A stretch of 64,000 bases of DNA, taken from Candidatus Latescibacterota bacterium. Its GTDB lineage: Bacteria; Latescibacterota; UBA2968. A model generated the notes under the pieces. It saw only the letters and a list, made by a program, of their open reading frames with translations, had not been told where the DNA came from and did not search any database. This document shows, piece after piece, positions 1-64,000 of the stretch. The stretch spans positions 3,040,001 to 3,104,000 of the forward strand of contig OZ244960.1 of NCBI GenBank assembly GCA_965222605.1, written 5' to 3'. Position 1 is the first letter of the stretch. Every line of letters begins with the position of its first letter. A program made the translations under genes and the position numbers.

Positions 1-897
1 CAATTCTGTTGCTTGCAGTGCTTTGCGCCCTGAAAGCTCGGGTTCGCGTCCGTTTTTTATGGCATCGACCAGGTCCAGCACGGACGCTGTTGTCGCATCG
101 CGCTGACTCACAGTGCCGCTGAGATCTACATCTATTTGCTGGGTACCCGATACAACGCGGAGCGGGGGAGCATTGCGTCCTCCTATTTCAATGACCCCGT
201 CGCTCCCGACCAACCGATTCTGACTACCCTGCAGCCCGGTTCCACCCGTTGCCAACAATCCCTCGCGGCCATTTCGATATCGGATCCAGGAAATTCCGCT
301 GCCTTCCACGGGCGTTCCAAAAACCTCGCGTCCGCCTTCGGCGTCAATTTGTCCGATCACCCACTCGGCGGGTTCATCGTCATTGTAAAAGAAAAACATA
401 TCAAACCAGTGGGTGCCCCAATCGAACATGTTTGGACAATTGCCCTCAAAACGCCGCAGTTCGCCAATTGCGCCAGATTTTGCTATCTCCTTTGCCTTCA
501 CAAACTGCCCAGCAAACCGTCTCTGATGGCAAAATGTAATGACCACGTCGTTATCTACGCATGCCTGATAGAGCGACTTTGCTTCTCCCCAGGTCGGTGC
601 CATGGGCTTCTCGGCGTGAATCGCCTGAATCCCACTGCCCGCCGCATCCACAATCATATCGTGATGCAGTCCTGTCCAGGTACACACACTTACAAAATCC
701 AGGTCTTCTTTTTCCAGCATGTCGCGGTAGTCTTCATAGCCGTTTTCAACACCAAATTCTTCCATATACGCCAAACGCGGCGCCTCAAATGGATCGGCAC
801 ACGCTACGAGAGCCACGTCGTCTGACGCGGTCCATCCGCGTGCATGCCCTTTACCTCGGCCTCCACAACCAATGACACCAGCTTTAAAATTCGCCAT
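1..897 (-). CDS. Gfo/Idh/MocA family oxidoreductase (3' end outside window)
   Basis: Not in the ORF track. Manual translation from ATG at 897 gives MANFKAGVIGCGGRGKGHA...LDFVSVCTWTGLHHDM...IHAEKPMA (Rossmann GxGxxG and EKP motif); AGGAG RBS upstream. Confidence 0.88.
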   Translation of the reverse strand, partial: MANFKAGVIGCGGRGKGHARGWTASDDVALVACADPFEAPRLAYMEEFGVENGYEDYRDMLEKEDLDFVSVCTWTGLHHDMIVDAAGSGIQAIHAEKPMAPTWGEAKSLYQACVDNDVVITFCHQRRFAGQFVKAKEIAKSGAIGELRRFEGNCPNMFDWGTHWFDMFFFYNDDEPAEWVIGQIDAEGGREVFGTPVEGSGISWIRYRNGREGLLATGGTGLQGSQNRLVGSDGVIEIGGRNAPPLRVVSGTQQIDVDLSGTVSQRDATTASVLDLVDAIKNGREPELSGRKALQATEL

Positions 898-931
898 TTT
901 TTCTCCTGATAGACGTTAAAAAGAACCCTGC

Positions 932-1903
932 CTACGTTGTGTAAATCGACGTTGCATCCACCACATATCCCTTTTGATTATCCACCACATTCAACAGGGG
1001 TTCTCCGGCGCAGAATCGACGCACATTTTCTACAATCAATGCCTTTCTGCGCTTGTCAATTTCGGGCGAAATACCCGCAACATGCGGCGTCAAGATCACA
1101 TTTTCCATGGACCATAATGCATGACCTTGCGGCAGCGGCTCCTCTTCATAGACATCGAGACCTGCACCACCGATCTGCCCGGATTGCAATGCGTTGGTCA
1201 GTGCGTGCAATTGGACCACTTTGCCGCGACCGATGTTGATTAAAATTCCCGTATTTTTCATCGCCCGAAACATATCCGCATCGAATAACGCTTCGGTCTC
1301 GGCTGTGTGCGGCACGCAAATTACCACAAAATCGGACTCCGCGACCATATCCGAAAGTTCATCGGGGGAATAAATACGCGCGATAAAATCGGGCTTTCCC
1401 TTTGGCGCTGGATCCAACCCCAGCACCCGCATGCCAAATACCGGGCCTCGCTCGGCAACGGACAAACCGATGCCTCCCAAACCGACCACGCCCAATGTCG
1501 TTCCCGCAAGATGGATGACCGGTGCGCCTTTTTCCCATTTGCCCTGGGACTGATTGCGAATATAGTGATGCAATCCGCGGGCAAAAGCCATTACCATTGA
1601 AAATACATGATCGGCAATGACGTCGCTGTATATCCCGCGGATATTCGTCACCGTCAAATCGCTTTTCCGCAGCTCTGGAAAGTAATATCCATCCAGCCCG
1701 GCACTCGTCGCCTGCACCCACCGCAGTTTTTTTCCTGCCTTCAAAATCTGCGCCGTCATACCTCCAAAATACGCATCTGCATCACCAATTGCAGACAGTA
1801 TGTCCTTTTCGGACTTCACGACCACTGTTTCCACACCCAGGTCGCGGATTTGCTGCATGTATTCATCTTCTAACGCCCGCTGCAAAACCATTTTTATCGC
1901 CAT
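932..1903 (-). CDS. D-2-hydroxyacid dehydrogenase (SerA/GhrA-like)
   Basis: GVVGLGGIG, INIGRGKVV, GLDVYEEEPLP, TPHVAG motifs; start moved to MAIKMV behind GGAGG. Confidence 0.9.
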   Translation of the reverse strand: MAIKMVLQRALEDEYMQQIRDLGVETVVVKSEKDILSAIGDADAYFGGMTAQILKAGKKLRWVQATSAGLDGYYFPELRKSDLTVTNIRGIYSDVIADHVFSMVMAFARGLHHYIRNQSQGKWEKGAPVIHLAGTTLGVVGLGGIGLSVAERGPVFGMRVLGLDPAPKGKPDFIARIYSPDELSDMVAESDFVVICVPHTAETEALFDADMFRAMKNTGILINIGRGKVVQLHALTNALQSGQIGGAGLDVYEEEPLPQGHALWSMENVILTPHVAGISPEIDKRRKALIVENVRRFCAGEPLLNVVDNQKGYVVDATSIYTT

Positions 1904-1919
1904 TTCACAACCTCCAGTA

Positions 1920-3200
1920 TTATGCTTGCCAGGGCACACTGCCATTTTGCTGCATTTCCGTCTGCAACAACTGACCCATCTCTCGAAATGCATCTTTCCG
2001 CGTTTTTGCCTGATCTGATGTCTCTTGAGGATCGCCGCCCAGGTCATAAAGTTCAAGGGGTTCAAAAGGATTGTTGTGCAGCAATTTGATATTGCCGCGT
2101 CGAACCGCGTGCTGATTCAGTCCGAGAAATGGGTGGCCCCCTTCTTTTCGCACCCAGTACATCGCGCGATCAGAGAAATTCTGCTTTTCGCCTCTCAGCG
2201 TTGGCAAAATAGACAGTCCCTCGATCTGGTGGTTGACCGATACACCTGCTGTCTCGCAGGCTGTGGGGAAGAGGTCCATCAGCATCGCAACATTGTCACA
2301 CACATAGCCTTTTTCGATTCCATCTGCCCACATTGCACAGGCGGGTACCCGAATCCCGCCTTCATACATCTGTCCTTTTCCGCCTTTTAACGCACCGTTA
2401 GTCGCGCCCACGTTTAACTGTCCGCCATTGTCCGATGTGTAAATCACAAGTGTATTGGAAAGTTGTCCGGTTTTCTCGAGCGTGTCCAGGACCCGACCAA
2501 TGCCCGCATCCATGTGCTCGACCAGCGCGATGTATTTCACCCGTTCGGGCGAGGCATCCGGCTCGCGCTGGCGCACCCGTTCGATCCAATCCTCTGGCGG
2601 TTGAATGGGCGTGTGCGGCGCATTATAAGCCAGATACAGGAAAAACGGCTGTGACGAATGCGCGTGTTCTCGAATCACCTCTATCGCCCATTCTGTAAAT
2701 AAATCCGTCGCGTGTCCACGCGGATCAATCACTTCGAGGCCTTTCCGCATGTAATTCTGGTCGTGCCGCAAATGCGTGTAATAATCGTCCATCATGTCGC
2801 CTAAAAAACCGTGGAAATGATCAAATCCGCGCTTACACGGATGGTTCTCAGGCTCGAGACCGAGGTGCCATTTTCCAATAATTGACGTGTGATAGTCTTT
2901 TTGTTTGAGCATTGATGGCAGTGTTACGGCATCACGACTGAAATATCCCCAGCTTCTCTCGGGATGCGTGCGAATCACACCCGGGACGCCAACCCGGTCT
3001 GGATACCGCCCCGTCATCAATGCTGCGCGACTGGGGGAGCACACGGATGAATTTGCGTAGAACTGTGTCAAGCGCATGCCGTTTTCAGCAATGCGATCGA
3101 TATTTGGCGTTTGAATATGCGGACCATGATGCGCTGAGATATCGCCATAACCGTGGTCATCGCCCAGGATTATCAAAATATTTGGCAACTGTGCCATCAA
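1920..3200 (-). CDS. Arylsulfatase (Cys-type S1 sulfatase)
   Basis: PNILIILGDD, CSPSRAALMTGRY, GKWHLG, SDNG motifs. Confidence 0.93.
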   Translation of the reverse strand: MMAQLPNILIILGDDHGYGDISAHHGPHIQTPNIDRIAENGMRLTQFYANSSVCSPSRAALMTGRYPDRVGVPGVIRTHPERSWGYFSRDAVTLPSMLKQKDYHTSIIGKWHLGLEPENHPCKRGFDHFHGFLGDMMDDYYTHLRHDQNYMRKGLEVIDPRGHATDLFTEWAIEVIREHAHSSQPFFLYLAYNAPHTPIQPPEDWIERVRQREPDASPERVKYIALVEHMDAGIGRVLDTLEKTGQLSNTLVIYTSDNGGQLNVGATNGALKGGKGQMYEGGIRVPACAMWADGIEKGYVCDNVAMLMDLFPTACETAGVSVNHQIEGLSILPTLRGEKQNFSDRAMYWVRKEGGHPFLGLNQHAVRRGNIKLLHNNPFEPLELYDLGGDPQETSDQAKTRKDAFREMGQLLQTEMQQNGSVPWQA

Positions 3201-3216
3201 TCACCTCCTTTAATAA

Positions 3217-3546
3217 TTACATGTGCCGCAGCATTCGCCGCACCAGTTCGCGTTTTTCCGCGGGGTCTTTTGCCCAGCAAATTTCCTCAAAACGATCTTC
3301 AAATATTCCGGAATTTTCGATCTTTCGATCCCGACTCAATTTTTGTAATTGCTCAAATTCACGAACATCAAGCCTGTGGGACATGCGGTTTAATGCAAAT
3401 CTGAACCGTTTCGGATTTCGAAAAAAATAAGTGCCCAATTCCCGGAGCATGTCGCCGTATTTCAAGCCTTGCTCCGCAACAGTTTCCGCCAGTTTATCAT
3501 TTTGCATGACTAAAATCCTTTTCTTACTCGTCTGCGCGTTTTCCAT
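3217..3546 (-). CDS. Hypothetical protein (~100 aa, helical, charged)
   Basis: ORF co-oriented with neighbours and filling the gap; no motif recognised. Confidence 0.6.
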   Translation of the reverse strand: MENAQTSKKRILVMQNDKLAETVAEQGLKYGDMLRELGTYFFRNPKRFRFALNRMSHRLDVREFEQLQKLSRDRKIENSGIFEDRFEEICWAKDPAEKRELVRRMLRHM

Positions 3547-3829
3547 TGGCCTCTGCTTCTTTCATCATATCGGGTAGAATGGGTATGCCTTCGTGTCGCA
3601 AACGATAAAAGTCCTCGCCGCCGCTGAGATGCGGATATCGCCCGGTCATCAATGCCGAGCGGCTCGGTTGGCATACTGCAATCGTCACATGACCGTGGTT
3701 AAACCGCAATCCTCCCGCGGCCAATCGGTCAATATTTGGCGTTGTCCCCGCTGTTGGACACCCAAAAGCCCCCACCGCATCCCAGTTCATGTCATCTGCT
3801 GTTATCAGCATAAAATTTGGTCTGTTCAT
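3524..3829 (-). pseudogene. Truncated sulfatase, N-terminal ~100 aa only
   Basis: MNRPNFMLITADD...CQPSRSALMTGRYP then stops; the rest of the fold is absent. Confidence 0.8.
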
Positions 3830-3843
3830 ATTGTTCCTTTTCA

Positions 3844-4302
3844 CTACTCTTCCCCATCGTAATATTCCGTCTCGGTCAGGCGCCCCAATTTGCCCGGTGG
3901 ACGAATTGCCCATTTATTCGAATCGGGATAATAGACCGGGTCACTTACGGGATTGTCGGCAATGACATAATAAATCAAATCTTCTGTCGCACTTGTATTG
4001 TGAATCTGATGCGCGGTGCCGGGCGGTTGAACAAATGCATCGCCTGCTCCGACTTCAAATTTGTGATTGTTGCGGCGCACAGTGCCGTGACCCCGGAGCA
4101 CGAGATAAAATTCCCATTGTACCTGGTGCGCGTGGCACGGAAAATTTATCTTGCCCGGCGGCAATCGCACCCATTCAACCTCAAATGGTTGTCCTGTGGT
4201 TTCTAATGCGGCGGAAATATCCTTCCAATGCAAACCGTATTTGCCCGTGCGCGATTGCCGTGATTTCTCCTCAATTTTCGATTCATTGATTTTTTCTATC
4301 AC
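3844..4302 (-). CDS. Cupin domain protein
   Basis: HAHQVQWEFYLVLRGHG and GDAFVQPPGTAHQIHN cupin motifs; YYPDSNKW tail. Confidence 0.85.
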   Translation of the reverse strand: MIEKINESKIEEKSRQSRTGKYGLHWKDISAALETTGQPFEVEWVRLPPGKINFPCHAHQVQWEFYLVLRGHGTVRRNNHKFEVGAGDAFVQPPGTAHQIHNTSATEDLIYYVIADNPVSDPVYYPDSNKWAIRPPGKLGRLTETEYYDGEE

Positions 4303-4326
4303 TGTGATCTTCTCCCCTATAAGCGT

Positions 4327-5106
4327 TTACTGTGCGTTCCATCCGCCATCCAAATATAGCGATGCTCCCGTCATAAAGCTCGACGCATCGCTCGCCAAAA
4401 ACAACGCTGCGCCACGAATTTCATGCAACTCGGCCCAGCGATTTAATGCCGTCAATTCCAATAATGACTTCACTTTCTCTGGCGTCTTTAGAAGCGGCAC
4501 ATTGATCTCTGTCAAAAATGGTCCCGGACACAGTGCATTGCATCGCACATTGGACTCGGCCCATTCCAGAGCCATTGTTTTTGTCATTCCGATTAATCCC
4601 GCCTTTGACGAACAATAAGCCGAACGCTCTTTTAACCCCACGCCACTTAATGCCGACGCAATATTCACCACTGAACCCGATCCTTGCGGTTTCATAATTC
4701 GGGCAGCCGCTCGGCAACACAACCATACGCCAGTCAAATTGATATCAATCACTTGCTTAAATTCATCGAGTGGAAAATCCTCCACAAGATGCCGAATATT
4801 AATCCCTGCGCTGTTGATCAACACATCCAGCTTACCGTATTTCTCGATCACTGTATCAAATACCCGATCCACGTCTTTTTCTTGTGTCACATCTCCAGCG
4901 ACACCAAGACTTTCTTGTTCTGTTTCTTCTGCGATCTCTCCCGCCAACCGGTCACAATCTACCTGCGTTCGCGAACAAATAACGGTTTTTGCACCGGCCT
5001 GCGCCAATCCCATCGCCATTGATGCGCCCAATCCTTTAGACCCTCCTGTGATCAACGCGACCTTCCCATCCAACCGAAACAAATCCATTACATGTATTTC
5101 TGACAT
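4327..5106 (-). CDS. Short-chain dehydrogenase/reductase (gluconate 5-dehydrogenase-like)
   Basis: TGGSKGLG, NSAG, YCSSK, DGG motifs. Confidence 0.92.
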   Translation of the reverse strand: MSEIHVMDLFRLDGKVALITGGSKGLGASMAMGLAQAGAKTVICSRTQVDCDRLAGEIAEETEQESLGVAGDVTQEKDVDRVFDTVIEKYGKLDVLINSAGINIRHLVEDFPLDEFKQVIDINLTGVWLCCRAAARIMKPQGSGSVVNIASALSGVGLKERSAYCSSKAGLIGMTKTMALEWAESNVRCNALCPGPFLTEINVPLLKTPEKVKSLLELTALNRWAELHEIRGAALFLASDASSFMTGASLYLDGGWNAQ

Positions 5107-5132
5107 ATTGTTCTCCAGTGGTTATCGGTCAG

Positions 5133-5206
5133 CGGGCGACCACAGAGGGTCGCCCCTACAAACCGGATAACATATCATCGTAGGGGACGGTCCCTGTGCC
5201 GTCCCG
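5133..5206. repeat. Inverted pair of GTAG-type REP hairpins (REPIN-like doublet)
   Basis: CGGGCGACCACAGAGGGTCGCCCCTAC (5133-5159) and GTAGGGGACGGTCCCTGTGCCGTCCCG (5180-5206); each is a hairpin with a GTAG foot; related copy at 57274. Confidence 0.75.
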
Positions 5207-5217
5207 TCAGCAGTCAC

Positions 5218-6300
5218 CTATGGTCTCAATGTCACCTTTACGGACTGTGTTCCATCTGCTACGAGTTCGATACCCTTGTGAAAATCCTCAAGGGGCAATT
5301 GATGGGTTACGATCTGGTCCATTGGGAGAAGCCCCTGTTCCAACATTCGAATGGCAATGGGATAACAATGCGGACTCAAATGCGCGCCGTGAATATTGAG
5401 TTCTTTTGTATCTCCAATAATCGTCCAGTCCGTTGTCACGGGTTCGCGCATCACACTGAACTCGACAAATGTGCCGAGTTTGCAAATCATAAGCAGTCCC
5501 TGTTCCACTGCCGCGGGATGCCCGGTTGCCTCAATATACACATCGCAGCCATAACCTTCTGTCAACTTATGGACTTCGTCAATCACATCCACCGAATTTG
5601 GATTCAAACCCAAATTCGCCCCACACGCTCTGGCTATTTCCAACCGTCTATCATCCAGGTCTAAGGCAATTAGCAAAGCGGGATTTTTCATTCGCGCAGC
5701 AGCGACCATACCCAGACCGAGCGGTCCCGCACCGGCAATTACGACCGTGTCATTTAACTGAATATTGCCGCGTTCGACCGCGTGAATTGCACAGGCGAGG
5801 GGTTCTACATACGCCGCATGTGCGGCGGGGATGGATTTTGGTACGCGATAATTCAAGGCTTTGGTAGGCAACTTGCAGTATTCAGCCATTGCCCCAAATG
5901 TCGCCTGGCGAAAGCCATAAATGTCGTGTACCATGCACATCCAGTATTGCCCACGCAAGCAATAACGACACGCGCCACAGGGCACAATCTGCTCCGATAC
6001 GGCGAGGTCGCCAATCGCCAACCCGTATTTGTCACCTGCGCCGTCACCGAGGGCAACGACCTCTCCGACAAACTCGTGTCCGGGAATAATCGGCGCCTGG
6101 CAATAGCCCTCGCGATGGGAATCGCCCCAAAACATGGGTGCTCCCAGATAACACTTCAAATCGCTTGCACATATACCGACCGATTGCACGCGAATTAGAA
6201 CCTCACCTGCATCTACCTGCGGCACTGCGTATTCTTCCAGGCGATAATCTTCGGGCGCGCGACACATTACCGCGGGCATCGTTTTTGGCAAATCACCCAT
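5218..6300 (-). CDS. Zn-dependent alcohol/polyol dehydrogenase (erythritol/threitol dehydrogenase-like)
   Basis: GICASD, GHEFVG, CGACRYC...C zinc sites, GAGPLG. Confidence 0.88.
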   Translation of the reverse strand: MGDLPKTMPAVMCRAPEDYRLEEYAVPQVDAGEVLIRVQSVGICASDLKCYLGAPMFWGDSHREGYCQAPIIPGHEFVGEVVALGDGAGDKYGLAIGDLAVSEQIVPCGACRYCLRGQYWMCMVHDIYGFRQATFGAMAEYCKLPTKALNYRVPKSIPAAHAAYVEPLACAIHAVERGNIQLNDTVVIAGAGPLGLGMVAAARMKNPALLIALDLDDRRLEIARACGANLGLNPNSVDVIDEVHKLTEGYGCDVYIEATGHPAAVEQGLLMICKLGTFVEFSVMREPVTTDWTIIGDTKELNIHGAHLSPHCYPIAIRMLEQGLLPMDQIVTHQLPLEDFHKGIELVADGTQSVKVTLRP

Positions 6301-6314
6301 ATCGAATCCTTTTC

Positions 6315-6343
6315 TTGACAATTAAAAGCCCTTACGATACACT
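6315..6343 (+). promoter_or_regulatory. Putative sigma70 promoter for hom
   Basis: TTGACA-17 nt-TACACT about 55 nt upstream of the start. Confidence 0.5.
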
Positions 6344-6398
6344 TCTACATTATAATACAAAGCACGAAAATTTTCATCTCTAACCTTATGAGGCAAAA

Positions 6399-7694
6399 GT
6401 GGCAATTGGTATCGGCTTGATTGGCATGGGTGTTGTCGGTGGCGGCGTCGCGCGCATTTTGCGTGACCGCGACCATGAATTTAAACATGTTCGGGGCCTC
6501 GATCTCGACATTCGCAAAATCGCTGTGCGCGATCTGTCCAAACCTCGCGCAATTGACTTGCTTCCCGACCGTTTCACGACCAATCCAATGGATGTGGTCA
6601 CCGACCCTAAAATCCAGATTGTGATCGAGGTGATGGGCGGTGTTGATGCGGCATATGACCTGGTTCTCGCGGCTCTTCAAAATGGCAAAGATGTGGTTAC
6701 GGCCAACAAAGCCCTTCTTGCCGAACGCGGCGACAGCCTATTTGAGGCAGCGGTTCAAAACAATGTTGGCCTCGGCTTTGAAGCCAGCGTATGCGGTGGT
6801 ATTCCCATTATCCAAACGCTCAGCCAGGGGCTGGTAGCCAACGATATTCAATCGCTTTACGGCATTCTCAACGGCACGACCAACTACATCCTCACCCGCA
6901 TGACAGAAGCCGGGGCGGACTTTGATCCCATGCTCAAAGAGGCACAGGACAAAGGGTTTGCCGAAGCCGATCCGACCATGGACATCGACGGCACGGATGC
7001 GGCTCAAAAGCTCGCGCTGCTCTGTCGCCTCGCGTTCCGTCAGCGCGTCTCATCCGGCGATATTCTCAAAGAGGGCATCTCTCACATCACCGCATTGGAC
7101 ATCGACTTTGCCCGCGAACTCGGCTACACTATCAAATTGCTCGGCATAGCCCGGGTGGTGGGCTATCGCATTGAAGCCCGCGTGCATCCCGCTCTTGTGC
7201 CTCGCGATGCGCTCCTGGCCGATATTCGCAATGAATTTAATGCTGTGGAAATTGTCGGCAGTGCGGTTGACGCTCAGGTCTTTTACGGCAAGGGTGCCGG
7301 CGAATTGCCCACGGCCAGCGCGGTGGTCGCGGATCTGGTCGCCATCGCCGAGCGGCGCAAAGCTGGTCTTGGTCCTGCGGGAGCACCGCTTGCTCCGCTG
7401 CCCGAGGCCGATCTCGTTCCCATTGATGACATTCAAACCGGTAGCTATTGTCGCTTTACTGTTCACGACAAACCCGGGGTTCTGGCGCAGATTGCAGCAC
7501 TCTTTGCCGGGGAAAATATCAGCATAGAAACGGTTATCCAGCACGGGCGCTCGGAAACAGAAGGTGGCACGGTTCCTCTGATCATGATCACACACGATGC
7601 TCCCGAATCCGCGATGCAATGCGCCATCACGCGCATCGGGAAATTGTCCGCGGTGACTGAAAAACCGCAGATCATTCGCATTCTTCATCCCTAA
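6399..7694 (+). CDS. hom: Homoserine dehydrogenase with C-terminal ACT domain
   Basis: GLIGMGVVGGG, VVTANKA, FEASVCGGIP, GILNGTTNYIL, GFAEADP, ACT DKPGVLA. Confidence 0.95.
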   Translation: MAIGIGLIGMGVVGGGVARILRDRDHEFKHVRGLDLDIRKIAVRDLSKPRAIDLLPDRFTTNPMDVVTDPKIQIVIEVMGGVDAAYDLVLAALQNGKDVVTANKALLAERGDSLFEAAVQNNVGLGFEASVCGGIPIIQTLSQGLVANDIQSLYGILNGTTNYILTRMTEAGADFDPMLKEAQDKGFAEADPTMDIDGTDAAQKLALLCRLAFRQRVSSGDILKEGISHITALDIDFARELGYTIKLLGIARVVGYRIEARVHPALVPRDALLADIRNEFNAVEIVGSAVDAQVFYGKGAGELPTASAVVADLVAIAERRKAGLGPAGAPLAPLPEADLVPIDDIQTGSYCRFTVHDKPGVLAQIAALFAGENISIETVIQHGRSETEGGTVPLIMITHDAPESAMQCAITRIGKLSAVTEKPQIIRILHP

Positions 7695-7708
7695 GAGAAT
7701 GCGAGTAC

Positions 7709-7739
7709 AAAAAAGCGGCAGAGAAAAATCTCTGCCGCT
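7709..7739 (-). terminator. Intrinsic terminator between convergent hom and gyrA
   Basis: AGCGGCAGAGA-AAAA-TCTCTGCCGCT stem; the A-run on its left is a U-tract for the minus-strand transcript. Confidence 0.75.
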
Positions 7740-7768
7740 ACGAACTTCAATTCAAAAGATTGTGTTGT

Positions 7769-10366
7769 TCACTTCCATCCTGTTCGCTTTTGCACCTCGC
7801 GCCATAACGCCTTCACCATTTCTTCTCCCGTCGTCTTTTTTCCGTTCTCCTCAGCAGTATTCTCATCTTCACTTTCACTTACTTCTTCAGATGTCGGGTC
7901 TATCGCGGTTTCGCCTTCTTCTTCCTCATCCTGGCTGACCTGTGCCACATCGATCACCTGATCGCCGTCATCCACGTTGATCAAACGCACACCCTGTGCA
8001 TTGCGCCCAATCACGCTCACTTCCGAAACTTTCTGTCGGATCAAGATGCCATTCTGTGTCACGATCACCATATCGTCCTGGCTATCTTTCATTACCAGCA
8101 TCACCGATACCACAGGACCATTGCGATCTGTGGTTTTGATGTTGATCACGCCTTTGCCACCCCGGTTTGTCAGGCGATAATCCAAAACCGGCGTGCGCTT
8201 GCCATATCCATTGGCACATACTGTCAACAAACGGGACTGCTCTACATCCTCAGGTTTAACGACCACCATGCCCACCACGACATCATCGCCTTGCAAGGAC
8301 ACACCGCGCACCCCCTGTGAGTTGCGCCCCAAAGAACGCACCTTGTCTTCATTAAAGTACACAGCCTGCCCGCGCTTTGTGGCAATGATCACCTGGTCGT
8401 CACCCCTTGTAATCGCGGCTTTAATTAGCTGATCGTCTTCCAGCACATTCATCGCGATAATGCCACCCTTGCGCGGGCGACTATACGCCGACAGCACGGT
8501 CTTTTTTATTTGTCCCTTTAGGGTTACAGACAACAGATAGTGATCTTCATCAAATTCACGCACTGGCACGACTTCGGCTACCTTATGTCCATAGGGAATA
8601 TCCACCACATTGACAATGGGCCGACCTCGGGCTTGACGCGTACCTCTCGGAATTTCATGTACTTTTAACCACACACAGTGACCCCGGTCTGTCAATACGA
8701 GGATATAGCTGTGCGTGGAAGCCACGAACAAGCTTTCTACAAAATCTTCATCCTTTGTGCGCATCCCCGTGATCCCACGGCCCCCCCGGTTTTGTGCGCG
8801 ATAGGTGGATACGGGAATGCGTTTGATATATCCGTTGTGAGAAATTGTAATGACCATGTCTTCTTCGCGGATCAAATCTTCAATACTAAACTCAGAGGCC
8901 GCCAACACGATTTCTGATCGACGCTCATCGCCGTATTTTTCGCGCATCACACCCAATTCGTCTTTGACAATTTTCATACGCGATTCGCGGTTGTCCAAAA
9001 TAGAGCCCAGTCGTTCAATTTCTTGCTTCAGCGCGGAATATTCGTCTTCTATCTTCTGCTGTTCCATGTTGGTCAATCGTTGCAATGTCATGGATAAAAT
9101 GGCCTGTGTCTGGCGTTGAGACAATTCGAGTTGTGTCATCAACGCACGCCGCGCTTCGTTGGGGTCTGCCGAGCCGCGGATAATGCGGATCACTTCGTCG
9201 ATATGGTCCTGCGCGAGTATTAATCCTTCCAAGATATGTGCGCGATCTTCAGCCACCCGCAGTTCGTATTCCGTGCGTCGTTTCACGACATCGTGGCGGT
9301 GGTCGATATAACACTGCAACATGTGCTTTATGGTCACTTGTAGCGGCCGGCCGTTGACCAGCGCAACCATATTGGCCGCAAACGTCGTTTCCAATTGGGT
9401 GTGTTTGTAGAGTTGATTCAAAATCACCTCCCCGACGGTATCGCGTTTGAGTTCCACCACAATACGCAACCCATCGCGGTCGGATTCATCCTGAATATTT
9501 GAAATTCCTTCAATGCGCTTTTCGCGTACCAGATCCGCCATTTTTTCTAACAGCGTTGTCTTGTTCACCATATAGGGGATTTCTGTGATGATAATGGTTT
9601 CTCGCTCGGTTTTGTCTTCTTCTATATCGGCTTTTGCCCGGATCTTCAGGTGCCCGCGCCCCGTCTGATAGGCGTCTAAAACGCCACCTATACCATAAAT
9701 GGTGCCGCCGGTTGGAAAGTCGGGTGCTTTGATATATTCCATCAACTCACCGATATCCAATTCGGGATTATCGATCAATGCGACAAGGCCATCGACGACC
9801 TCCTGCAAATTGTGCGGTGGGATTGCTGTCGCCATTGTCGTGGCAATTCCCACGGCGCCGTTGCAAACCATGTTTGGAAATGCAGAAGGCAATACTTTGG
9901 GTTCTTCCAGGCGCTCGTCGTAGTTGGGGCGATAATCAACGGTCTCTTTCTCGAGATCGTTTAACATCTCCTGCCCCGGTCCGGCCATACGCGCTTCTGT
10001 ATAGCGCATCGCAGCGGGTGGATATCCGTCGATGGAGCCAAAATTGCCCTGCCCATCTACGAGTGGATAACGCAACTTAAAATCCTGAGCCAGATGCACC
10101 AGCGTTGGATAGACAATGTCTTCACCGTGCGGATGGTAATTGCCCGAGGCATGACCGGCGATATGAGCACATTTTCGATGCTGCCGGTTTGCGCCCAGGC
10201 CGAGGTCATTCATCGCCACCAAAATGCGTCTTTGCGATGGCTTCATCCCATCGCGCACATCCGGCAATGCGCGATTGACCAGTGTGCTCATCGAATAATC
10301 GAGCATGGACTTCTTCAACTCATCACCAATTTCAACAGGGATCACCCGCGATCGTTCTATCATCAT
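7769..10366 (-). CDS. gyrA: DNA gyrase subunit A
   Basis: RALPDVRDG, YHPHG, AAMRYTEAR active site, GyrA-box QNRGGRG, pinwheel repeats, acidic tail. Confidence 0.97.
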   Translation of the reverse strand: MMIERSRVIPVEIGDELKKSMLDYSMSTLVNRALPDVRDGMKPSQRRILVAMNDLGLGANRQHRKCAHIAGHASGNYHPHGEDIVYPTLVHLAQDFKLRYPLVDGQGNFGSIDGYPPAAMRYTEARMAGPGQEMLNDLEKETVDYRPNYDERLEEPKVLPSAFPNMVCNGAVGIATTMATAIPPHNLQEVVDGLVALIDNPELDIGELMEYIKAPDFPTGGTIYGIGGVLDAYQTGRGHLKIRAKADIEEDKTERETIIITEIPYMVNKTTLLEKMADLVREKRIEGISNIQDESDRDGLRIVVELKRDTVGEVILNQLYKHTQLETTFAANMVALVNGRPLQVTIKHMLQCYIDHRHDVVKRRTEYELRVAEDRAHILEGLILAQDHIDEVIRIIRGSADPNEARRALMTQLELSQRQTQAILSMTLQRLTNMEQQKIEDEYSALKQEIERLGSILDNRESRMKIVKDELGVMREKYGDERRSEIVLAASEFSIEDLIREEDMVITISHNGYIKRIPVSTYRAQNRGGRGITGMRTKDEDFVESLFVASTHSYILVLTDRGHCVWLKVHEIPRGTRQARGRPIVNVVDIPYGHKVAEVVPVREFDEDHYLLSVTLKGQIKKTVLSAYSRPRKGGIIAMNVLEDDQLIKAAITRGDDQVIIATKRGQAVYFNEDKVRSLGRNSQGVRGVSLQGDDVVVGMVVVKPEDVEQSRLLTVCANGYGKRTPVLDYRLTNRGGKGVINIKTTDRNGPVVSVMLVMKDSQDDMVIVTQNGILIRQKVSEVSVIGRNAQGVRLINVDDGDQVIDVAQVSQDEEEEGETAIDPTSEEVSESEDENTAEENGKKTTGEEMVKALWREVQKRTGWK

Positions 10367-10411
10367 TGTCTTATCGTCTCCTTTGAGTTATCTGTTGCCA
10401 GTAGCCAGTTT

Positions 10412-12376
<1,965 letters not shown>

Positions 12377-12718
12377 CTATTGTAGCCAGATTGTTTTTAC
12401 AACATCACCGCCAACCTCGCGGTTCAAATTTTGACGTATGGTCTCGCATTGAAAGCGCAACCAGTGCCGCCAGGTGGGGTTTTGTACTGAAACCGTTAAC
12501 TGCTCCCCCCGAAAGCCTTCAACTTTCGTTACAGCAGCAATATCTTTTCCCACAATTTCTTCCCACAGTGACAACACGCGTTGTTCTCTCAATTTTTTCG
12601 CAATCCCCAGTCTATTCACCACCTGGCGAATGGCATCACCTGCGGAAACCGGCTCGCCTATCGCGCCAGCCCGATACTTGTAAACACCACTCTTGCGTCT
12701 ATCAATCTCGGCATCCAT
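12377..12718 (-). CDS. dciA: DUF721/DciA family protein
   Basis: Located between recF and gyrB; WEEIVG..IA, LTVSVQNPTW, NLNREVG pattern; start moved to MDAEID. Confidence 0.75.
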   Translation of the reverse strand: MDAEIDRRKSGVYKYRAGAIGEPVSAGDAIRQVVNRLGIAKKLREQRVLSLWEEIVGKDIAAVTKVEGFRGEQLTVSVQNPTWRHWLRFQCETIRQNLNREVGGDVVKTIWLQ

Positions 12719-12726
12719 AGTCTTAC

Positions 12727-13815
12727 TCACAATTTCAGCAGCCGAAATCCATGTGCTCCAAAATCCAAATCTGGATCGCGCGCTGAGGTTACGACCACCT
12801 GCCCAAAATCGGGAATCAGGTTCAATACTGCGTTTGCCCGATGGGGATCGAGTTCTGAAAACACATCGTCCATCAGCAAAACAGGACGCCACCCGGTCTG
12901 TTGCTCTAAAAATGTTGCTTCGGCCAATTTCCAGGAAAGCAGAACGGTTTTTAGTTGGCCTTTAGACGCGAATTGATGCACAGCTTTGTCATCAAGTGTA
13001 AAAATCAGATTGTCGCGGTGTGGCCCTGTAAGTGTATATCGCAATTCGACTTCCTGTGGCAACCGGGTCGTCAGAGCTTCGAAGAGTATTTCCCTGCCCT
13101 GATCGCGCGTTTCCAGGGATATGGGACTGCGGTAACTCGCTTTCATTTTTTCGGGTGTGGGCGCAATAGACTGATAATATTCCGATAGAAGATGTTGTAT
13201 ATCATTCAGTGCTTCGAGGCGGCGAGATATAATGCGAGCACCCAAATTGGACAATTGCTCATTCCACGGTTCAATTTGTTCGGGATGTGATAACAGTGCT
13301 GAACGGCGGTCTTTTAACAACCGATTGCGCTGCGCCAAAACGCGCTGATACCCTTCCAGATCAGCCAAATAGGACGCGCTTGATTGCGAAACGAGTATAT
13401 CTAAAATGCGGCGGCGCTGCGCCGGTTCGCGCAATACGAGATCCACATCTTCGGGGGAGAACAAAACAGCGTTGAATGCGCCAATAAGGTCTGAAAGGCG
13501 GGGAAGAGAGGTCTCTGCAAGAGAGGCTTGTTTCTTGCCAACGAGGGGATCGTAGGCAATGCGAATGGGGAAGGAACGATCTTCGCGCTCTATCTGGGCT
13601 TCGATCACGAAATAGTTAGCGCCCCATTTGAGCACGTCCCGATCCCTGGCACCTCGGCCCGATTTGGCCAGTGCCAAAAAGTACAACGCTTCTAAAACAT
13701 TTGATTTACCGCGGGCATTGTCTGCCCAAATTGCCGTTTTTGCCTGATCAAATGTAAATTCAGCATGCTCAAAGTTTCGAAAATTGATGAGTTTAAGTGA
13801 GGAGACATACATCAT
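12727..13815 (-). CDS. recF: DNA replication/repair protein RecF
   Basis: NFRN, Walker A variant ADNARGKSN, GPHRDN, ASKGQ, LLMDDVFSELD. Confidence 0.95.
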   Translation of the reverse strand: MMYVSSLKLINFRNFEHAEFTFDQAKTAIWADNARGKSNVLEALYFLALAKSGRGARDRDVLKWGANYFVIEAQIEREDRSFPIRIAYDPLVGKKQASLAETSLPRLSDLIGAFNAVLFSPEDVDLVLREPAQRRRILDILVSQSSASYLADLEGYQRVLAQRNRLLKDRRSALLSHPEQIEPWNEQLSNLGARIISRRLEALNDIQHLLSEYYQSIAPTPEKMKASYRSPISLETRDQGREILFEALTTRLPQEVELRYTLTGPHRDNLIFTLDDKAVHQFASKGQLKTVLLSWKLAEATFLEQQTGWRPVLLMDDVFSELDPHRANAVLNLIPDFGQVVVTSARDPDLDFGAHGFRLLKL

Positions 13816-14996
13816 TCATTGAGCCGCAAGGGCATAAGGAGACAAAGATAGTCTTCGCCTTCGAGCTGTTCACCGGGTCTGATGATTCCCGCGGCAACAG
13901 CGCTGTCGAGTTCAAAGAGCACTTCGTCACAGGAAATGCGCCGGAGCACGTCCAGGAGATAGCCGGAATTATATCCAATGGTCATTTCATCTTCATCGTA
14001 TTCAACACCCATAGATTCCCGTGCTTCGCCTCCTATTTCCTGGCTGGTAGCTGATAATGCGAGTTCGTTCTTTTGGAGTTCGAGCCGCAATTGATGGGTT
14101 TGAGCACTTGCCAGAATGGATACGCGCCGCACAGCTGGTAACAATTGGCTGTTCGAAACGCGAAGACGCTTGCCGTTGTTTTGGGGAATTACCTGTTCGA
14201 AATCGACATAAGGACCTTCAATCAGTCGAGAGAAAATCTGGACGGTATCTTCACTGTCTTCGTCACCCAGTGAAAAAAGCACATGGCTTTGCCCAAGTTG
14301 CGCTTTTTGGAGATCTACTCCTCCTCCCATGAGTTTGACCACATGATTCAAAGCGCGAGGGGGAATAATGGCGTCTCTATTGTCATCGGGTAACCCATCC
14401 TGAATCCGCGAATATTTGACCAGGCGGTGACCATCTGTTGCCACCATGGTCATGCGGCCATTGCCAATCTGCCAGAGCACACCAGTGAGCACCGGGCGCG
14501 TTTCATCGCGAGATACGGCAAAGACCGTTTTAGAAATCATCTCGCTGAGGACATTGCTATCAGCCGAAGCGTTCTCAGAATCCTCGTCTTCATCTGATAG
14601 AAACGCGATCTCGGGACCTTCGATCTCTGAAGGCAGTTCGGGGAAATCGTCGGCTGGTACCGACATCAAGGCATAAGTTCCTTCGGCACCACTTTGGCGC
14701 TGAAGGGTGACACGACCTTCTTCGGCGGTGAGGGATAGGGATTCATCGGGCAACTCACGCACGATTTCTGAGAACTTGCGTGCTGGCACCGTTGTTGCCC
14801 CGGGGTCTTCAATGGTGGCTGAAAGTTTGCATGTGATTGATATATCGAGATCTGTGGCGCTTAAACACACATCACTGCCATTGTTTGCATCAATGAGGAT
14901 ATTGGACAACACTGGCAGTGCGGTTTTAGAGGGCACGATATCAATCACAGCCTGAATACCTTTGAGGAGTTCATTTTTTTCTATCGATACTTTCAT
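13812..14996 (-). CDS. dnaN: DNA polymerase III beta sliding clamp
   Basis: LSATDLDI, SRDETRPVLTG, VATDGHRL, SRLIEG, LLMPLRL. Confidence 0.96.
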   Translation of the reverse strand: MKVSIEKNELLKGIQAVIDIVPSKTALPVLSNILIDANNGSDVCLSATDLDISITCKLSATIEDPGATTVPARKFSEIVRELPDESLSLTAEEGRVTLQRQSGAEGTYALMSVPADDFPELPSEIEGPEIAFLSDEDEDSENASADSNVLSEMISKTVFAVSRDETRPVLTGVLWQIGNGRMTMVATDGHRLVKYSRIQDGLPDDNRDAIIPPRALNHVVKLMGGGVDLQKAQLGQSHVLFSLGDEDSEDTVQIFSRLIEGPYVDFEQVIPQNNGKRLRVSNSQLLPAVRRVSILASAQTHQLRLELQKNELALSATSQEIGGEARESMGVEYDEDEMTIGYNSGYLLDVLRRISCDEVLFELDSAVAAGIIRPGEQLEGEDYLCLLMPLRLNE

Positions 14997-15110
14997 GGAT
15001 GCGATTCTCCCGAGCGCGTCAAGCCCTTTGTAAATGATTTTTATGGCGTTGAATAGAGCGTTTTTTCAGGATAAAAAATGATTGATTTTTTATTCAATTA
15101 CAAACACCAT

Positions 15111-15139
15111 AATTTACTGAATTTTAACGGTTTTGTCAA
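15111..15139 (-). promoter_or_regulatory. Putative sigma70 promoter for the dnaN operon
   Basis: Minus strand TTGACA-17 nt-TAAATT in an AT-rich region upstream of dnaN. Confidence 0.55.
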
Positions 15140-15203
15140 CCTTACTTTTTGTTCGAAAACTCCTTTTTATCCCTGAGAATTGTCGAACAAAAAGATGCAA
15201 AAT

Positions 15204-15256
15204 TCAAACTGTTCTAAATTCACGTCGTTCAGTGAGCCATACCCCTTTGCAATGAC
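15204..15256 (-). repeat. Diverged duplicate of the addA 3' end (partner 16002-16055)
   Basis: Encodes ..KGVWLTERREFRTV* versus addA ..KGLWLTERREFRAI*; 9 differences in 54 positions by manual alignment, including a 1-nt gap. Confidence 0.9.
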
Positions 15257-15292
15257 CTTGATTTGTGCATCATTTGTGCATATCTTTGTTTT

Positions 15293-15574
15293 ATGAATTA
15301 TCAATGGGACCCAGAAAAGGCAGAATCAAATTTCCTTACACATGGTGTTGATTTCGCTGACTCAGTAGGAGTATTTGAGGATATCTGGGCATTGACCTTG
15401 AAAGAAGAGATTGAATCGGGTGAGCAACGATTTGCCACTCTTGGTACCGATTTCTTTGGACGAATTTTGGTTGTCGTTTATACATATCGAAACGAAGACA
15501 TCCGTTTAATTTCCGCTCGCCCCGCAACGCGTCGGGAAAGGAGAATATATGAAAAAAAAAGAATATCATTTTGA
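15293..15574 (+). CDS. brnT: BrnT family toxin (RNase)
   Basis: MNYQWDPEKAESNFLTHGVDF...EQRFATLG...VVVYTYR...IRLISARPATRRE; TTTGTGCAT repeated twice just upstream (candidate operator). Confidence 0.92.
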   Translation: MNYQWDPEKAESNFLTHGVDFADSVGVFEDIWALTLKEEIESGEQRFATLGTDFFGRILVVVYTYRNEDIRLISARPATRRERRIYEKKRISF

Positions 15575-15809
15575 AACCGCCCAACAAGGCCCTGTCGTCC
15601 AGCCACCACCCGGCAAGACGCGTATCACCATTCGCCTTGACACAGATGTACTGAATTGGTTTAAGAAACAGGTTCATGAAGCAGGGGGCGGAAATTATCA
15701 GACGCTTGTGAACCAGGCCCTCAGAGAACACATCCAGGCTAACAATGGAGTATTGGAACAAACACTACGCAAAGTCATTCGCGAAGAACTCAGTTCACGC
15801 GCAGTCTAA
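15549..15809 (+). CDS. brnA: BrnA family antitoxin (RHH)
   Basis: KTRITIRLDTDVLNWFK...YQTLVNQALR; overlaps brnT. Confidence 0.92.
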   Translation: MKKKEYHFETAQQGPVVQPPPGKTRITIRLDTDVLNWFKKQVHEAGGGNYQTLVNQALREHIQANNGVLEQTLRKVIREELSSRAV

Positions 15810-15810
15810 C

Positions 15811-15849
15811 ACAAAGACGCCGATGCCTGGGTAGCATCGGCGTCTTTGT
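15811..15849. terminator. Hairpin terminator after brnA
   Basis: Perfect 16-bp inverted repeat ACAAAGACGCCGATGC / GCATCGGCGTCTTTGT immediately after the stop. Confidence 0.75.
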
Positions 15850-16001
15850 TCGTAAACGATAGTGGCTATTCTATCACAGCGGTTTTGAACGTCCTTCTGA
15901 AGCGCGCGTCTGAGCATGGGAAGAGAATTGAATTTCTGCGAAGTTGTACACCGCTCCGATTAAAGTCACACATGACGTTAATTTTTATTAAACGCCATCT
16001 T

Positions 16002-19000
16002 TCAAATGGCTCTAAATTCACGTCGTTCCGTCAGCCACAAGCCCTTTGCAATAACGGTTTCTCCGGTGAAATTCTCCCAGTGTTTTGCATAGGTGTTCAC
16101 CTGATCGGCTGTTTGTTCGCACAGTGCTTGTACATCTTCATCGGTTTTGACCGCATTGGTTTTGTAATCGACGATTTTCCATCCTTTGGGCAGGCGATAG
16201 ACCAGATCGATGACGCCACGAATAATGTTGTTGGGTGAGGAGTTGTTCACCGTTTGCGGTACCGCAAAGGGGACTTCGGTATAGACGGTTTCTGAAGCCT
16301 GAATTTCTGCCCATATCTCCGAGTTGCGAAAATGCTGCAATGCGTCCAGCGCGTGCGGTAGAAACGCGGTGTCTGCACCCGCCTCATTCAGTAGATGTAT
16401 GACATAAGGTGTGGGATCAGCGGGCAATCGCATGTTGATGGCATCGTCGAATATCTGGTGAACCACGGTGCCATACGCAGCCCCCTTGCCCGCTACTGAT
16501 CGCCTCTCGTCCAAATATGCGATATCCGCCCGATCATCCGTCACCTGCGCGACTTCAAACGATTCTTTTTTCACAACTTTCCAGAAATGATCTCTTTGCT
16601 CGTGTTCCAGGCTGAAAGGCCGCGTTTCGAGAGGGGGGGCTTCTATTGTGGGATATTTTGCCAACTCCGGCACATTTTTAAGATGGGGATAGAGCGGCGA
16701 CCACGGTCCATGGTCGGGTTTTTCCTCGTAGGTGGATATTATGAGCAAATTTTCTGCGCGTGTTGCAGCCACGTAGAGCAATCGCAGTTCTTCGCCTTGC
16801 AAAAATCGCGTCTCTTCGGCTTCGGCATCTTCCCAACCCACAGGCTCGGCAACGACCTCGCGTTGATATGGTCCGCGGGGTTTTGTAATGGGCAATGCCA
16901 AAAAGGGTTCGTCGCTGGTGCGGGATACGTGAAATTCGGGGCCGTAGCGCGTGTAACTCGTGTCATAGGGGTCGGCGAGGAAGACGATTTTGCCCTGTAA
17001 TCCTTTTGCCTGATGCAGATTCATCAATCGCACGACATCTTCCTGTGCAGAAGAGAGGGTCATTTGTTCAATTTTGTAGTCTCTGTCGTCAATGAGGGCA
17101 CGTAGCTCGGTCACCACCTGCCCCCAATGCAATCCCTGCGCGCTCCACTCGCGGACGAGAGATAATATGCGAATGAGATTGCCTGCATGTGTGGCGCCCA
17201 TGGGCAGGGCGCGCACAAAAGGCAGGAGGCCGAGCTTTTCTACACAGCGCGCTATGGCGGCATCTGGCGATAGGGATTGCAACCATTTCGATGCTTTTTT
17301 GAGATGATCATAAGCCTGCTCGAACGTTCGGTGTAATTTTCGATCCATTCCTTTGGGCAAATCGCGTGTCCAATTAAAATCACCGCCTGCTTTTTTGAAC
17401 GCATAGAGTGTATCATCTCCCAGGCCGACGAGATCCCCCCGCAAATAGGCGAGTAGTGGAAGCGGATTGTCGGGCATATAAACCGTTTCCAAAAAATCCG
17501 TGAGTGTGTGCAATACGTCTGCTTCGCCAAGGCGATTGCCACCCGTGATATCAAAGGGAATACCGCACTTTTCCAGAGCCTGGGCATAATGGGACAAAGA
17601 GCCAGAGGTGCGCGTTAAGATGAGAAAGTCCCCCGGTGATGCTTTGGGAGGAAGCGCGGCGGTTTCTCCCGCGCCATTAAATTCTGTTTTGCCCTCTATG
17701 GCTGCGGCGATGAAATTTGCAATCTGATCTGCGTCTTCCGTCGCGATTTGGCTTCGGCTGTTGCGATAGACTTTGTCGATTGAGATTCGGCGAACTGCAA
17801 AATTCTCGCCATCGGGTCTGTATTTGAATAGGGGTGCAAATTCGGCTTGATAGGGTTTTTCGTGCGCGGCGAACAGGGGTTCGAATGCCGCGTTGATCCA
17901 ATCGCAGAGGTGGCTCACTGAGCGAAAGTTTGTGTTCAGGTTGACAATATCGCCATTGGTGTCGTCAATGCGCTTGCGGACGAGGTCAAAGGTTTCGACA
18001 TCCGCGCGGCGAAAGCGGTAGATTGACTGTTTGCCATCGCCGACTAAAAATAAACTACCCGGGCGGGGTGTGAGTTTGCGCCAGTCGGGTTCTTCCAAAT
18101 TTTCGCCGGTTAAATACAGCAATATTTCGGCCTGGATGGGATCGGTATCTTGAAATTCATCTACGAATAGGCAGCGATAGCGATCCTGAAAGTGATGGCG
18201 AACTTCGGGGTGGTCGCGCAGTAATCGCGCGGCCAATTCGAGCAGGTCTTGAAATGTGAGGCGACCGGATTCGCGACGGGTTCTGGCGTATTCTTCAACG
18301 GCATCATCGACATAGGGCGCAGCAAATTGGTAGATGTATTGCCGCCATTTGGTGAGGGTGGGGTCGAGTGTTTCGGCTTGAAATTCGGATAATAAGGTGT
18401 CTCGCAAGTGCTTTGCAAAATCCTGGTTGGGTGCCCAACTTTTCAGAGTAACGCTGAGGTTTCCGGTGAGTATTTGCAAGAGGGCGATGCGATCCGCATC
18501 GGAGTGAATCCCCCGATTCGACAAGAATAAGCGCGCGCGCGTCAAAGCTGTCTGGAGGGCATCGCGTCTGCCGGGGAGTGGATCGGGGATATAGGCTCCT
18601 GCGCGTTGTAGAAATGCTTTCAGTTTTGAAACTGCGGTCGATAAGTCGGGTTTTTGTACAGATTCGGATACGAGCGGTACATCGCTGAACAGGCAGCGTC
18701 TTTGAAAAAATCCATATAAATCTTCCGGGCGCAGGCCAAGTTCTTCAAATTTGGCGAGTTGCGGGTCTTCGGATAGAAAACACTGTTGTACAAACCGATC
18801 CCATGCTTCGCGGCGCATCACGGCTTCTTCGCGCTCTTCGACTTCTGAAAAATCGGGCGGCAGACCCGCTTCAACGGGGCGTTCTCGCAATAACTGGCCG
18901 CAGAATGAGTGTATGGTGCCAATAAAGCATTGATCTACTTTTTCGAGTGCTTTTTGAATGCGATGCAGGTCTTGACCGTCTGCGTTTTTGGCGCGCGATT

Positions 19001-19220
19001 TTAATTCACTGAAAAATCGCCCGCGCATTTCACCTGCTGCTTTGCGCGTAAAGGTGATTGCCGTCAGGTGATCTACGGCTACCACACCTGTTTGCACCGC
19101 GTTCGCCATCCGTTGCACCAGCGCGTGGGTCTTTCCCGCGCCTGCCCCTGCGAGCACCATCATATTTTGATCCAGTGCTTCGGCAATTTTATCGCGTGCT
19201 TGTTGATCTCGAAGGTTCAT
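16002..19220 (-). CDS. addA: AddA-like UvrD helicase with C-terminal PD-(D/E)XK nuclease
   Basis: AGAGAGKT, TFTRKAA, VDEFQD, GDGKQSIYRFR, YVAATRA, GVIDL..IVDYKT; start moved to MNLRDQ (ATGA overlap with addB). Confidence 0.88.
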   Translation of the reverse strand: MNLRDQQARDKIAEALDQNMMVLAGAGAGKTHALVQRMANAVQTGVVAVDHLTAITFTRKAAGEMRGRFFSELKSRAKNADGQDLHRIQKALEKVDQCFIGTIHSFCGQLLRERPVEAGLPPDFSEVEEREEAVMRREAWDRFVQQCFLSEDPQLAKFEELGLRPEDLYGFFQRRCLFSDVPLVSESVQKPDLSTAVSKLKAFLQRAGAYIPDPLPGRRDALQTALTRARLFLSNRGIHSDADRIALLQILTGNLSVTLKSWAPNQDFAKHLRDTLLSEFQAETLDPTLTKWRQYIYQFAAPYVDDAVEEYARTRRESGRLTFQDLLELAARLLRDHPEVRHHFQDRYRCLFVDEFQDTDPIQAEILLYLTGENLEEPDWRKLTPRPGSLFLVGDGKQSIYRFRRADVETFDLVRKRIDDTNGDIVNLNTNFRSVSHLCDWINAAFEPLFAAHEKPYQAEFAPLFKYRPDGENFAVRRISIDKVYRNSRSQIATEDADQIANFIAAAIEGKTEFNGAGETAALPPKASPGDFLILTRTSGSLSHYAQALEKCGIPFDITGGNRLGEADVLHTLTDFLETVYMPDNPLPLLAYLRGDLVGLGDDTLYAFKKAGGDFNWTRDLPKGMDRKLHRTFEQAYDHLKKASKWLQSLSPDAAIARCVEKLGLLPFVRALPMGATHAGNLIRILSLVREWSAQGLHWGQVVTELRALIDDRDYKIEQMTLSSAQEDVVRLMNLHQAKGLQGKIVFLADPYDTSYTRYGPEFHVSRTSDEPFLALPITKPRGPYQREVVAEPVGWEDAEAEETRFLQGEELRLLYVAATRAENLLIISTYEEKPDHGPWSPLYPHLKNVPELAKYPTIEAPPLETRPFSLEHEQRDHFWKVVKKESFEVAQVTDDRADIAYLDERRSVAGKGAAYGTVVHQIFDDAINMRLPADPTPYVIHLLNEAGADTAFLPHALDALQHFRNSEIWAEIQASETVYTEVPFAVPQTVNNSSPNNIIRGVIDLVYRLPKGWKIVDYKTNAVKTDEDVQALCEQTADQVNTYAKHWENFTGETVIAKGLWLTERREFRAI

Positions 19221-22180
19221 ACTCCCATCCAGCGATTCAGGCTGTCCAGCAAGGGCGCGAAGTCGGGATCGTCGTCCATTGTTTCGCGCGCGGCGGCGAG
19301 GGCGTTGGCGTCCAGACGTTCTTTGCTGCAGACGCGGTTGTAGATGCAGTAGTCGCACTCCTGGGATTTTTGAATGTGAAAAAAGCCGCCTCTGGCTGTT
19401 AGTTCGAGCAAGGGGCGCAACACATTGGCGAGTGCTTCGGGCGTTGGTGGTGCGTCAGAAAGCCGACGGCCGTGTTCTCTATCGCCGGGGAAGACGTAAC
19501 CGGACAATTGTACGCGATTGGATTCATGTTGTTGTTTTAGAATCGAATTCAGGGCATAGGCGTACAATGCCCATTGCAAATGCGTGCCGCGTTTGAGCAA
19601 GTCCTGTTCGTCGTATTGCGCCATTGATCCGGTTTTGTAATCCCAAATTACAAAGTTGTCCTCAACGCGGTCCACGCGGTCAATGCGCCCGCGGATGCGG
19701 AAGCTGACATCTTCTGCGAGTTCGAGTGTTACGGGTGCTTCGCTATTTAGTCCGCCTGATTCGCCAAATCCGAAACTTACTTCAAATCCGATAGGATCGG
19801 CATTTTTTTGATCGGATTCGACGGCCAAAAATACCTGCGCGGCTTGTGATAGGCGTTTGACATCGGCGCGATACGCCGCTTCATGCTCAACGGGATGGGT
19901 TTCTTTTTTGGCTTCTATTTCTTTTTGTAGAAGTTCCTGGATAAGTGTGCCATGTCGGTCGCGGTCAGGGCGTTCGCCTCGCGCTTTCAGGAGTTGCATA
20001 AATTTGTGAAAGAGCGCGTGTAATAATGCGCCATAGGACAGGGGATCGAGCCATCGCGTGGGATCAGATTCGGCTTTTTCTATGGGCTGAATTTCGAGCA
20101 CATGGTTCAAAAAATACCGGTATGGACATCGGGCGAGCATTTCCAATTTTGAGGGTGAAAATATGCGGTGCTGTGCTGTAATCGCCAATTCGGGTGTGGG
20201 CGCGCCCAGCCAGCCATCGTAGGTTGTCATCCCGCTCCATTCACGCGCGTCGCGCGCCTTTTGTCCAGAAACCAGATAGGGGAATATCCGATTCACAACG
20301 GATGCGTAGTCGGCAGAGGGATAGTGTGCGAGCAATGTCTCTGCATCGTCCAGCGCCTGTGCAGATGTTTCGGGCAGTGCTCGTGCAAGTTCAGGGGCAA
20401 TTTTCATCTGTTCGGCTGCTTGCTGAAAGAGTGCGGCGGGATAGCGTTCCCGACTATCGGATAGGCTTCGGTGGCACGATAACAATGTCACTTTGTTAGA
20501 TGCCATGCCCAATACGCGAATGAGATGCCACACTTGCTCGGCGGGTCGCGTGCGGCGCAATTCCAGTTCGCGCGATACGCCCGAGCGCTCGCCATCTAAT
20601 AACATGGGGTCTTCTGTGGCACCACCGGGGAACGTGGCTTCATCCATGCCTATGACATAGATATGTGGGCGATTGGTATATCCCGCGCGTGAAAGCGGGG
20701 CAATCGATAGGTGCCCGGGTTTGGCTGCTTCGGCTTTAAAAGAGAGGTTGGCGGTCAATTCAGATAGACGGTTTGCCAATCGGCGTGCTGGTGCTTTGCG
20801 GCGCACGGATTGGGCCACATGGTGCAGGCGATCCCCAAGCGCGGTGAGGACCTCATCTTCGGCGTTTCCAAAATGTTCGAGAAATTGCAAGCCAGCATCA
20901 ACCAATGCGTCAGGCGATACATTGGGTCCTCTGGGGATCAGATCGAATAAGCGTTTGAGTTCTTCTTCAACAGCTTCAACTTCCCCAAGTGTCAATCCGC
21001 GATGGCCGGTTTCCGAGTTTTCGGCTTCTCTGTGGCGCATGTCGGCTTTTATTTGGTTCAGGGCCATAAAATAACGCGCAGGATCCCCGTCAATCCGCGC
21101 TTGTTGGAGGACGGTTGCAATTACAGATGCGTTTTCAGAGGCAATCAGACCCGCGCGGCACATCATTACGAGTTCGTCTGCGGGGTATCCCGCGCCCAAC
21201 CAGCGGTAAAAATTCACCAATGCGCGACCGGTTCGGGTTGTCGCTATCGGTATGCCTTCGGCAAATGTGGCGGGTAGTTCAAATCGCTGAACCGCATCGC
21301 ACAACAGGCTCACATAAGGCATTTCTGAGGTGTAAGCGATTTCGACGGTATCCAGGGGTATGTGTCCCGATCTTATGTCGCGCAATACGGTGCTGATTTC
21401 TGTTTCGGTGCCGAGGGTTTCGCACAGTTGAATTTGAGAAGTGTCCCTGGGGAACAGTCCCAATGTGAATATGTTTCCGCCCGCTCCGATTTTGCCTGTG
21501 GCGGCGGGAAAGGGCGCTTTGGGAAAGCGCCTTGCTGCACTGTGTGGCGGGGGCGGTACACCCATATTATTTCGCCCGATGCGCCAGATTTGTCCCTGTG
21601 ATTTTTCGCGTAGATAGTCGAATGCCAGCCTGGGTAATGGGGTTTCATCGAGGATGGCATAGTAAGTATTTTGTGGGGGTGATTTTAGATGTGTCAAAGC
21701 GCGTTGATACAATACGGCGTTGTCGTAGAGGTTATCTCTCTCAAATGTCGCGCAGTACGCCTGATAAAGTCGCTGTAATACCTGATGCCGCAGGCCTTTC
21801 GCAGAGAGCGAGTCGGGTTCCAATCCCGCTGCACGCAGAACGCGCAATGTGCGCAAAAAAGGGCGCGTGAGCGCGGTGGCCTGTTGTGCGAAGTAGTCAT
21901 CATTGATTTCGCGCACGGCGTGGGGGATCATTTCGTCCAGCCAGAATAGATCCGCATCTTGTGCCATGCGCGAATGCCCCTCTGCGATGAGATGGGCACC
22001 CGCATCTTTTTCCGCGAGACTGCGCGGGGTCTCAATCTGCAAGTTCAAATAGGAATAACCCGTTGCCGCAAGTGCGATTGTCAGGTCGTGTCCTGCGGTC
22101 ATGGTAGGGACAATCAGGACTTTTGCTTCAATTGGGTGGGCGTCACAAAATGTTTCTATTTGTGCGAGGTGGTATTGCAT
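19217..22180 (-). CDS. addB: AddB-like nuclease subunit with Fe-S cysteines
   Basis: SPSKLE..CPYRYF, RGRIDRVD, WDYKTG, QWALY, CDYCIYNRVC. Confidence 0.85.
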   Translation of the reverse strand: MQYHLAQIETFCDAHPIEAKVLIVPTMTAGHDLTIALAATGYSYLNLQIETPRSLAEKDAGAHLIAEGHSRMAQDADLFWLDEMIPHAVREINDDYFAQQATALTRPFLRTLRVLRAAGLEPDSLSAKGLRHQVLQRLYQAYCATFERDNLYDNAVLYQRALTHLKSPPQNTYYAILDETPLPRLAFDYLREKSQGQIWRIGRNNMGVPPPPHSAARRFPKAPFPAATGKIGAGGNIFTLGLFPRDTSQIQLCETLGTETEISTVLRDIRSGHIPLDTVEIAYTSEMPYVSLLCDAVQRFELPATFAEGIPIATTRTGRALVNFYRWLGAGYPADELVMMCRAGLIASENASVIATVLQQARIDGDPARYFMALNQIKADMRHREAENSETGHRGLTLGEVEAVEEELKRLFDLIPRGPNVSPDALVDAGLQFLEHFGNAEDEVLTALGDRLHHVAQSVRRKAPARRLANRLSELTANLSFKAEAAKPGHLSIAPLSRAGYTNRPHIYVIGMDEATFPGGATEDPMLLDGERSGVSRELELRRTRPAEQVWHLIRVLGMASNKVTLLSCHRSLSDSRERYPAALFQQAAEQMKIAPELARALPETSAQALDDAETLLAHYPSADYASVVNRIFPYLVSGQKARDAREWSGMTTYDGWLGAPTPELAITAQHRIFSPSKLEMLARCPYRYFLNHVLEIQPIEKAESDPTRWLDPLSYGALLHALFHKFMQLLKARGERPDRDRHGTLIQELLQKEIEAKKETHPVEHEAAYRADVKRLSQAAQVFLAVESDQKNADPIGFEVSFGFGESGGLNSEAPVTLELAEDVSFRIRGRIDRVDRVEDNFVIWDYKTGSMAQYDEQDLLKRGTHLQWALYAYALNSILKQQHESNRVQLSGYVFPGDREHGRRLSDAPPTPEALANVLRPLLELTARGGFFHIQKSQECDYCIYNRVCSKERLDANALAAARETMDDDPDFAPLLDSLNRWMGV

Positions 22181-22191
22181 GAAATCATTCC

Positions 22192-24660
22192 TTATTCATA
22201 TCGCAATATCTCAACGGGATTTGTTCGGGCGGCTTTCCACGCCTGTGTGCTTACGGTTAATAGCGCGATCCCAAATGTCAGGAGGCTTCCCAGCACAAAT
22301 GGGGTTGCGCTGAGTTCAATCCGATAGGCAAAATGCTGCAACCATTGATCCATTGCCAGATAAATTATCGGATAGGCGATTAGATTTGCTATTCCGACGA
22401 GTATGACAAAGTCTCTGCACAGCAGTATTACGAGATTCCAAACGGACGCGCCCATTACTTTGCGTATGCCTATTTCCCGTGTGCGCTGTTCTGCGGTGAA
22501 GGCCGCCAGCCCCAATAGCCCCAGACACGCTACAAAGATCGCGATGACAAATGCCGCGCTGAATATTTGCCCCGTGCGCTGGTCGTCCCGATACCAGCGT
22601 TCCAATTCGTCGGCCGCAAAGGCGATGGCAGGCGAGCGCGTGGGAAGAAATTGCGACCAGGTGCGTTGTAGAAATGCCATTGTTTCTGAGATTTCTTGCG
22701 GACGAATCCGCATGGAGAGGTGGCTGAGGCGATACCACGCCGCTGTGATGACCAATGGCTCGATGGTTTCGTAGAGGTGTCGATAGTGAAAGTCTTTGAC
22801 TACGCCAATTACATGTCCTTTTCGGACGTGTGAGTTCAACACTTTGCCTATGGGGTCTGTCCAGCCAAATACCTTTGCTGCGGTTTCGTTTATGACGAAT
22901 AATTCGCCGGGTTTGCCGCGTCTTTCCCACGCGCGTTCCGCATAAATGCGGTCGTAATTTCGCCCGGATAGCAGGGGAATGTCGTAGCAGTCTATAAATG
23001 TCTCGTCTGCGCCAAATACCCGCACTTCAACGCCCCGATCCAGATCGCCTTCTGGGAAGAACCACTCGCGGTTGGGCCAACTATGTCCCGGCAAATCCGA
23101 TGTTGCCGATGCGGTTGTGATGTTCGGGTGCTGTGAGAAGGCGTCTCTGATCTTAAGATACCGTTTTTGCAACTGTCCGCCATCACTTAGATATCGGTCT
23201 TGTCGGAAGATAGAGGCGACGACGACTTCATCTTTGTTAAATCCCAGGTCTTTTTCCCGGATCAATCGCATCTGATCGGCTACGATTATGGTTCCGATGA
23301 CCAGTACAATCGAAATGGCAAATTGTAATACGACGAGTGCTTTTCGCACGCAGGCCTGGGCTGAGCCGGCTTTGATTGACCCGCCCTTCAAAACGGTCGC
23401 GGGTTCGAATGCAGAGAGGTAGAGTGCGGGATAGCTTCCGGATAATAGTCCGACAAACAGGGTGATTCCGAGTATCCAAAGGGTCAATCCCCTGTCCAGC
23501 ATCAGGTTTTCCTGCACAAATGCGCTGAATGGGGGCAGTGCGAGATATACCAATCCGAGTGCTATACATGCGGATAGGGATGATAATAGCAGGGCTTCGC
23601 CCAGGAATTGCTTTATTAGATGCGAGCGAGACGCGCCTACGACTTTTCGCAGCCCTACTTCTTTTGCGCGGCTGGCGGATCGGGCTGTGGAGAGGTTCAT
23701 GAAGTTGATACAGGCTATTGTGAGGATGAAAAATCCCACGAGTTCCAGCAAATAAATTTGTTGTATATCTTTGTAGGGTCTTCCCGCATCGCCCGTGAAT
23801 CCGGGCATATCGATTTTGGAATACAGGTGCATGCGCGGCACGGGATGGAGATAATAGCGTACGGTTTCGCTTTCGTCTTCTGCGATTTCCGCGTAGCGTT
23901 CGACCAGTTCCGGTAATTTCCGGGCGATATCTTCGGGTTTGGCATCGGGTTTCAGGCGCAGGTATGTATTTGCCGGGCGCGAGTACGATGGCGGCAACCA
24001 GTGATCCCACGATCTGCGCTGGCGCACGCCCTGTGGCATGGTGGCGGTGATGAAGTCGTATTGAAACCGAGAGTTGTGTGGTGCTTGTCGAATGACGCCT
24101 GTGATTTGATATGTGCCGCCAAATAGGCTGTGATCTACTGTGATTGTTTTGCCGAGTGGATCGGTAGTCCCAAAAAATTTTCGTGCGATGGGCTCTGTTA
24201 TGACGACCGAAAATGGGTTTTGTAATACGGTTTTGGGATCGCCTGCCAATACGTCAATACCGAAGAACGCAAATATATTGGGATCACTTAACCAGAACAT
24301 CTGTTGAAACGATTTTTCCCCAGCGTTCACCCATCTGAGACCAGCCCAAAACCGCGTTGCGTCTTCTATTTCTGGAAATTCTTCGGGCAGTACGGTCGCC
24401 AGTGGTCCTTGCTGGCCCGTGTTCCATGCAATCCGCCCGTTTGCATGTCGGGTTTGTTTCATGACGCGGTAGGTGCGCGCTACTTCTGGGCGAAATTCGT
24501 CGTAGCTCAGTTCATAGGAGATGTAAATCGCGAGCAATACCGCACACGCTATTCCGAGTGCCAGTCCCGACAGGTTGATCAATGAATAGCCGGGATGTCT
24601 CAGCAGGTTTCGGATGGCGATGGTGAGGTAGTTTTTTCCGAGGTAGAGCGTTTGTTTCAT
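22192..24660 (-). CDS. MacB/FtsX-like duplicated ABC transporter permease
   Basis: KNYLTIAIRNL, ACINFMNLSTARS..RAKEVGLRKVVGA, EQRTREIGIRKVMGA, NPVEILRYE; start moved to MKQTLY. Confidence 0.92.
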   Translation of the reverse strand: MKQTLYLGKNYLTIAIRNLLRHPGYSLINLSGLALGIACAVLLAIYISYELSYDEFRPEVARTYRVMKQTRHANGRIAWNTGQQGPLATVLPEEFPEIEDATRFWAGLRWVNAGEKSFQQMFWLSDPNIFAFFGIDVLAGDPKTVLQNPFSVVITEPIARKFFGTTDPLGKTITVDHSLFGGTYQITGVIRQAPHNSRFQYDFITATMPQGVRQRRSWDHWLPPSYSRPANTYLRLKPDAKPEDIARKLPELVERYAEIAEDESETVRYYLHPVPRMHLYSKIDMPGFTGDAGRPYKDIQQIYLLELVGFFILTIACINFMNLSTARSASRAKEVGLRKVVGASRSHLIKQFLGEALLLSSLSACIALGLVYLALPPFSAFVQENLMLDRGLTLWILGITLFVGLLSGSYPALYLSAFEPATVLKGGSIKAGSAQACVRKALVVLQFAISIVLVIGTIIVADQMRLIREKDLGFNKDEVVVASIFRQDRYLSDGGQLQKRYLKIRDAFSQHPNITTASATSDLPGHSWPNREWFFPEGDLDRGVEVRVFGADETFIDCYDIPLLSGRNYDRIYAERAWERRGKPGELFVINETAAKVFGWTDPIGKVLNSHVRKGHVIGVVKDFHYRHLYETIEPLVITAAWYRLSHLSMRIRPQEISETMAFLQRTWSQFLPTRSPAIAFAADELERWYRDDQRTGQIFSAAFVIAIFVACLGLLGLAAFTAEQRTREIGIRKVMGASVWNLVILLCRDFVILVGIANLIAYPIIYLAMDQWLQHFAYRIELSATPFVLGSLLTFGIALLTVSTQAWKAARTNPVEILRYE

Positions 24661-24688
24661 GGGATATAGGTGTGATGTGTGAAGTGTG

Positions 24689-24796
24689 ATCCGCAGATGA
24701 CGCAGATGAACGCAGATAAAAAAGAGGGGCTGGGGACTGGGGGCTGGTTGGACGTTGGTGGTTGTCATCGCGGCATGCTGTTGAGCCGCGATCCAG
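24689..24796. repeat. Cluster of small intergenic repeats
   Basis: (CGCAGAT)x3 in ATCCGCAGATGACGCAGATGAACGCAGAT, 7-nt GGGGCTG/GGGACTG tandem units, and a CGTC-type REP GTCATCGCGGC-loop-GCCGCGATCCAG (24764-24796) whose arms match 48141-48200. Confidence 0.65.
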
Positions 24797-25134
24797 AAGG
24801 TTTTGACTGTCCCGCGCAGCACAACGCAGTCATCCAGTTCTTTTCATCATACTCAGAGATTTTCATTCGTTCAAGGGTTTTTTCGTTGAACTACTCCCCG
24901 CTTACCCCATACAGGGACATGCATTGCAGTGGTACACCATTCAGAACCCATACGGATCGCTGGGCAGGGTTTTGAGTTGCGGCAGGTTGTGGTTTATCTT
25001 ATTCTTTTTACGATCCCCGCGCCTGTTGTTAAACTTTACAAGCGACTAGCCTTGCTCTGGGGCGAATGGGTGGGAGCTACACTCGAAGCACAACACCAGT
25101 AAAACTGATCGCTACATGTGGTGGAGGTATCGGT

Positions 25135-26568
25135 ATGAGCATGACAATACGGTTAAAAAATCTTGGCATCTTAAAGCATGCGGAATTTTCGCTGGGCGAT
25201 TTGACCATTATATGCGGTGAAAATAATACCGGCAAAACCTATACCGCCTACGCATTGTACGGTTTCTTGCGGTCCTGGCGTGAACTTATGGATTTTTCGA
25301 TTGGCGATGCTCAGATACAAAGGTTGCTTACAGAAGGTGTCCTCACTATCGGCTTATCACAATATGTGAAAACAGCAAATCAGATGCTTGCGGAGGCCTG
25401 TAAGAAGTATAATCATCAACTGGATGAAGTTTTTGCGGCAACAGAAGGCACATTTGATAAAAGTGAATTTCAAGTTCAGGTAGGAACTCCCCATATACTT
25501 GAAGAAGATGAACTCAAAATGAGGTTCACTGATGGTGATTGGCAATTTGACGGTGATTGGCAATTTGACGGTGATTGGCACGTTAGCTGTGAAAAAAGAA
25601 AAGGGAGTCAAGAGCTAATATTTACTTTGCAGGCAGAGAAAAAAAGGCGAAGAAGAGAAATGCTTTCCCGTATTGCAAACAGGTTTATTCATGACAGGAT
25701 CAGTGATATTATTTTTTTAAAGTCCCTTTCTTTTGCCTTTATCACTTCAACGGAGCGCACGGGTGTGGCTATTTTTCGGAGAGAACTAAATTTTGCTCGC
25801 AACCGCCTGCTTGACGAGATGGCGCAGGCAAACAAAGTGGCTGATTCTCGGGACTTGCTGTCCAAAGGGTACCAAAATTACCCTTCGCCAATAGAAGCCA
25901 ATGTAGAATTTACAGGGCAGCTTGAATACATTTCAAAAAGAAAAAGCTTTATCACCAAAGAACATCCCGATGTATTGGAAGAATTTGCTGATATTATCGG
26001 TGGCGATTATAGCATAACACAAAATGACCAGCTATACTATATCCCCAGAGGGACGGGGATCAGGTTGACGATGGATCAAAGCTCAAGTGCTGTGCGTTCA
26101 TTGCTGGATATGGGTTTTTATCTGCGCTATGTCGCCCATAAGGGGGATCTGCTTATGGTGGATGAGCCGGAATTGAGCCTTCATCCCAAAAACCAACGTC
26201 GTATCGCCAAACTTTTTGTGCGGTTGGTGAATTTGGGGATTAAAGTCTTTGTAACGACCCATAGCGATTACATCGTCAAAGAACTGAATACGCTTATCAT
26301 GCTTAATCACGATAAGCCACACTTGAAAAGAATAGCGAAAGAAAACGGTTATCGGGATGATGAGTTGATCAGTTCAGACCAGGTTAAAGTGTATATGGCG
26401 CAAGAAGATTTGATCCCATTAGAAGAAGGACAAAAGAGGCGCAGAAGAGGTCATACGCTTGTGGAGGCTGATATTGATCCAGAGCTTGGCATTGAAGCCC
26501 CCAGCTTTGACGAGACTATTGATGACATGAACAGGATTCAGGGGGATATTGTGTGGGGTGGGGAATAA
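25135..26568 (+). CDS. AAA_15/AAA_21 (AbiEii/OLD-like) ABC-type ATPase
   Basis: LKNLG, Walker A GENNTGKT, Walker B LLMVDEPELSLHP, VTTHSDY; GGAGG RBS before MSMTIR. Confidence 0.88.
   Translation: MSMTIRLKNLGILKHAEFSLGDLTIICGENNTGKTYTAYALYGFLRSWRELMDFSIGDAQIQRLLTEGVLTIGLSQYVKTANQMLAEACKKYNHQLDEVFAATEGTFDKSEFQVQVGTPHILEEDELKMRFTDGDWQFDGDWQFDGDWHVSCEKRKGSQELIFTLQAEKKRRRREMLSRIANRFIHDRISDIIFLKSLSFAFITSTERTGVAIFRRELNFARNRLLDEMAQANKVADSRDLLSKGYQNYPSPIEANVEFTGQLEYISKRKSFITKEHPDVLEEFADIIGGDYSITQNDQLYYIPRGTGIRLTMDQSSSAVRSLLDMGFYLRYVAHKGDLLMVDEPELSLHPKNQRRIAKLFVRLVNLGIKVFVTTHSDYIVKELNTLIMLNHDKPHLKRIAKENGYRDDELISSDQVKVYMAQEDLIPLEEGQKRRRRGHTLVEADIDPELGIEAPSFDETIDDMNRIQGDIVWGGE
25531..25580 (+). repeat. 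In-frame 18-bp tandem repeat (DGDWQF x ~2.8)
   Basis: GATGGTGATTGGCAATTT GACGGTGATTGGCAATTT GACGGTGATTGGCA. Confidence 0.9.
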
Positions 26569-26572
26569 GATC

Positions 26573-27139
26573 GTGAATGATATTGAAATATTACAGGAAA
26601 TGCTCATCTCTCAGGCGCAGGTTCCATTGCAACAGGAACAAGGTAGGGTCTCTGTCGAACTAACCGACATGCAAGCCAAAACAACTGTTGTCATAAAAGA
26701 ACTACCTCCTGACTCAATTGTTATCAAAACGGATGTTTTTGAACTCAGACGCGCCTTCTTTGCGGGTTCAAAGGACGAACGCAGGCGAGCGGATTTCGTG
26801 ATTGTATCCCATGAGGATACGAAAAAGTGGATTATCTGTATTGAAACAAAAAAAGGCAGAATACAAAAAAGTGAAGTTATTGCACAATTACGAGGAGCGC
26901 GATGTGTTATGGATTATTGTAAATCTATAGGAAGGGAATTTTGGACAGCAAAAAGATTTCTCGAAGGCTATGAGTTCCGATTTGTAGGCATAGCACATAT
27001 TAACGTTCCAAAACAACCAACGCATTCCACTCCCGACATTCAGTCCCAGGGAGAATTACATAGCCGACCTGATGTTTTTCTGCAAATTTTAGGGAGTTCG
27101 GATCTCTCTTTTAGCAACTTAATTGATGAGGCATCCTGA
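26573..27139 (+). CDS. Hypothetical protein, putative PD-(D/E)XK nuclease partner of the ATPase
   Basis: RADFVIV...WIICIETKK...IAQL resembles a D..ExK core; starts 4 nt after the ATPase stop. Confidence 0.65.
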   Translation: MNDIEILQEMLISQAQVPLQQEQGRVSVELTDMQAKTTVVIKELPPDSIVIKTDVFELRRAFFAGSKDERRRADFVIVSHEDTKKWIICIETKKGRIQKSEVIAQLRGARCVMDYCKSIGREFWTAKRFLEGYEFRFVGIAHINVPKQPTHSTPDIQSQGELHSRPDVFLQILGSSDLSFSNLIDEAS

Positions 27140-27205
27140 TGGCACTTAATTCCCTTTAATTATACGATACCTCTCTTGATAACAGAATTAAAATCCGTGA
27201 ACACA

Positions 27206-27826
27206 TCACATTGTATTCATACGAATAACTTTACGACGACGTATTTCAACCTTTGTGATATTTTTTAACGTCCATTCTTCTGGCTCACGCCCTCGTTGGC
27301 TATACCGTGCATAAAAATGTATAACATCCCCTTCAGTAATATACTCAGCCCATTTTCCTTTACTCACAGATGTATAAGTACGTGTAATAGATTCTCCAAA
27401 TGTACCATAATGAAATAGTACTCGTGTATTTGATACTTCCCCACACGTAACTTCTCCGCACTTATCATAAACTAAAAACACATCGGATAAACGTACCATT
27501 TCCAATTCTTCCGGTCCCTTATACCAATAATTGGGTTCTTTGTAAATCTTTTTAACCGTGGCACAAAAGCGTTGTCTGGGCATCTTGTTTGTCCTCATAA
27601 CAGGATAAAATGATAATACAGAAAAAGTTTCACTATGCTGTACCAATTCTAAATTTTTCCTGTGTATCCTCGTATGTTCGGACAAAATATCCAATGCTTC
27701 TTTTTCACCCCAAAGACCCTCTATATCTACCAGCCATCTGTTAGGCAACAATCCGTCAACCACAGGATAAAAACCAAGTTTTTCTGGTTCTTTTTCCACA
27801 TGTACCTTCCAAGCCGGTCCTAACAT
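27206..27826 (-). CDS. Hypothetical protein, AT-rich
   Basis: 206-aa ORF in visibly AT-rich DNA; no family recognised. Confidence 0.6.
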   Translation of the reverse strand: MLGPAWKVHVEKEPEKLGFYPVVDGLLPNRWLVDIEGLWGEKEALDILSEHTRIHRKNLELVQHSETFSVLSFYPVMRTNKMPRQRFCATVKKIYKEPNYWYKGPEELEMVRLSDVFLVYDKCGEVTCGEVSNTRVLFHYGTFGESITRTYTSVSKGKWAEYITEGDVIHFYARYSQRGREPEEWTLKNITKVEIRRRKVIRMNTM

Positions 27827-28064
27827 ATTTACCTGTCGTATTATCCCTTAACCCACACACACCAGAATCAAAATTTGAACTGGGAAAAGAACCAATCCGG
27901 CTCTTTTTTTTCTTTTGACTCATGTCCCAGACCCTCCAAATGATTAGCAAACATCTCTTGATATTTAAATCCTATCCACTTTTCACACCTCCAAAATACT
28001 TAAAACCTAAATACTGTAAATATAAATAATTTCAATAATTTACACTGACACACCGGACGTTTTG

Positions 28065-28209
28065 TATATAAGCCCCTTTTTAATCTTACTTAGAGAGGTA
28101 TATTCTTTTTCAAGGCATTTTTTCGTTAAACACACATAACCCGGACAAGGGGAAAAGCAATCCGATGGAATATAGTAGCCCGATTTTATATAAGCCCCTT
28201 TTTAATCTT
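28065..28209. repeat. Exact 23-bp direct repeat
   Basis: TATATAAGCCCCTTTTTAATCTT at 28065-28087 and 28187-28209. Confidence 0.9.
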
Positions 28210-28214
28210 TTAGA

Positions 28215-29502
28215 GTGGAGATACCGCCTGAGTTTTGCGTCACGGCAGAGGGGAATACCTATGGCGGCGATATCCGGATGGGCGATCTTGAGGGAAAAGG
28301 GCGGGCGGACTTTCTGGTGTATCGGTCTGTTGACGATGCACATGACGGCGGGGGCATGAAGCCTTGTTTTCTCGGCGCTTTTACCGCGGATGGTGAGGTT
28401 TTGTGGCAGGTGGGAGAGGGTGGCGTCCAGCCCAGCCGGCCCGGTCCTGTCGCTATTTACGATATTGATGGCGATGGCGCTGAGGAAGTTATTTGCTTTT
28501 TCCTCGATCCTGCGGTCGAGGCCGATCCCGATTCGATGGCGAATGTTGTTGTTCAGATTCGGGACGGCGCGACTGGCGATCTCAAGCAGAAAGATAGTCC
28601 CGCTGAGTTGCGGGCGTGTCGGGGACAGGGGGCGAATTGGGTGCATCAGCGTATTATGATTGCCAATTTCCGCGGGACCGATGCCCCTCGAGATTTTGTG
28701 ATTAAGCTCGGGGGCAAGGTCATTGCTTTTGATGAGGATCTTCGAGTTCTTTGGACCTATGAAACCAAGTGGACAGAGTACAGCCGATGTCCCGCGTACA
28801 TTCCCTCGGTCGGAGATATTGACGGCGATGGCAGAGATGAGGTCAATGGCGGATATTTTTTATTAGATCACGATGGGACGGTGATCTGGGAAAACCAGCT
28901 TGGATGGAATATGGATTCGGTGGTGATCGCGGAATGGGATAATGGCGAGGTGCGCGCCATCTGTTCTGGCTTCGGGCATGTGATGGATCATTGCGGAAAT
29001 GTGGTTCTTGCGACTCGGCGAAGAGTTGGTTCCTCACGGTCAGGAGGTCAGAGTGGCGCGATTTAGCGCGTGCGATCCGTCTCCCCAGATGGTGATTCGA
29101 TATCAAGGGCACAATACGGATGTCATGGTCGTGGATACAAAGGGGAACTGTCTCAACGATTTCCGCCTTAACCCTTCTCCCAACAACACGGGTATGGAGG
29201 TCGTGTACTGGAATGGAGCGGACGCGCCTGCGCTTCTGTACAATGGTGGGATGCTGTGGCAGCCTCTTGAGGGGACCTCTATCCCACTGCCGGATCTTCC
29301 GGCACCCGAACCTGTTGGACGCATGGCCTGGTATCACTGCATTCCTGCGGATGTGTGCGGAGACGAACGGGAAGAACTGGTTCTGTACAATCCATGGGAT
29401 ACCGCCATCTATATTTATACTCCGCATCCCCTGGACGACAGTTTGTATCGTGGGATACCACCCCACTGCCCGAGACAATACAATGTCAGGTTGATGGATT
29501 AA
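28215..29502 (+). pseudogene. FG-GAP/beta-propeller protein (rhamnogalacturonan lyase PL11-like), frameshifted near 29010
   Basis: Ca-binding repeats YDIDGDGAEE, GDIDGDGRDE, ADVCGDEREE are split across two overlapping ORFs that join as ..GNVV-LRLGEELVPHGQE after removing 1 nt. Confidence 0.72.
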
Positions 29503-29595
29503 GGACATCGTTCGGCAAGAAATCTATCTGGTTAATATTATCGTTTGGAGTTATATTTTAAGTCAGCAGAGCATTTCATACAAGGAGCCACAGAA

Positions 29596-29784
29596 ATGGC
29601 TGATTTACTTCAACAGGTAGTCTCAGAGATCCAAAAACTGCCAGCAGACCAGCGGGATGCCATTGCCGCACGTATTCTAACGGACCTGAAAGATGAGCAG
29701 GCCTGGACAGAACGTTTTGAAGCCACAACTGATGAGCAGTGGGATCGTTTGGCTGAAGGAGTAAGAAGGGAAATTGAAGTGTAG
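29596..29784 (+). CDS. Small putative antitoxin (orphan, possibly 3'-truncated)
   Basis: AGGAG RBS; LLQQVVSEIQKLPADQRDAIAARIL..EQAWTERF resembles small antitoxins that usually precede RelE/ParE toxins; no toxin follows. Confidence 0.55.
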   Translation: MADLLQQVVSEIQKLPADQRDAIAARILTDLKDEQAWTERFEATTDEQWDRLAEGVRREIEV

Positions 29785-29803
29785 CGAAAGGTGTAATCGG
29801 ACC

Positions 29804-30127
29804 TTATTTTTCTGAAGCCCAACGGACTCTTTCAAACCGTTGGGCTTTTTCTATCTTCAGGAGGAGGTGGGCAAGTAGGCTCTCTGCCGTTTCAAATGCA
29901 CTGGAAGATCGGCCCTCCCGCTCGTCTCGTTCAACTTCTCGCTCGCCTTTTTGCCATGACTCCAGCCACCAGTACTTCTGCTCTGGATCGATAAGACCTG
30001 CTTTAGCAGCCACGTTGACCTCTGCCTCGGTTAATCCTTTGGAATTAAGCATGTCCTCGTTGATGGTCTTGATCTTGTCTTTTGCCCGCGCGAGAATCCG
30101 CGTAGTATAGCTTGTTTTTTGGTGCAT
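29804..30127 (-). CDS. Putative antitoxin-like protein (orphan)
   Basis: IDPEQKYWWLESWQKGEREVERD..GRSS.AFETAESLLAHL matches the C-terminal motif of AbrB/MazE-type antitoxins; inverted repeat AACAAAATG/CATTTTGTT (30161-30187) upstream. Confidence 0.6.
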   Translation of the reverse strand: MHQKTSYTTRILARAKDKIKTINEDMLNSKGLTEAEVNVAAKAGLIDPEQKYWWLESWQKGEREVERDEREGRSSSAFETAESLLAHLLLKIEKAQRFERVRWASEK

Positions 30128-30210
30128 CTTGATTTCAACCCTTGTGGCATTGATAGGTGTAACAAAATGCTTGTCAACCATTTTGTTGACAAAGACGAGG
30201 AGCAATAACG

Positions 30211-31866
30211 TCACAATAAACACGTCTTTGCTTGCAGTTCATCGACGAGAACTTTCTGGTTTTCAGAGTAATCCACGGGCACTTCGACGACATGTACGCC
30301 GCCGTCGGCATAACATTGTTCCAGCAGGGAGACAGTCATTTCTGTAGATTCCACGCGATGCCCATGTGCGCCGTAGCTGTTGGCGTACATGACAAAATCC
30401 GGGTTGTTAAATTCCAGTCCAAAATCGGGAAGCCCCATCCCGTATTGTTTCCAGCGGATCATGCCGTAGGAATTGTCTTTTAAGATCAACACAACGAGAT
30501 TGAGGTTGAGTCTTACGGCTGTTTCCAATTCCTGGCTGTTCATCATAAAACCACCGTCGCCGCAAATCGCCATCACCTGCCGGTTGGGATAAAACCGCGC
30601 GGCTTCCATTGCCGAGGGCAGGCCCGCGCCCATGGTGGCAAGGGCATTGTCCAGCAATACGGTATTGGGCTGTGTGGTTGGGTAGTTGCGCGCAAACCAG
30701 ATTTTGTACACGCCGTTATCCAGCGCAATAATGCCGTCTTCGGGCATGACTTTGCGGACGTCCCAGACGAGGCGCTGTGGTTTTACTGGAAAGCTGTTGT
30801 CGTCCTCTCCCAGACGAATGTGTTCTTGAATCTGTTCGCGGATTCGCATGTAGTAGTCGAAGTCGTGCGAGGCTGTTTTGCCGGTTTTATCGGCAAGGCG
30901 CCGGATCGTATTTGCAATGTCGCCGACCACTTCCAATTGCGGAAAGTAAACATTATCTACCACAGCCGTTCCGAAGTTGATATGGATAACGCGGGTTGCC
31001 CCCTCGTCGTGTGACATGAAAAATGGCGGTTTTTCCACCACGTCGTGCCCGACGTTTATGATCAGATCGGCGCGTTCGATGGCACAATGGAGATAGTCGC
31101 CATCGGATAGTGCTGCGGTGCCCAAAAACAGGGGGTGGAGGCCGCCAACGACGCCTTTGCCCAGTTGGGTATTGAAAAAGGGAATGCCGGTTTTGTCGAG
31201 GAAGTGCGCCACAGATTCCCTTATGCGCTTGCGGTTGGTGCCCGCGCCCAGGAGCAGCAAGGGCCGTGTGGCTTCTTTGATCATTTTGACAGCATCGTCA
31301 ATGGCGCGTTCGTTGGCATCGCCGCGCATGCAGGTGCTGATATTAAAGACCGGTGTGGTGTGTTCATCAACTGGCTCTTCGGCAACATCTTCCGGCAATT
31401 CCAGATGCACGGCACCGGGGCGCTCTTCTTGTGCCAGACGAAATGCCTCCCGCACCATAGAGGGGATCATATCTACGTTGACAATTTGTCTGGTGTATTT
31501 TGTGAGGGGTTCCATCATACTCACGACGTCGATGATCTGAAATTGGCCCTGTTTGCTCTTTTTGATGGGCTTTTGGCCCGTGATCATGAGCAGAGGCATG
31601 CCGCCTAATTGGGCATAGGCGGCACCCGTCACAAAATTGGTCGCGCCGGGACCGAGTGTGGCAAGACAAACGCCCGTCTTGCCCGTAAGCCGTCCATAGG
31701 TCGCAGCCATAAACGTAGCGCCCTGTTCATGCCGCGTCAGAATGAGTTTGATGCTCGATTTGCGAAGGGCTTCCAAAAAGGCGAGGTTTTCTTCTCCCGG
31801 CACGCCGTAGATATACGCCACGCCTTCATTTTCCAATGCTTTGACAAATAGGTCCGAAGCGTTCAT
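30211..31866 (-). CDS. Acetolactate synthase-like ThDP enzyme, large subunit
   Basis: YGVPGEEN, TRHEQGA, TLGPGATN, GDGGFMMN..E, DNSYGMI. Confidence 0.92.
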   Translation of the reverse strand: MNASDLFVKALENEGVAYIYGVPGEENLAFLEALRKSSIKLILTRHEQGATFMAATYGRLTGKTGVCLATLGPGATNFVTGAAYAQLGGMPLLMITGQKPIKKSKQGQFQIIDVVSMMEPLTKYTRQIVNVDMIPSMVREAFRLAQEERPGAVHLELPEDVAEEPVDEHTTPVFNISTCMRGDANERAIDDAVKMIKEATRPLLLLGAGTNRKRIRESVAHFLDKTGIPFFNTQLGKGVVGGLHPLFLGTAALSDGDYLHCAIERADLIINVGHDVVEKPPFFMSHDEGATRVIHINFGTAVVDNVYFPQLEVVGDIANTIRRLADKTGKTASHDFDYYMRIREQIQEHIRLGEDDNSFPVKPQRLVWDVRKVMPEDGIIALDNGVYKIWFARNYPTTQPNTVLLDNALATMGAGLPSAMEAARFYPNRQVMAICGDGGFMMNSQELETAVRLNLNLVVLILKDNSYGMIRWKQYGMGLPDFGLEFNNPDFVMYANSYGAHGHRVESTEMTVSLLEQCYADGGVHVVEVPVDYSENQKVLVDELQAKTCLL

Positions 31867-31878
31867 GCTTCCTCCGTG

Positions 31879-32786
31879 TTATGCGATGGGGACACTGCGT
31901 CCCTTCATTTTGTATTGGTTGAGCAGGTCGGTCAGTCGCGATACGATTTCGGGGTGTTGCGCGTAGAGGTTTTCGCGTTCTTCGTAGCCGATTTCCATGT
32001 CGTAGAGTTGGCCGGGGGCATCATCCGGAGGGTCATCGGGATAATCATTGCCGCCGGAGCTTTGATGGAGGAGCAATTTCCATTTGCTCTGGCGGATGGC
32101 AAATTCGCCTTTGGAAGAGTGATGCACGTGGCTTCGCGAATGGATGTCGTGTTTTGGTCCGTAAGGGCGGGTAAGATGCTGCAACTGTCTTCGCCAGCAT
32201 TTTCGGGAAGCGAACGGCCAGTAATGTCAGCGGCTGTCGCGATGAGGTCTGTAAGACATACGATTTCATCGCTGAAGGATCCCGCCGCGACTTTTTCGGG
32301 CCAGCGGGCGATAAAGGGGATGCGATGCCCGCCTTCCCAGTTGTCGCGTTTGCAGCCGCGGAAGTGATAGGTGCTGTAGTGATTGTATTCATCTTTTCGC
32401 GTGTGCATAAAGCGTTCGGGACCGTTGTCGCTGGTGACGATAAAGAGGGTGTTGTCGGTGGCGCCGGCTTTTTCAACAGCGGCCATGATCTGCCCCACTG
32501 CCCAGTCGCATTCGACGACGAAGTCGCCGTATTTGCCCGCCTGGCTTTTGCCTATAAATGCTTTGTTTGGCGCGATGGGTGTGTGCGGGCCGGTTACGGG
32601 ATAGTAGAGAAAAAAGGGCTGTTTGTCTGCTGCGGTCTCTTCGATAAAGGAGACCGCTTTTTTGGTGAGGTCTGGAATGACGTGTTCTGGCTTAAGGCCC
32701 GGGGCAGCGTGTCCCTCGCGGCCAAAGAGGCCCCTGGGGGCGCGGGCTGTTGGCTCACAGATTGTGCGATTGTTTTCGAGATAGAC
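31879..32786 (-). pseudogene. Sulfatase remnant: C-terminal part only, IS-interrupted and frameshifted near 32128
   Basis: PFFLYYP..PHTP, YGDFVVECDWAVG, TSDNG, WEGGHRIPFIARWP, then a frame change to VHHSSKGEFAIRQSKWKL; the CxPxR N-terminus is absent. Confidence 0.85.
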
Positions 32787-34136
32787 GTGATTACTCCCAA
32801 CGATAGAGCAGTTGGGCTTCTTGGCGGTCAAACCGCCTGACTTTGTAATCCCAAAGTCAATATGTTTATGGCAGCATTGAGGTCTCTGTCCGTCATATAG
32901 CCACACGCCTTGCAATGATGCACACGCTGAGAAAGTGCTTTCTTCTCTCTATGTCCGCATGCCGAGCAATCTTGTGACGTATATTTAGGATTGACGGCCT
33001 TGAATCCAATACCAGCTTCTTCCGCTTTGTATTCGAGACAATGCCGAAACAGTGACCATGCTACGTCTGCTATTGATTTAGACAATCGCCTGTTCTTTTG
33101 CATCGTTTTAACTTTCAACTTCTCGACAGCTATGAAGCCGTGACGATTGACAATTTTTCTTGATTCTTGATGGGCAAAGTTATGTCGCTTATTACGGATA
33201 CGCTCATGCACTCTGGCAATTACTTTACGACGCTTTTCTCTTACGGCGTCGGTCTCAGGTCTTTTTTTCACCGCGTCCCATTTGCGCTGTGCTTTTGCAA
33301 GTGATTTTTGCTCTTTTCTAAAGAATCGCTGGTTGGCTATCGTCTCGCCGTCACTGGTTACAGCAAAGGAATTGAGACCCACGTCAATGCCTGTTGGCGG
33401 GCGTTGCTCGTCGCAAGATTTTGGCTCGCCCATATCACAAGAAATAGTAGCGAACCACTTGCCCGTTGCCGTACGCGTGACTGTGCAAGATTTAGGAACG
33501 CCGTCAAGTGGCCTGTGCTGGACAATCCGAATACAGCCTATTTTGCCCAATCGCAAGCCCTTATCGTCCAATCGGCATCCATTGGAAAACTGAGGATAGG
33601 TGATAGAATCATAGCGATTTTGACCCTTGTATCTGGGAAAGCCAGCTTTCTCGCCCGTCTTTGCCCTCTCTTTGAGACGACGAAAGAATGCTTTGAATGC
33701 CAGATCAACTCTTGTTGATACTTGTTGCAATACCTGACTATATACTTGCTTGAATGCAAGACGCTGTTGCTTCATCAATGGTATTGTTTTTGTCTGGTCG
33801 TGACGAGACAGAGACTTATTTTTACTTTCCCATGCTTGGACTCTCGCACAGACAAGTTGGTTATACAGCAAGCGACATTCTTCAATGTGCGCCAACAAGA
33901 CTTTCTCTTGCTTTTTCGTTGGGCGCAGTCTGTATTTAAAGGACTTAAGCATAATAAAAATATATACTTATGTGCCCTTTTTGTCAAGCGAAATAGAATA
34001 AAAATATGATCAGCATACCAAAAACGCATAGTCCGTCTTTAGCGATATGGCAATGTTCATATACGCTAAAGCTAAAAAAGGAAGCCCTCCGTCATGCGAC
34101 CCACGCCTAAAGGACGTGGGTTTTACGGGCTATTTG
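32787..34136 (-). mobile_element. IS200/IS605-family tnpB-only element (IS1341-like)
   Basis: Left end follows TTAT (34137-34140) and has hairpin CCCACGTCCTTTAGGCGTGGG; right end GAAGCCCAAC..GTTGGGAGTAATCAC; joined flanks restore the sulfatase frame P-Y|V-Y-L-E-N; no tnpA. Confidence 0.85.
32828..33952 (-). CDS. tnpB: TnpB RNA-guided endonuclease
   Basis: FKYRLRPT HTH, RuvC GIDVG / AVEKL / DRDLNAAINI, Zn finger CSACG..CKACG; TTGACA-17-TATATT immediately upstream. Confidence 0.96.
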   Translation of the reverse strand: MLKSFKYRLRPTKKQEKVLLAHIEECRLLYNQLVCARVQAWESKNKSLSRHDQTKTIPLMKQQRLAFKQVYSQVLQQVSTRVDLAFKAFFRRLKERAKTGEKAGFPRYKGQNRYDSITYPQFSNGCRLDDKGLRLGKIGCIRIVQHRPLDGVPKSCTVTRTATGKWFATISCDMGEPKSCDEQRPPTGIDVGLNSFAVTSDGETIANQRFFRKEQKSLAKAQRKWDAVKKRPETDAVREKRRKVIARVHERIRNKRHNFAHQESRKIVNRHGFIAVEKLKVKTMQKNRRLSKSIADVAWSLFRHCLEYKAEEAGIGFKAVNPKYTSQDCSACGHREKKALSQRVHHCKACGYMTDRDLNAAINILTLGLQSQAV

Positions 34137-34143
34137 ATAAGGT

Positions 34144-35238
34144 TTATTTGGCGGGCGCGATGAAGATTTTGTCGCCCTCCTTACACCCAAGTGTCTTTGC
34201 GGCGTTCTCGTAGTTGCGAGCAATCCTCAAGCGACCTTCCGCTGTCAGGAATGCAACCCACTCTCCCCGTGGTACGTCTCCATAGGTGGTGGCAAGCAAC
34301 ACTGTGAACGTCTGCTCCCCATAGCTGACCTGAAAACGGGTTTTGGAGGAGATGCCAAGTTGCTGCAGGTCGCCCTCGATAAATTCGGTATTGATGTTGC
34401 CGTAGGTCGAGGAGATACTCTCTATCTTTGTGTAAGCCCCACCTTCCTTAAATTCCGCAGACGACACATGATCCGGAGCGATGGTCGCATCTTTGTCTCG
34501 TTCAATCGTACCGGTCTCCAGATAGGCGTCGAGCGCACGCAACGCGGTTTCCCGTTCGATCTCTCTGAGGTTAACGTGTCCGTCGCGTGCCACAGACCAG
34601 AACACTGGCACAATCGGTGCCTTTACCGCTTTCTGGATATACGCCTGGGGTCCCTCCACTTCACTCTGGTTACTGACGAAGAGCAACGGGAGACGTGGGG
34701 TATAACTCCATTCGTGGGGTTGCTCTGCATCTCGCACTTGTAGTGCCGCCCCCAACGCAAGCAAGCCGTCATAACCTTCGGGAGCGGTCTCGGCGATCCG
34801 TGTCACGATCGCACCGCCCATTGAGCTACCCTGCACAAGCACACGTTTAGGCGCGCCATAGGTTTGGACAATGTGCTGGCGTAGCAGTTCGATGTCCGCT
34901 ACCGCACCGACGATGATCGCTCCGTTGCGGCGGTAGCTGGTAGATGCGATCATCCAGCCATCGGCAAGCAAATGCTGGTACATGGGTGACTCTGTGCGAA
35001 AATCGGCGCTCAGAGGCGCATTTTCGGGGCGATAGCCGTGAGCCAGCAGCAGGAGTTTCCCGTTCCAAGACTCCGGCACGGCGATGACGAATTTTGATTG
35101 CTGGAGTTGACCTGCTTCGGTGCGAAATTTAACTGCCTTTGCGGCTGGGGCGAGCAGTCCGCCGATGAGCAGGAAACAGCACACCCCTTGCACGAGTGTT
35201 GAACGGATGAACTGTCGAGAGGTGCAGATCGTTTTCAT
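34144..35238 (-). CDS. Secreted alpha/beta-hydrolase fused to a SAM-dependent halogenase/DUF62-like C-terminal domain
   Basis: Signal-peptide-like N-terminus, LLLAHGY, GSSMGG elbow, GHV; C-terminus YGNINTEF..TYGDVPRGEWVAFLTAEGRLRIARNYENAAKTLG..GDKI. Confidence 0.7.
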   Translation of the reverse strand: MKTICTSRQFIRSTLVQGVCCFLLIGGLLAPAAKAVKFRTEAGQLQQSKFVIAVPESWNGKLLLLAHGYRPENAPLSADFRTESPMYQHLLADGWMIASTSYRRNGAIIVGAVADIELLRQHIVQTYGAPKRVLVQGSSMGGAIVTRIAETAPEGYDGLLALGAALQVRDAEQPHEWSYTPRLPLLFVSNQSEVEGPQAYIQKAVKAPIVPVFWSVARDGHVNLREIERETALRALDAYLETGTIERDKDATIAPDHVSSAEFKEGGAYTKIESISSTYGNINTEFIEGDLQQLGISSKTRFQVSYGEQTFTVLLATTYGDVPRGEWVAFLTAEGRLRIARNYENAAKTLGCKEGDKIFIAPAK

Positions 35239-36452
35239 GATGGCTCCTTGAAGGTTCCGATGGTGTTTTGATCAGTATCATCCTGTTCTTTGAGGATTTG
35301 CTTTTGGAGGTATTCGGGCAGTTTGAGGACGCGCTGGAAGTAGGTAGGTTCGTCAAATCGCAGGTTGTTATTTTTGAAGAGGGGACGGTCAATGTCGCGG
35401 CTGAGGTCGCAGTCGAATCGGGCGAGGACGGATTCGCTCATGCTGCCCCCGCCGTCCGGGTTGATGTGGCAGAGTCCCCAGGTGATACCGCGTCCGTCGC
35501 CGTTGTCGGCAAAAGCGTCGGGCACAAAGGGTCCGGGTGCGACAGGGGGTACCTGGAGCAGGGATTTTATTTCGAAATGGATGCCATCTGGGGCGTATTG
35601 CACGGTGTTTTTTTCGGGACCATCCAGGCTGACGAGTGCGGCGATGCCTTCTTTGTAGGGCCAGAGGCAGGTTTCGTGGCCGGAGTTGAGGACGGGGTTT
35701 AGCGGTGATTTTTTGTATGGACCCTCTGGATGGTCGGCAATGGCAACGCCTTGAGCGCGGATGATGTTCGCGCCGCCGCGTTTTTGACCGGGCGAGCCTT
35801 TGTAGTACATGTAGATTTTGCCTTTGTAGATGAGGGGAAAGGGGTCGTGGATGCAGTTGCAATCCCAGTCGTCGGGGCCGCCGGGTTCTACGATGGGTCT
35901 GCCCAGTCGCGTCCAGGGTCCATGGGGGGAATCGGCGTGGGCGATTGTGACGGGGCACGAGTCGCCGCCCTGAATGACTGCGCTGTAGGCCTGGTGATAG
36001 AGATAGTATTTGCCTTTCCAGACGAGGATGTCGGGGGTGCAGTTTGAGCGCCAGCCAAATTCGCCTTTTGGTGGGCGCGTGGCGGCTGGTCCCTGTTCTT
36101 CCCAGTGAAAGCCGTCTTCGCTCGTGGCATACCAGATGTCTGCGAGGTCCCAATCGACAGAGGGGATTTCGTCGGTGGCGTTTTCGTGACCGACGGGCGC
36201 GCCTTTTGTGCGCCGGCATGTGTACCAGACGTAATAGGTGCCGTCGATGCGGAGTATTTTGGATGGGTCACGGCGGGAGACGTTGGGTTCTCGTGAGAAT
36301 CCTGCAAGGGGTGAGTATTTGAAGTTGCTGAAAAATTCATTGCCGCGATCTTCATGGGGGTTCCATATATCGTACACACGTTCCATCGCCGCACTGAGTT
36401 CTCGGTCGTCTGGTTTTTCAAGTGGCATTTTAGCGGGGAAAGGTGTTTGCAT
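35235..36452 (-). CDS. Glycoside hydrolase family 117 (3,6-anhydro-L-galactosidase-like)
   Basis: LSAAMER (SxAxxR), RRDPS, WDLADIWYATS, HDP, NSGHE, DGPEKNTVQYAPDG, WGLCH. Confidence 0.85.
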   Translation of the reverse strand: MQTPFPAKMPLEKPDDRELSAAMERVYDIWNPHEDRGNEFFSNFKYSPLAGFSREPNVSRRDPSKILRIDGTYYVWYTCRRTKGAPVGHENATDEIPSVDWDLADIWYATSEDGFHWEEQGPAATRPPKGEFGWRSNCTPDILVWKGKYYLYHQAYSAVIQGGDSCPVTIAHADSPHGPWTRLGRPIVEPGGPDDWDCNCIHDPFPLIYKGKIYMYYKGSPGQKRGGANIIRAQGVAIADHPEGPYKKSPLNPVLNSGHETCLWPYKEGIAALVSLDGPEKNTVQYAPDGIHFEIKSLLQVPPVAPGPFVPDAFADNGDGRGITWGLCHINPDGGGSMSESVLARFDCDLSRDIDRPLFKNNNLRFDEPTYFQRVLKLPEYLQKQILKEQDDTDQNTIGTFKEPS

Positions 36453-36514
36453 GGGGGTTCCTCTGATGAAGAGGTGTTCGGTAGGCTGACGCAGGCATTA
36501 GTATAGATGTCCGG

Positions 36515-37126
36515 TTAACTGACTTTTGCCTTCAAAGTATCGACGAGTCGTTTTGCATAGGGCGATGCCGCAATCACTTTGTCGGGGTCAATCCGCGCGA
36601 GGATATCGAACGAATGCTGTCCCTTTCCATATTCTCCTTTTGGGACACGCGAACGCGTCGCATTTTTTAGGCCGTTCAATATATCGTTTTTTGCAATGTT
36701 CTCAATATCCTCACGGGCGGGAAGCGCGTTTTGGTTAAAGTCGTTTCCGTAGTACGCAGCGAGACAGTCTTTGTCGGCAAGGAACCACGCCTCCATGCAC
36801 TGCACCATCAGATGTACCTGGTCGTCTGTAGCCCCCGAGGGTTGGTCCCACTTATCGCGCGTCTTCTTCAGGTGTTGCCAGGGGCCAGATCCCGCTACCA
36901 CGGGTTCTTCACTGTCAACCAATAGCACGATGAAGTCATATTTTCCGGGACTACGGAGTGCCGCACAAAAATCATCGAAGGCATCTCGCCGCCTGCCACT
37001 TGCGACTACGCTCGGCATTCGGCCTTCCAGGCCAGCCCTGCGAAAAAAATTGCTGAAACCTCGGCGGCACTTGCTCCTCAGCGAATGCGTGTTCCCACCA
37101 CCTTCGACAAAGACCTTGATTCTCAC
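36515..37126 (-). CDS. DUF4276 family protein (TOPRIM-like)
   Basis: IKVFVEGGG, LLVDSE, HLMVQCMEAWFLAD, YGKG.HS; GTG start overlaps the ATPase stop. Confidence 0.85.
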   Translation of the reverse strand: MRIKVFVEGGGNTHSLRSKCRRGFSNFFRRAGLEGRMPSVVASGRRRDAFDDFCAALRSPGKYDFIVLLVDSEEPVVAGSGPWQHLKKTRDKWDQPSGATDDQVHLMVQCMEAWFLADKDCLAAYYGNDFNQNALPAREDIENIAKNDILNGLKNATRSRVPKGEYGKGQHSFDILARIDPDKVIAASPYAKRLVDTLKAKVS

Positions 37127-38295
37127 CAGCGATTCCCTCCCAGGTCGCCTCTGGTCCACAGGTCCCCAAGGCTATAGCGCTTCAACCACTCGGTAAGGTC
37201 GGCTTTGTCAAGCCGGTGCATTTCCGTCTTGCCGTCGTGCTTCTCGCAGACCACGACGCTCTCCGGTGTATCGGTTAGAGTGTCCACAAGCCTATCAGAG
37301 TGCGTTGTGACGATAAGCTGGCACCTTTGGGATGCCTCGCGCAACAGATCGCCGAGGGCTGGCAGAACGTCGGGATGCAGGCCCAGTTCCGGCTCTTCAA
37401 TACACACCAGTGGTGGGGGATTCGGGTGACAAAGGATAGCCAACAGGCACAGAAAGCGCAGCGTCCCATCGGATAATCGCGTTGCCGGTACCATGATATT
37501 TTTTTCCTGGGCGAAGACCTGAACGGTTCCACCTTCAATGCTGATGTCCAGGTCAATCACGCCTTCGTAGAGTTGGCGCATGGTTTCCAGAATCTGAACC
37601 TTGATTTTTGGCTCCCGCTTCAACCGGTTCAGCACCAGTCCCAGATTTCTTCCATCTTCGAGCAAAAAGTCGTTGGGCAGATCCGCTGGTTGTGGCTGAC
37701 GCGGCGGTGTACGGCGGCCAAAGGAACTCTCGCGGTAGAGTTGCATGCGGTCAAACGTCTCGCCAAGCCATGTCAACTCCGGGTATTGGTCCGGGTCCTT
37801 CCGCTGGGCAAGAATGGATTGCTGTAGATTGATCTGTTGCAGGATTAACGGAGGGCGTGGTTCAACATTGCTGTACGACTTACCACTGTAGTTCAGAAGG
37901 GCGTTACTGCCCGACAACTCGTAATAGATATAGGGCATTTCTTCAGAGCTGTATGCCTCTTCTATACACTCTTCTATCAACTCGAATTGCTGGCCCCTCT
38001 CTGCGATCCCGAGGGAATATCGCAGTGCTGACCCTTTTGGGTTATCCAGAATCACTTCGATATGGGCCGACGGTGCCCTGGGATCACCTCGCCAAATCCA
38101 GTCGCGGATGCCTCCACCTTCCCGAATTGGGGCCGTGAGGTCCCTGGGCGTGGCTTTCAGCAGGCCAATCGCCTCGATAAGATTGGACTTTCCGGAGCCG
38201 TTGGGACCGATAAGAACATTCAGGGGACGAAGTTCCAGTGCTTCGGCAGGCCCGAAGGAGAGCAGATTTTTCAGTTGGATGCGCTCTATAAACAT
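37123..38295 (-). CDS. AAA_21/SMC-like ATPase
   Basis: GPNGSGKSN, LSDGTLRF, CIEEPELGLHP, VTTHSD, YSLGDLW. Confidence 0.9.
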   Translation of the reverse strand: MFIERIQLKNLLSFGPAEALELRPLNVLIGPNGSGKSNLIEAIGLLKATPRDLTAPIREGGGIRDWIWRGDPRAPSAHIEVILDNPKGSALRYSLGIAERGQQFELIEECIEEAYSSEEMPYIYYELSGSNALLNYSGKSYSNVEPRPPLILQQINLQQSILAQRKDPDQYPELTWLGETFDRMQLYRESSFGRRTPPRQPQPADLPNDFLLEDGRNLGLVLNRLKREPKIKVQILETMRQLYEGVIDLDISIEGGTVQVFAQEKNIMVPATRLSDGTLRFLCLLAILCHPNPPPLVCIEEPELGLHPDVLPALGDLLREASQRCQLIVTTHSDRLVDTLTDTPESVVVCEKHDGKTEMHRLDKADLTEWLKRYSLGDLWTRGDLGGNRW

Positions 38296-38409
38296 GTTTC
38301 GTCCTTGTTCATCAGCTTGCTTTCGGGTTCTTGCATGCGAATTAATAACACGCGATGTTCGGGTGTCAAGAGAATGCCGCGAACGGCTGATCGCTTTTTA
38401 ATGGTCATC

Positions 38410-39948
38410 TTATGATCTTTGATGATAAATGTCCAGCAGTTTTGCGGATAGGGATTCGACGAGGTGGCTGTGTTGTTCTGATGCGATGAGGTTCTGGCGT
38501 TCGTCTTCTGTGGGGTTGTCTTTCAGGTTGAAGAGGGCGTGGTGTTTTAATGTGCCTTCTACGATGAGTTCTTGCCCGACAATCAATTTCCAATCGCCAT
38601 CTCGCAGCGAGAGCATAGGTCCCATGATGTAGTCGTCGTGGAAGACGAGGGGATGGGGGTCGTATTCGGCGTCTTTCAGGCCGGTGAGAAAGGGCGCAAT
38701 GCTGGTGCTGTCTTCGGCAAAGCCTTCGCGTGGGGCTACTTCGATGCCGGCGAGGTGGGCGATGGATAAGATGAGGTCGTTGAGTCCATAAGTGATGTGG
38801 CTGGTGCGACCGGGTGTTGCGTCGTTGCCATCGCCGATGTTGCCCTGTTTCCAGAAGGCGATTGTGGGCACGCGATGGCCGCCTTCGTGGATGTGGGCTT
38901 TGCGACCGCGGTAGTATCCACTGGATTCTTTGCCCGCGTTTTCCGCGCCATTGTCGCTGGAGAAGATGAAGAGGGTGTTGTCGATGAGTTTGTGGCCGGG
39001 GTTGCGCGGGTCGTCGTGGGTTTCGAGATAGTTGAGCAATTGGTCGACTGCGACGTCGTTTTCGTATATGAAGTCGAGGCGTTCGGGCGTGTTGTGCTCG
39101 CAGCCGCCGACCTGGTCGCGCTGTTTGCCCCAGTCAGTGCTTTCCCATCCATTGGGATCGTTGGTGGTTGCGTGTGGGCGAGACAGCTCGCGCTTGCCGT
39201 TTTTGAAGTGCGCCTGTCCTGTGATGGGTACGCCATTGAGTGCGTCGCACGGCGTATGGGGTGTGTGATTGGCGTTGGCGGCGTAGTAGAGGAAGAAGGA
39301 TTGTTGTTTTGTATCGTCTGTGTCCAGATGAGTATCGAGAAAGCCAACGGCGTGCTGGAAGTTCATTGGTCCGGTTTTGGACAGGTCGTAACCCGCGATG
39401 TCGTGAGGACTTTTGCCGGTTGCGCCAATGCAGCGGCGGTTTTCGATCCAGCCCGCATTTTTAGAGGTTCCATGGCTTCGGTTGGTGATGAAGTGGTAAT
39501 CAAAGCCGTGTTCTTCGGGGCAATCGGTCAGGGGTTGGCGCACGTCTGCGTCGTCCCATCCCTCGGCGGGTGAGCCATCGGATTTTGTGTAGGTCAGGCC
39601 CACGTGCCATTTTCCCGAGATGCCCGTGCGATATCCGGCGTCTTTGAGGATGGTGGCGAGTGTGGGCCGTTCTTTTTCTATGAGTGGCGGATAGTGGGGA
39701 CCAAAGGCGACTTTGTGTTTGAGTTGTGTGCGCCAGCAATAGCGTCCGGTGAGGAGGGCGTAGCGCGTGGGGGTGCATACGGTTGATGGGGTGTGCGCAT
39801 CGGTAAAGCGCACGCCCAGGCGCGCAAGACGTTTTAGGCTGGGGGTGTGGAGTTGCTCGTCGTCCTGGTTGCCGGTCCAGTCCTGATACGCGCTCGTATC
39901 ACCCGTGCCCATGTCATCGACGAGGAATATGATGATGTTGGGTTGCAT
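38410..39948 (-). CDS. Arylsulfatase (S1)
   Basis: PNIIIFLVDD, CTPTRYALLTGRY, GKWHVG, SSDNG, EGGHRVP. Confidence 0.93.
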   Translation of the reverse strand: MQPNIIIFLVDDMGTGDTSAYQDWTGNQDDEQLHTPSLKRLARLGVRFTDAHTPSTVCTPTRYALLTGRYCWRTQLKHKVAFGPHYPPLIEKERPTLATILKDAGYRTGISGKWHVGLTYTKSDGSPAEGWDDADVRQPLTDCPEEHGFDYHFITNRSHGTSKNAGWIENRRCIGATGKSPHDIAGYDLSKTGPMNFQHAVGFLDTHLDTDDTKQQSFFLYYAANANHTPHTPCDALNGVPITGQAHFKNGKRELSRPHATTNDPNGWESTDWGKQRDQVGGCEHNTPERLDFIYENDVAVDQLLNYLETHDDPRNPGHKLIDNTLFIFSSDNGAENAGKESSGYYRGRKAHIHEGGHRVPTIAFWKQGNIGDGNDATPGRTSHITYGLNDLILSIAHLAGIEVAPREGFAEDSTSIAPFLTGLKDAEYDPHPLVFHDDYIMGPMLSLRDGDWKLIVGQELIVEGTLKHHALFNLKDNPTEDERQNLIASEQHSHLVESLSAKLLDIYHQRS

Positions 39949-39956
39949 GAGTCTCC

Positions 39957-42176
39957 TTATGTCATGTTCAGAAGTTGAACGCTGAGATAAGATGGTGTTT
40001 GAGAGGGTAAGAGGATGGCGCAGATTGTGTTTTTGCCGGGGGTCAGGAGATCGGATCCATCGGGATGGAGCAGGGCGCAGGTTTCTGAGATGGGTGCGGA
40101 GTGCTGCCTGACGCGCAGGCTGCGGATGAGTTGGCCGTTGATGAAGATCTGGCAGTCGGCAGATGAGGTGACGTAGAATAGGGGTTTATCGGGGCGTTGA
40201 TTCAGGTCGATGGTGGTGCGGAGATAGATGGGGGCGTTTGATGTTTCTTCTGCTGTGCTAAATGGGCCTTTTCCCGCGTTCCAGGATGAATCGTCGAAGG
40301 CGGTTTGACACCAGTCGCCGCCGCAGTTCGGCAGGTTGGCGCGGGGCGAGGTGTCCTGGGGCATGGCGGGTTGTGTGAATCCTTCGCCGGTGCTGTATCG
40401 CCATTCGGTGTGGGGACCAATGGTGGTTTCAAATTGAGGGGGATCCCAGAGTGTGGCGTGGATATTGCCGAGTTCATCGGGGTCGATTTTGGAGATTTTG
40501 CGGTCGTAGGTGAGCCAGCCGTTGAGTTCGTGTTCGACATCGGTGATCTGGGTATATACGACGCCGTTGAGTGCGGTGAGGCCGACCATTGCGCGGAGGT
40601 TTTCGACCCAGAAGCGGTAGTCGTCTTCCATTGCCTGGGGCGTTGGATATGTGGGGCGGGTGATGTGTTCGGATGGTTTTTCGTGGTCGTACCAGGTGTG
40701 ACCCGGGATGCAGAGGTTGAATCCGCCCGCTTCGCCCAGGAGGACGATACGGCTATTGGCGCATTGTTGCCGCGCTATGGCCGGGTAGAAGGTGTAGTCG
40801 TGAATATCGTATATGTCGCCCGTGCCCATGTCTGTCCAGCCGCTGGCACTGGTGACGAGACGAGAGGGGTCGCGTTGTGCGATGAGGTCTGTGAGGCGTT
40901 CGGTGTCGTGCTGGCCCCAGCCTTCGTTGAAGATGATCCACTGGACAACACTGGGATGGTTGTGTAGCCAGTCCATTATGTTATCAAATTCGGTCTTCCA
41001 CTGTTGTGCGGCTTCGGGAGGTACGTTTTGCCCGAACTTGGGCATGCAGATCATGTCTTGCCAGACCAATAGGCCGAGCCGGTCGCAGTGGTAGTACCAG
41101 CGATCGGGATGGGTTTTGACGTGAACGCGCACCATGTTGCAGGCGATTTGTTTGAGGTACTGGAGGTCGAAGAGGATGGCTTCGTCAGATGGCGGGGTCA
41201 AGATGCCGTCGGGCCAATAGCCCTGGTCCAGGGAACCGAGTTGAAAAATGGGTTTGTCGTTGAGGAGGAAGCGTTTGATGCCGTTTTCGTCTTCGCCAAT
41301 GGATATTTTTCGCATGCCAAAGTAGCTGTCGATTGTGTCGGTGGTTTCGCCGTTGTGTTGTACTTTGACTTTGAGGTCGTAGAGGAAGGGATGGTCAGGA
41401 TGCCAGAGTTTTGCGTTTGGAATACCGAGGGAGATGGTGCGGTTGGCCTGTCCGGTTGCTTCGGCTATTTGCTGGTTGCCGTCGTAGGCGATTGTTTGAA
41501 TTTGGCAATTCTCTAACCTTTCGCCCGAGACAAGGATGTCAATTGTTGCGTTGTCTATATCGGGTGTGAGGCGAAGGGTGCGGATGGATTGCTCTGGTAC
41601 GGCTTCGAGCCAGACGGTTTGCCAGATGCCGCCGGTGGGTTGATACCGAAACCCCTGGCGGCTTTCTGGCATGATTTGTTTGCCAAGGGCTTGTGGCTGT
41701 TGCTCGGTGGCGTCCCAGCAAGAGACAATGAGTTCGTTCGCGCCGTCTGTTAAATGGTCGGTGATGTCAAAGGTGAAGGGGTCGTATCCGCCGCGATGTT
41801 GTCCCGCTTTCTCGCCGTTGATATAGACAGAGGTTTCCCAGTCGGATGCCTGGAAATGGAGGAGTATGCGTTTGCCCGCCCAGTTTTCGGGAACGGTAAA
41901 ATTTCGGCGATACCAGAGACGCTGGTTCGGGCGGAGAATTTTCATGATGCCAGAGAGGGGGGCGTCAATGGCAAAGGGTACGAGGATTTGACCCTGATAG
42001 GTAGCGGGTGCGCTGGTGGTGCCGATGGGTTCGAGCGCGTAGTCCCACAGGCCGTTGAGATTTTGCCATTGCTGGCGAACCATTTGAGGGCGCGGGTGTT
42101 CTGGCAAGGCGTTGTCTGGCGATACGTTTTCCGCAAAAGGCGTTGAGATGTGTTTGGTCACGGGGTTCCATGTCAT
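39957..42176 (-). CDS. Glycoside hydrolase family 2 (beta-galactosidase-like)
   Basis: PRPQ..W.NLNGLW, LHFQASD, GGIWQTVWLE, LDQGYWPDG, NHPSVVQW..FNEGW, LGEAGG, YTQITDVE. Confidence 0.9.
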   Translation of the reverse strand: MTWNPVTKHISTPFAENVSPDNALPEHPRPQMVRQQWQNLNGLWDYALEPIGTTSAPATYQGQILVPFAIDAPLSGIMKILRPNQRLWYRRNFTVPENWAGKRILLHFQASDWETSVYINGEKAGQHRGGYDPFTFDITDHLTDGANELIVSCWDATEQQPQALGKQIMPESRQGFRYQPTGGIWQTVWLEAVPEQSIRTLRLTPDIDNATIDILVSGERLENCQIQTIAYDGNQQIAEATGQANRTISLGIPNAKLWHPDHPFLYDLKVKVQHNGETTDTIDSYFGMRKISIGEDENGIKRFLLNDKPIFQLGSLDQGYWPDGILTPPSDEAILFDLQYLKQIACNMVRVHVKTHPDRWYYHCDRLGLLVWQDMICMPKFGQNVPPEAAQQWKTEFDNIMDWLHNHPSVVQWIIFNEGWGQHDTERLTDLIAQRDPSRLVTSASGWTDMGTGDIYDIHDYTFYPAIARQQCANSRIVLLGEAGGFNLCIPGHTWYDHEKPSEHITRPTYPTPQAMEDDYRFWVENLRAMVGLTALNGVVYTQITDVEHELNGWLTYDRKISKIDPDELGNIHATLWDPPQFETTIGPHTEWRYSTGEGFTQPAMPQDTSPRANLPNCGGDWCQTAFDDSSWNAGKGPFSTAEETSNAPIYLRTTIDLNQRPDKPLFYVTSSADCQIFINGQLIRSLRVRQHSAPISETCALLHPDGSDLLTPGKNTICAILLPSQTPSYLSVQLLNMT

Positions 42177-42179
42177 CTC

Positions 42180-43589
42180 TCAAGCTACCTTTTTGGGTCT
42201 TCTTTGTGTCTGACCTTTGGGTTCGCTGTCCCAGCGCAGTGCCTGGAGGCGATGCATGGCGGCTCTGAGTGCTTCGGGCGTGCCGATGCGATAGAGTCCG
42301 TGTACTGCGAATCCGCGAACGTAGTGGTTGCCATCGCGCATGGCGTCTGCCAGTTCGGGAATGGCTTCTTCGGCATAGATGCCTAATCGCGCGAGGGAGA
42401 GGGCGGCATTGCGTCGGACGAAGTCGCTTTCATCTGTGGCTAATATGTCGGCGAGTGGGCGCGCGGCTTCCGAGGTGTTCTGGCTGGTGGTGCCCAGAGA
42501 TTCTGCGGCTCGTGCGCGTACGTCTTCATCGGTGTCCTGCAACAGGGCGATGAGGTCGGGCGTGGCTGTTTTTGCACGCAAGCCGATGTCGCCGAGTACA
42601 TCGATGGCACGGGAGCGGATTTGTGGATTTGGATTTTTGGTGAGGTCGAGGAATGCGGGTACGGCAATTTCGCCAATATTTGTGAATCCATATCCCGCGT
42701 TTCGAGGCGGGTTCTCATTTTCCGTGTCGCTGAGTGCGTCGATCATGGCGGGAACCGCTTTTTCGCCCTGTGATCCCAGGGTGTAGGATGCATTGAGGGC
42801 GGCAGCTTCGTCTGGATTGGAGAGTTGTTCGATCAGGGGTTCGATAGATGTCCCGTTGGTCGCGTGTTGGGGGGCTTTGCCCAGGTGCCAGTTCCACATG
42901 GCCTGATAGGTGGGTTCTTGTGGATCGCCGGATGCGACCCATGTTTCATCACTGTGATCCCATGTCGGTTCGGTAGGCTCAGTCATGCGTGTGAACAGGA
43001 ATTTGACCATGTGGCGCGTGATGTCCGTGTAGTTGGCTTCTTTTTTGTGCAGGATGTCGTAGTGAATGAGTGCGACGGTTCCCGCGGGTCCCGATGTGAA
43101 AAGGTGTTCTCCTTCCTGGTCGCGGGCGGTGATGTATTGCGATCTGGGGGTTACGCTGGTGGGTCCCATTTCACGGGGTGTGTCCTGGGGATAGTACATC
43201 GCCATCATCCAGCGGCAGTGGTGGTGGCGGCGGTTTTGGTCGGCGCAGTATCGACTGTTGTGCAAGCTGTCTTTGTGCATGATGCGCGCATCGCTGCCCG
43301 GGCGGCTTTCGTGAACGTGGCGGTGCAGGTGCAAATAATAATCGGGGCCCAGGATGCTGGAAAACGCGCCGTGAACAATGGGGTGATCCCATACGTCTTG
43401 TAGTTCTGGCACGGCGGGGAGGAGGTTGTTGCCCGGATTTCTGCCACTGCTTTTTTCAAAGGATTCATCGATGCGTTTATAGACTTTTTCGTGAAATCCC
43501 TCTGGGAAGTCGGGGTGGAGGATGAGGTACCCGTCGCGAATGAATTGCTGCATTTGCTCGTCGGTCAATAAAACAGGTTTGTCTGCCAT
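42180..43589 (-). CDS. PhyH-family Fe(II)/2OG dioxygenase with C-terminal HEAT repeats
   Basis: LTDEQMQQFIRDGY, HKD...H triad, GPT; C-terminal repeats VRARAAESLG, VRRNAALSL. Confidence 0.85.
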   Translation of the reverse strand: MADKPVLLTDEQMQQFIRDGYLILHPDFPEGFHEKVYKRIDESFEKSSGRNPGNNLLPAVPELQDVWDHPIVHGAFSSILGPDYYLHLHRHVHESRPGSDARIMHKDSLHNSRYCADQNRRHHHCRWMMAMYYPQDTPREMGPTSVTPRSQYITARDQEGEHLFTSGPAGTVALIHYDILHKKEANYTDITRHMVKFLFTRMTEPTEPTWDHSDETWVASGDPQEPTYQAMWNWHLGKAPQHATNGTSIEPLIEQLSNPDEAAALNASYTLGSQGEKAVPAMIDALSDTENENPPRNAGYGFTNIGEIAVPAFLDLTKNPNPQIRSRAIDVLGDIGLRAKTATPDLIALLQDTDEDVRARAAESLGTTSQNTSEAARPLADILATDESDFVRRNAALSLARLGIYAEEAIPELADAMRDGNHYVRGFAVHGLYRIGTPEALRAAMHRLQALRWDSEPKGQTQRRPKKVA

Positions 43590-43681
43590 GTCAATTTCCT
43601 TTCTCGTTTTTGTGGGGTGGTTGGATCATTTATAAATATACAATACCTCTATTTAATCAAGGACATTTTGTTTTGGTGATG

Positions 43682-44464
43682 CTACAATCGCAATGCGAGA
43701 CTGCCCTGATTTTTCTCACTGAGCGTGTCCATGTAATCACTGCGGTCAAAAAACTGGCTGGTGTCGTAGAGAAAGGCGTATTTGCCGTTCCGATCACAGC
43801 CGGTTTCAAGTGCGACGCGGTTGATTTCGGCAATATTGGGATAGGAGGGCCAGAGGATGCCTTCTTCGCAGTAGGAGGTGTCGATGAAGTAGCGTTTGTA
43901 ATTGCCGCCGCCGGGTTTGGGTCGGCGGGCGTGTTGCAGGGCGGAGTGAACGATGACGATGGAGCCGGGGGCCAGGTTGTCGATGGTGCGCGAGCCGGGC
44001 AGGTCTTCGAATTGAAATTGGCGATAGGCATCGTTGGCCATGACTTTTTTGTGGGTGCCGGGCATGACGAGGAGGTCGCCCACTTCGCCGTTCAGGCCAT
44101 TCATGTACATGAATACATGGACCATCAGGTGCGAGCGATTTGTGTGCGGGATTTGTGCATAGTCTTGATGCCATGGTGCCCCGCGTTCTCCGGGCAGTTG
44201 CCATCGGGCGTGGATATGGTGATGGACAAATTTTTTGCCATTTATCAGATCGGCCACGCGATCTACAACACTGGGTTCAGATGTGAGCAGGCCGAGTTCT
44301 GGATACGCCATGAGCATGGGGCGTTTTTCCGTTTCGCGGTCGATCATGAGTTGATCGACGTCGGCTTTGATTCGTTCGTTCAGGTCGTGGTCGAAGAGTC
44401 CTTCAAATACGAGGTATCCCTCTTCGTCGAATTGGGCGAGGTCGTCGGGTGTGAGGTGGTTCAT
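43682..44464 (-). CDS. PhyH-family dioxygenase
   Basis: QFDEEGYLV, PWHQDY, LLVMPGTH, HSALQHAR; start moved to MNHLTP (ATGA overlap). Confidence 0.88.
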   Translation of the reverse strand: MNHLTPDDLAQFDEEGYLVFEGLFDHDLNERIKADVDQLMIDRETEKRPMLMAYPELGLLTSEPSVVDRVADLINGKKFVHHHIHARWQLPGERGAPWHQDYAQIPHTNRSHLMVHVFMYMNGLNGEVGDLLVMPGTHKKVMANDAYRQFQFEDLPGSRTIDNLAPGSIVIVHSALQHARRPKPGGGNYKRYFIDTSYCEEGILWPSYPNIAEINRVALETGCDRNGKYAFLYDTSQFFDRSDYMDTLSEKNQGSLALRL

Positions 44465-45945
44465 GGGTTCTCCTCCAAATGGACGTGAGCCAGATGCATA
44501 TCGGGGTTGCCGTGGGCAAAGTTGCCGTCGCAGGCCCTGAGGAGTTGGCGTGCGAGTTGATCGACTTTGTCGGGATATTCGGCGACGAGGTCGGTTTCTT
44601 CCCGGTAGTCGTCCAGGACGTTGTAGAGTTGGAAGCTGTTGGTTTTGTTGATGTGGCGCAATTTCCAGCCGTCGGCTGTGGTGAGTGCAGGACCGAGACG
44701 GGATGAAAAGACGACGGGTGCGTGGGGGCATTGCTCTTTGCCCAAAAGGGTGGGTAAGAAGGATTCGCCGTCTTTCCAGTCGGGTGTTTCCTGCCCTGTG
44801 AGATCGGATAGCGTGGGCATAAAATCGTAATTGGCGATCATGTGATCGGTTATGCCGGGAGAGATGCGACCGGGCCAGCGCGCGATGTAAGGAAGGCGTG
44901 TGCCGCCTTCCCAGCTCGTCCATTTGAGGCCAGCCATGCCGTCGTTGCCGTTGAATACATCACCGCTTTGTTCTGTTGTATGCCGGGTGGTGATGTCGTC
45001 ATAGCGGATGCCGTCGAGGCTTTGTCTTTTGACGGTGCGGCCTTGTTGTGCGGCGTAGATTTCGTGGCCGTTGTCAGAGCTGAAGAAGACGATGGTGTTG
45101 TCGGCAATGCCGAGCGCGTCGAGTTCGTCGAGGATGATGCCAACGGTGTCGTCGAGGCGAAGAATCATGGATGCGTATTCTTTTTCAAAGCCGGTGAGTT
45201 CTGGCGCGTTTTTTACGCCCGGATGAATTTCGGGAACAGAGATGGGGCCGTGGGGCAGTTGCGAGGGGTGGAAGAGGAAGAAGGGGTTGTGTCGATTTTT
45301 GCGGAGGAAATCGACGATTTTGTCGTTGAAGAGGTCTTGAGAATAGGTGACTTTCCCGGTCATGTCGTGGCGGATGGTCGCGTTTTCAGGGGATTCTGAA
45401 CCGGGGTGGTTGTCGGGATGGGTGTTGCCGGGTATTTTGACTATGTCGCCATTTTCAAAGAGGAATGGCGGATAGAAGCCGTGGCAGAGTTGATGGTCGT
45501 AGTAGCCGTAGTGGTAATCCCATCCGTGCCGACGAATGCGTTCGGGCGTTGTGGCAAAGCCCCATTCGAGTTTGCCAATTTGTCCCGTGACATAGCCTGT
45601 GCGTTGCGCGATTTGCGCGAGAAAGACTTCGTCGGGGCGTTCTTGAAGGCCGGTGTTGTTGATGAGTTCGGCAATGTGTTCAAAGGTCGCGGTGCCTTCG
45701 GCCATGGGGCGGTAGAGACCGCCTCTGGTGAAGGTCCATCGGCCCGCGTGTGCGTCGTGATAGCCGGTCATGAGGCTGGCGCGCGCCGGGGCGCAAAAGA
45801 TGCAGCCATAGGCGCGGGTGAATTGCAAGCCTTCGCGGGCGAGGCGGTCAATATTGGGGGTTTGAAAGTGTTTCTGGCCGTAGCAGGAGAGCATGCCGCG
45901 ACCGAGGTCGTCGCCGTAGATGTAGATGATGTTGGGATTGGACAT
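44461..45945 (-). CDS. Sulfatase (S1)
   Basis: PNIIYIYGDD, CAPARASLMTG, GKLEWG, SSDNG, WEGG. Confidence 0.92.
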   Translation of the reverse strand: MSNPNIIYIYGDDLGRGMLSCYGQKHFQTPNIDRLAREGLQFTRAYGCIFCAPARASLMTGYHDAHAGRWTFTRGGLYRPMAEGTATFEHIAELINNTGLQERPDEVFLAQIAQRTGYVTGQIGKLEWGFATTPERIRRHGWDYHYGYYDHQLCHGFYPPFLFENGDIVKIPGNTHPDNHPGSESPENATIRHDMTGKVTYSQDLFNDKIVDFLRKNRHNPFFLFHPSQLPHGPISVPEIHPGVKNAPELTGFEKEYASMILRLDDTVGIILDELDALGIADNTIVFFSSDNGHEIYAAQQGRTVKRQSLDGIRYDDITTRHTTEQSGDVFNGNDGMAGLKWTSWEGGTRLPYIARWPGRISPGITDHMIANYDFMPTLSDLTGQETPDWKDGESFLPTLLGKEQCPHAPVVFSSRLGPALTTADGWKLRHINKTNSFQLYNVLDDYREETDLVAEYPDKVDQLARQLLRACDGNFAHGNPDMHLAHVHLEENP

Positions 45946-45956
45946 TGAGATTCCTT

Positions 45957-47024
45957 TTATAGTTCGGTGACATCGACGGCTTTGCGCTGTGTTGTCGCCT
46001 GGTGCGCGGCGTGGATGAGGGCGAGGTTGTGGCGGGCGTGTTCGGCGGTGATTGGGAGTGGTCTGCCTTCTGCGAGTGCTTTGAAGGTGGCGGCAAAATA
46101 GTTGGCGTGACCGGCGCGAGACAGGGCGTCTGTGCTGAGGCCGTGGTCGAGGTCAATGGGTTGCCATTTGCGAGTGGATTTGTCGAGGCGGAGAAGTTCG
46201 CGTCCGCGGCTGATAATGCGGATGCCGTGTGTGCGGGTATAGACTTCGCATATATTGTGGTCGCCGGTGCCGGGCATGCCCCAGGATGTAGAGACGGTGG
46301 AGATTGCGCCGTTTTCGTGTTCAAAGAGGAGGAAGGCGACGTCATCGACATCGAAGTCGAAGAATTTGGTTTGTACGCGGGCTTCCACGTAGCGCACGGG
46401 TGAGCCGATCATGGTTTCGATGAGGTAAATTTCGTGGTAGGCGCTGTCGCCAATACAGCCGCCGCCGGCTGCTTTGGATGCGCGCCAGACGCTGTTGGGG
46501 TCGGCCTGATCTTCTGTTTTGCCAAAGAGGGAGAGGGCGCGACCTGTTTGGGGTGTGCCTGTATTTTCTTCGCGCAATAGTCTGAGGGCTTCTGCGGTGC
46601 CAGGCGTGTAGAGAAAGTTGTGTACAATGCCGTAGGAGACGTTGTGTTTTTTTACGGCGTCGAGGAGGCGGTCGGCTTCTTCGAGGGATGTTGCCATGGG
46701 TTTTTCCGAGATGATGGCGACGCCTGCTTGTGCAGCTTCGATGACGTGTTCGGCGTGCAGGTGATGGGGGGTGGCGATGATGACGGCGTCGAGTTCGGCG
46801 CGGGCGAGCATGTGGCGGAGGTCTTCGTAGCGTTGTTCTGTAATGATGTCTGCTGCTGTGCCAACGCGGTTTCTGTTTTCGGGGATGGGATCGGCAATTG
46901 CCGAGATGGTTACGAGGTCGGGTATGTCGAGCAGGCCATGGAGGTGCGATTTCTGGACGATGCCGCCACAGCCGATCAGGCCCAGGCGGATGGGTCGAGA
47001 TCCGGAGTTTTGTTCACGAGACAT
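45957..47024 (-). CDS. Gfo/Idh/MocA family oxidoreductase
   Basis: GLIGCGGI, IATPHHLH, SEKPMA, AGGG..D..YH; start moved to MSREQ. Confidence 0.9.
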   Translation of the reverse strand: MSREQNSGSRPIRLGLIGCGGIVQKSHLHGLLDIPDLVTISAIADPIPENRNRVGTAADIITEQRYEDLRHMLARAELDAVIIATPHHLHAEHVIEAAQAGVAIISEKPMATSLEEADRLLDAVKKHNVSYGIVHNFLYTPGTAEALRLLREENTGTPQTGRALSLFGKTEDQADPNSVWRASKAAGGGCIGDSAYHEIYLIETMIGSPVRYVEARVQTKFFDFDVDDVAFLLFEHENGAISTVSTSWGMPGTGDHNICEVYTRTHGIRIISRGRELLRLDKSTRKWQPIDLDHGLSTDALSRAGHANYFAATFKALAEGRPLPITAEHARHNLALIHAAHQATTQRKAVDVTEL

Positions 47025-48099
47025 TATGAGTGTTCCTTTTCGCGATTTTCTGCGCGATGTATTCCGCGTCGCGTCCCACACCGCGCAGGAGATGTGATCC
47101 GACGGTATGTTGAAATTTTAAGCCGACAAAAAACAGGCCGGGGATACATACACCGCGTTTGTGAATGGGTCCGTTTTTGTCAAATGCGGATTTGGGATTG
47201 TGTACGCGGATAAATTTGTAGTCGGGTCTAGAGCCAGTGCACCACAAGACGGTCAGGTTTTCCAAACCGACAATTTCGCCGTCGGCGCAGATGATTCCGC
47301 GATGGTCGGCATCTATTACGCGACCGACCCGCTGTACGCCGTAGTGTTTTGAAAGCCAGCGCGGCGATGGTGCCATGGCGGGATCTCCCCCCTGCCATTG
47401 GCGTTCAATACGCCGTCCGATTCGCGATTGTCGCTGGATTTCGAAAATTGGGAGCATGCGCGAGAATACGCCGATGGGGATGCCCAGAATTGACCAGGGG
47501 ACGACTCCGTTGCCGCTGAGTGCAAATGAGAGGTTTTCAAATTGATTCGATTGTGCCAGGTCCAGGCAGATTTGAATCCCACTGCTGCCGCTGCCGACGA
47601 TGAGGACATTTGCCGTTGTGATCTGGTCGGGATTTCGATAGGCGGATGAGTGTAGTTGGATGGTTGATTGCGGTAGTTTTTTGGCGGTGTCTGGTACAAA
47701 GGGGCGGGCTGCATGCCCAGTGCAGATGGCGACGTTGGCTGTTTGATAGGTTTCGGTGTCTGTATGCACATGCCAGGTCCCTTTTTCTTCGGCGACTTGC
47801 GTGACGGTGACGCCTTCTTTCAATGGGGGATTGACCATCTGGCGATACGCGCGAAAATAATCGAGTGCTTCTTCGCGTGTGGCGGTGTCGTACCACGCCT
47901 TGTGCGGTGCAAATGGTTTTTGCATGCCGGGCAGTGTGTTCATCCAATTGGCTGTGTTCATCCGGAAGCTGTCCCAGCAGTTGTGCCACGCGGAGAACGC
48001 CCGGTCGCGCTCCAATACGAGGTGTTCGACCCCGCGTTGTTGCAAGAAATAACTCAGTGTAATGCTGGCCTGTCCACCGCCTATAACGATGGTATTCAT
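47014..48099 (-). CDS. Flavin-containing monooxygenase-like FAD/NAD(P) oxidoreductase
   Basis: IVIGGGQAS, WDS, LHSSAYRNP, VGSGSSGIQI, WCTG.RPD, PGLFFVG. Confidence 0.82.
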   Translation of the reverse strand: MNTIVIGGGQASITLSYFLQQRGVEHLVLERDRAFSAWHNCWDSFRMNTANWMNTLPGMQKPFAPHKAWYDTATREEALDYFRAYRQMVNPPLKEGVTVTQVAEEKGTWHVHTDTETYQTANVAICTGHAARPFVPDTAKKLPQSTIQLHSSAYRNPDQITTANVLIVGSGSSGIQICLDLAQSNQFENLSFALSGNGVVPWSILGIPIGVFSRMLPIFEIQRQSRIGRRIERQWQGGDPAMAPSPRWLSKHYGVQRVGRVIDADHRGIICADGEIVGLENLTVLWCTGSRPDYKFIRVHNPKSAFDKNGPIHKRGVCIPGLFFVGLKFQHTVGSHLLRGVGRDAEYIAQKIAKRNTHNVS

Positions 48100-48140
48100 G
48101 ATATAGTCTTTATGCATCAATCAACCCCATCAACAGCACC

Positions 48141-48200
48141 GTCATCGCGGCGTGGTCCCCTGCTAAAACCATGCAGGGGCAGGGCCGAGCCGCGATCCAG
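48141..48200. repeat. CGTC-type REP carrying a nested mini-hairpin
   Basis: Arms GTCATCGCGGC / GCCGCGATCCAG match 24764-24796; inner CCCCTGCTAAAACCATGCAGGGG at 48157-48179. Confidence 0.7.
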
Positions 48201-48335
48201 TCTATCAGATTCTTTTCAGGTTACAATTTTATGCCTGTCAAAATAGCGCGTTGACAAAGGTTTTGCAAATTCGTTTAAACTTGGGGATAAAGACCTGTTA
48301 CGCTTTAGGACAACGCTTAGGTGTGAGCATTTCGC

Positions 48336-49529
48336 TTAATACTTTGAGATGGCCTCAAAATCCAATTCTACGACCCAGTCTTGAACCGCGCCATCCCTGA
48401 TAAACCGGATAAATCCAAGTTCCCCAAGCCGTATTAACTCCCTTTGAAAAGTTCGCCATGTGACATTCTGGTACGCAGATTGTACATAACGATCTTCCTG
48501 TAGTTCTGATAGTTCGATCCTTCGAGATGGGGTATCGGAGAAGGGATCTGAAGGCTCTATTTCACGTAGGAGAAAGTTGAGGAGATTGTATTCCCTTTGG
48601 TTCAGAAGTCGTCGCCGAGTGCCAACTCTTTTATCGCGAGCTTGGACAAGCATCCTTTGATATATCAGCCGATTAATTCTTGCTTTAATGAAGTTATTTA
48701 TACCTTTGAGTTCGCTCGCAAAGCCGGTCACACCAAAGCGAATAAATGGTGTCACATCAAAAGGCTGGCTTTGCCGACATTGTTGGAGGATTGACTTGTA
48801 GTCTTGTTCGTGGCGATAGAAGTAGTTAGACAGGCCGTAGAAGCCATGCACATTATATCCAAGCCGAAAGAGAATACCGGCTTCAACGAGTCGGGAGACT
48901 CTTCCGTTTCCGTCTCCAAAGGGGTGAATTGTCACGAGGTAGAAATGGGCGAGCAAGGCGCGTATGACTGAATGAAGACCTTCGAGTCGGCGAGAATTGA
49001 TGAAATCGATATACTTCTCCATTAAGCGAGGTAGCCTTTCGTGCGGCGCACCTCTATGGACCCCTCCAAGCTCTTCTGTGCCCACAATAACGGAAATGTT
49101 GCGGAGTTTCCCAGGTATATTGCCGTCGGTATCCGAATCTCGGGTGACCATTTCGTGCATGGTGAGTATGTCTTTTAGACCGATAGGTGGGCTGTTTGGA
49201 AGAAATCGTTGTCTTACCCAGGCCTGAGCTTCCCCAGCATTTCTGATCTGCAATTGTTCTTTTGTTGCGGTATGCCTGTCGTCGTTGTGAGTTTGTTGTT
49301 CGAGGTACTCCATCTGCTGAGAAACCTCCGCCTCGGACAGGGGGTTGCCTTCTATTGCAGTTGTACCACGAACAGCACGGACTCTATTGAGCTTGTCAAG
49401 CTGGTTTTGCCACTCGGGTGACAGCACGAGGTTTAGAGAGGCTTCTTTATAAGCTTCAATAGAGATGAGATCCTGAAAGAGACCTTGCTGGTCGAGATGA
49501 TACTCAAAGGAGAATTTTTCCCAATCCAT
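48336..49529 (-). CDS. Fic family protein (class II, N-terminal inhibitory helix)
   Basis: HPFGDGNGRVSR catalytic motif; TTAIEGN fits (S/T)xxxE(G/N); start may instead be the GTG at 49574. Confidence 0.92.
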   Translation of the reverse strand: MDWEKFSFEYHLDQQGLFQDLISIEAYKEASLNLVLSPEWQNQLDKLNRVRAVRGTTAIEGNPLSEAEVSQQMEYLEQQTHNDDRHTATKEQLQIRNAGEAQAWVRQRFLPNSPPIGLKDILTMHEMVTRDSDTDGNIPGKLRNISVIVGTEELGGVHRGAPHERLPRLMEKYIDFINSRRLEGLHSVIRALLAHFYLVTIHPFGDGNGRVSRLVEAGILFRLGYNVHGFYGLSNYFYRHEQDYKSILQQCRQSQPFDVTPFIRFGVTGFASELKGINNFIKARINRLIYQRMLVQARDKRVGTRRRLLNQREYNLLNFLLREIEPSDPFSDTPSRRIELSELQEDRYVQSAYQNVTWRTFQRELIRLGELGFIRFIRDGAVQDWVVELDFEAISKY

Positions 49530-49539
49530 ATTTGTTCTC

Positions 49540-49674
49540 TTATTTGGCACGTTATTTGGCACGTTATTTGACACGCTAATAAATTTAGTAAGACATTAAA
49601 TAATAATAATTTTTTGTATTAATGACAAGAAAATAAAGGAAATTTTCTCCTTATTTGACACGTTATTTGACAAC
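49540..49674. repeat. Five 12-bp repeats TTATTTG(G/A)CACG in two tandem clusters
   Basis: 49540-49575 (3 copies) and 49651-49674 (2 copies, the last imperfect), upstream of the fic gene. Confidence 0.9.
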
Positions 49675-49803
49675 AATATGGTAAAATTTCTTTGATTCTG
49701 TTAAGGTTTTGCGAGCCAGTTCAAATTTGGTCTGACGAGGGGAGGTTTTGGATGTATATTGACGGGGTGCGTTTTTATATGATTGGATTGAAAGGATATT
49801 GTT

Positions 49804-51363
49804 ATGCTGATGACTGGTGGTCAGGCTGTGGTTGAGACATTGGATGCGTGGGGGGTGGATGTGGTGTTTGGCATTCCGGGGGTTCACACGCTCGCGCTTT
49901 ACGATGCGCTTTACGGTCATCCGCGCATTCGGCATGTGACGACGCGGCACGAGCAGGGGGCGGGTTTTATGGCCGATGGGTATGCGCGGGCTTCTGGGCG
50001 CGTGGGCGTGGCGTTGACGACGACGGGGCCAGCGGCGGTGAATGCGTTGACGCCGATTGGGGAAGCGCACGCAGAATCGTCGCCTGTGTTGTTGATATGC
50101 AGTGGTCCGACGGATGAAACATACGGTGCGGATGCGGGTGTGTTGCACGATATGCGCGATCAATTTGGCACGTTGTTTTCGGTAACGGGGCGCGGGCAGC
50201 GGGTGTCGCGTGTGGAAGAGATACCGGATGCGCTATCAGAGGGTTTTGAGGCGATGAAATACGGGCGCCCCCGGCCTTATGTTTTGGAAGTTCCGCTGGA
50301 TGTATTTAAGGAAGAAGCGGATGTAAAGATTGACGAACCCGCGCACCGTCCGCCGCATAAGCCTGAGGAGGTTGCGCTGGATGCCGCAGCGGAGATGATT
50401 CAGGCTGCGCGTAAGCCGGTGTTGATCGCGGGTGGGGGGACGCAAGATGCGAGTGATGATGTGGTCAGGTTGGCGGAGAAACTCGGCTTGCCGGTGGCTG
50501 TTACCGCCAATGGGCAGGGGGCTGTTCCGGCGGATCACCCTTTGCTGGTGCGCGGTGAGGCGATGAACAAATGTTTGAATGAAGCAGATGTGGTGATTGC
50601 TGTGGGTACGCGTTTGGGTTTTCGGTTTGAGCAACTGTGGAAGGGTACACCGGAGAAGCTCATTCATCTGGATATTGATCCGGGGGTGATCGGGCGGTCG
50701 TTTGAGCCAGATGTTGCGCTGATTGGCGATGCTGGCGCGGGGTTGAGGGGATTGTACGCGCGTTTGGATGGGGTAAAGACCGCGTGGGATGTCAATGATT
50801 CTATTTCGCAGGCGTCCGGTCAGGGGGAGCCGGGACCTTTTCCCGAGTTGCTGGGTATTTTGCGGGATGTTCTGGATCGGGATGCGGTAGTTGTGAATGA
50901 TATGACGATGATTAGCTATCAGGCACGCCGAATTTTTCCGGTTTATCAGCCGCGTACGTTTTTGTCGCCAACGGTTTACGGAACGCTGGGGTTTTCCCTG
51001 CCCGCTGCTGTGGGTGCTAAGATCGCGTGTCCAGATAAGCAGGTGGTGTCGCTGTGCGGTGATGGTGGGTTTATGTACACGGCGACAGAGCTTTCTACCG
51101 CGGTTCAGCAAAAAATATCTCTACCGGTTGTTTTGTGCAATGACAATGCTTATACTGCGATCAAGCGGGCGCAGGATCGGGAATGCGGTGGGCGGAATAT
51201 TGCCGTGGAATTGACAAATCCCGATTTTGTGATGTTTGCACAGAGTTTTGGGATGCAGAGTGTTCGCGTGACCAGTGGACAGGCGTTTGGCGAGGCACTC
51301 GAAGAGGCGTTGCGGGCTGATGGACCAACGCTGATCGAGGTTTTATTGCCGGAGTATGCCTGA
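49804..51363 (+). CDS. ThDP-dependent enzyme (acetolactate synthase/decarboxylase-like)
   Basis: FGIPGVHTL, RHEQGAGFMADGYAR, YGTLG, GDGGF, NDNAY. Confidence 0.92.
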   Translation: MLMTGGQAVVETLDAWGVDVVFGIPGVHTLALYDALYGHPRIRHVTTRHEQGAGFMADGYARASGRVGVALTTTGPAAVNALTPIGEAHAESSPVLLICSGPTDETYGADAGVLHDMRDQFGTLFSVTGRGQRVSRVEEIPDALSEGFEAMKYGRPRPYVLEVPLDVFKEEADVKIDEPAHRPPHKPEEVALDAAAEMIQAARKPVLIAGGGTQDASDDVVRLAEKLGLPVAVTANGQGAVPADHPLLVRGEAMNKCLNEADVVIAVGTRLGFRFEQLWKGTPEKLIHLDIDPGVIGRSFEPDVALIGDAGAGLRGLYARLDGVKTAWDVNDSISQASGQGEPGPFPELLGILRDVLDRDAVVVNDMTMISYQARRIFPVYQPRTFLSPTVYGTLGFSLPAAVGAKIACPDKQVVSLCGDGGFMYTATELSTAVQQKISLPVVLCNDNAYTAIKRAQDRECGGRNIAVELTNPDFVMFAQSFGMQSVRVTSGQAFGEALEEALRADGPTLIEVLLPEYA

Positions 51364-51418
51364 TAAGTGCATCCTTATAAGTGGTAGATAGAGATAGAAC
51401 ACAGGCGCAGGAGGTTTT

Positions 51419-53134
51419 ATGGCAACAAAGCGCAAGAAGAGACGGCACAGAGGGGCTGCGGGCAAGGCGAATGCGGATTTGACGGCGCATATTCGATCAC
51501 TGGGGTTGACGAGTGTGGGGCAATATCAGGCGTGGTGTCGGGATCACGGATTTAATGGGGCGCTGAATAAGAACTGGCAGGAGCGGCGGCACGAGCGCAA
51601 GATTGCCGACCGGGCGATTGATGTGGAATTGACCGAACGGGAATTTGTGCGCCATATCAGTGCGTTGGGGTTAAAGACGGTTGCGGATTATACCGCATGG
51701 TGTAACGCGCACGGGTTGAGTACGGGTACGCATAAGAGCGTTGCTCAGCGCAAGAAAGAGCGCGATTTGGCCGAGCGGATAAAGAGCGATGCGGTTTTGG
51801 CGAAGATGAAAAATCACACGCGGCGGCCACAGGAGACGATTCGGGCCATTTATGAGGGCAAGCTGTCGGAAGCGGAGTTGAATCGCCCGCATTTGCAAAA
51901 GATCCAGCGGGCTTTTGATGGGCTGGGGAGAGACCGCAAGGGGCGACGCGCGCTGTTGCAGTTGTTGCTTCATGTGGAGAAACGAGGCGATTTTTTTCAG
52001 GTTAAGCCCGCGATTGTGCGCCTGGGACCTTCTGATGGCAATACATTTATTGAGGGATTGGGCGCGCTGTCGCATTGGCACAAGCGGTGGTTGCGCGATC
52101 CAGGAGAGTGGCGGCCAGATTCGCACAATGGGCGCAAGCAATTTGGTTCACTCGCGCGACATTTGCTCGCGAGATACGATGTGCCCACGTTTATGGATAT
52201 CGCGTGGTTTCTCGGTGGGGAAGATAAGGCACAGCAGCAGGGATGGTTTGTGCATGTGGGAACGGGCGGGAATATTCGCAAGGCGGATGTTCCGCTGACG
52301 CTGACGAAGAAGATGGCGCATTTGTTTTTGGAGTCGCCGCCTGATTATACGATTTACGAGGCGTTTCGGCGCGGTCAAATTCTGGGGCTTGGCGGGGAAG
52401 AACCGCTGGTGCGCGCGGTGAATAGTACGCGGTTGGGGTCGTCCTTTGAATGCGAATCTTTCTGGCATAAGGTGGTGCACTTTTTTGTGAATAATCCAAT
52501 GCTCGATCCCGATGAGGTGGGACCTATTGTGGATTATATTCACAATCAAAAATACGTGCATCGAGAAGAGACGGTTGGTGGCGAGGTGGTGCAGTTGCCT
52601 CCCGAGCAGCCGAATTTTTCGATTAAGGGGCGCAGTGTGGTCAAGTTGCTGCGGCAGGTTGAGATGTGGCACCGACAGTTGGCGAGGCAGAATCGCTTGC
52701 CGGCAAAGGTGTGGGAGCCTTCGGGACTCAATGAGCTGGATTGGACAGAGACGGATAATTATGGAAATAAAAAGGATCGCTGGACGATTACGGAGTTGGT
52801 GACGGTCAAAGAGTTGTCCCTTGAAGGGCGCAAGATGCATCACTGCGTGGGGTCTTATGCGAATAATTGCAAGAATGGGAGGACGTCAATCTGGTCGATG
52901 CAGGTTACGACGCCGGAGGATGAAATGCATCGGGTGATGACGATTGCGGTGCAAAATGGCAGCCGGAGCATTACGCAGGCGCGTGGGAAATGCAATGCGC
53001 GACCCAATGGCAGAACGCCCAGTGGCAAGCGTCGGGATTTTAGCAAGGAGTATGAACGCCATTTGCGGAAGTCGCGCCATGTGTTGTTTTTGTGGCGGGA
53101 GCAAGAGAGGTTGTCTATGTCGCGTGGTGTATAA
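51419..53134 (+). CDS. PcfJ-domain protein with duplicated N-terminal helical repeat
   Basis: LSLEGRKMHHCVGSY..C..G..SIWSM..TIAV..QARGKCN; N-terminal repeats SLGLTSVGQYQAWCRDHG / ALGLKTVADYTAWCNAHG; GGAGG RBS. Confidence 0.8.
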   Translation: MATKRKKRRHRGAAGKANADLTAHIRSLGLTSVGQYQAWCRDHGFNGALNKNWQERRHERKIADRAIDVELTEREFVRHISALGLKTVADYTAWCNAHGLSTGTHKSVAQRKKERDLAERIKSDAVLAKMKNHTRRPQETIRAIYEGKLSEAELNRPHLQKIQRAFDGLGRDRKGRRALLQLLLHVEKRGDFFQVKPAIVRLGPSDGNTFIEGLGALSHWHKRWLRDPGEWRPDSHNGRKQFGSLARHLLARYDVPTFMDIAWFLGGEDKAQQQGWFVHVGTGGNIRKADVPLTLTKKMAHLFLESPPDYTIYEAFRRGQILGLGGEEPLVRAVNSTRLGSSFECESFWHKVVHFFVNNPMLDPDEVGPIVDYIHNQKYVHREETVGGEVVQLPPEQPNFSIKGRSVVKLLRQVEMWHRQLARQNRLPAKVWEPSGLNELDWTETDNYGNKKDRWTITELVTVKELSLEGRKMHHCVGSYANNCKNGRTSIWSMQVTTPEDEMHRVMTIAVQNGSRSITQARGKCNARPNGRTPSGKRRDFSKEYERHLRKSRHVLFLWREQERLSMSRGV

Positions 53135-53138
53135 GCGA

Positions 53139-55532
53139 TCATTCATACCGCAACGCTGTCGCTGGGTCGGTCAAGGCTGCGCGAATAGCCTGCGTGCTCA
53201 CTGTCATGATCGCGATTGCCATTGTTAGCAACCCACTCAGCACAAAAATTAGTGCACCCAAATCTATGCGATACGCAAACCTCGCCAACCACTCATTCAT
53301 AGCCCAATAGGCCAGCGGAAATGCGATCAGATCGGCCAGCAGTACCAAAATCACAAATTCCCGCGAGAGCAAACGCACAATATTGGGTACGGATGCGCCC
53401 AGCGTCTTGCGGATGCCAATTTCTTTGGTGCGTTGCTCTGCCGTAAATGCCGCCAGGCCAAACAGGCCCAGGCACGCTATTACAATCGCCAGCCCGGCAA
53501 ATACGGTCACAAGTGTTCCAATCCGTTGTTCGGCCATATAAGAGCGCGCCAAATATTCGTCTAAAAATCGATACACAAACGGTTTTTCGGGAATATATTT
53601 CTGCCATAGTTCACCGATATATTTAAGCGTCTCTTCAATATCCTCACCGCGAATTTTTAGTGATAGCACATTGAATTTGGGTTGCCACATCGCAATTGCC
53701 ACGGGCCGAATGACTTCGTGTAGCGACCGGTTGTGAAAATCTTTTACCACGCCGATCACAATTCCCTTTTCTCGATTGTACGCAGACCATCCAAACGCCT
53801 TTCCTATCGGCTCAGTCCACCCCAATCGCTTCACGGCAGTCTCGTTTAAGATAAACGCCCGAGACGTATCTGCTACCATCGAAAAATTGCGACCCGCTAT
53901 GAGTTCCAAATTATAGGTGTCTAAAAAAGCTTCATCTACCCCCATAACGCGCATCCGCCAGTCTTCACCTCCTCTGCCCTCGGGAAATACCCTGTCCAGT
54001 TGTCCCCCATATCCCATCGTAGAATGCGCTGCCGATGCTTTCAAGATATTTGGGTGCTTCAAAAATTCATTCTTGACATTCAAATAATCATCTGTCAATC
54101 GCCGATCTGTCGCAAATAGCCAGGTTAGAACCATGAGATTTTTATCAAATCCCAGATTTTTATTTTGCACATAATTCAACTGCTGATACACCGTGTATGT
54201 ACCCGCAATTAGAAATGTCGAGATCGCAAATTGAAATACCACGAGAATCTGTCGCAGTCGGCCGCTTTTGGCACCTGAAACAAGCGTGCCTTTCAGGACC
54301 ATTACAGGCCGAAAGCTGGACAAAAACAGTGCGGGATATCCTCCGGCGAGTACGCTCACCAGCACCGTTAAAACAAATAGCCCGGCAATCGCATACCACA
54401 GGGTCTGTCCTTCAAGCGCAATTGTTTTTTGGGCAAAGTTATTCAGGAGAGGCAGTGAAAATTTTACAATAATTAGCGACAATATCCCGGCCAATAGTGC
54501 GGTCAAAAACGTCTCTCCCAAAAACTGTCGAATCAATTGGGCGCGATAGGCCCCCACGACCTTCCGCAACCCAACTTCGCGTGCCCGTCGCGCAGAACGC
54601 GCTGTTGATAGGTTCATAAAATTGATGCACGCAATCAGCAGAATAAATAGCCCGATGATTGCAAAGAGGTACACGTAGGTGATGTCGCTATAAGCTGAGA
54701 TGCCATAATCCACCCTGGAATACAGATAAATCCGATCAAGAGGCTGCAAAAAATAGGTGCTCTTTTTGACGATCTCATCACCCATATATCGCGCCATAAA
54801 TTTGGGTAATTTTGCTTCGAGTGCCGTAGCATCTGCGCCTTCTCGCAATAAAATGTAATTTTGTGCCGGTCGCCAGGTTGAATCCACGGCCCACTGTTCA
54901 AATACATTCCGCGTCCAATAGGTGTTCACCGTTGCACATACAATGTCAAACTGCATGGTTGATTGTCGAGGCACGTTTTTTAGTACGCCAGTAATCGTAT
55001 ATACCCCACCCATATACCGATCATCGACTGTAAGCACTTTTCCTATTGGATCGTCATCCCCAAAGAATCGCCGCGCCGCTGTCTCTGTCACCAAAATGGA
55101 AAGCGGTTCTTTGAGAACCGTCGCCCTATCTCCTATCACCAGTTCAAAATCGAAGACATCCAAAAAATCGGGATCTGTCAAACAGAACCGCTGATTAAAT
55201 TTGCGGTCTTTATACGTGGTCCAGCTATAGTCCAACATATATCGCACGACTGTTTCGATTTCTGAATAATCTTTTTTTAGCGCGGGGCCCGCTGCGCCCG
55301 ATGTGCCAAAACCCATGTCGCGGATACCGCCATCGTTGCGCATCTCGCGGAGCAATTTGTAAATCCGATCGCTCTTTGTGTGAAACCGATTGACGCGAAA
55401 TTCATCGTGAATGAATAATCCGATCAGGACACAACAAGCCACGCCCACCGATAATCCCAGTACATTGATCAGCGAGTACCCCTTGTGACGCATCAAATTG
55501 CGCAGGGCGATTTTCAGATAGTTTTGGAGCAT
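53139..55532 (-). CDS. MacB/FtsX-like duplicated ABC permease
   Basis: MLQNYLKIALRNL, ACINFMNLSTARSARRAREVGLRKVVGA, EQRTKEIGIRK, ALRYE. Confidence 0.93.
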   Translation of the reverse strand: MLQNYLKIALRNLMRHKGYSLINVLGLSVGVACCVLIGLFIHDEFRVNRFHTKSDRIYKLLREMRNDGGIRDMGFGTSGAAGPALKKDYSEIETVVRYMLDYSWTTYKDRKFNQRFCLTDPDFLDVFDFELVIGDRATVLKEPLSILVTETAARRFFGDDDPIGKVLTVDDRYMGGVYTITGVLKNVPRQSTMQFDIVCATVNTYWTRNVFEQWAVDSTWRPAQNYILLREGADATALEAKLPKFMARYMGDEIVKKSTYFLQPLDRIYLYSRVDYGISAYSDITYVYLFAIIGLFILLIACINFMNLSTARSARRAREVGLRKVVGAYRAQLIRQFLGETFLTALLAGILSLIIVKFSLPLLNNFAQKTIALEGQTLWYAIAGLFVLTVLVSVLAGGYPALFLSSFRPVMVLKGTLVSGAKSGRLRQILVVFQFAISTFLIAGTYTVYQQLNYVQNKNLGFDKNLMVLTWLFATDRRLTDDYLNVKNEFLKHPNILKASAAHSTMGYGGQLDRVFPEGRGGEDWRMRVMGVDEAFLDTYNLELIAGRNFSMVADTSRAFILNETAVKRLGWTEPIGKAFGWSAYNREKGIVIGVVKDFHNRSLHEVIRPVAIAMWQPKFNVLSLKIRGEDIEETLKYIGELWQKYIPEKPFVYRFLDEYLARSYMAEQRIGTLVTVFAGLAIVIACLGLFGLAAFTAEQRTKEIGIRKTLGASVPNIVRLLSREFVILVLLADLIAFPLAYWAMNEWLARFAYRIDLGALIFVLSGLLTMAIAIMTVSTQAIRAALTDPATALRYE

Positions 55533-55553
55533 GATTGTTTCTACAGAATGGGG

Positions 55554-55644
55554 TTATAGTTGTTCATCCCGGTCTAACCATCCGTCCGATAGATGTATGA
55601 TGCGGTCTCCATAAGAGGCGTTCTTCTCTGAGTGCGTGCATTGG
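55554..55644 (-). repeat. Diverged duplicate of the ABC ATPase 3' end (partner 56306-56396)
   Basis: QCTHSEKNASYGDRIIHLSDGWLDRDEQL* versus QCTHSEKNAAYGDRIVHLSDGWLDRDEHL*; 9 mismatches in 91 nt by manual alignment. Confidence 0.93.
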
Positions 55645-55656
55645 TCGGGCAACCAG

Positions 55657-56252
55657 TCACGTCAGACAATGCGCCACTGCGTCTCTGTACGTTTCGAGCA
55701 CTGGGGTTTCCAGGTTCTTCACCTTGGCCAGATCATCCCATTTCCTGAGGTGCACGGCATTCTGGTAGTAAGGATTGCTTTCGAACTCGGTCCTTTCCCG
55801 ATCTGACATGAGGCCTCCTTGCAGTTGGAAACTATGCTTAGAGGCTTCGGAAAGGGTGTTGTAGTAGGTCGAATCCGTGGTGCAGATGTATCGCTTGGCC
55901 GGAACGTGAAGTTTCACCGGTTCGGTCACCGCCTCGATAAAAAAGGGCGCTATGTACGCGGCGCCCACTTCTTCGTGGAGAAAGTCCTGGGTGTGGAAAT
56001 CTGCGTTTTCTGCGTGTTCGTCCATCAGAAAATGGCCGATATCGTGCAATAGTGCGGCAGTTATCTGAATCGCGTCTCCATTGGCGAGCTGGGCCAGATT
56101 GGCGCACTGGAGCGCGTGTTCGAGTTGCGTTACGACTTCGTCGTAGTAGGACTGGCCCCTCGCTTCCATGTAGGCGAACAGAGCATCTATTTTTTTTCTG
56201 GCCTGCCTTCGGTCAATTCGTTCGCGAGTGTTGGATTGACGCGTTCCTTCAT
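55657..56252 (-). CDS. HD-domain PhnZ/TmpB-like diiron oxygenase; 5' end out of frame at an A8 tract
   Basis: EVVTQLEHALQ, AALLHDIGH, HEEVGA, HVPAKRY, SFQLQGG, LRKWDDLAK in 55657-56169; upstream ATG at 56252 joins only with one extra A at 56190-56197. Confidence 0.82.
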
Positions 56253-56305
56253 TTTGGCACCATCTTTCTCTAAAAATGTTCGAGTGATAAATTTAATTAG
56301 AGGGA

Positions 56306-56980
56306 TTACAAATGTTCATCCCGGTCCAACCATCCGTCCGATAGATGTACGATGCGGTCTCCGTAAGCGGCGTTTTTCTCTGAGTGGGTGCATTGGACGA
56401 TGGTTACGCCTTCGGCATTTAGATGTTTGAAGAGGGTCATGATCCGCTCGCCTTCTGCCGAGTTTAAGTTGCCGGTTGGTTCGTCTGCCAGGATCATTTT
56501 TGGCTGTGTGATCAATGCTCGGGCTACGCCTACCAGTTGTTGTTGTCCGCCGGATAACTGGTTGGGGAATAGTCGCTTTTTTGCCACGATGTTGAAGCGG
56601 TCCAGCATTTCGGCGATGCGGCCTTTGCGTTCGGCGCCTTTTACTTTTTGATATAAGAGGGGTGTTTCCAGATTTTCGCCGACGGTTAGTTCGTCGATTA
56701 GATGGTAGCTCTGAAATACAAATCCGATGTGGTCTCGGTGCAGTTCGGTCAATGCGCGTTCGTCCAGTTTGTGAACTGCGCGGTTGTAAAAATGGTACTC
56801 TCCATTCGAGGCGGTGTCCAACATGCCCAGGATGTGCAATAGGGTTGATTTGCCGGCTCCAGAGGGTCCCATGATGGATACAAATTCCCCTTCGCGGATT
56901 TCCAGATCAATCCGGCGCAGTACGAATGTTTTTACGACGCCATTTTCGTAGTATTTTTCGATGTTTTTTAGTTCGATCAT
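56306..56980 (-). CDS. ABC transporter ATP-binding protein (MacB/LolD type)
   Basis: GPSGAGKST, LSGGQQQ, ILADEPTGNL, THS; start moved to MIELKN behind AGGAG. Confidence 0.94.
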   Translation of the reverse strand: MIELKNIEKYYENGVVKTFVLRRIDLEIREGEFVSIMGPSGAGKSTLLHILGMLDTASNGEYHFYNRAVHKLDERALTELHRDHIGFVFQSYHLIDELTVGENLETPLLYQKVKGAERKGRIAEMLDRFNIVAKKRLFPNQLSGGQQQLVGVARALITQPKMILADEPTGNLNSAEGERIMTLFKHLNAEGVTIVQCTHSEKNAAYGDRIVHLSDGWLDRDEHL

Positions 56981-56990
56981 TTTTAGCTCC

Positions 56991-57248
56991 TTATGCGCGG
57001 CGTTCGAATAGGATAGATACTTCGCGTTCGGATGGCTCGCCAATTTCTACGAGGGACCAGTCTGCGTCGTAGTTTTCCACAATCCGCTTCAAACACATGA
57101 CTCTCTGTTCGTGGGGTTGGGCGTGTTCCTCCCAGGCGAATAGTTCCATGCGGTAATCGTATTTTCTGCTTTTGCCGTTTACCACCACGGTTACTTCCAC
57201 GGTGTCTTCGGCGTCTAAAGGCGGCAATTTGATCGAGATTTTGGGCAT
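56991..57248 (-). CDS. Small hypothetical protein inside the ABC operon
   Basis: 85-aa ORF MPKISIKLPP... with GGAG RBS; ends 10 nt before the ATPase start. Confidence 0.7.
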   Translation of the reverse strand: MPKISIKLPPLDAEDTVEVTVVVNGKSRKYDYRMELFAWEEHAQPHEQRVMCLKRIVENYDADWSLVEIGEPSEREVSILFERRA

Positions 57249-57273
57249 GGTGATTCTCCGAAACAACGGTCAA

Positions 57274-57323
57274 CGGGCGACCACAGGCACTGCCCCGTAA
57301 TGTTTTTATACGGGGGGTCGCCC
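57274..57323. repeat. GTAG-type REP variant carrying a nested mini-hairpin
   Basis: CGGGCGACCACAG..GGTCGCCC arms as at 5133; inner CCCCGTAATGTTTTTATACGGGG at 57293-57315. Confidence 0.7.
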
Positions 57324-59756
57324 TTACTCATACCGCAGGGCGTCAACGGGATTGGAACGCGCTGCGCGGATGGCCTGGAGGCTTATGGTACACAGGGCGA
57401 TGATAACGGCTAATAGGCTACACAGAACATATATTTTTACACTGGGTACAATGCGGTATGCAAAGCCATTGAGCCACTGTCCCATTGCCCAATAGGCCAC
57501 AGGCCATGCGACGAGATTGGCAATGGTGAGCAGGAGTACAAATTCCCGCGATAGAAGCGCGATGATCTCACTTACCGATGCACCCAAAACCTTGCGAATG
57601 CCAATTTCTTTTGTGCGCTGAGAAACAGATAGGGATGCGAGGCCAAATAAGCCCAAACACGCGATCAAAATTCCAAATCCCGACGCGTACCACACGATTT
57701 GGACCCAGCGCTGTTCTTCGCGGTATTGACGGTTGACCTGTTGATCCAGGAATGCAAATATAAACGGACGCGCGGGTTCAATTTTTTTCCAGGTTTCTCG
57801 CAGCAACTCAATACTGCCGTTTACGTCTTCTGGGCGAATACGCACGAGAATCACGCCTGGGCCGCGATCGCCTGGCGAGTCGCTTATTGAGTTATAAAAT
57901 ACGATCGGCTTGATTTCGTTGTGAAGTGATTGAAAATGAAAATTTTTCACCACCCCAATTACCTGATGCGGCTCTTTTTTGTTCAGTACGGGAAATGGCT
58001 GCCCAATGGGGTCATCCCAGCCAAAAATATCTACCAGTGTCTCGTTCACAATTACAGACCGCTGAGAATCGCTCGGAAATTCTGTGGAAAAGTTTCGCCC
58101 CATCTTCAGGCCAATGCCCAGTGTTTCTAAATAGGCTTCATCAATCCACATGGTCCAGATAGTGATCGACTTGCCATTGGGCAATCTATGGCCTCTTTGT
58201 TCTTGACTATTTACAAATGAATAGCCCCCGCCAGCAATATTTACGATGCGATCATGACCGCGTAAGGCATCGCGCAAGCGTTGGGGAGTTTCCCGCGTGG
58301 CGTTGCGCAAGACGATCACCTGTTCGCTGGTATATCCCAAATTTTTTGACTGCAAATAATCCAGTTGCTGCGCCATGATGCCCGTGCAGATCATCAAAAC
58401 GATTGACAAAGCATATTGCACTATGACCAGGGCGCGTGCAAAGGGTTTGCGCCGTCTTGTCCGCGTGTTGCCCTTGAATACGGATATGGGTTGCAATTTT
58501 GATAATATTAGTGCTGGATAACTGCCGGCGGCGAGTCCGACAAATACGAGCACACCTGTTAGCGCGACAATCAGTTCCCAACTGGGGACGATTGCCACTT
58601 CCCCGGCAATCATGTCGTTGAATACCGGTAAAAACAATCTGGCAAGTGCCGATCCCAGGATCAGGGCGAGCAAGCTCATCAGCAGGGTTTCACCCCAGAA
58701 TTGTTGCATTAAGTTGCCGCGATGTGCGCCCAATACTTTGCGGATGCCCACTTCCAGTGACCGCCGCGCCGAGTATCCCAGTGACAGGGTTGTGAAATTG
58801 ATACACGCGATCAGCAGGACCACCGCGCCAATGGCTGATAGGACATAGGCGAACATGGGGCTGATGGTTTGTTCGTATCCTCCGGTTACGTCGTTTTGAA
58901 AATGAATTTTTACAAGGGGTTGTAATTGGAATTGAAAGGCATCGGCGCGGTCTTGAATGCGCCCCCACTTGACCCAGTTACTTCTCTGTCTGGTTAGTCG
59001 TTCGGTGGTAAAAGTGGCGAGTTTTTCGTTTAGTGCTGTCGCCTGATTTGCCTCGTGGATTTGAACATAAGTCGATACGCGCGCCCCCCACGCATTCGAC
59101 ATTTGAAAATGCCATTTGTTATCTCGATACGCACTCTCAAAGGGAATGAGAATGTCATTTCCACGCATACTCGAGGTCAACGGCAATGCTTTCATAATGC
59201 CTGTGACCACATACTCTCGGGGGTCCCGAATGCCCTTAATACGCAGCGACTGGCCTATCACACGGGCGTAATTTTCTGTTTCATCAAAGTATTTTTTTGC
59301 CACGCGCTCGCTGATGACCACGCTGTGCATATCGTCAAGTGCTGTATTTGCATCTCCGGCTAATAGCGGATAGGTGAATATCTGCAAATAGGCGGGATCT
59401 ATTAGTGCAATGCGTTCCCCAAATAGCTTATCCCCACGCTCGATAATCACATTTGAATTGGCAAATCGCGTTGTGTGAGCGATTTCTGGAAATGCTTCTT
59501 TCAAGGCGGCCGCGAGTTCTTCCGGTTGTCTTACCGTTAGTGCGATTTCGCCCTCTTTGGTAATTTCCCGCGCCAATACCCGAAAGATCACACCTCTGTT
59601 TTTGTGAAACCGATCAAAAGACCATTGCTGATGCACCGCCGAAAAAATGAGCACACAGCACGCCATCCCAATCGCGAGTCCCAGGATGTTAATTGATGCG
59701 TATAATTTGTTCCGCATTAAATTGCGTAGCGCGATTTTGAGATAGTTTTTGATCAT
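57324..59756 (-). CDS. MacB/FtsX-like duplicated ABC permease
   Basis: MIKNYLKIALRNL, ACINF..EVGIRKVLGA, QRTKEIGIRKVLGA, NPVDALRYE. Confidence 0.93.
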   Translation of the reverse strand: MIKNYLKIALRNLMRNKLYASINILGLAIGMACCVLIFSAVHQQWSFDRFHKNRGVIFRVLAREITKEGEIALTVRQPEELAAALKEAFPEIAHTTRFANSNVIIERGDKLFGERIALIDPAYLQIFTYPLLAGDANTALDDMHSVVISERVAKKYFDETENYARVIGQSLRIKGIRDPREYVVTGIMKALPLTSSMRGNDILIPFESAYRDNKWHFQMSNAWGARVSTYVQIHEANQATALNEKLATFTTERLTRQRSNWVKWGRIQDRADAFQFQLQPLVKIHFQNDVTGGYEQTISPMFAYVLSAIGAVVLLIACINFTTLSLGYSARRSLEVGIRKVLGAHRGNLMQQFWGETLLMSLLALILGSALARLFLPVFNDMIAGEVAIVPSWELIVALTGVLVFVGLAAGSYPALILSKLQPISVFKGNTRTRRRKPFARALVIVQYALSIVLMICTGIMAQQLDYLQSKNLGYTSEQVIVLRNATRETPQRLRDALRGHDRIVNIAGGGYSFVNSQEQRGHRLPNGKSITIWTMWIDEAYLETLGIGLKMGRNFSTEFPSDSQRSVIVNETLVDIFGWDDPIGQPFPVLNKKEPHQVIGVVKNFHFQSLHNEIKPIVFYNSISDSPGDRGPGVILVRIRPEDVNGSIELLRETWKKIEPARPFIFAFLDQQVNRQYREEQRWVQIVWYASGFGILIACLGLFGLASLSVSQRTKEIGIRKVLGASVSEIIALLSREFVLLLTIANLVAWPVAYWAMGQWLNGFAYRIVPSVKIYVLCSLLAVIIALCTISLQAIRAARSNPVDALRYE

Positions 59757-59768
59757 GCGGTTTTTCCG

Positions 59769-60446
59769 CTATCCTCTGATGTTTTCTGTGACGACATGGC
59801 CGTCGAACAAGTGGATGATGCGATGGGCGTATCCCGCGTCGTGCGAGTTGTGAGTTACCATGACGATTGTCGTGCCGTTTTTGTTCAATTCGGTCAACAG
59901 ATCCATGACCTCGTTGCCGTTTGCCGAGTCCAGATTACCCGTTGGCTCGTCTGCGAGGATGATATTGGGATTTGATATGACGGCTCTCGCCACGGCTACG
60001 CGCTGCTGCTGACCGCCTGACAGTTGCTGCGGGAAATGCTTTTCGCGGTGTTTGATGCCCATGTATTCCAGCGATTCATTTAGGCGCTGTTTGCGCTCGC
60101 TGGCTGGTAAGCCCAGGTATAACAGGGGCAATTCCACGTTTTCGGCTACGGTGAGTTCGTCGATGAGATTGAAACTTTGAAACACAAAGCCGATGTTCGA
60201 CTTGCGGGTATTGGCTCTTTGCCGCTCGGTGTGTTTGGATACTTCTTCACTGTTCAGAAAGTATTCCCCGCCGGTCGGATTGTCCAGCAGGCCAATCACG
60301 TTCAAGAGCGTGGATTTGCCGCAGCCCGACGGTCCCATAACGGCGACAAAATCGCCTTCGTCAATGTCTACATTGACATTGTTCAGGGCGGTTGTTTCCA
60401 CTTCTTCTGTGGTATAGACTTTCTGGAGGTTGACGGTTTTGATCAT
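59769..60446 (-). CDS. ABC transporter ATP-binding protein (MacB/LolD type)
   Basis: GPSGCGKST, LSGGQQQRVAVARA, ILADEPTGNLD, MVTHN. Confidence 0.95.
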   Translation of the reverse strand: MIKTVNLQKVYTTEEVETTALNNVNVDIDEGDFVAVMGPSGCGKSTLLNVIGLLDNPTGGEYFLNSEEVSKHTERQRANTRKSNIGFVFQSFNLIDELTVAENVELPLLYLGLPASERKQRLNESLEYMGIKHREKHFPQQLSGGQQQRVAVARAVISNPNIILADEPTGNLDSANGNEVMDLLTELNKNGTTIVMVTHNSHDAGYAHRIIHLFDGHVVTENIRG

Positions 60447-60480
60447 TGTGAAACTCCTTTTGTAAAAAGCGATTAGCGTA

Positions 60481-61836
60481 CTACTTTAAAATCAATTTGT
60501 CGATTTCTTCGTAATTATCGTATGACGATGTGACCACGCGCTCGCCAGGGGAGAGGCCGGCGAGGACTTCGAAGTATTCGGGGCTTTGGCGTCCAATGCG
60601 TACGTCGCGGCGTACGGCTTCATCGCCTTCGACTACAAATACCCAGTTGCCGCCTGTTGTTTGATAAAAGCCACCGCGGGGCAGCAACAGGGCTTCTTCG
60701 GGTGCGTCGAGTTCCAATCGTATCTGTTCTGTTTGACCGCGCCGAATGCTTTGAGGTGTCGCATCGATAAAATCCATATCGACTTCAAATTGTCCCTCTA
60801 CGACTTCGGGGAAAACGCGACGGATTGTTAGTTCATAAGTTTCATCGCCGATTTCAATGGTGCCTTTGAGTCCTCTGGTGATTCTCGTGATGTAAAATTC
60901 ATCAATGCCCACCCGCATTTTATAGGCGTCGAGTACATCGACCTGACCAATGCGCCTTCCCCTGTTTAACAATTGGCCGATTTCTGCGTTTAATTGGGAC
61001 AATTGTCCGGCAATGGGCGCGCGTACGGTCAGGTTTTCCAACGGGCGGCGCACATGGTCCAATTGCCGTTGCAAGCTCTGGGCGCGCGTGTCCAGTGCAG
61101 CGAGTTGGTTGATGCGATACAGCGAGTCCTGGCGTACTGTTTCCAATGCAAATGATTTGCGTTTTTGATCGTTTTGATATCGATCTCGCGCAATTTCAAA
61201 TTGGTCTTTGGAACTCAATCCGCGTTCATACAAAACTTTCTGTTTATTGTATCGGCGTTCTGATTCCCGCAAATTCAATTCAACGCGCATCAGTTCTTCG
61301 CGGTTGCGAATGGCCCGAGCTTCCACATTTAACCGCGTGTTTTCCATGTTGTTAATTTGTTCAAACAAGTTGGCTTCCTGGGTTAAAATATTTTGTTCCA
61401 GGGTTGGATTTGACAATTTCAAAATGGGCGTGCCTTTTTCGACCATTGTTCCTTCTTCCAGGAAAAGTTCCCCTATTTGTCCGCCTTCCAGTGCGTCGAG
61501 ATAATATGTTTGAATCGGCAATACGGTGCCGCGTTGAACGGTAAATTCCTGAAAGGGGCCGCGTGTGACTTCCGAAATGGTAATCCGCTCGACCTGTACA
61601 TTGAGTCTGGCGCTGTGGTCGCCAAAGATCGCCATGTAGATCACGGCACACACAAACGCCGCGATTGCGCCTATGCTCGCAATGCGCTTTGGTGTCCATA
61701 TTTTCTTTTCGACTCTGCGGTCCATGCCGTCCTCGCCCGTGGTGCCTGTTGCCGGTTGGGACGAGGAAGACCCGCTGCCTACAAAGCTGGGCACGGCTTT
61801 CTTTTTTGGCGCATTATCTTGTTCGGGCGTTGACAC
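60481..61836 (-). CDS. Periplasmic adaptor (MacA/HlyD family membrane fusion protein)
   Basis: N-terminal TM, GTMVEKGTPILKL lipoyl half, coiled coil, VRAPIAGQL, EVLAGLSPGERVV; start could be MDRRVEK. Confidence 0.9.
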   Translation of the reverse strand: MSTPEQDNAPKKKAVPSFVGSGSSSSQPATGTTGEDGMDRRVEKKIWTPKRIASIGAIAAFVCAVIYMAIFGDHSARLNVQVERITISEVTRGPFQEFTVQRGTVLPIQTYYLDALEGGQIGELFLEEGTMVEKGTPILKLSNPTLEQNILTQEANLFEQINNMENTRLNVEARAIRNREELMRVELNLRESERRYNKQKVLYERGLSSKDQFEIARDRYQNDQKRKSFALETVRQDSLYRINQLAALDTRAQSLQRQLDHVRRPLENLTVRAPIAGQLSQLNAEIGQLLNRGRRIGQVDVLDAYKMRVGIDEFYITRITRGLKGTIEIGDETYELTIRRVFPEVVEGQFEVDMDFIDATPQSIRRGQTEQIRLELDAPEEALLLPRGGFYQTTGGNWVFVVEGDEAVRRDVRIGRQSPEYFEVLAGLSPGERVVTSSYDNYEEIDKLILK

Positions 61837-62003
61837 GTTTCTTTCCTCTATCTAAAATTTGGTGTGTCATAGAATGCTGAATGAGAAAAATAGTCATACT
61901 TTGAACAATATTCAACTTTGTTTTGCGTCAATGTGCCTCTATCACATCCCCATCCTCGATTGTTACTCATTCATTCAGGTAGCGTGAACGTATAAAAATA
62001 GTA

Positions 62004-62020
62004 AGCAATTCCTGTGCCAA
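62004..62020 (-). promoter_or_regulatory. Sigma54 -24/-12 promoter of the ABC operon
   Basis: Minus strand TTGGCAC-AGGAA-TTGCT, matching the TGGCAC-N5-TTGC consensus. Confidence 0.85.
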
Positions 62021-62083
62021 AAACTTCTTTTCTATGTTTTACAAGTAGTTATGAAAATTTGTGTCATGAACGCAGTTCAATAA

Positions 62084-62122
62084 GTGTCCGATTTTGATAC
62101 AGTAGTGTCCGAAAATGAACAC
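62084..62122. promoter_or_regulatory. Tandem candidate enhancer (bEBP) sites
   Basis: GTGTCCGATTTTGATAC and GTGTCCGAAAATGAACAC imperfect palindromes about 65-100 nt upstream of the sigma54 site. Confidence 0.6.
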
Positions 62123-62221
62123 TTAAACTAAAAACAGGCACATTATTTTTAGTTCAATGTGCCTGCTGTATTAGCCATATCTATCGAGCAACCTGTAAGA
62201 GAAAGAATGAGATGCTTGTTT

Positions 62222-64000
62222 TTACTCCGTCCGCAAGGCATCCACTGGATTTGTCCGTGCGGCTTTGAGTGCTTGATAGGTCATGGTTGCGAGTGCGAGC
62301 AAGAGAGCGAGAACACCGCCTATGAGAAAATACATAGGGTGCAGGTCGATGCGATAGGCGAAGTCCTGCAACCATCTGCCCACAAACAGATAGGCTATGG
62401 GACAGGCGATCACGCTGGCGACTATTACGAGTTTGACAAATTCTTTGGCTAATAAATTGAAAATACTGAACACCGATGCGCCCAGGACTTTCCGAATGCC
62501 AATTTCTTTTGTTTTTTGTTCTGCGCGAAACGAAATCAGGCCAAGCAGTCCCAGGCATGCTACGAAAATTGTCAATCCGGAAAACACTGTTAGTGCATTC
62601 CCCGTGCGAATTTCATTTTGATAACGCACGCGTGTCAGGTCATCATTCAAAATCCAAAAAGTAAATGGTATTTGTGGTAAAAACTCGCGCCATGTTTTCT
62701 CTATAAAAGCAAGGGTTTCCTGCATGTTCTGTGTGCTCAATTTGAGGTAGAGATATTTGCCCGCTCCCGTACGAGTTTTGAATGTAACGGGTCGAATGGC
62801 ATTGTGCAATGTTTGAACGTGAAAGTTTTTTATTACACCTACTACATATCCCTCGGGTCCATTTTTTTCTTTAAAACGCTTGCCAATCGGTTCGTCCCAT
62901 CCAAGCTGCTGTACGGCTGTTTCATTTAAGATATAAGGCTGGCCTTTTTCTCGATACTCTCGCACTTTTTTTTCATATTCTTGCAACTCACCAGGATTTT
63001 TTATTGTTTCTGGTAGCTTTGGTGGTTCTGGTGCCAGACGGCCTGCTACCAGTTCGATATTGAAGAAGTCCAGATAATCGCGGTCGATATCAAATACGCC
63101 CATCTGCCAGTCGGCGTCATCGGCCCGAAAAGTATCGGTTGTGATGTACCCGCCTTGCGGGAAACGCGTGGCTGTTGCTTTCACGATATTTGGGTGTGCC
63201 ATGAACACCTGTTTTACCGTGGGAATACGCCATCTCAGATCTTCTGACCCACCGTGATGTAGTTGCCGAGAATAGATGAAAATCGGTATGCCGACCACGA
63301 GTTTTTTGTCAAATCCGAGGTCTTTATTTCGGATATACGTTAGTTGTTCTTGTACGACAACAGTACCTGTGATGAAAGCAATTGAAATTGCAAATTGGAA
63401 GACCACCAGGGCTTTTCGCAGCCCAACGTGTTTCGATCCCGGTATCCAATCCCCTTTCATCACCTGTGTGGGCAAAAAGGATGAGAGTACAAATGCGGGA
63501 TAACTTCCCGCGAGTACACCCACGGCAAGTCCAAACCCGATCAACCCGACCAGCCACCACAGATTTTCACTGCTGTGCAATATCAGATCTCGTTGAATAA
63601 AACTGTTAAACCGTGGCAGGACCAGTTCGACTAAGGCGAGTGCCACCATCATTGCAGTTAGTGCCATCAGTATTGATTCGCCCAAAAATTGTCCGATCAA
63701 TTGTTGGCGAGATGCGCCCACCACTTTTCGCAATCCCACCTCACGCGCTCTGGAAGACGAACGCGCTGTTGAGAGATTCATAAAGTTGACACAGGCGAGT
63801 ACCAGAATAAAACTCGCTACGAGACCAAAGGCATACACCTGCTTGATATCGCCATATTCCGCATGGCTATAAAGATGCACGCGCGTGAGGGGCTGCAATA
63901 TGTACCGGGTCGTTTGGCGCACTTCATCTCCCATGTATTGCGCCATAAAATCGGGTAGTTTTTGTTCTAATGCGCGATGGTCGTAGCTTTTGGGCAACAG
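62222..64000 (-). CDS. MacB/FtsX-like duplicated ABC permease (5' end outside window)
   Basis: ACVNFMNLSTARSSSRAREVGLRKVVGA, EQKTKEIGIRKVLGA, NPVDALRTE. Confidence 0.92.
   Translation of the reverse strand: MLPKSYDHRALEQKLPDFMAQYMGDEVRQTTRYILQPLTRVHLYSHAEYGDIKQVYAFGLVASFILVLACVNFMNLSTARSSSRAREVGLRKVVGASRQQLIGQFLGESILMALTAMMVALALVELVLPRFNSFIQRDLILHSSENLWWLVGLIGFGLAVGVLAGSYPAFVLSSFLPTQVMKGDWIPGSKHVGLRKALVVFQFAISIAFITGTVVVQEQLTYIRNKDLGFDKKLVVGIPIFIYSRQLHHGGSEDLRWRIPTVKQVFMAHPNIVKATATRFPQGGYITTDTFRADDADWQMGVFDIDRDYLDFFNIELVAGRLAPEPPKLPETIKNPGELQEYEKKVREYREKGQPYILNETAVQQLGWDEPIGKRFKEKNGPEGYVVGVIKNFHVQTLHNAIRPVTFKTRTGAGKYLYLKLSTQNMQETLAFIEKTWREFLPQIPFTFWILNDDLTRVRYQNEIRTGNALTVFSGLTIFVACLGLLGLISFRAEQKTKEIGIRKVLGASVFSIFNLLAKEFVKLVIVASVIACPIAYLFVGRWLQDFAYRIDLHPMYFLIGGVLALLLALATMTYQALKAARTNPVDALRTE

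Follow-up and report, generated by a model that had tools for sequence, protein, structure and literature searches.

The locus described here raises the question of how a single gene came to lie between two versions of the end of its upstream neighbor, an ABC transporter ATPase gene. In the window, i.e., the whole 64,000-nucleotide stretch of an uncultured Latescibacterota bacterium that was analyzed, a repeat search found the terminal ≈98 nt of the ATPase gene as two direct copies that are 89% identical. The original prediction had placed the repeated end, 91 nt long, at 56306–56396 and 55554–55644. Both copies were borne out and could be extended to 98 nt: in an ungapped alignment, the homology has a sharp onset at CCAATG and ends 4 nt beyond the stop codon. 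The pair gave E = 5.9e-31 in a self-BLAST of 12 kb and is therefore not due to chance. A recount over the 91 nt gave the same nine differences as had been reported, six of them synonymous and three nonsynonymous (A>S, V>I and H>Q) in the ATPase frame. The predicted gap of 21 nt separates the end of the downstream copy's stop codon, at 55554, from the permease ATG at 55532. The working ATPase gene has its terminus in the upstream copy, while the downstream copy (the orphan) was shown to be the displaced ancestral end, which is now decaying. The insert amounts to ≈654 nt in total, made up of a 49-nt leader, a 597-nt HD-domain gene and a 12-nt trailer (Table 1). Promoter and terminator site counts in the leader and cassette were not above those of shuffled sequences, and Rfam gave zero matches to structured RNAs in 55300–57300. 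The real start of the ATPase gene is probably near 56980, since the NCBIfam family matches begin only at residue 22.

Table 1. Features of the two loci, in window coordinates.
Feature	Coordinates	Strand	Evidence
ADOP/MacB-type duplicated FtsX permease gene	53139..55532	-	PF12704, PF02687; TIGR03434 E 3.3e-92, below cut-off
Native intergenic stretch, 21 nt, before permease start	55533..55553	-	Matches stretch after single copy in G013 empty allele
Orphan copy of ATPase 3' end, ending ...DEQL-stop at 55554; non-functional relic	55550..55647	-	Repeat search, alignments
Insert trailer, 12 nt, CTGGTTGCCCGA, from HD stop to orphan	55645..55656	-	Sequence, alignments of relatives
PhnZ/TmpB-like HD-domain oxygenase gene, 198 aa in relatives	55657..56252	-	PF01966, NF052439, TIGR03276, TmpB/PhnZ structures
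Insert leader, 49 nt, from repeat end to upstream HD-gene ATG	56253..56301	-	Sequence
Working copy: last 94 nt of ATPase gene with stop, plus 4 nt	56302..56399	-	Repeat search, alignment
ABC transporter ATP-binding gene (MacB/LolD-type), longest ORF	56306..57043	-	PF00005, E 3.8e-32
UvrD/PD-(D/E)XK (addA-like) gene 3'-end duplication	15203..16055	-	Self-BLAST

The single PhnZ-like gene predicted between the copies was found as one ORF with a Pfam HD domain (PF01966, E = 6.7e-06; 26.8 bits against a cut-off of 22), although its start had to be corrected. In this genome (G000), the frame from the ATG at 56252 stops after 21 codons and a 170-aa ORF (55657–56169) restarts at the ATG at 56169; this ORF is the tail of the 198-aa gene that starts at 56252. 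The frame is interrupted because the A-run at 56190–56197 has eight A in G000 rather than nine. Among the Logan contigs, that of run X1 has A8, and those of X3, X5 and X17 have A9. The protein is homologous over nearly its full length to the solved enzymes TmpB (6npa, E = 1.5e-33) and PhnZ (4mlm, E = 2.7e-30) and to the NCBIfam PhnZ-type models. However, the frameshifted G000 copy, scanned as the 170-aa ORF, scored under both curated cut-offs, NF052439 (250.9 bits, E = 6.6e-75; cut-off 300) and TIGR03276 (192.8 bits; cut-off 214.6), and in the same form reached 162.1 bits with NF049941 (cut-off 300). Alignment with TmpB and PhnZ showed the conserved His/Asp blocks LEHxLQ, LLHDxGH, HEExGA, HVxAKRY and RxWD, which presumably hold the metal ligands. 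Unlike PhnZ and TmpB, the gene is adjoined neither by a PhnY-like 2-oxoglutarate dioxygenase partner nor by genes for phosphonate uptake or other phosphonate genes; its neighbors are exporter-type ABC genes, the ATPase gene and the ADOP/MacB-type permease gene.

For comparison, 19 related loci were fetched around the ATPase and permease genes, and the HD protein was searched for in 20 relatives from the genus. The HD gene is at the site in 13 of the 19 loci, and the protein was found in 13 of the 20 relatives, one copy apiece and always at the ATPase–permease locus. All four outgroup species (G001, G016, G010 and G018) are without it. Empty alleles, expected to have the ATPase followed by the permease, were present in three of the 19 loci: in G013 and G001 the two genes are joined directly, and in G019 the ATPase is joined to a permease fragment only. 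The single copy in G013 carries the orphan-type end that had been foreseen for an empty allele, and it adjoins the permease just as the orphan does in the window, in keeping with the proposal that the orphan is the ancestral end. One RNA-library run contained both an empty-allele contig and a contig of an allele without the orphan, possibly from different strains. The trailer–orphan junction survives in 10 relatives and is identical in all of them; because these relatives have the HD–orphan junction in common, the alignments indicate that the insertion occurred once, inside the genus. The orphan carries frameshifting indels in relatives (a 7-nt deletion in five, a 4-nt insertion in one and larger deletions in three); it was lost in three (G020, G011 and G005) and is nearly gone in G017.

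We considered the possibility that the orphan is what a deletion left of a full-length tandem ATPase paralogue, since ATPase and permease genes are arrayed in tandem in the region and G003, G007 and G009 have an additional permease gene after the orphan. However, no relative has more than 98 nt of the orphan, whose left junction does not vary among the relatives. Identity to the working copy is 89–98% for the orphan, compared to ≈70% for the neighboring paralogous ATPase. The single left junction, the 98-nt limit and the existence of empty alleles rule out such a remnant, which we regard as extremely improbable. The genomes are metagenome-assembled, which would allow for a strain-chimeric assembly artefact. 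This, too, was rejected and has a negligible probability: the same layout occurs in 13 other assemblies, with lineage-specific decay, and in independent Logan contigs of three runs. The contig of run X1 has no differences from the window across 54900–56971, and those of X3 and X5 span the insert junctions.

The nine differences between the copies had been taken as a sign that the 3' end was brought in from a relative, and this part of the original prediction did not hold. The orphans of other species are 95.8–98.7% identical to the G000 working copy. When compared by eye in the alignment, the consensus working copy and the consensus orphan are identical over ≈80 nt and have two to three differences beside the stop. 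The differences between the G000 repeats are mostly lineage-specific, or are alleles seen in the working copies of other species. By these alignments, the two copies appear to have been almost identical when the insertion arose, so that the nine differences in G000 are no evidence of a foreign 3' end. Such near-identity fits a donor that was a very close relative and an in situ duplication equally well.

Some integrative elements carry a replacement 3' end for their target, such as phage 21 and e14 at icd, and islands at tRNA genes. As in these elements, the 3' end of the target is present twice, as direct repeats that flank the insert, with an upstream copy that keeps the gene intact and a pseudo-end downstream. 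The locus might thus be the remnant of a site-specific element that integrated at the ATPase 3' end, with all but one of its genes deleted later. However, the insert is a single gene of ≈654 nt, all 13 relatives with the HD gene hold this one gene alone between the repeats, and no integrase or recombinase gene lies between the repeats in either G000 or these relatives. The genome has 10 matches to PF00589, the nearest of them ≈357 kb from the locus, in agreement with the prediction of no recombinase in cis.

A second example of this layout had been noted at an addA-like gene, and it was confirmed there as well as at further loci. The working copy (16001–16055) and the orphan (15203–15256) are 84% identical and enclose a BrnT/BrnA toxin–antitoxin pair on the plus strand (PF04365, E = 2.1e-25; PF14384, E = 5.9e-12), and 10 of 20 relatives have a single-copy empty allele. 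In three relatives, a further 5–7 kb of cargo lies between the same repeats, as might be expected of an integrative element. DDE transposases, LRR proteins and a NucS-like nuclease make up part of this larger cargo; an integrase was found neither there nor among 60 flanking and cargo proteins scanned at the loci described below. The target genes at different loci also have no common core, in contrast to the phage 21 and e14 type of element, and we consider the remnant of an integrative element rather unlikely. A “BrnTA + orphan” unit, cut exactly at the repeat end, occurs elsewhere in G015 (twice), G003 and G004. Between species, the addA-like gene differs freely in its last codons, and the two to three fixed stop-side differences at the ATPase locus therefore say little in favor of a donor-derived end.

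About ten further small insertions in the genome bear this kind of scar. In a genome-wide scan based on crude ORF calls, which yielded 320 local direct-repeat pairs, 17 pairs consisted of a gene 3' end and an intergenic copy downstream, against four mirror cases at 5' ends (binomial p = 0.007), an enrichment that the original prediction had put forward as a check. Cargo in the scan included BrnT/BrnA, BrnT/CopG, DUF3368/UPF0175, AAA_21, AAA/PDDEXK_9 and a type I restriction–modification island. The 17 pairs have a strand skew (14 minus versus three plus, p = 0.013), which is unexplained, and the genes at a locus at 1.445 Mb are multi-copy. A beta-lactamase-like locus has a single-copy empty allele in six of 20 relatives, which brings the loci with confirmed empty alleles to three (HD, addA-like and beta-lactamase-like). 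At a PhyH locus, orphans in five species have a common right end just past the stop and different left ends. In the events that were read, the right end of the duplication falls 0–20 nt past the stop codon. Shared junction motifs had been proposed as something to look for; by eye, neither a motif nor a common target core was seen across events.

These observations bear on a duplicative insertion in situ, by replication template switching of the microhomology-mediated, break-induced type. The nascent strand would leave just past the ATPase stop, copy ≈654 nt from another molecule and return 98 nt upstream at CCAATG, duplicating the resident sequence without any donor-borne 3' end. This would be consistent with the identity of the consensus copies over ≈80 nt, with the short stretch CG(T/A)CCAATG shared at the junction and with the lack of a motif common to the junctions of different events. 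However, a random process does not in itself account for the right ends close behind the stop or for the 17:4 ratio of 3' to 5' ends, so that all the filtering would be left to selection, and the searches turned up no source copy of the HD unit. We therefore consider template switching unlikely.

The diversity of the cargo suggests a different history from that of its surroundings. At third codon positions, the diversity among 14 genomes was 0.023 for the HD gene, compared to 0.130 for the ATPase gene, 0.128–0.182 for the permease, 0.163 for dnaN and 0.149 for recF, i.e., about six times lower than in the flanks and in dnaN/recF. Identity to G000 is 98.6–99.4% for HD and 89–93% for dnaN–recF. 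This low diversity points to a spread between species after they had split. In the dnaN–recF tree, G013, with its empty allele, falls within the HD carriers (support 100/97), and repeat alleles are shuffled between working and orphan positions across species. The leader and N-terminal 132 nt are more diverse (0.055) than the HD body (0.013), and the cassette thus does not have one uniform age. Because diversity dips only slightly in the flanks, with the trough confined to the cassette, a simple double crossover in long flanks would not explain the spread well. Sequence comparison thus partly shows a cassette that is younger than its carrier species and has moved among them at the same locus.

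Such movement could be the work of a dedicated cassette system encoded in trans, in which the gene end serves as the attachment site and a unit of cargo plus one repeat leaves as a circle and can enter any genome whose gene end is intact. The identical junctions in all carriers, the confined diversity trough, the swapped repeat alleles, the nested empty allele and the “BrnTA + orphan” units at other loci would all fit. However, RecA-type recombination between repeats of 50–280 nt would suffice for excision and re-entry, no candidate enzyme or shared motif was found, and no circle or excision joint was seen in the Logan contigs, which cannot show rare forms. A dedicated system is thus very unlikely. 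We give somewhat more credence to the idea, still a doubtful one, that the duplicated 3' end itself acts as a portable attachment site, so that, after cargo had been trapped between two copies, cargo plus one copy would form a self-contained cassette, which ordinary recombination could loop out and insert into any related genome with an intact gene end. If true, this would provide an integrase-free, integron-like route for toxin–antitoxin, defence and metabolic genes, by which genes sweep across species that are ≈90% identical. Like an integron cassette, the insert is a promoter-less single ORF with minimal flanks in a transcribed array. In contrast to such cassettes, there is no integron integrase in the vicinity (the closest tyrosine recombinase match being the one mentioned above), the region has no Rfam match, and the repeat is host coding sequence and apparently not a structured attC, with a 12-nt trailer followed by host coding sequence.

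A closer likeness is found in the minimal mobile elements of Neisseria, in which transformation and homologous recombination exchange whole-gene cassettes that lie between conserved genes. The cassette described here is likewise gene-sized, is present or absent in relatives between the same conserved genes and carries no mobility gene; it may also have spread by homologous recombination. Here, however, the diversity trough is confined to the cassette, and we know of no described 50–280-nt duplication of the upstream gene's end in the Neisseria elements.

Taken as a whole, the evidence is probably best explained by a single, homology-anchored insertion that was spread by recombination, with the same process, repeated at other gene ends, having loaded the genome with toxin–antitoxin, defence and accessory genes. 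For the origin, we infer homology combined with an illegitimate joint. The incoming DNA would already have had the HD cargo attached to an ATPase 3' end and would have paired through that end with the resident ATPase end, and its other end would have been closed or joined by an illegitimate joint at the short microhomology CCAATG. This could have occurred by homology-facilitated illegitimate recombination (HFIR) or by a single (Campbell-type) crossover of a circularized fragment, neither of which would need a recombinase in cis. By either route, the duplication would end just past the stop codon because the likeness between donor and recipient ceases there. A homologous anchor is plausible, as the working copy continues into the ATPase gene, and the putative joint at CCAATG has one neighboring shared CG. 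Subsequently, homologous recombination within the repeats or next to them may have carried the cassette from species to species at this one locus, and recombination between the two repeats could remove it again.

The analysis turned up no donor arrangement. Outside the genus, the nearest HD homologues belong to other Latescibacterota, Gemmatimonadaceae and Poribacteria and are 61–72% identical, and ABC genes did not adjoin them at the 12 loci checked. A scan of metagenome contigs for the HD 3' end gave zero matches. The genome has the ComEC and DprA families, as do 10–11 of 14 control genomes, and lacks Ku; these features do not help to choose among the mechanisms.

Displacement by HFIR has been proposed as the source of the orphan arrays in T6SS clusters and of the orphan 3' ends in Rhs, CDI and T6SS effector–immunity arrays (Kirchberger et al. 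2017, PMC5361080). In these arrays, as is proposed here, new DNA comes in through homology to the conserved upstream gene and displaces the old downstream part, which survives as an orphan; no integrase takes part, and repeated events can lead to arrays. The present case differs from these arrays in that the duplicated piece is the very end of an ordinary housekeeping-type gene, stop codon included, in that a whole, unrelated gene is the cargo rather than a new toxic C-terminus with its immunity gene, and in that the orphan is without function and decaying. Gene gains have also been associated with recombination in flanking persistent genes (PMC12359135). The titles and abstract openings searched contained nothing on toxin–antitoxin insertions with duplicated flanks. 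We regard the insertion scar as a variant of cassette gain through recombination, a process already known.

For most small accessory genes of bacteria, no means of arrival is visible. In this genome, the arrival scar, a displaced end of the upstream gene, is still readable at about ten loci, and at one of them the spread of the HD cargo through at least 14 species after their divergence is partly shown. If the scar is general, it would allow gene gains that needed no mobile-element enzymes to be counted and dated from sequence alone, even in uncultured phyla, and would illustrate how an operon can take up a single gene and stay intact.

The two copies of the ATPase 3' end, a working copy inside the gene and an orphan ahead of the permease gene, were recovered by repeat search as a 98-nt pair with 89% identity (E = 5.9e-31 in a 12-kb self-comparison). 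In an ungapped alignment, the homology begins at CCAATG and stops 4 nt beyond the stop codon. The coordinates, the nine differences between the copies and the spacing to the permease gene in the original prediction were all correct.

Features of the ABC locus and of related loci (window positions unless the source genome, G000, or a fetched locus, L, is named)
Feature	Position	Strand	Remark
ABC ATPase gene	57043-56306	minus	first gene of the region
Gap, 136 nt		minus	between ATPase gene and HD-domain ORF
A-run of HD gene	56190-56197		
ORF with HD domain	56169-55657	minus	
12 nt		minus	between HD-domain ORF and second copy
Second copy (orphan)	55644-55554	minus	ATPase gene's last 91 nt with stop
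21 nt		minus	between second copy and permease gene
MacB/ADOP-type permease gene	55532-53139	minus	
PcfJ-like protein gene	51419-53134	plus	571 aa (PF14284); opposite strand, just past permease gene
Repeat pair	55550-55647, 56302-56399		
BrnT/BrnA	15203-16055		cargo at addA-like UvrD/PD-(D/E)XK gene
Three repeat pairs	G000 5569000-5582500		offsets ~5.5-5.7 kb, 96-97% identity
Hairpin repeat, ~60 nt	G000 2759157-2759215, 2759844-2759897		two copies
PhyH-locus cargo gene	G000 5642973-5646014 (L064)		AAA-ATPase_like + PDDEXK_9
BrnTA unit in relative G015	L052, 640-4150		

All genomes compared are Candidatus Latescibacterota MAGs. The locus was obtained from 19 of 20 genus relatives (G001-G020); the G012 contig stops within the ATPase gene. 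The HD gene was present at this place in 13 of the 19 loci, and a protein search found it in 13 of the 20 relatives, in single copy and only here. The permease gene directly follows the ATPase gene in G013 (19 nt apart) and G001 (82 nt apart), a permease fragment follows it in G019, and G010 and G016 have an ATPase ≈80% identical, without HD. The G013 empty allele has the orphan-type end that had been predicted; with these empty alleles, the reading of the locus as an insertion that displaced the ancestral end was right. Homologues of HD outside the genus are 44-55% identical in an order sample and 61-72% in other MAGs, and no ABC genes lie beside them at the 12 loci checked.

The trailer–orphan junction, where the stretch following the HD gene meets the orphan, is identical in all 10 relatives that retain it, while the orphan itself has a 7-nt deletion in five (G015, G006, G008, G009 and G003), a 4-nt insertion in G014 and larger deletions in G002, G007 and G017. 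It is wholly lost in G020, G011 and G005, where the HD end is fused to the permease leader. The HD insertion thus arose once, and the orphan is left over from that event as a neutral relic, because the junction is common and the indels differ. The same two observations rule out the orphan as the stump of a tandem paralogue. Three relatives (G003, G007 and G009; L020, L021 and L022) have an extra FtsX-type permease gene of ≈2.4 kb directly after the orphan's stop, before the permease gene. G008 (L015) has a 157-nt hairpin-rich insert just past the orphan, and the G019 empty allele (L017) shares its altered ATPase end with three extra codons; these may represent a small mobile element.

The HD-domain ORF matched PhnZ-type NCBIfam models (NF052439, E = 6.6e-75; TIGR03276, E = 3.6e-57), both under the curated cut-offs, from profile positions 30 and 13, respectively. 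The missing N-terminus is encoded upstream: in relatives the frame begins at an ATG 84 nt upstream, and the N-terminus read from there resembles those of homologues in other lineages. With this start, the insert is ≈654 nt, comprising a leader (49 nt), the gene itself (597 nt) and a trailer (12 nt). The 198-aa form of G004 matched the solved structures of TmpB (6npa, E = 1.5e-33) and PhnZ (4mlm, E = 2.7e-30), with which its conserved His/Asp blocks align. The frame is intact in 11 of 13 genomes read (198 aa; 204 aa in G007). In G000 and G003, the A-run is one base shorter (8 A versus 9), leading to a stop after 21 codons; 9 A are found in eight of the remaining genomes, and in G009, G007 and G017 a C replaces one A and preserves the frame. 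Among Logan contigs, A8 occurs in X1, the best-matching sequencing run, and A9 in X3, X5 and X17. The A8 run may reflect genuine inactivation, slippage switching or an error shared by the assemblies. The insert showed no excess of promoter or terminator sites, and an Rfam search of the HD region gave no match. It is probably transcribed by read-through from the operon; an RNA-library contig of a related allele, covering the ATPase end, HD and the permease start, gives a weak hint of this.

The nine differences had been taken as the sign of a foreign 3' end, and this part of the prediction was not borne out. Orphans from other species share 95.8-98.7% identity with the G000 working copy, compared to only 89% for G000's own orphan. 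Read by eye, the working-copy and orphan consensus sequences agree over ≈80 nt and differ only near the stop (CTG TAA T versus CTA TAA C). An allele comprising three or four of the G000 differences also occurs in the working copies of G004 and G005 and in the G019 empty allele, the G004 orphan bears the allele of the G000 working copy, and the final codons of the addA-like gene vary freely among species. The differences are therefore no proof of foreign origin; repeat alleles are being shuffled between the working and orphan positions. Judged from the alignment, the copies were nearly identical when the insertion arose, as they would be if an in-situ template switch had produced them, an origin that we consider unlikely.

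The spread of the cassette appears recent. Third-codon-position diversity among the 14 carriers was 0.023 for HD, compared to 0.130 for the ATPase, 0.128 rising to 0.182 for the permease, 0.163 for dnaN and 0.149 for recF. Strong purifying selection does not by itself explain the low HD value, since HD diversity at first and second positions was 0.008. HD identity to G000 was 98.6-99.4%, while dnaN–recF identity was 89-93% for the 16 relatives of the ingroup and 81-86% for the four outgroups, which lack HD. On the dnaN–recF tree, the empty G013 is nested with the HD-carrying G002 (support 100/97); most ingroup branches are unresolved. All-site diversity shows a sharp trough at the HD body (0.013), flanked by 0.052 for the ATPase gene and 0.057 for the initial 150 nt of the permease gene; the value for the leader and N-terminal 132 nt (0.055) counts against one age for the whole insert. 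By these diversities, the HD cargo appears younger than the species carrying it. Our reading is that, once the species had separated, the cassette spread laterally or swept through them at this one locus, by crossovers that would fall within the repeats or near them.

Every 12-kb chunk of the 6.34-Mb G000 genome was compared with itself, keeping direct pairs of 40-400 nt, at least 80% identical and at least 100 nt apart. The 320 non-redundant pairs were classed against crude ORF calls. A gene 3' end with an intergenic copy downstream occurred in 17 pairs, versus four for the mirror arrangement, a 5' end with a copy upstream (p = 0.007, binomial test). The intergenic copy was on the wrong side in ten (eight at 3' ends, two at 5' ends). 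Terminator-like elements, or pieces of one ≈5.5-kb segmental duplication, make up most of the mirror and wrong-side cases. The three repeat pairs at one G000 region suggest a recent segmental duplication. About 11 of the 3' cases are clean on reading, with the stop kept in both copies and homology ending 0-20 nt beyond it. The skew of the 3' class towards the minus strand (14 versus 3; p = 0.013) has no explanation, genes being split 2575 to 2645 between strands.

Besides BrnT/BrnA at the addA-like gene, the cargo includes BrnT/CopG after a class A beta-lactamase-like gene (repeat 216 nt, 93.5% identical), DUF3368/UPF0175, an AAA-ATPase/PDDEXK_9 gene after a PhyH gene, AAA_21 proteins and an 11-kb type I restriction-modification island. 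Flanks overlap in a single repeat copy at the addA-like locus in 10 of 20 relatives, and the beta-lactamase-like locus is empty in six of 20, again with an orphan-type end. The recurrent acquisition route proposed at the outset was right in outline. PhyH-locus orphans in G000, G002, G017, G005 and G015 share a right end just beyond the stop and have unlike left ends (query positions 914-999), which could reflect separate events or later nibbling. Every genus genome contains many copies of the PhyH-locus cargo gene, 73-88% identical. Three relatives carry 5-7 kb of additional cargo at the addA site (DDE transposases, NucS-like nuclease, LRR proteins), without an integrase. The BrnTA pair lies upstream of dnaN between copies of a 55-nt duplication of the gene end, and the orphan, directly ahead of brnT, would occupy the expected place of the pair's promoter. 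A BrnTA-plus-orphan unit whose edge coincides exactly with the end of the repeat is also present elsewhere in the genomes of G015 (twice), G003 and G004. In relatives, G015 among them, the BrnTA unit sits within arrays of small accessory genes separated by the ≈60-nt repeat, which holds a terminator-like hairpin.

No integrase was found among 60 proteins scanned at the recurrence loci, and no PF00589 match lies closer to the HD locus than ≈357 kb, in agreement with the predicted absence of a recombinase in cis; we consider a decayed integrative element quite unlikely as the origin. For the first event, we infer that the incoming DNA had a conserved gene's end already joined to the cargo and would have paired with its resident counterpart. 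The free end of that DNA would have been joined illegitimately: either in the chromosome, by homology-facilitated illegitimate recombination (HFIR), or onto the fragment itself, with a single crossover following. Taking all loci together, this appears the most economical account, and it calls for no dedicated enzyme. Duplications would always end just past the stop because donor and recipient cease to be alike there, and the variable left ends would be explained as well. Repeat lengths of 50-280 nt, a range usable by homologous recombination, are likewise accounted for. Of the original interpretation, the insertion, displaced ancestral end, missing recombinase and recurrence stand, without the weight placed on the nine differences.

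In our boldest, speculative reading, the repeat itself may now be a portable attachment site for circles of cargo plus repeat, which would fit the conserved junctions, the sharp diversity trough, the shuffled alleles and the travelling BrnTA-plus-orphan unit. HFIR has been put forward for the orphan arrays at T6SS, Rhs and CDI loci (PMC5361080), and gene gains have been associated with recombination in flanking persistent genes (PMC12359135). Recombination-driven cassette gain is a known process, and the HD locus is a variant of it.
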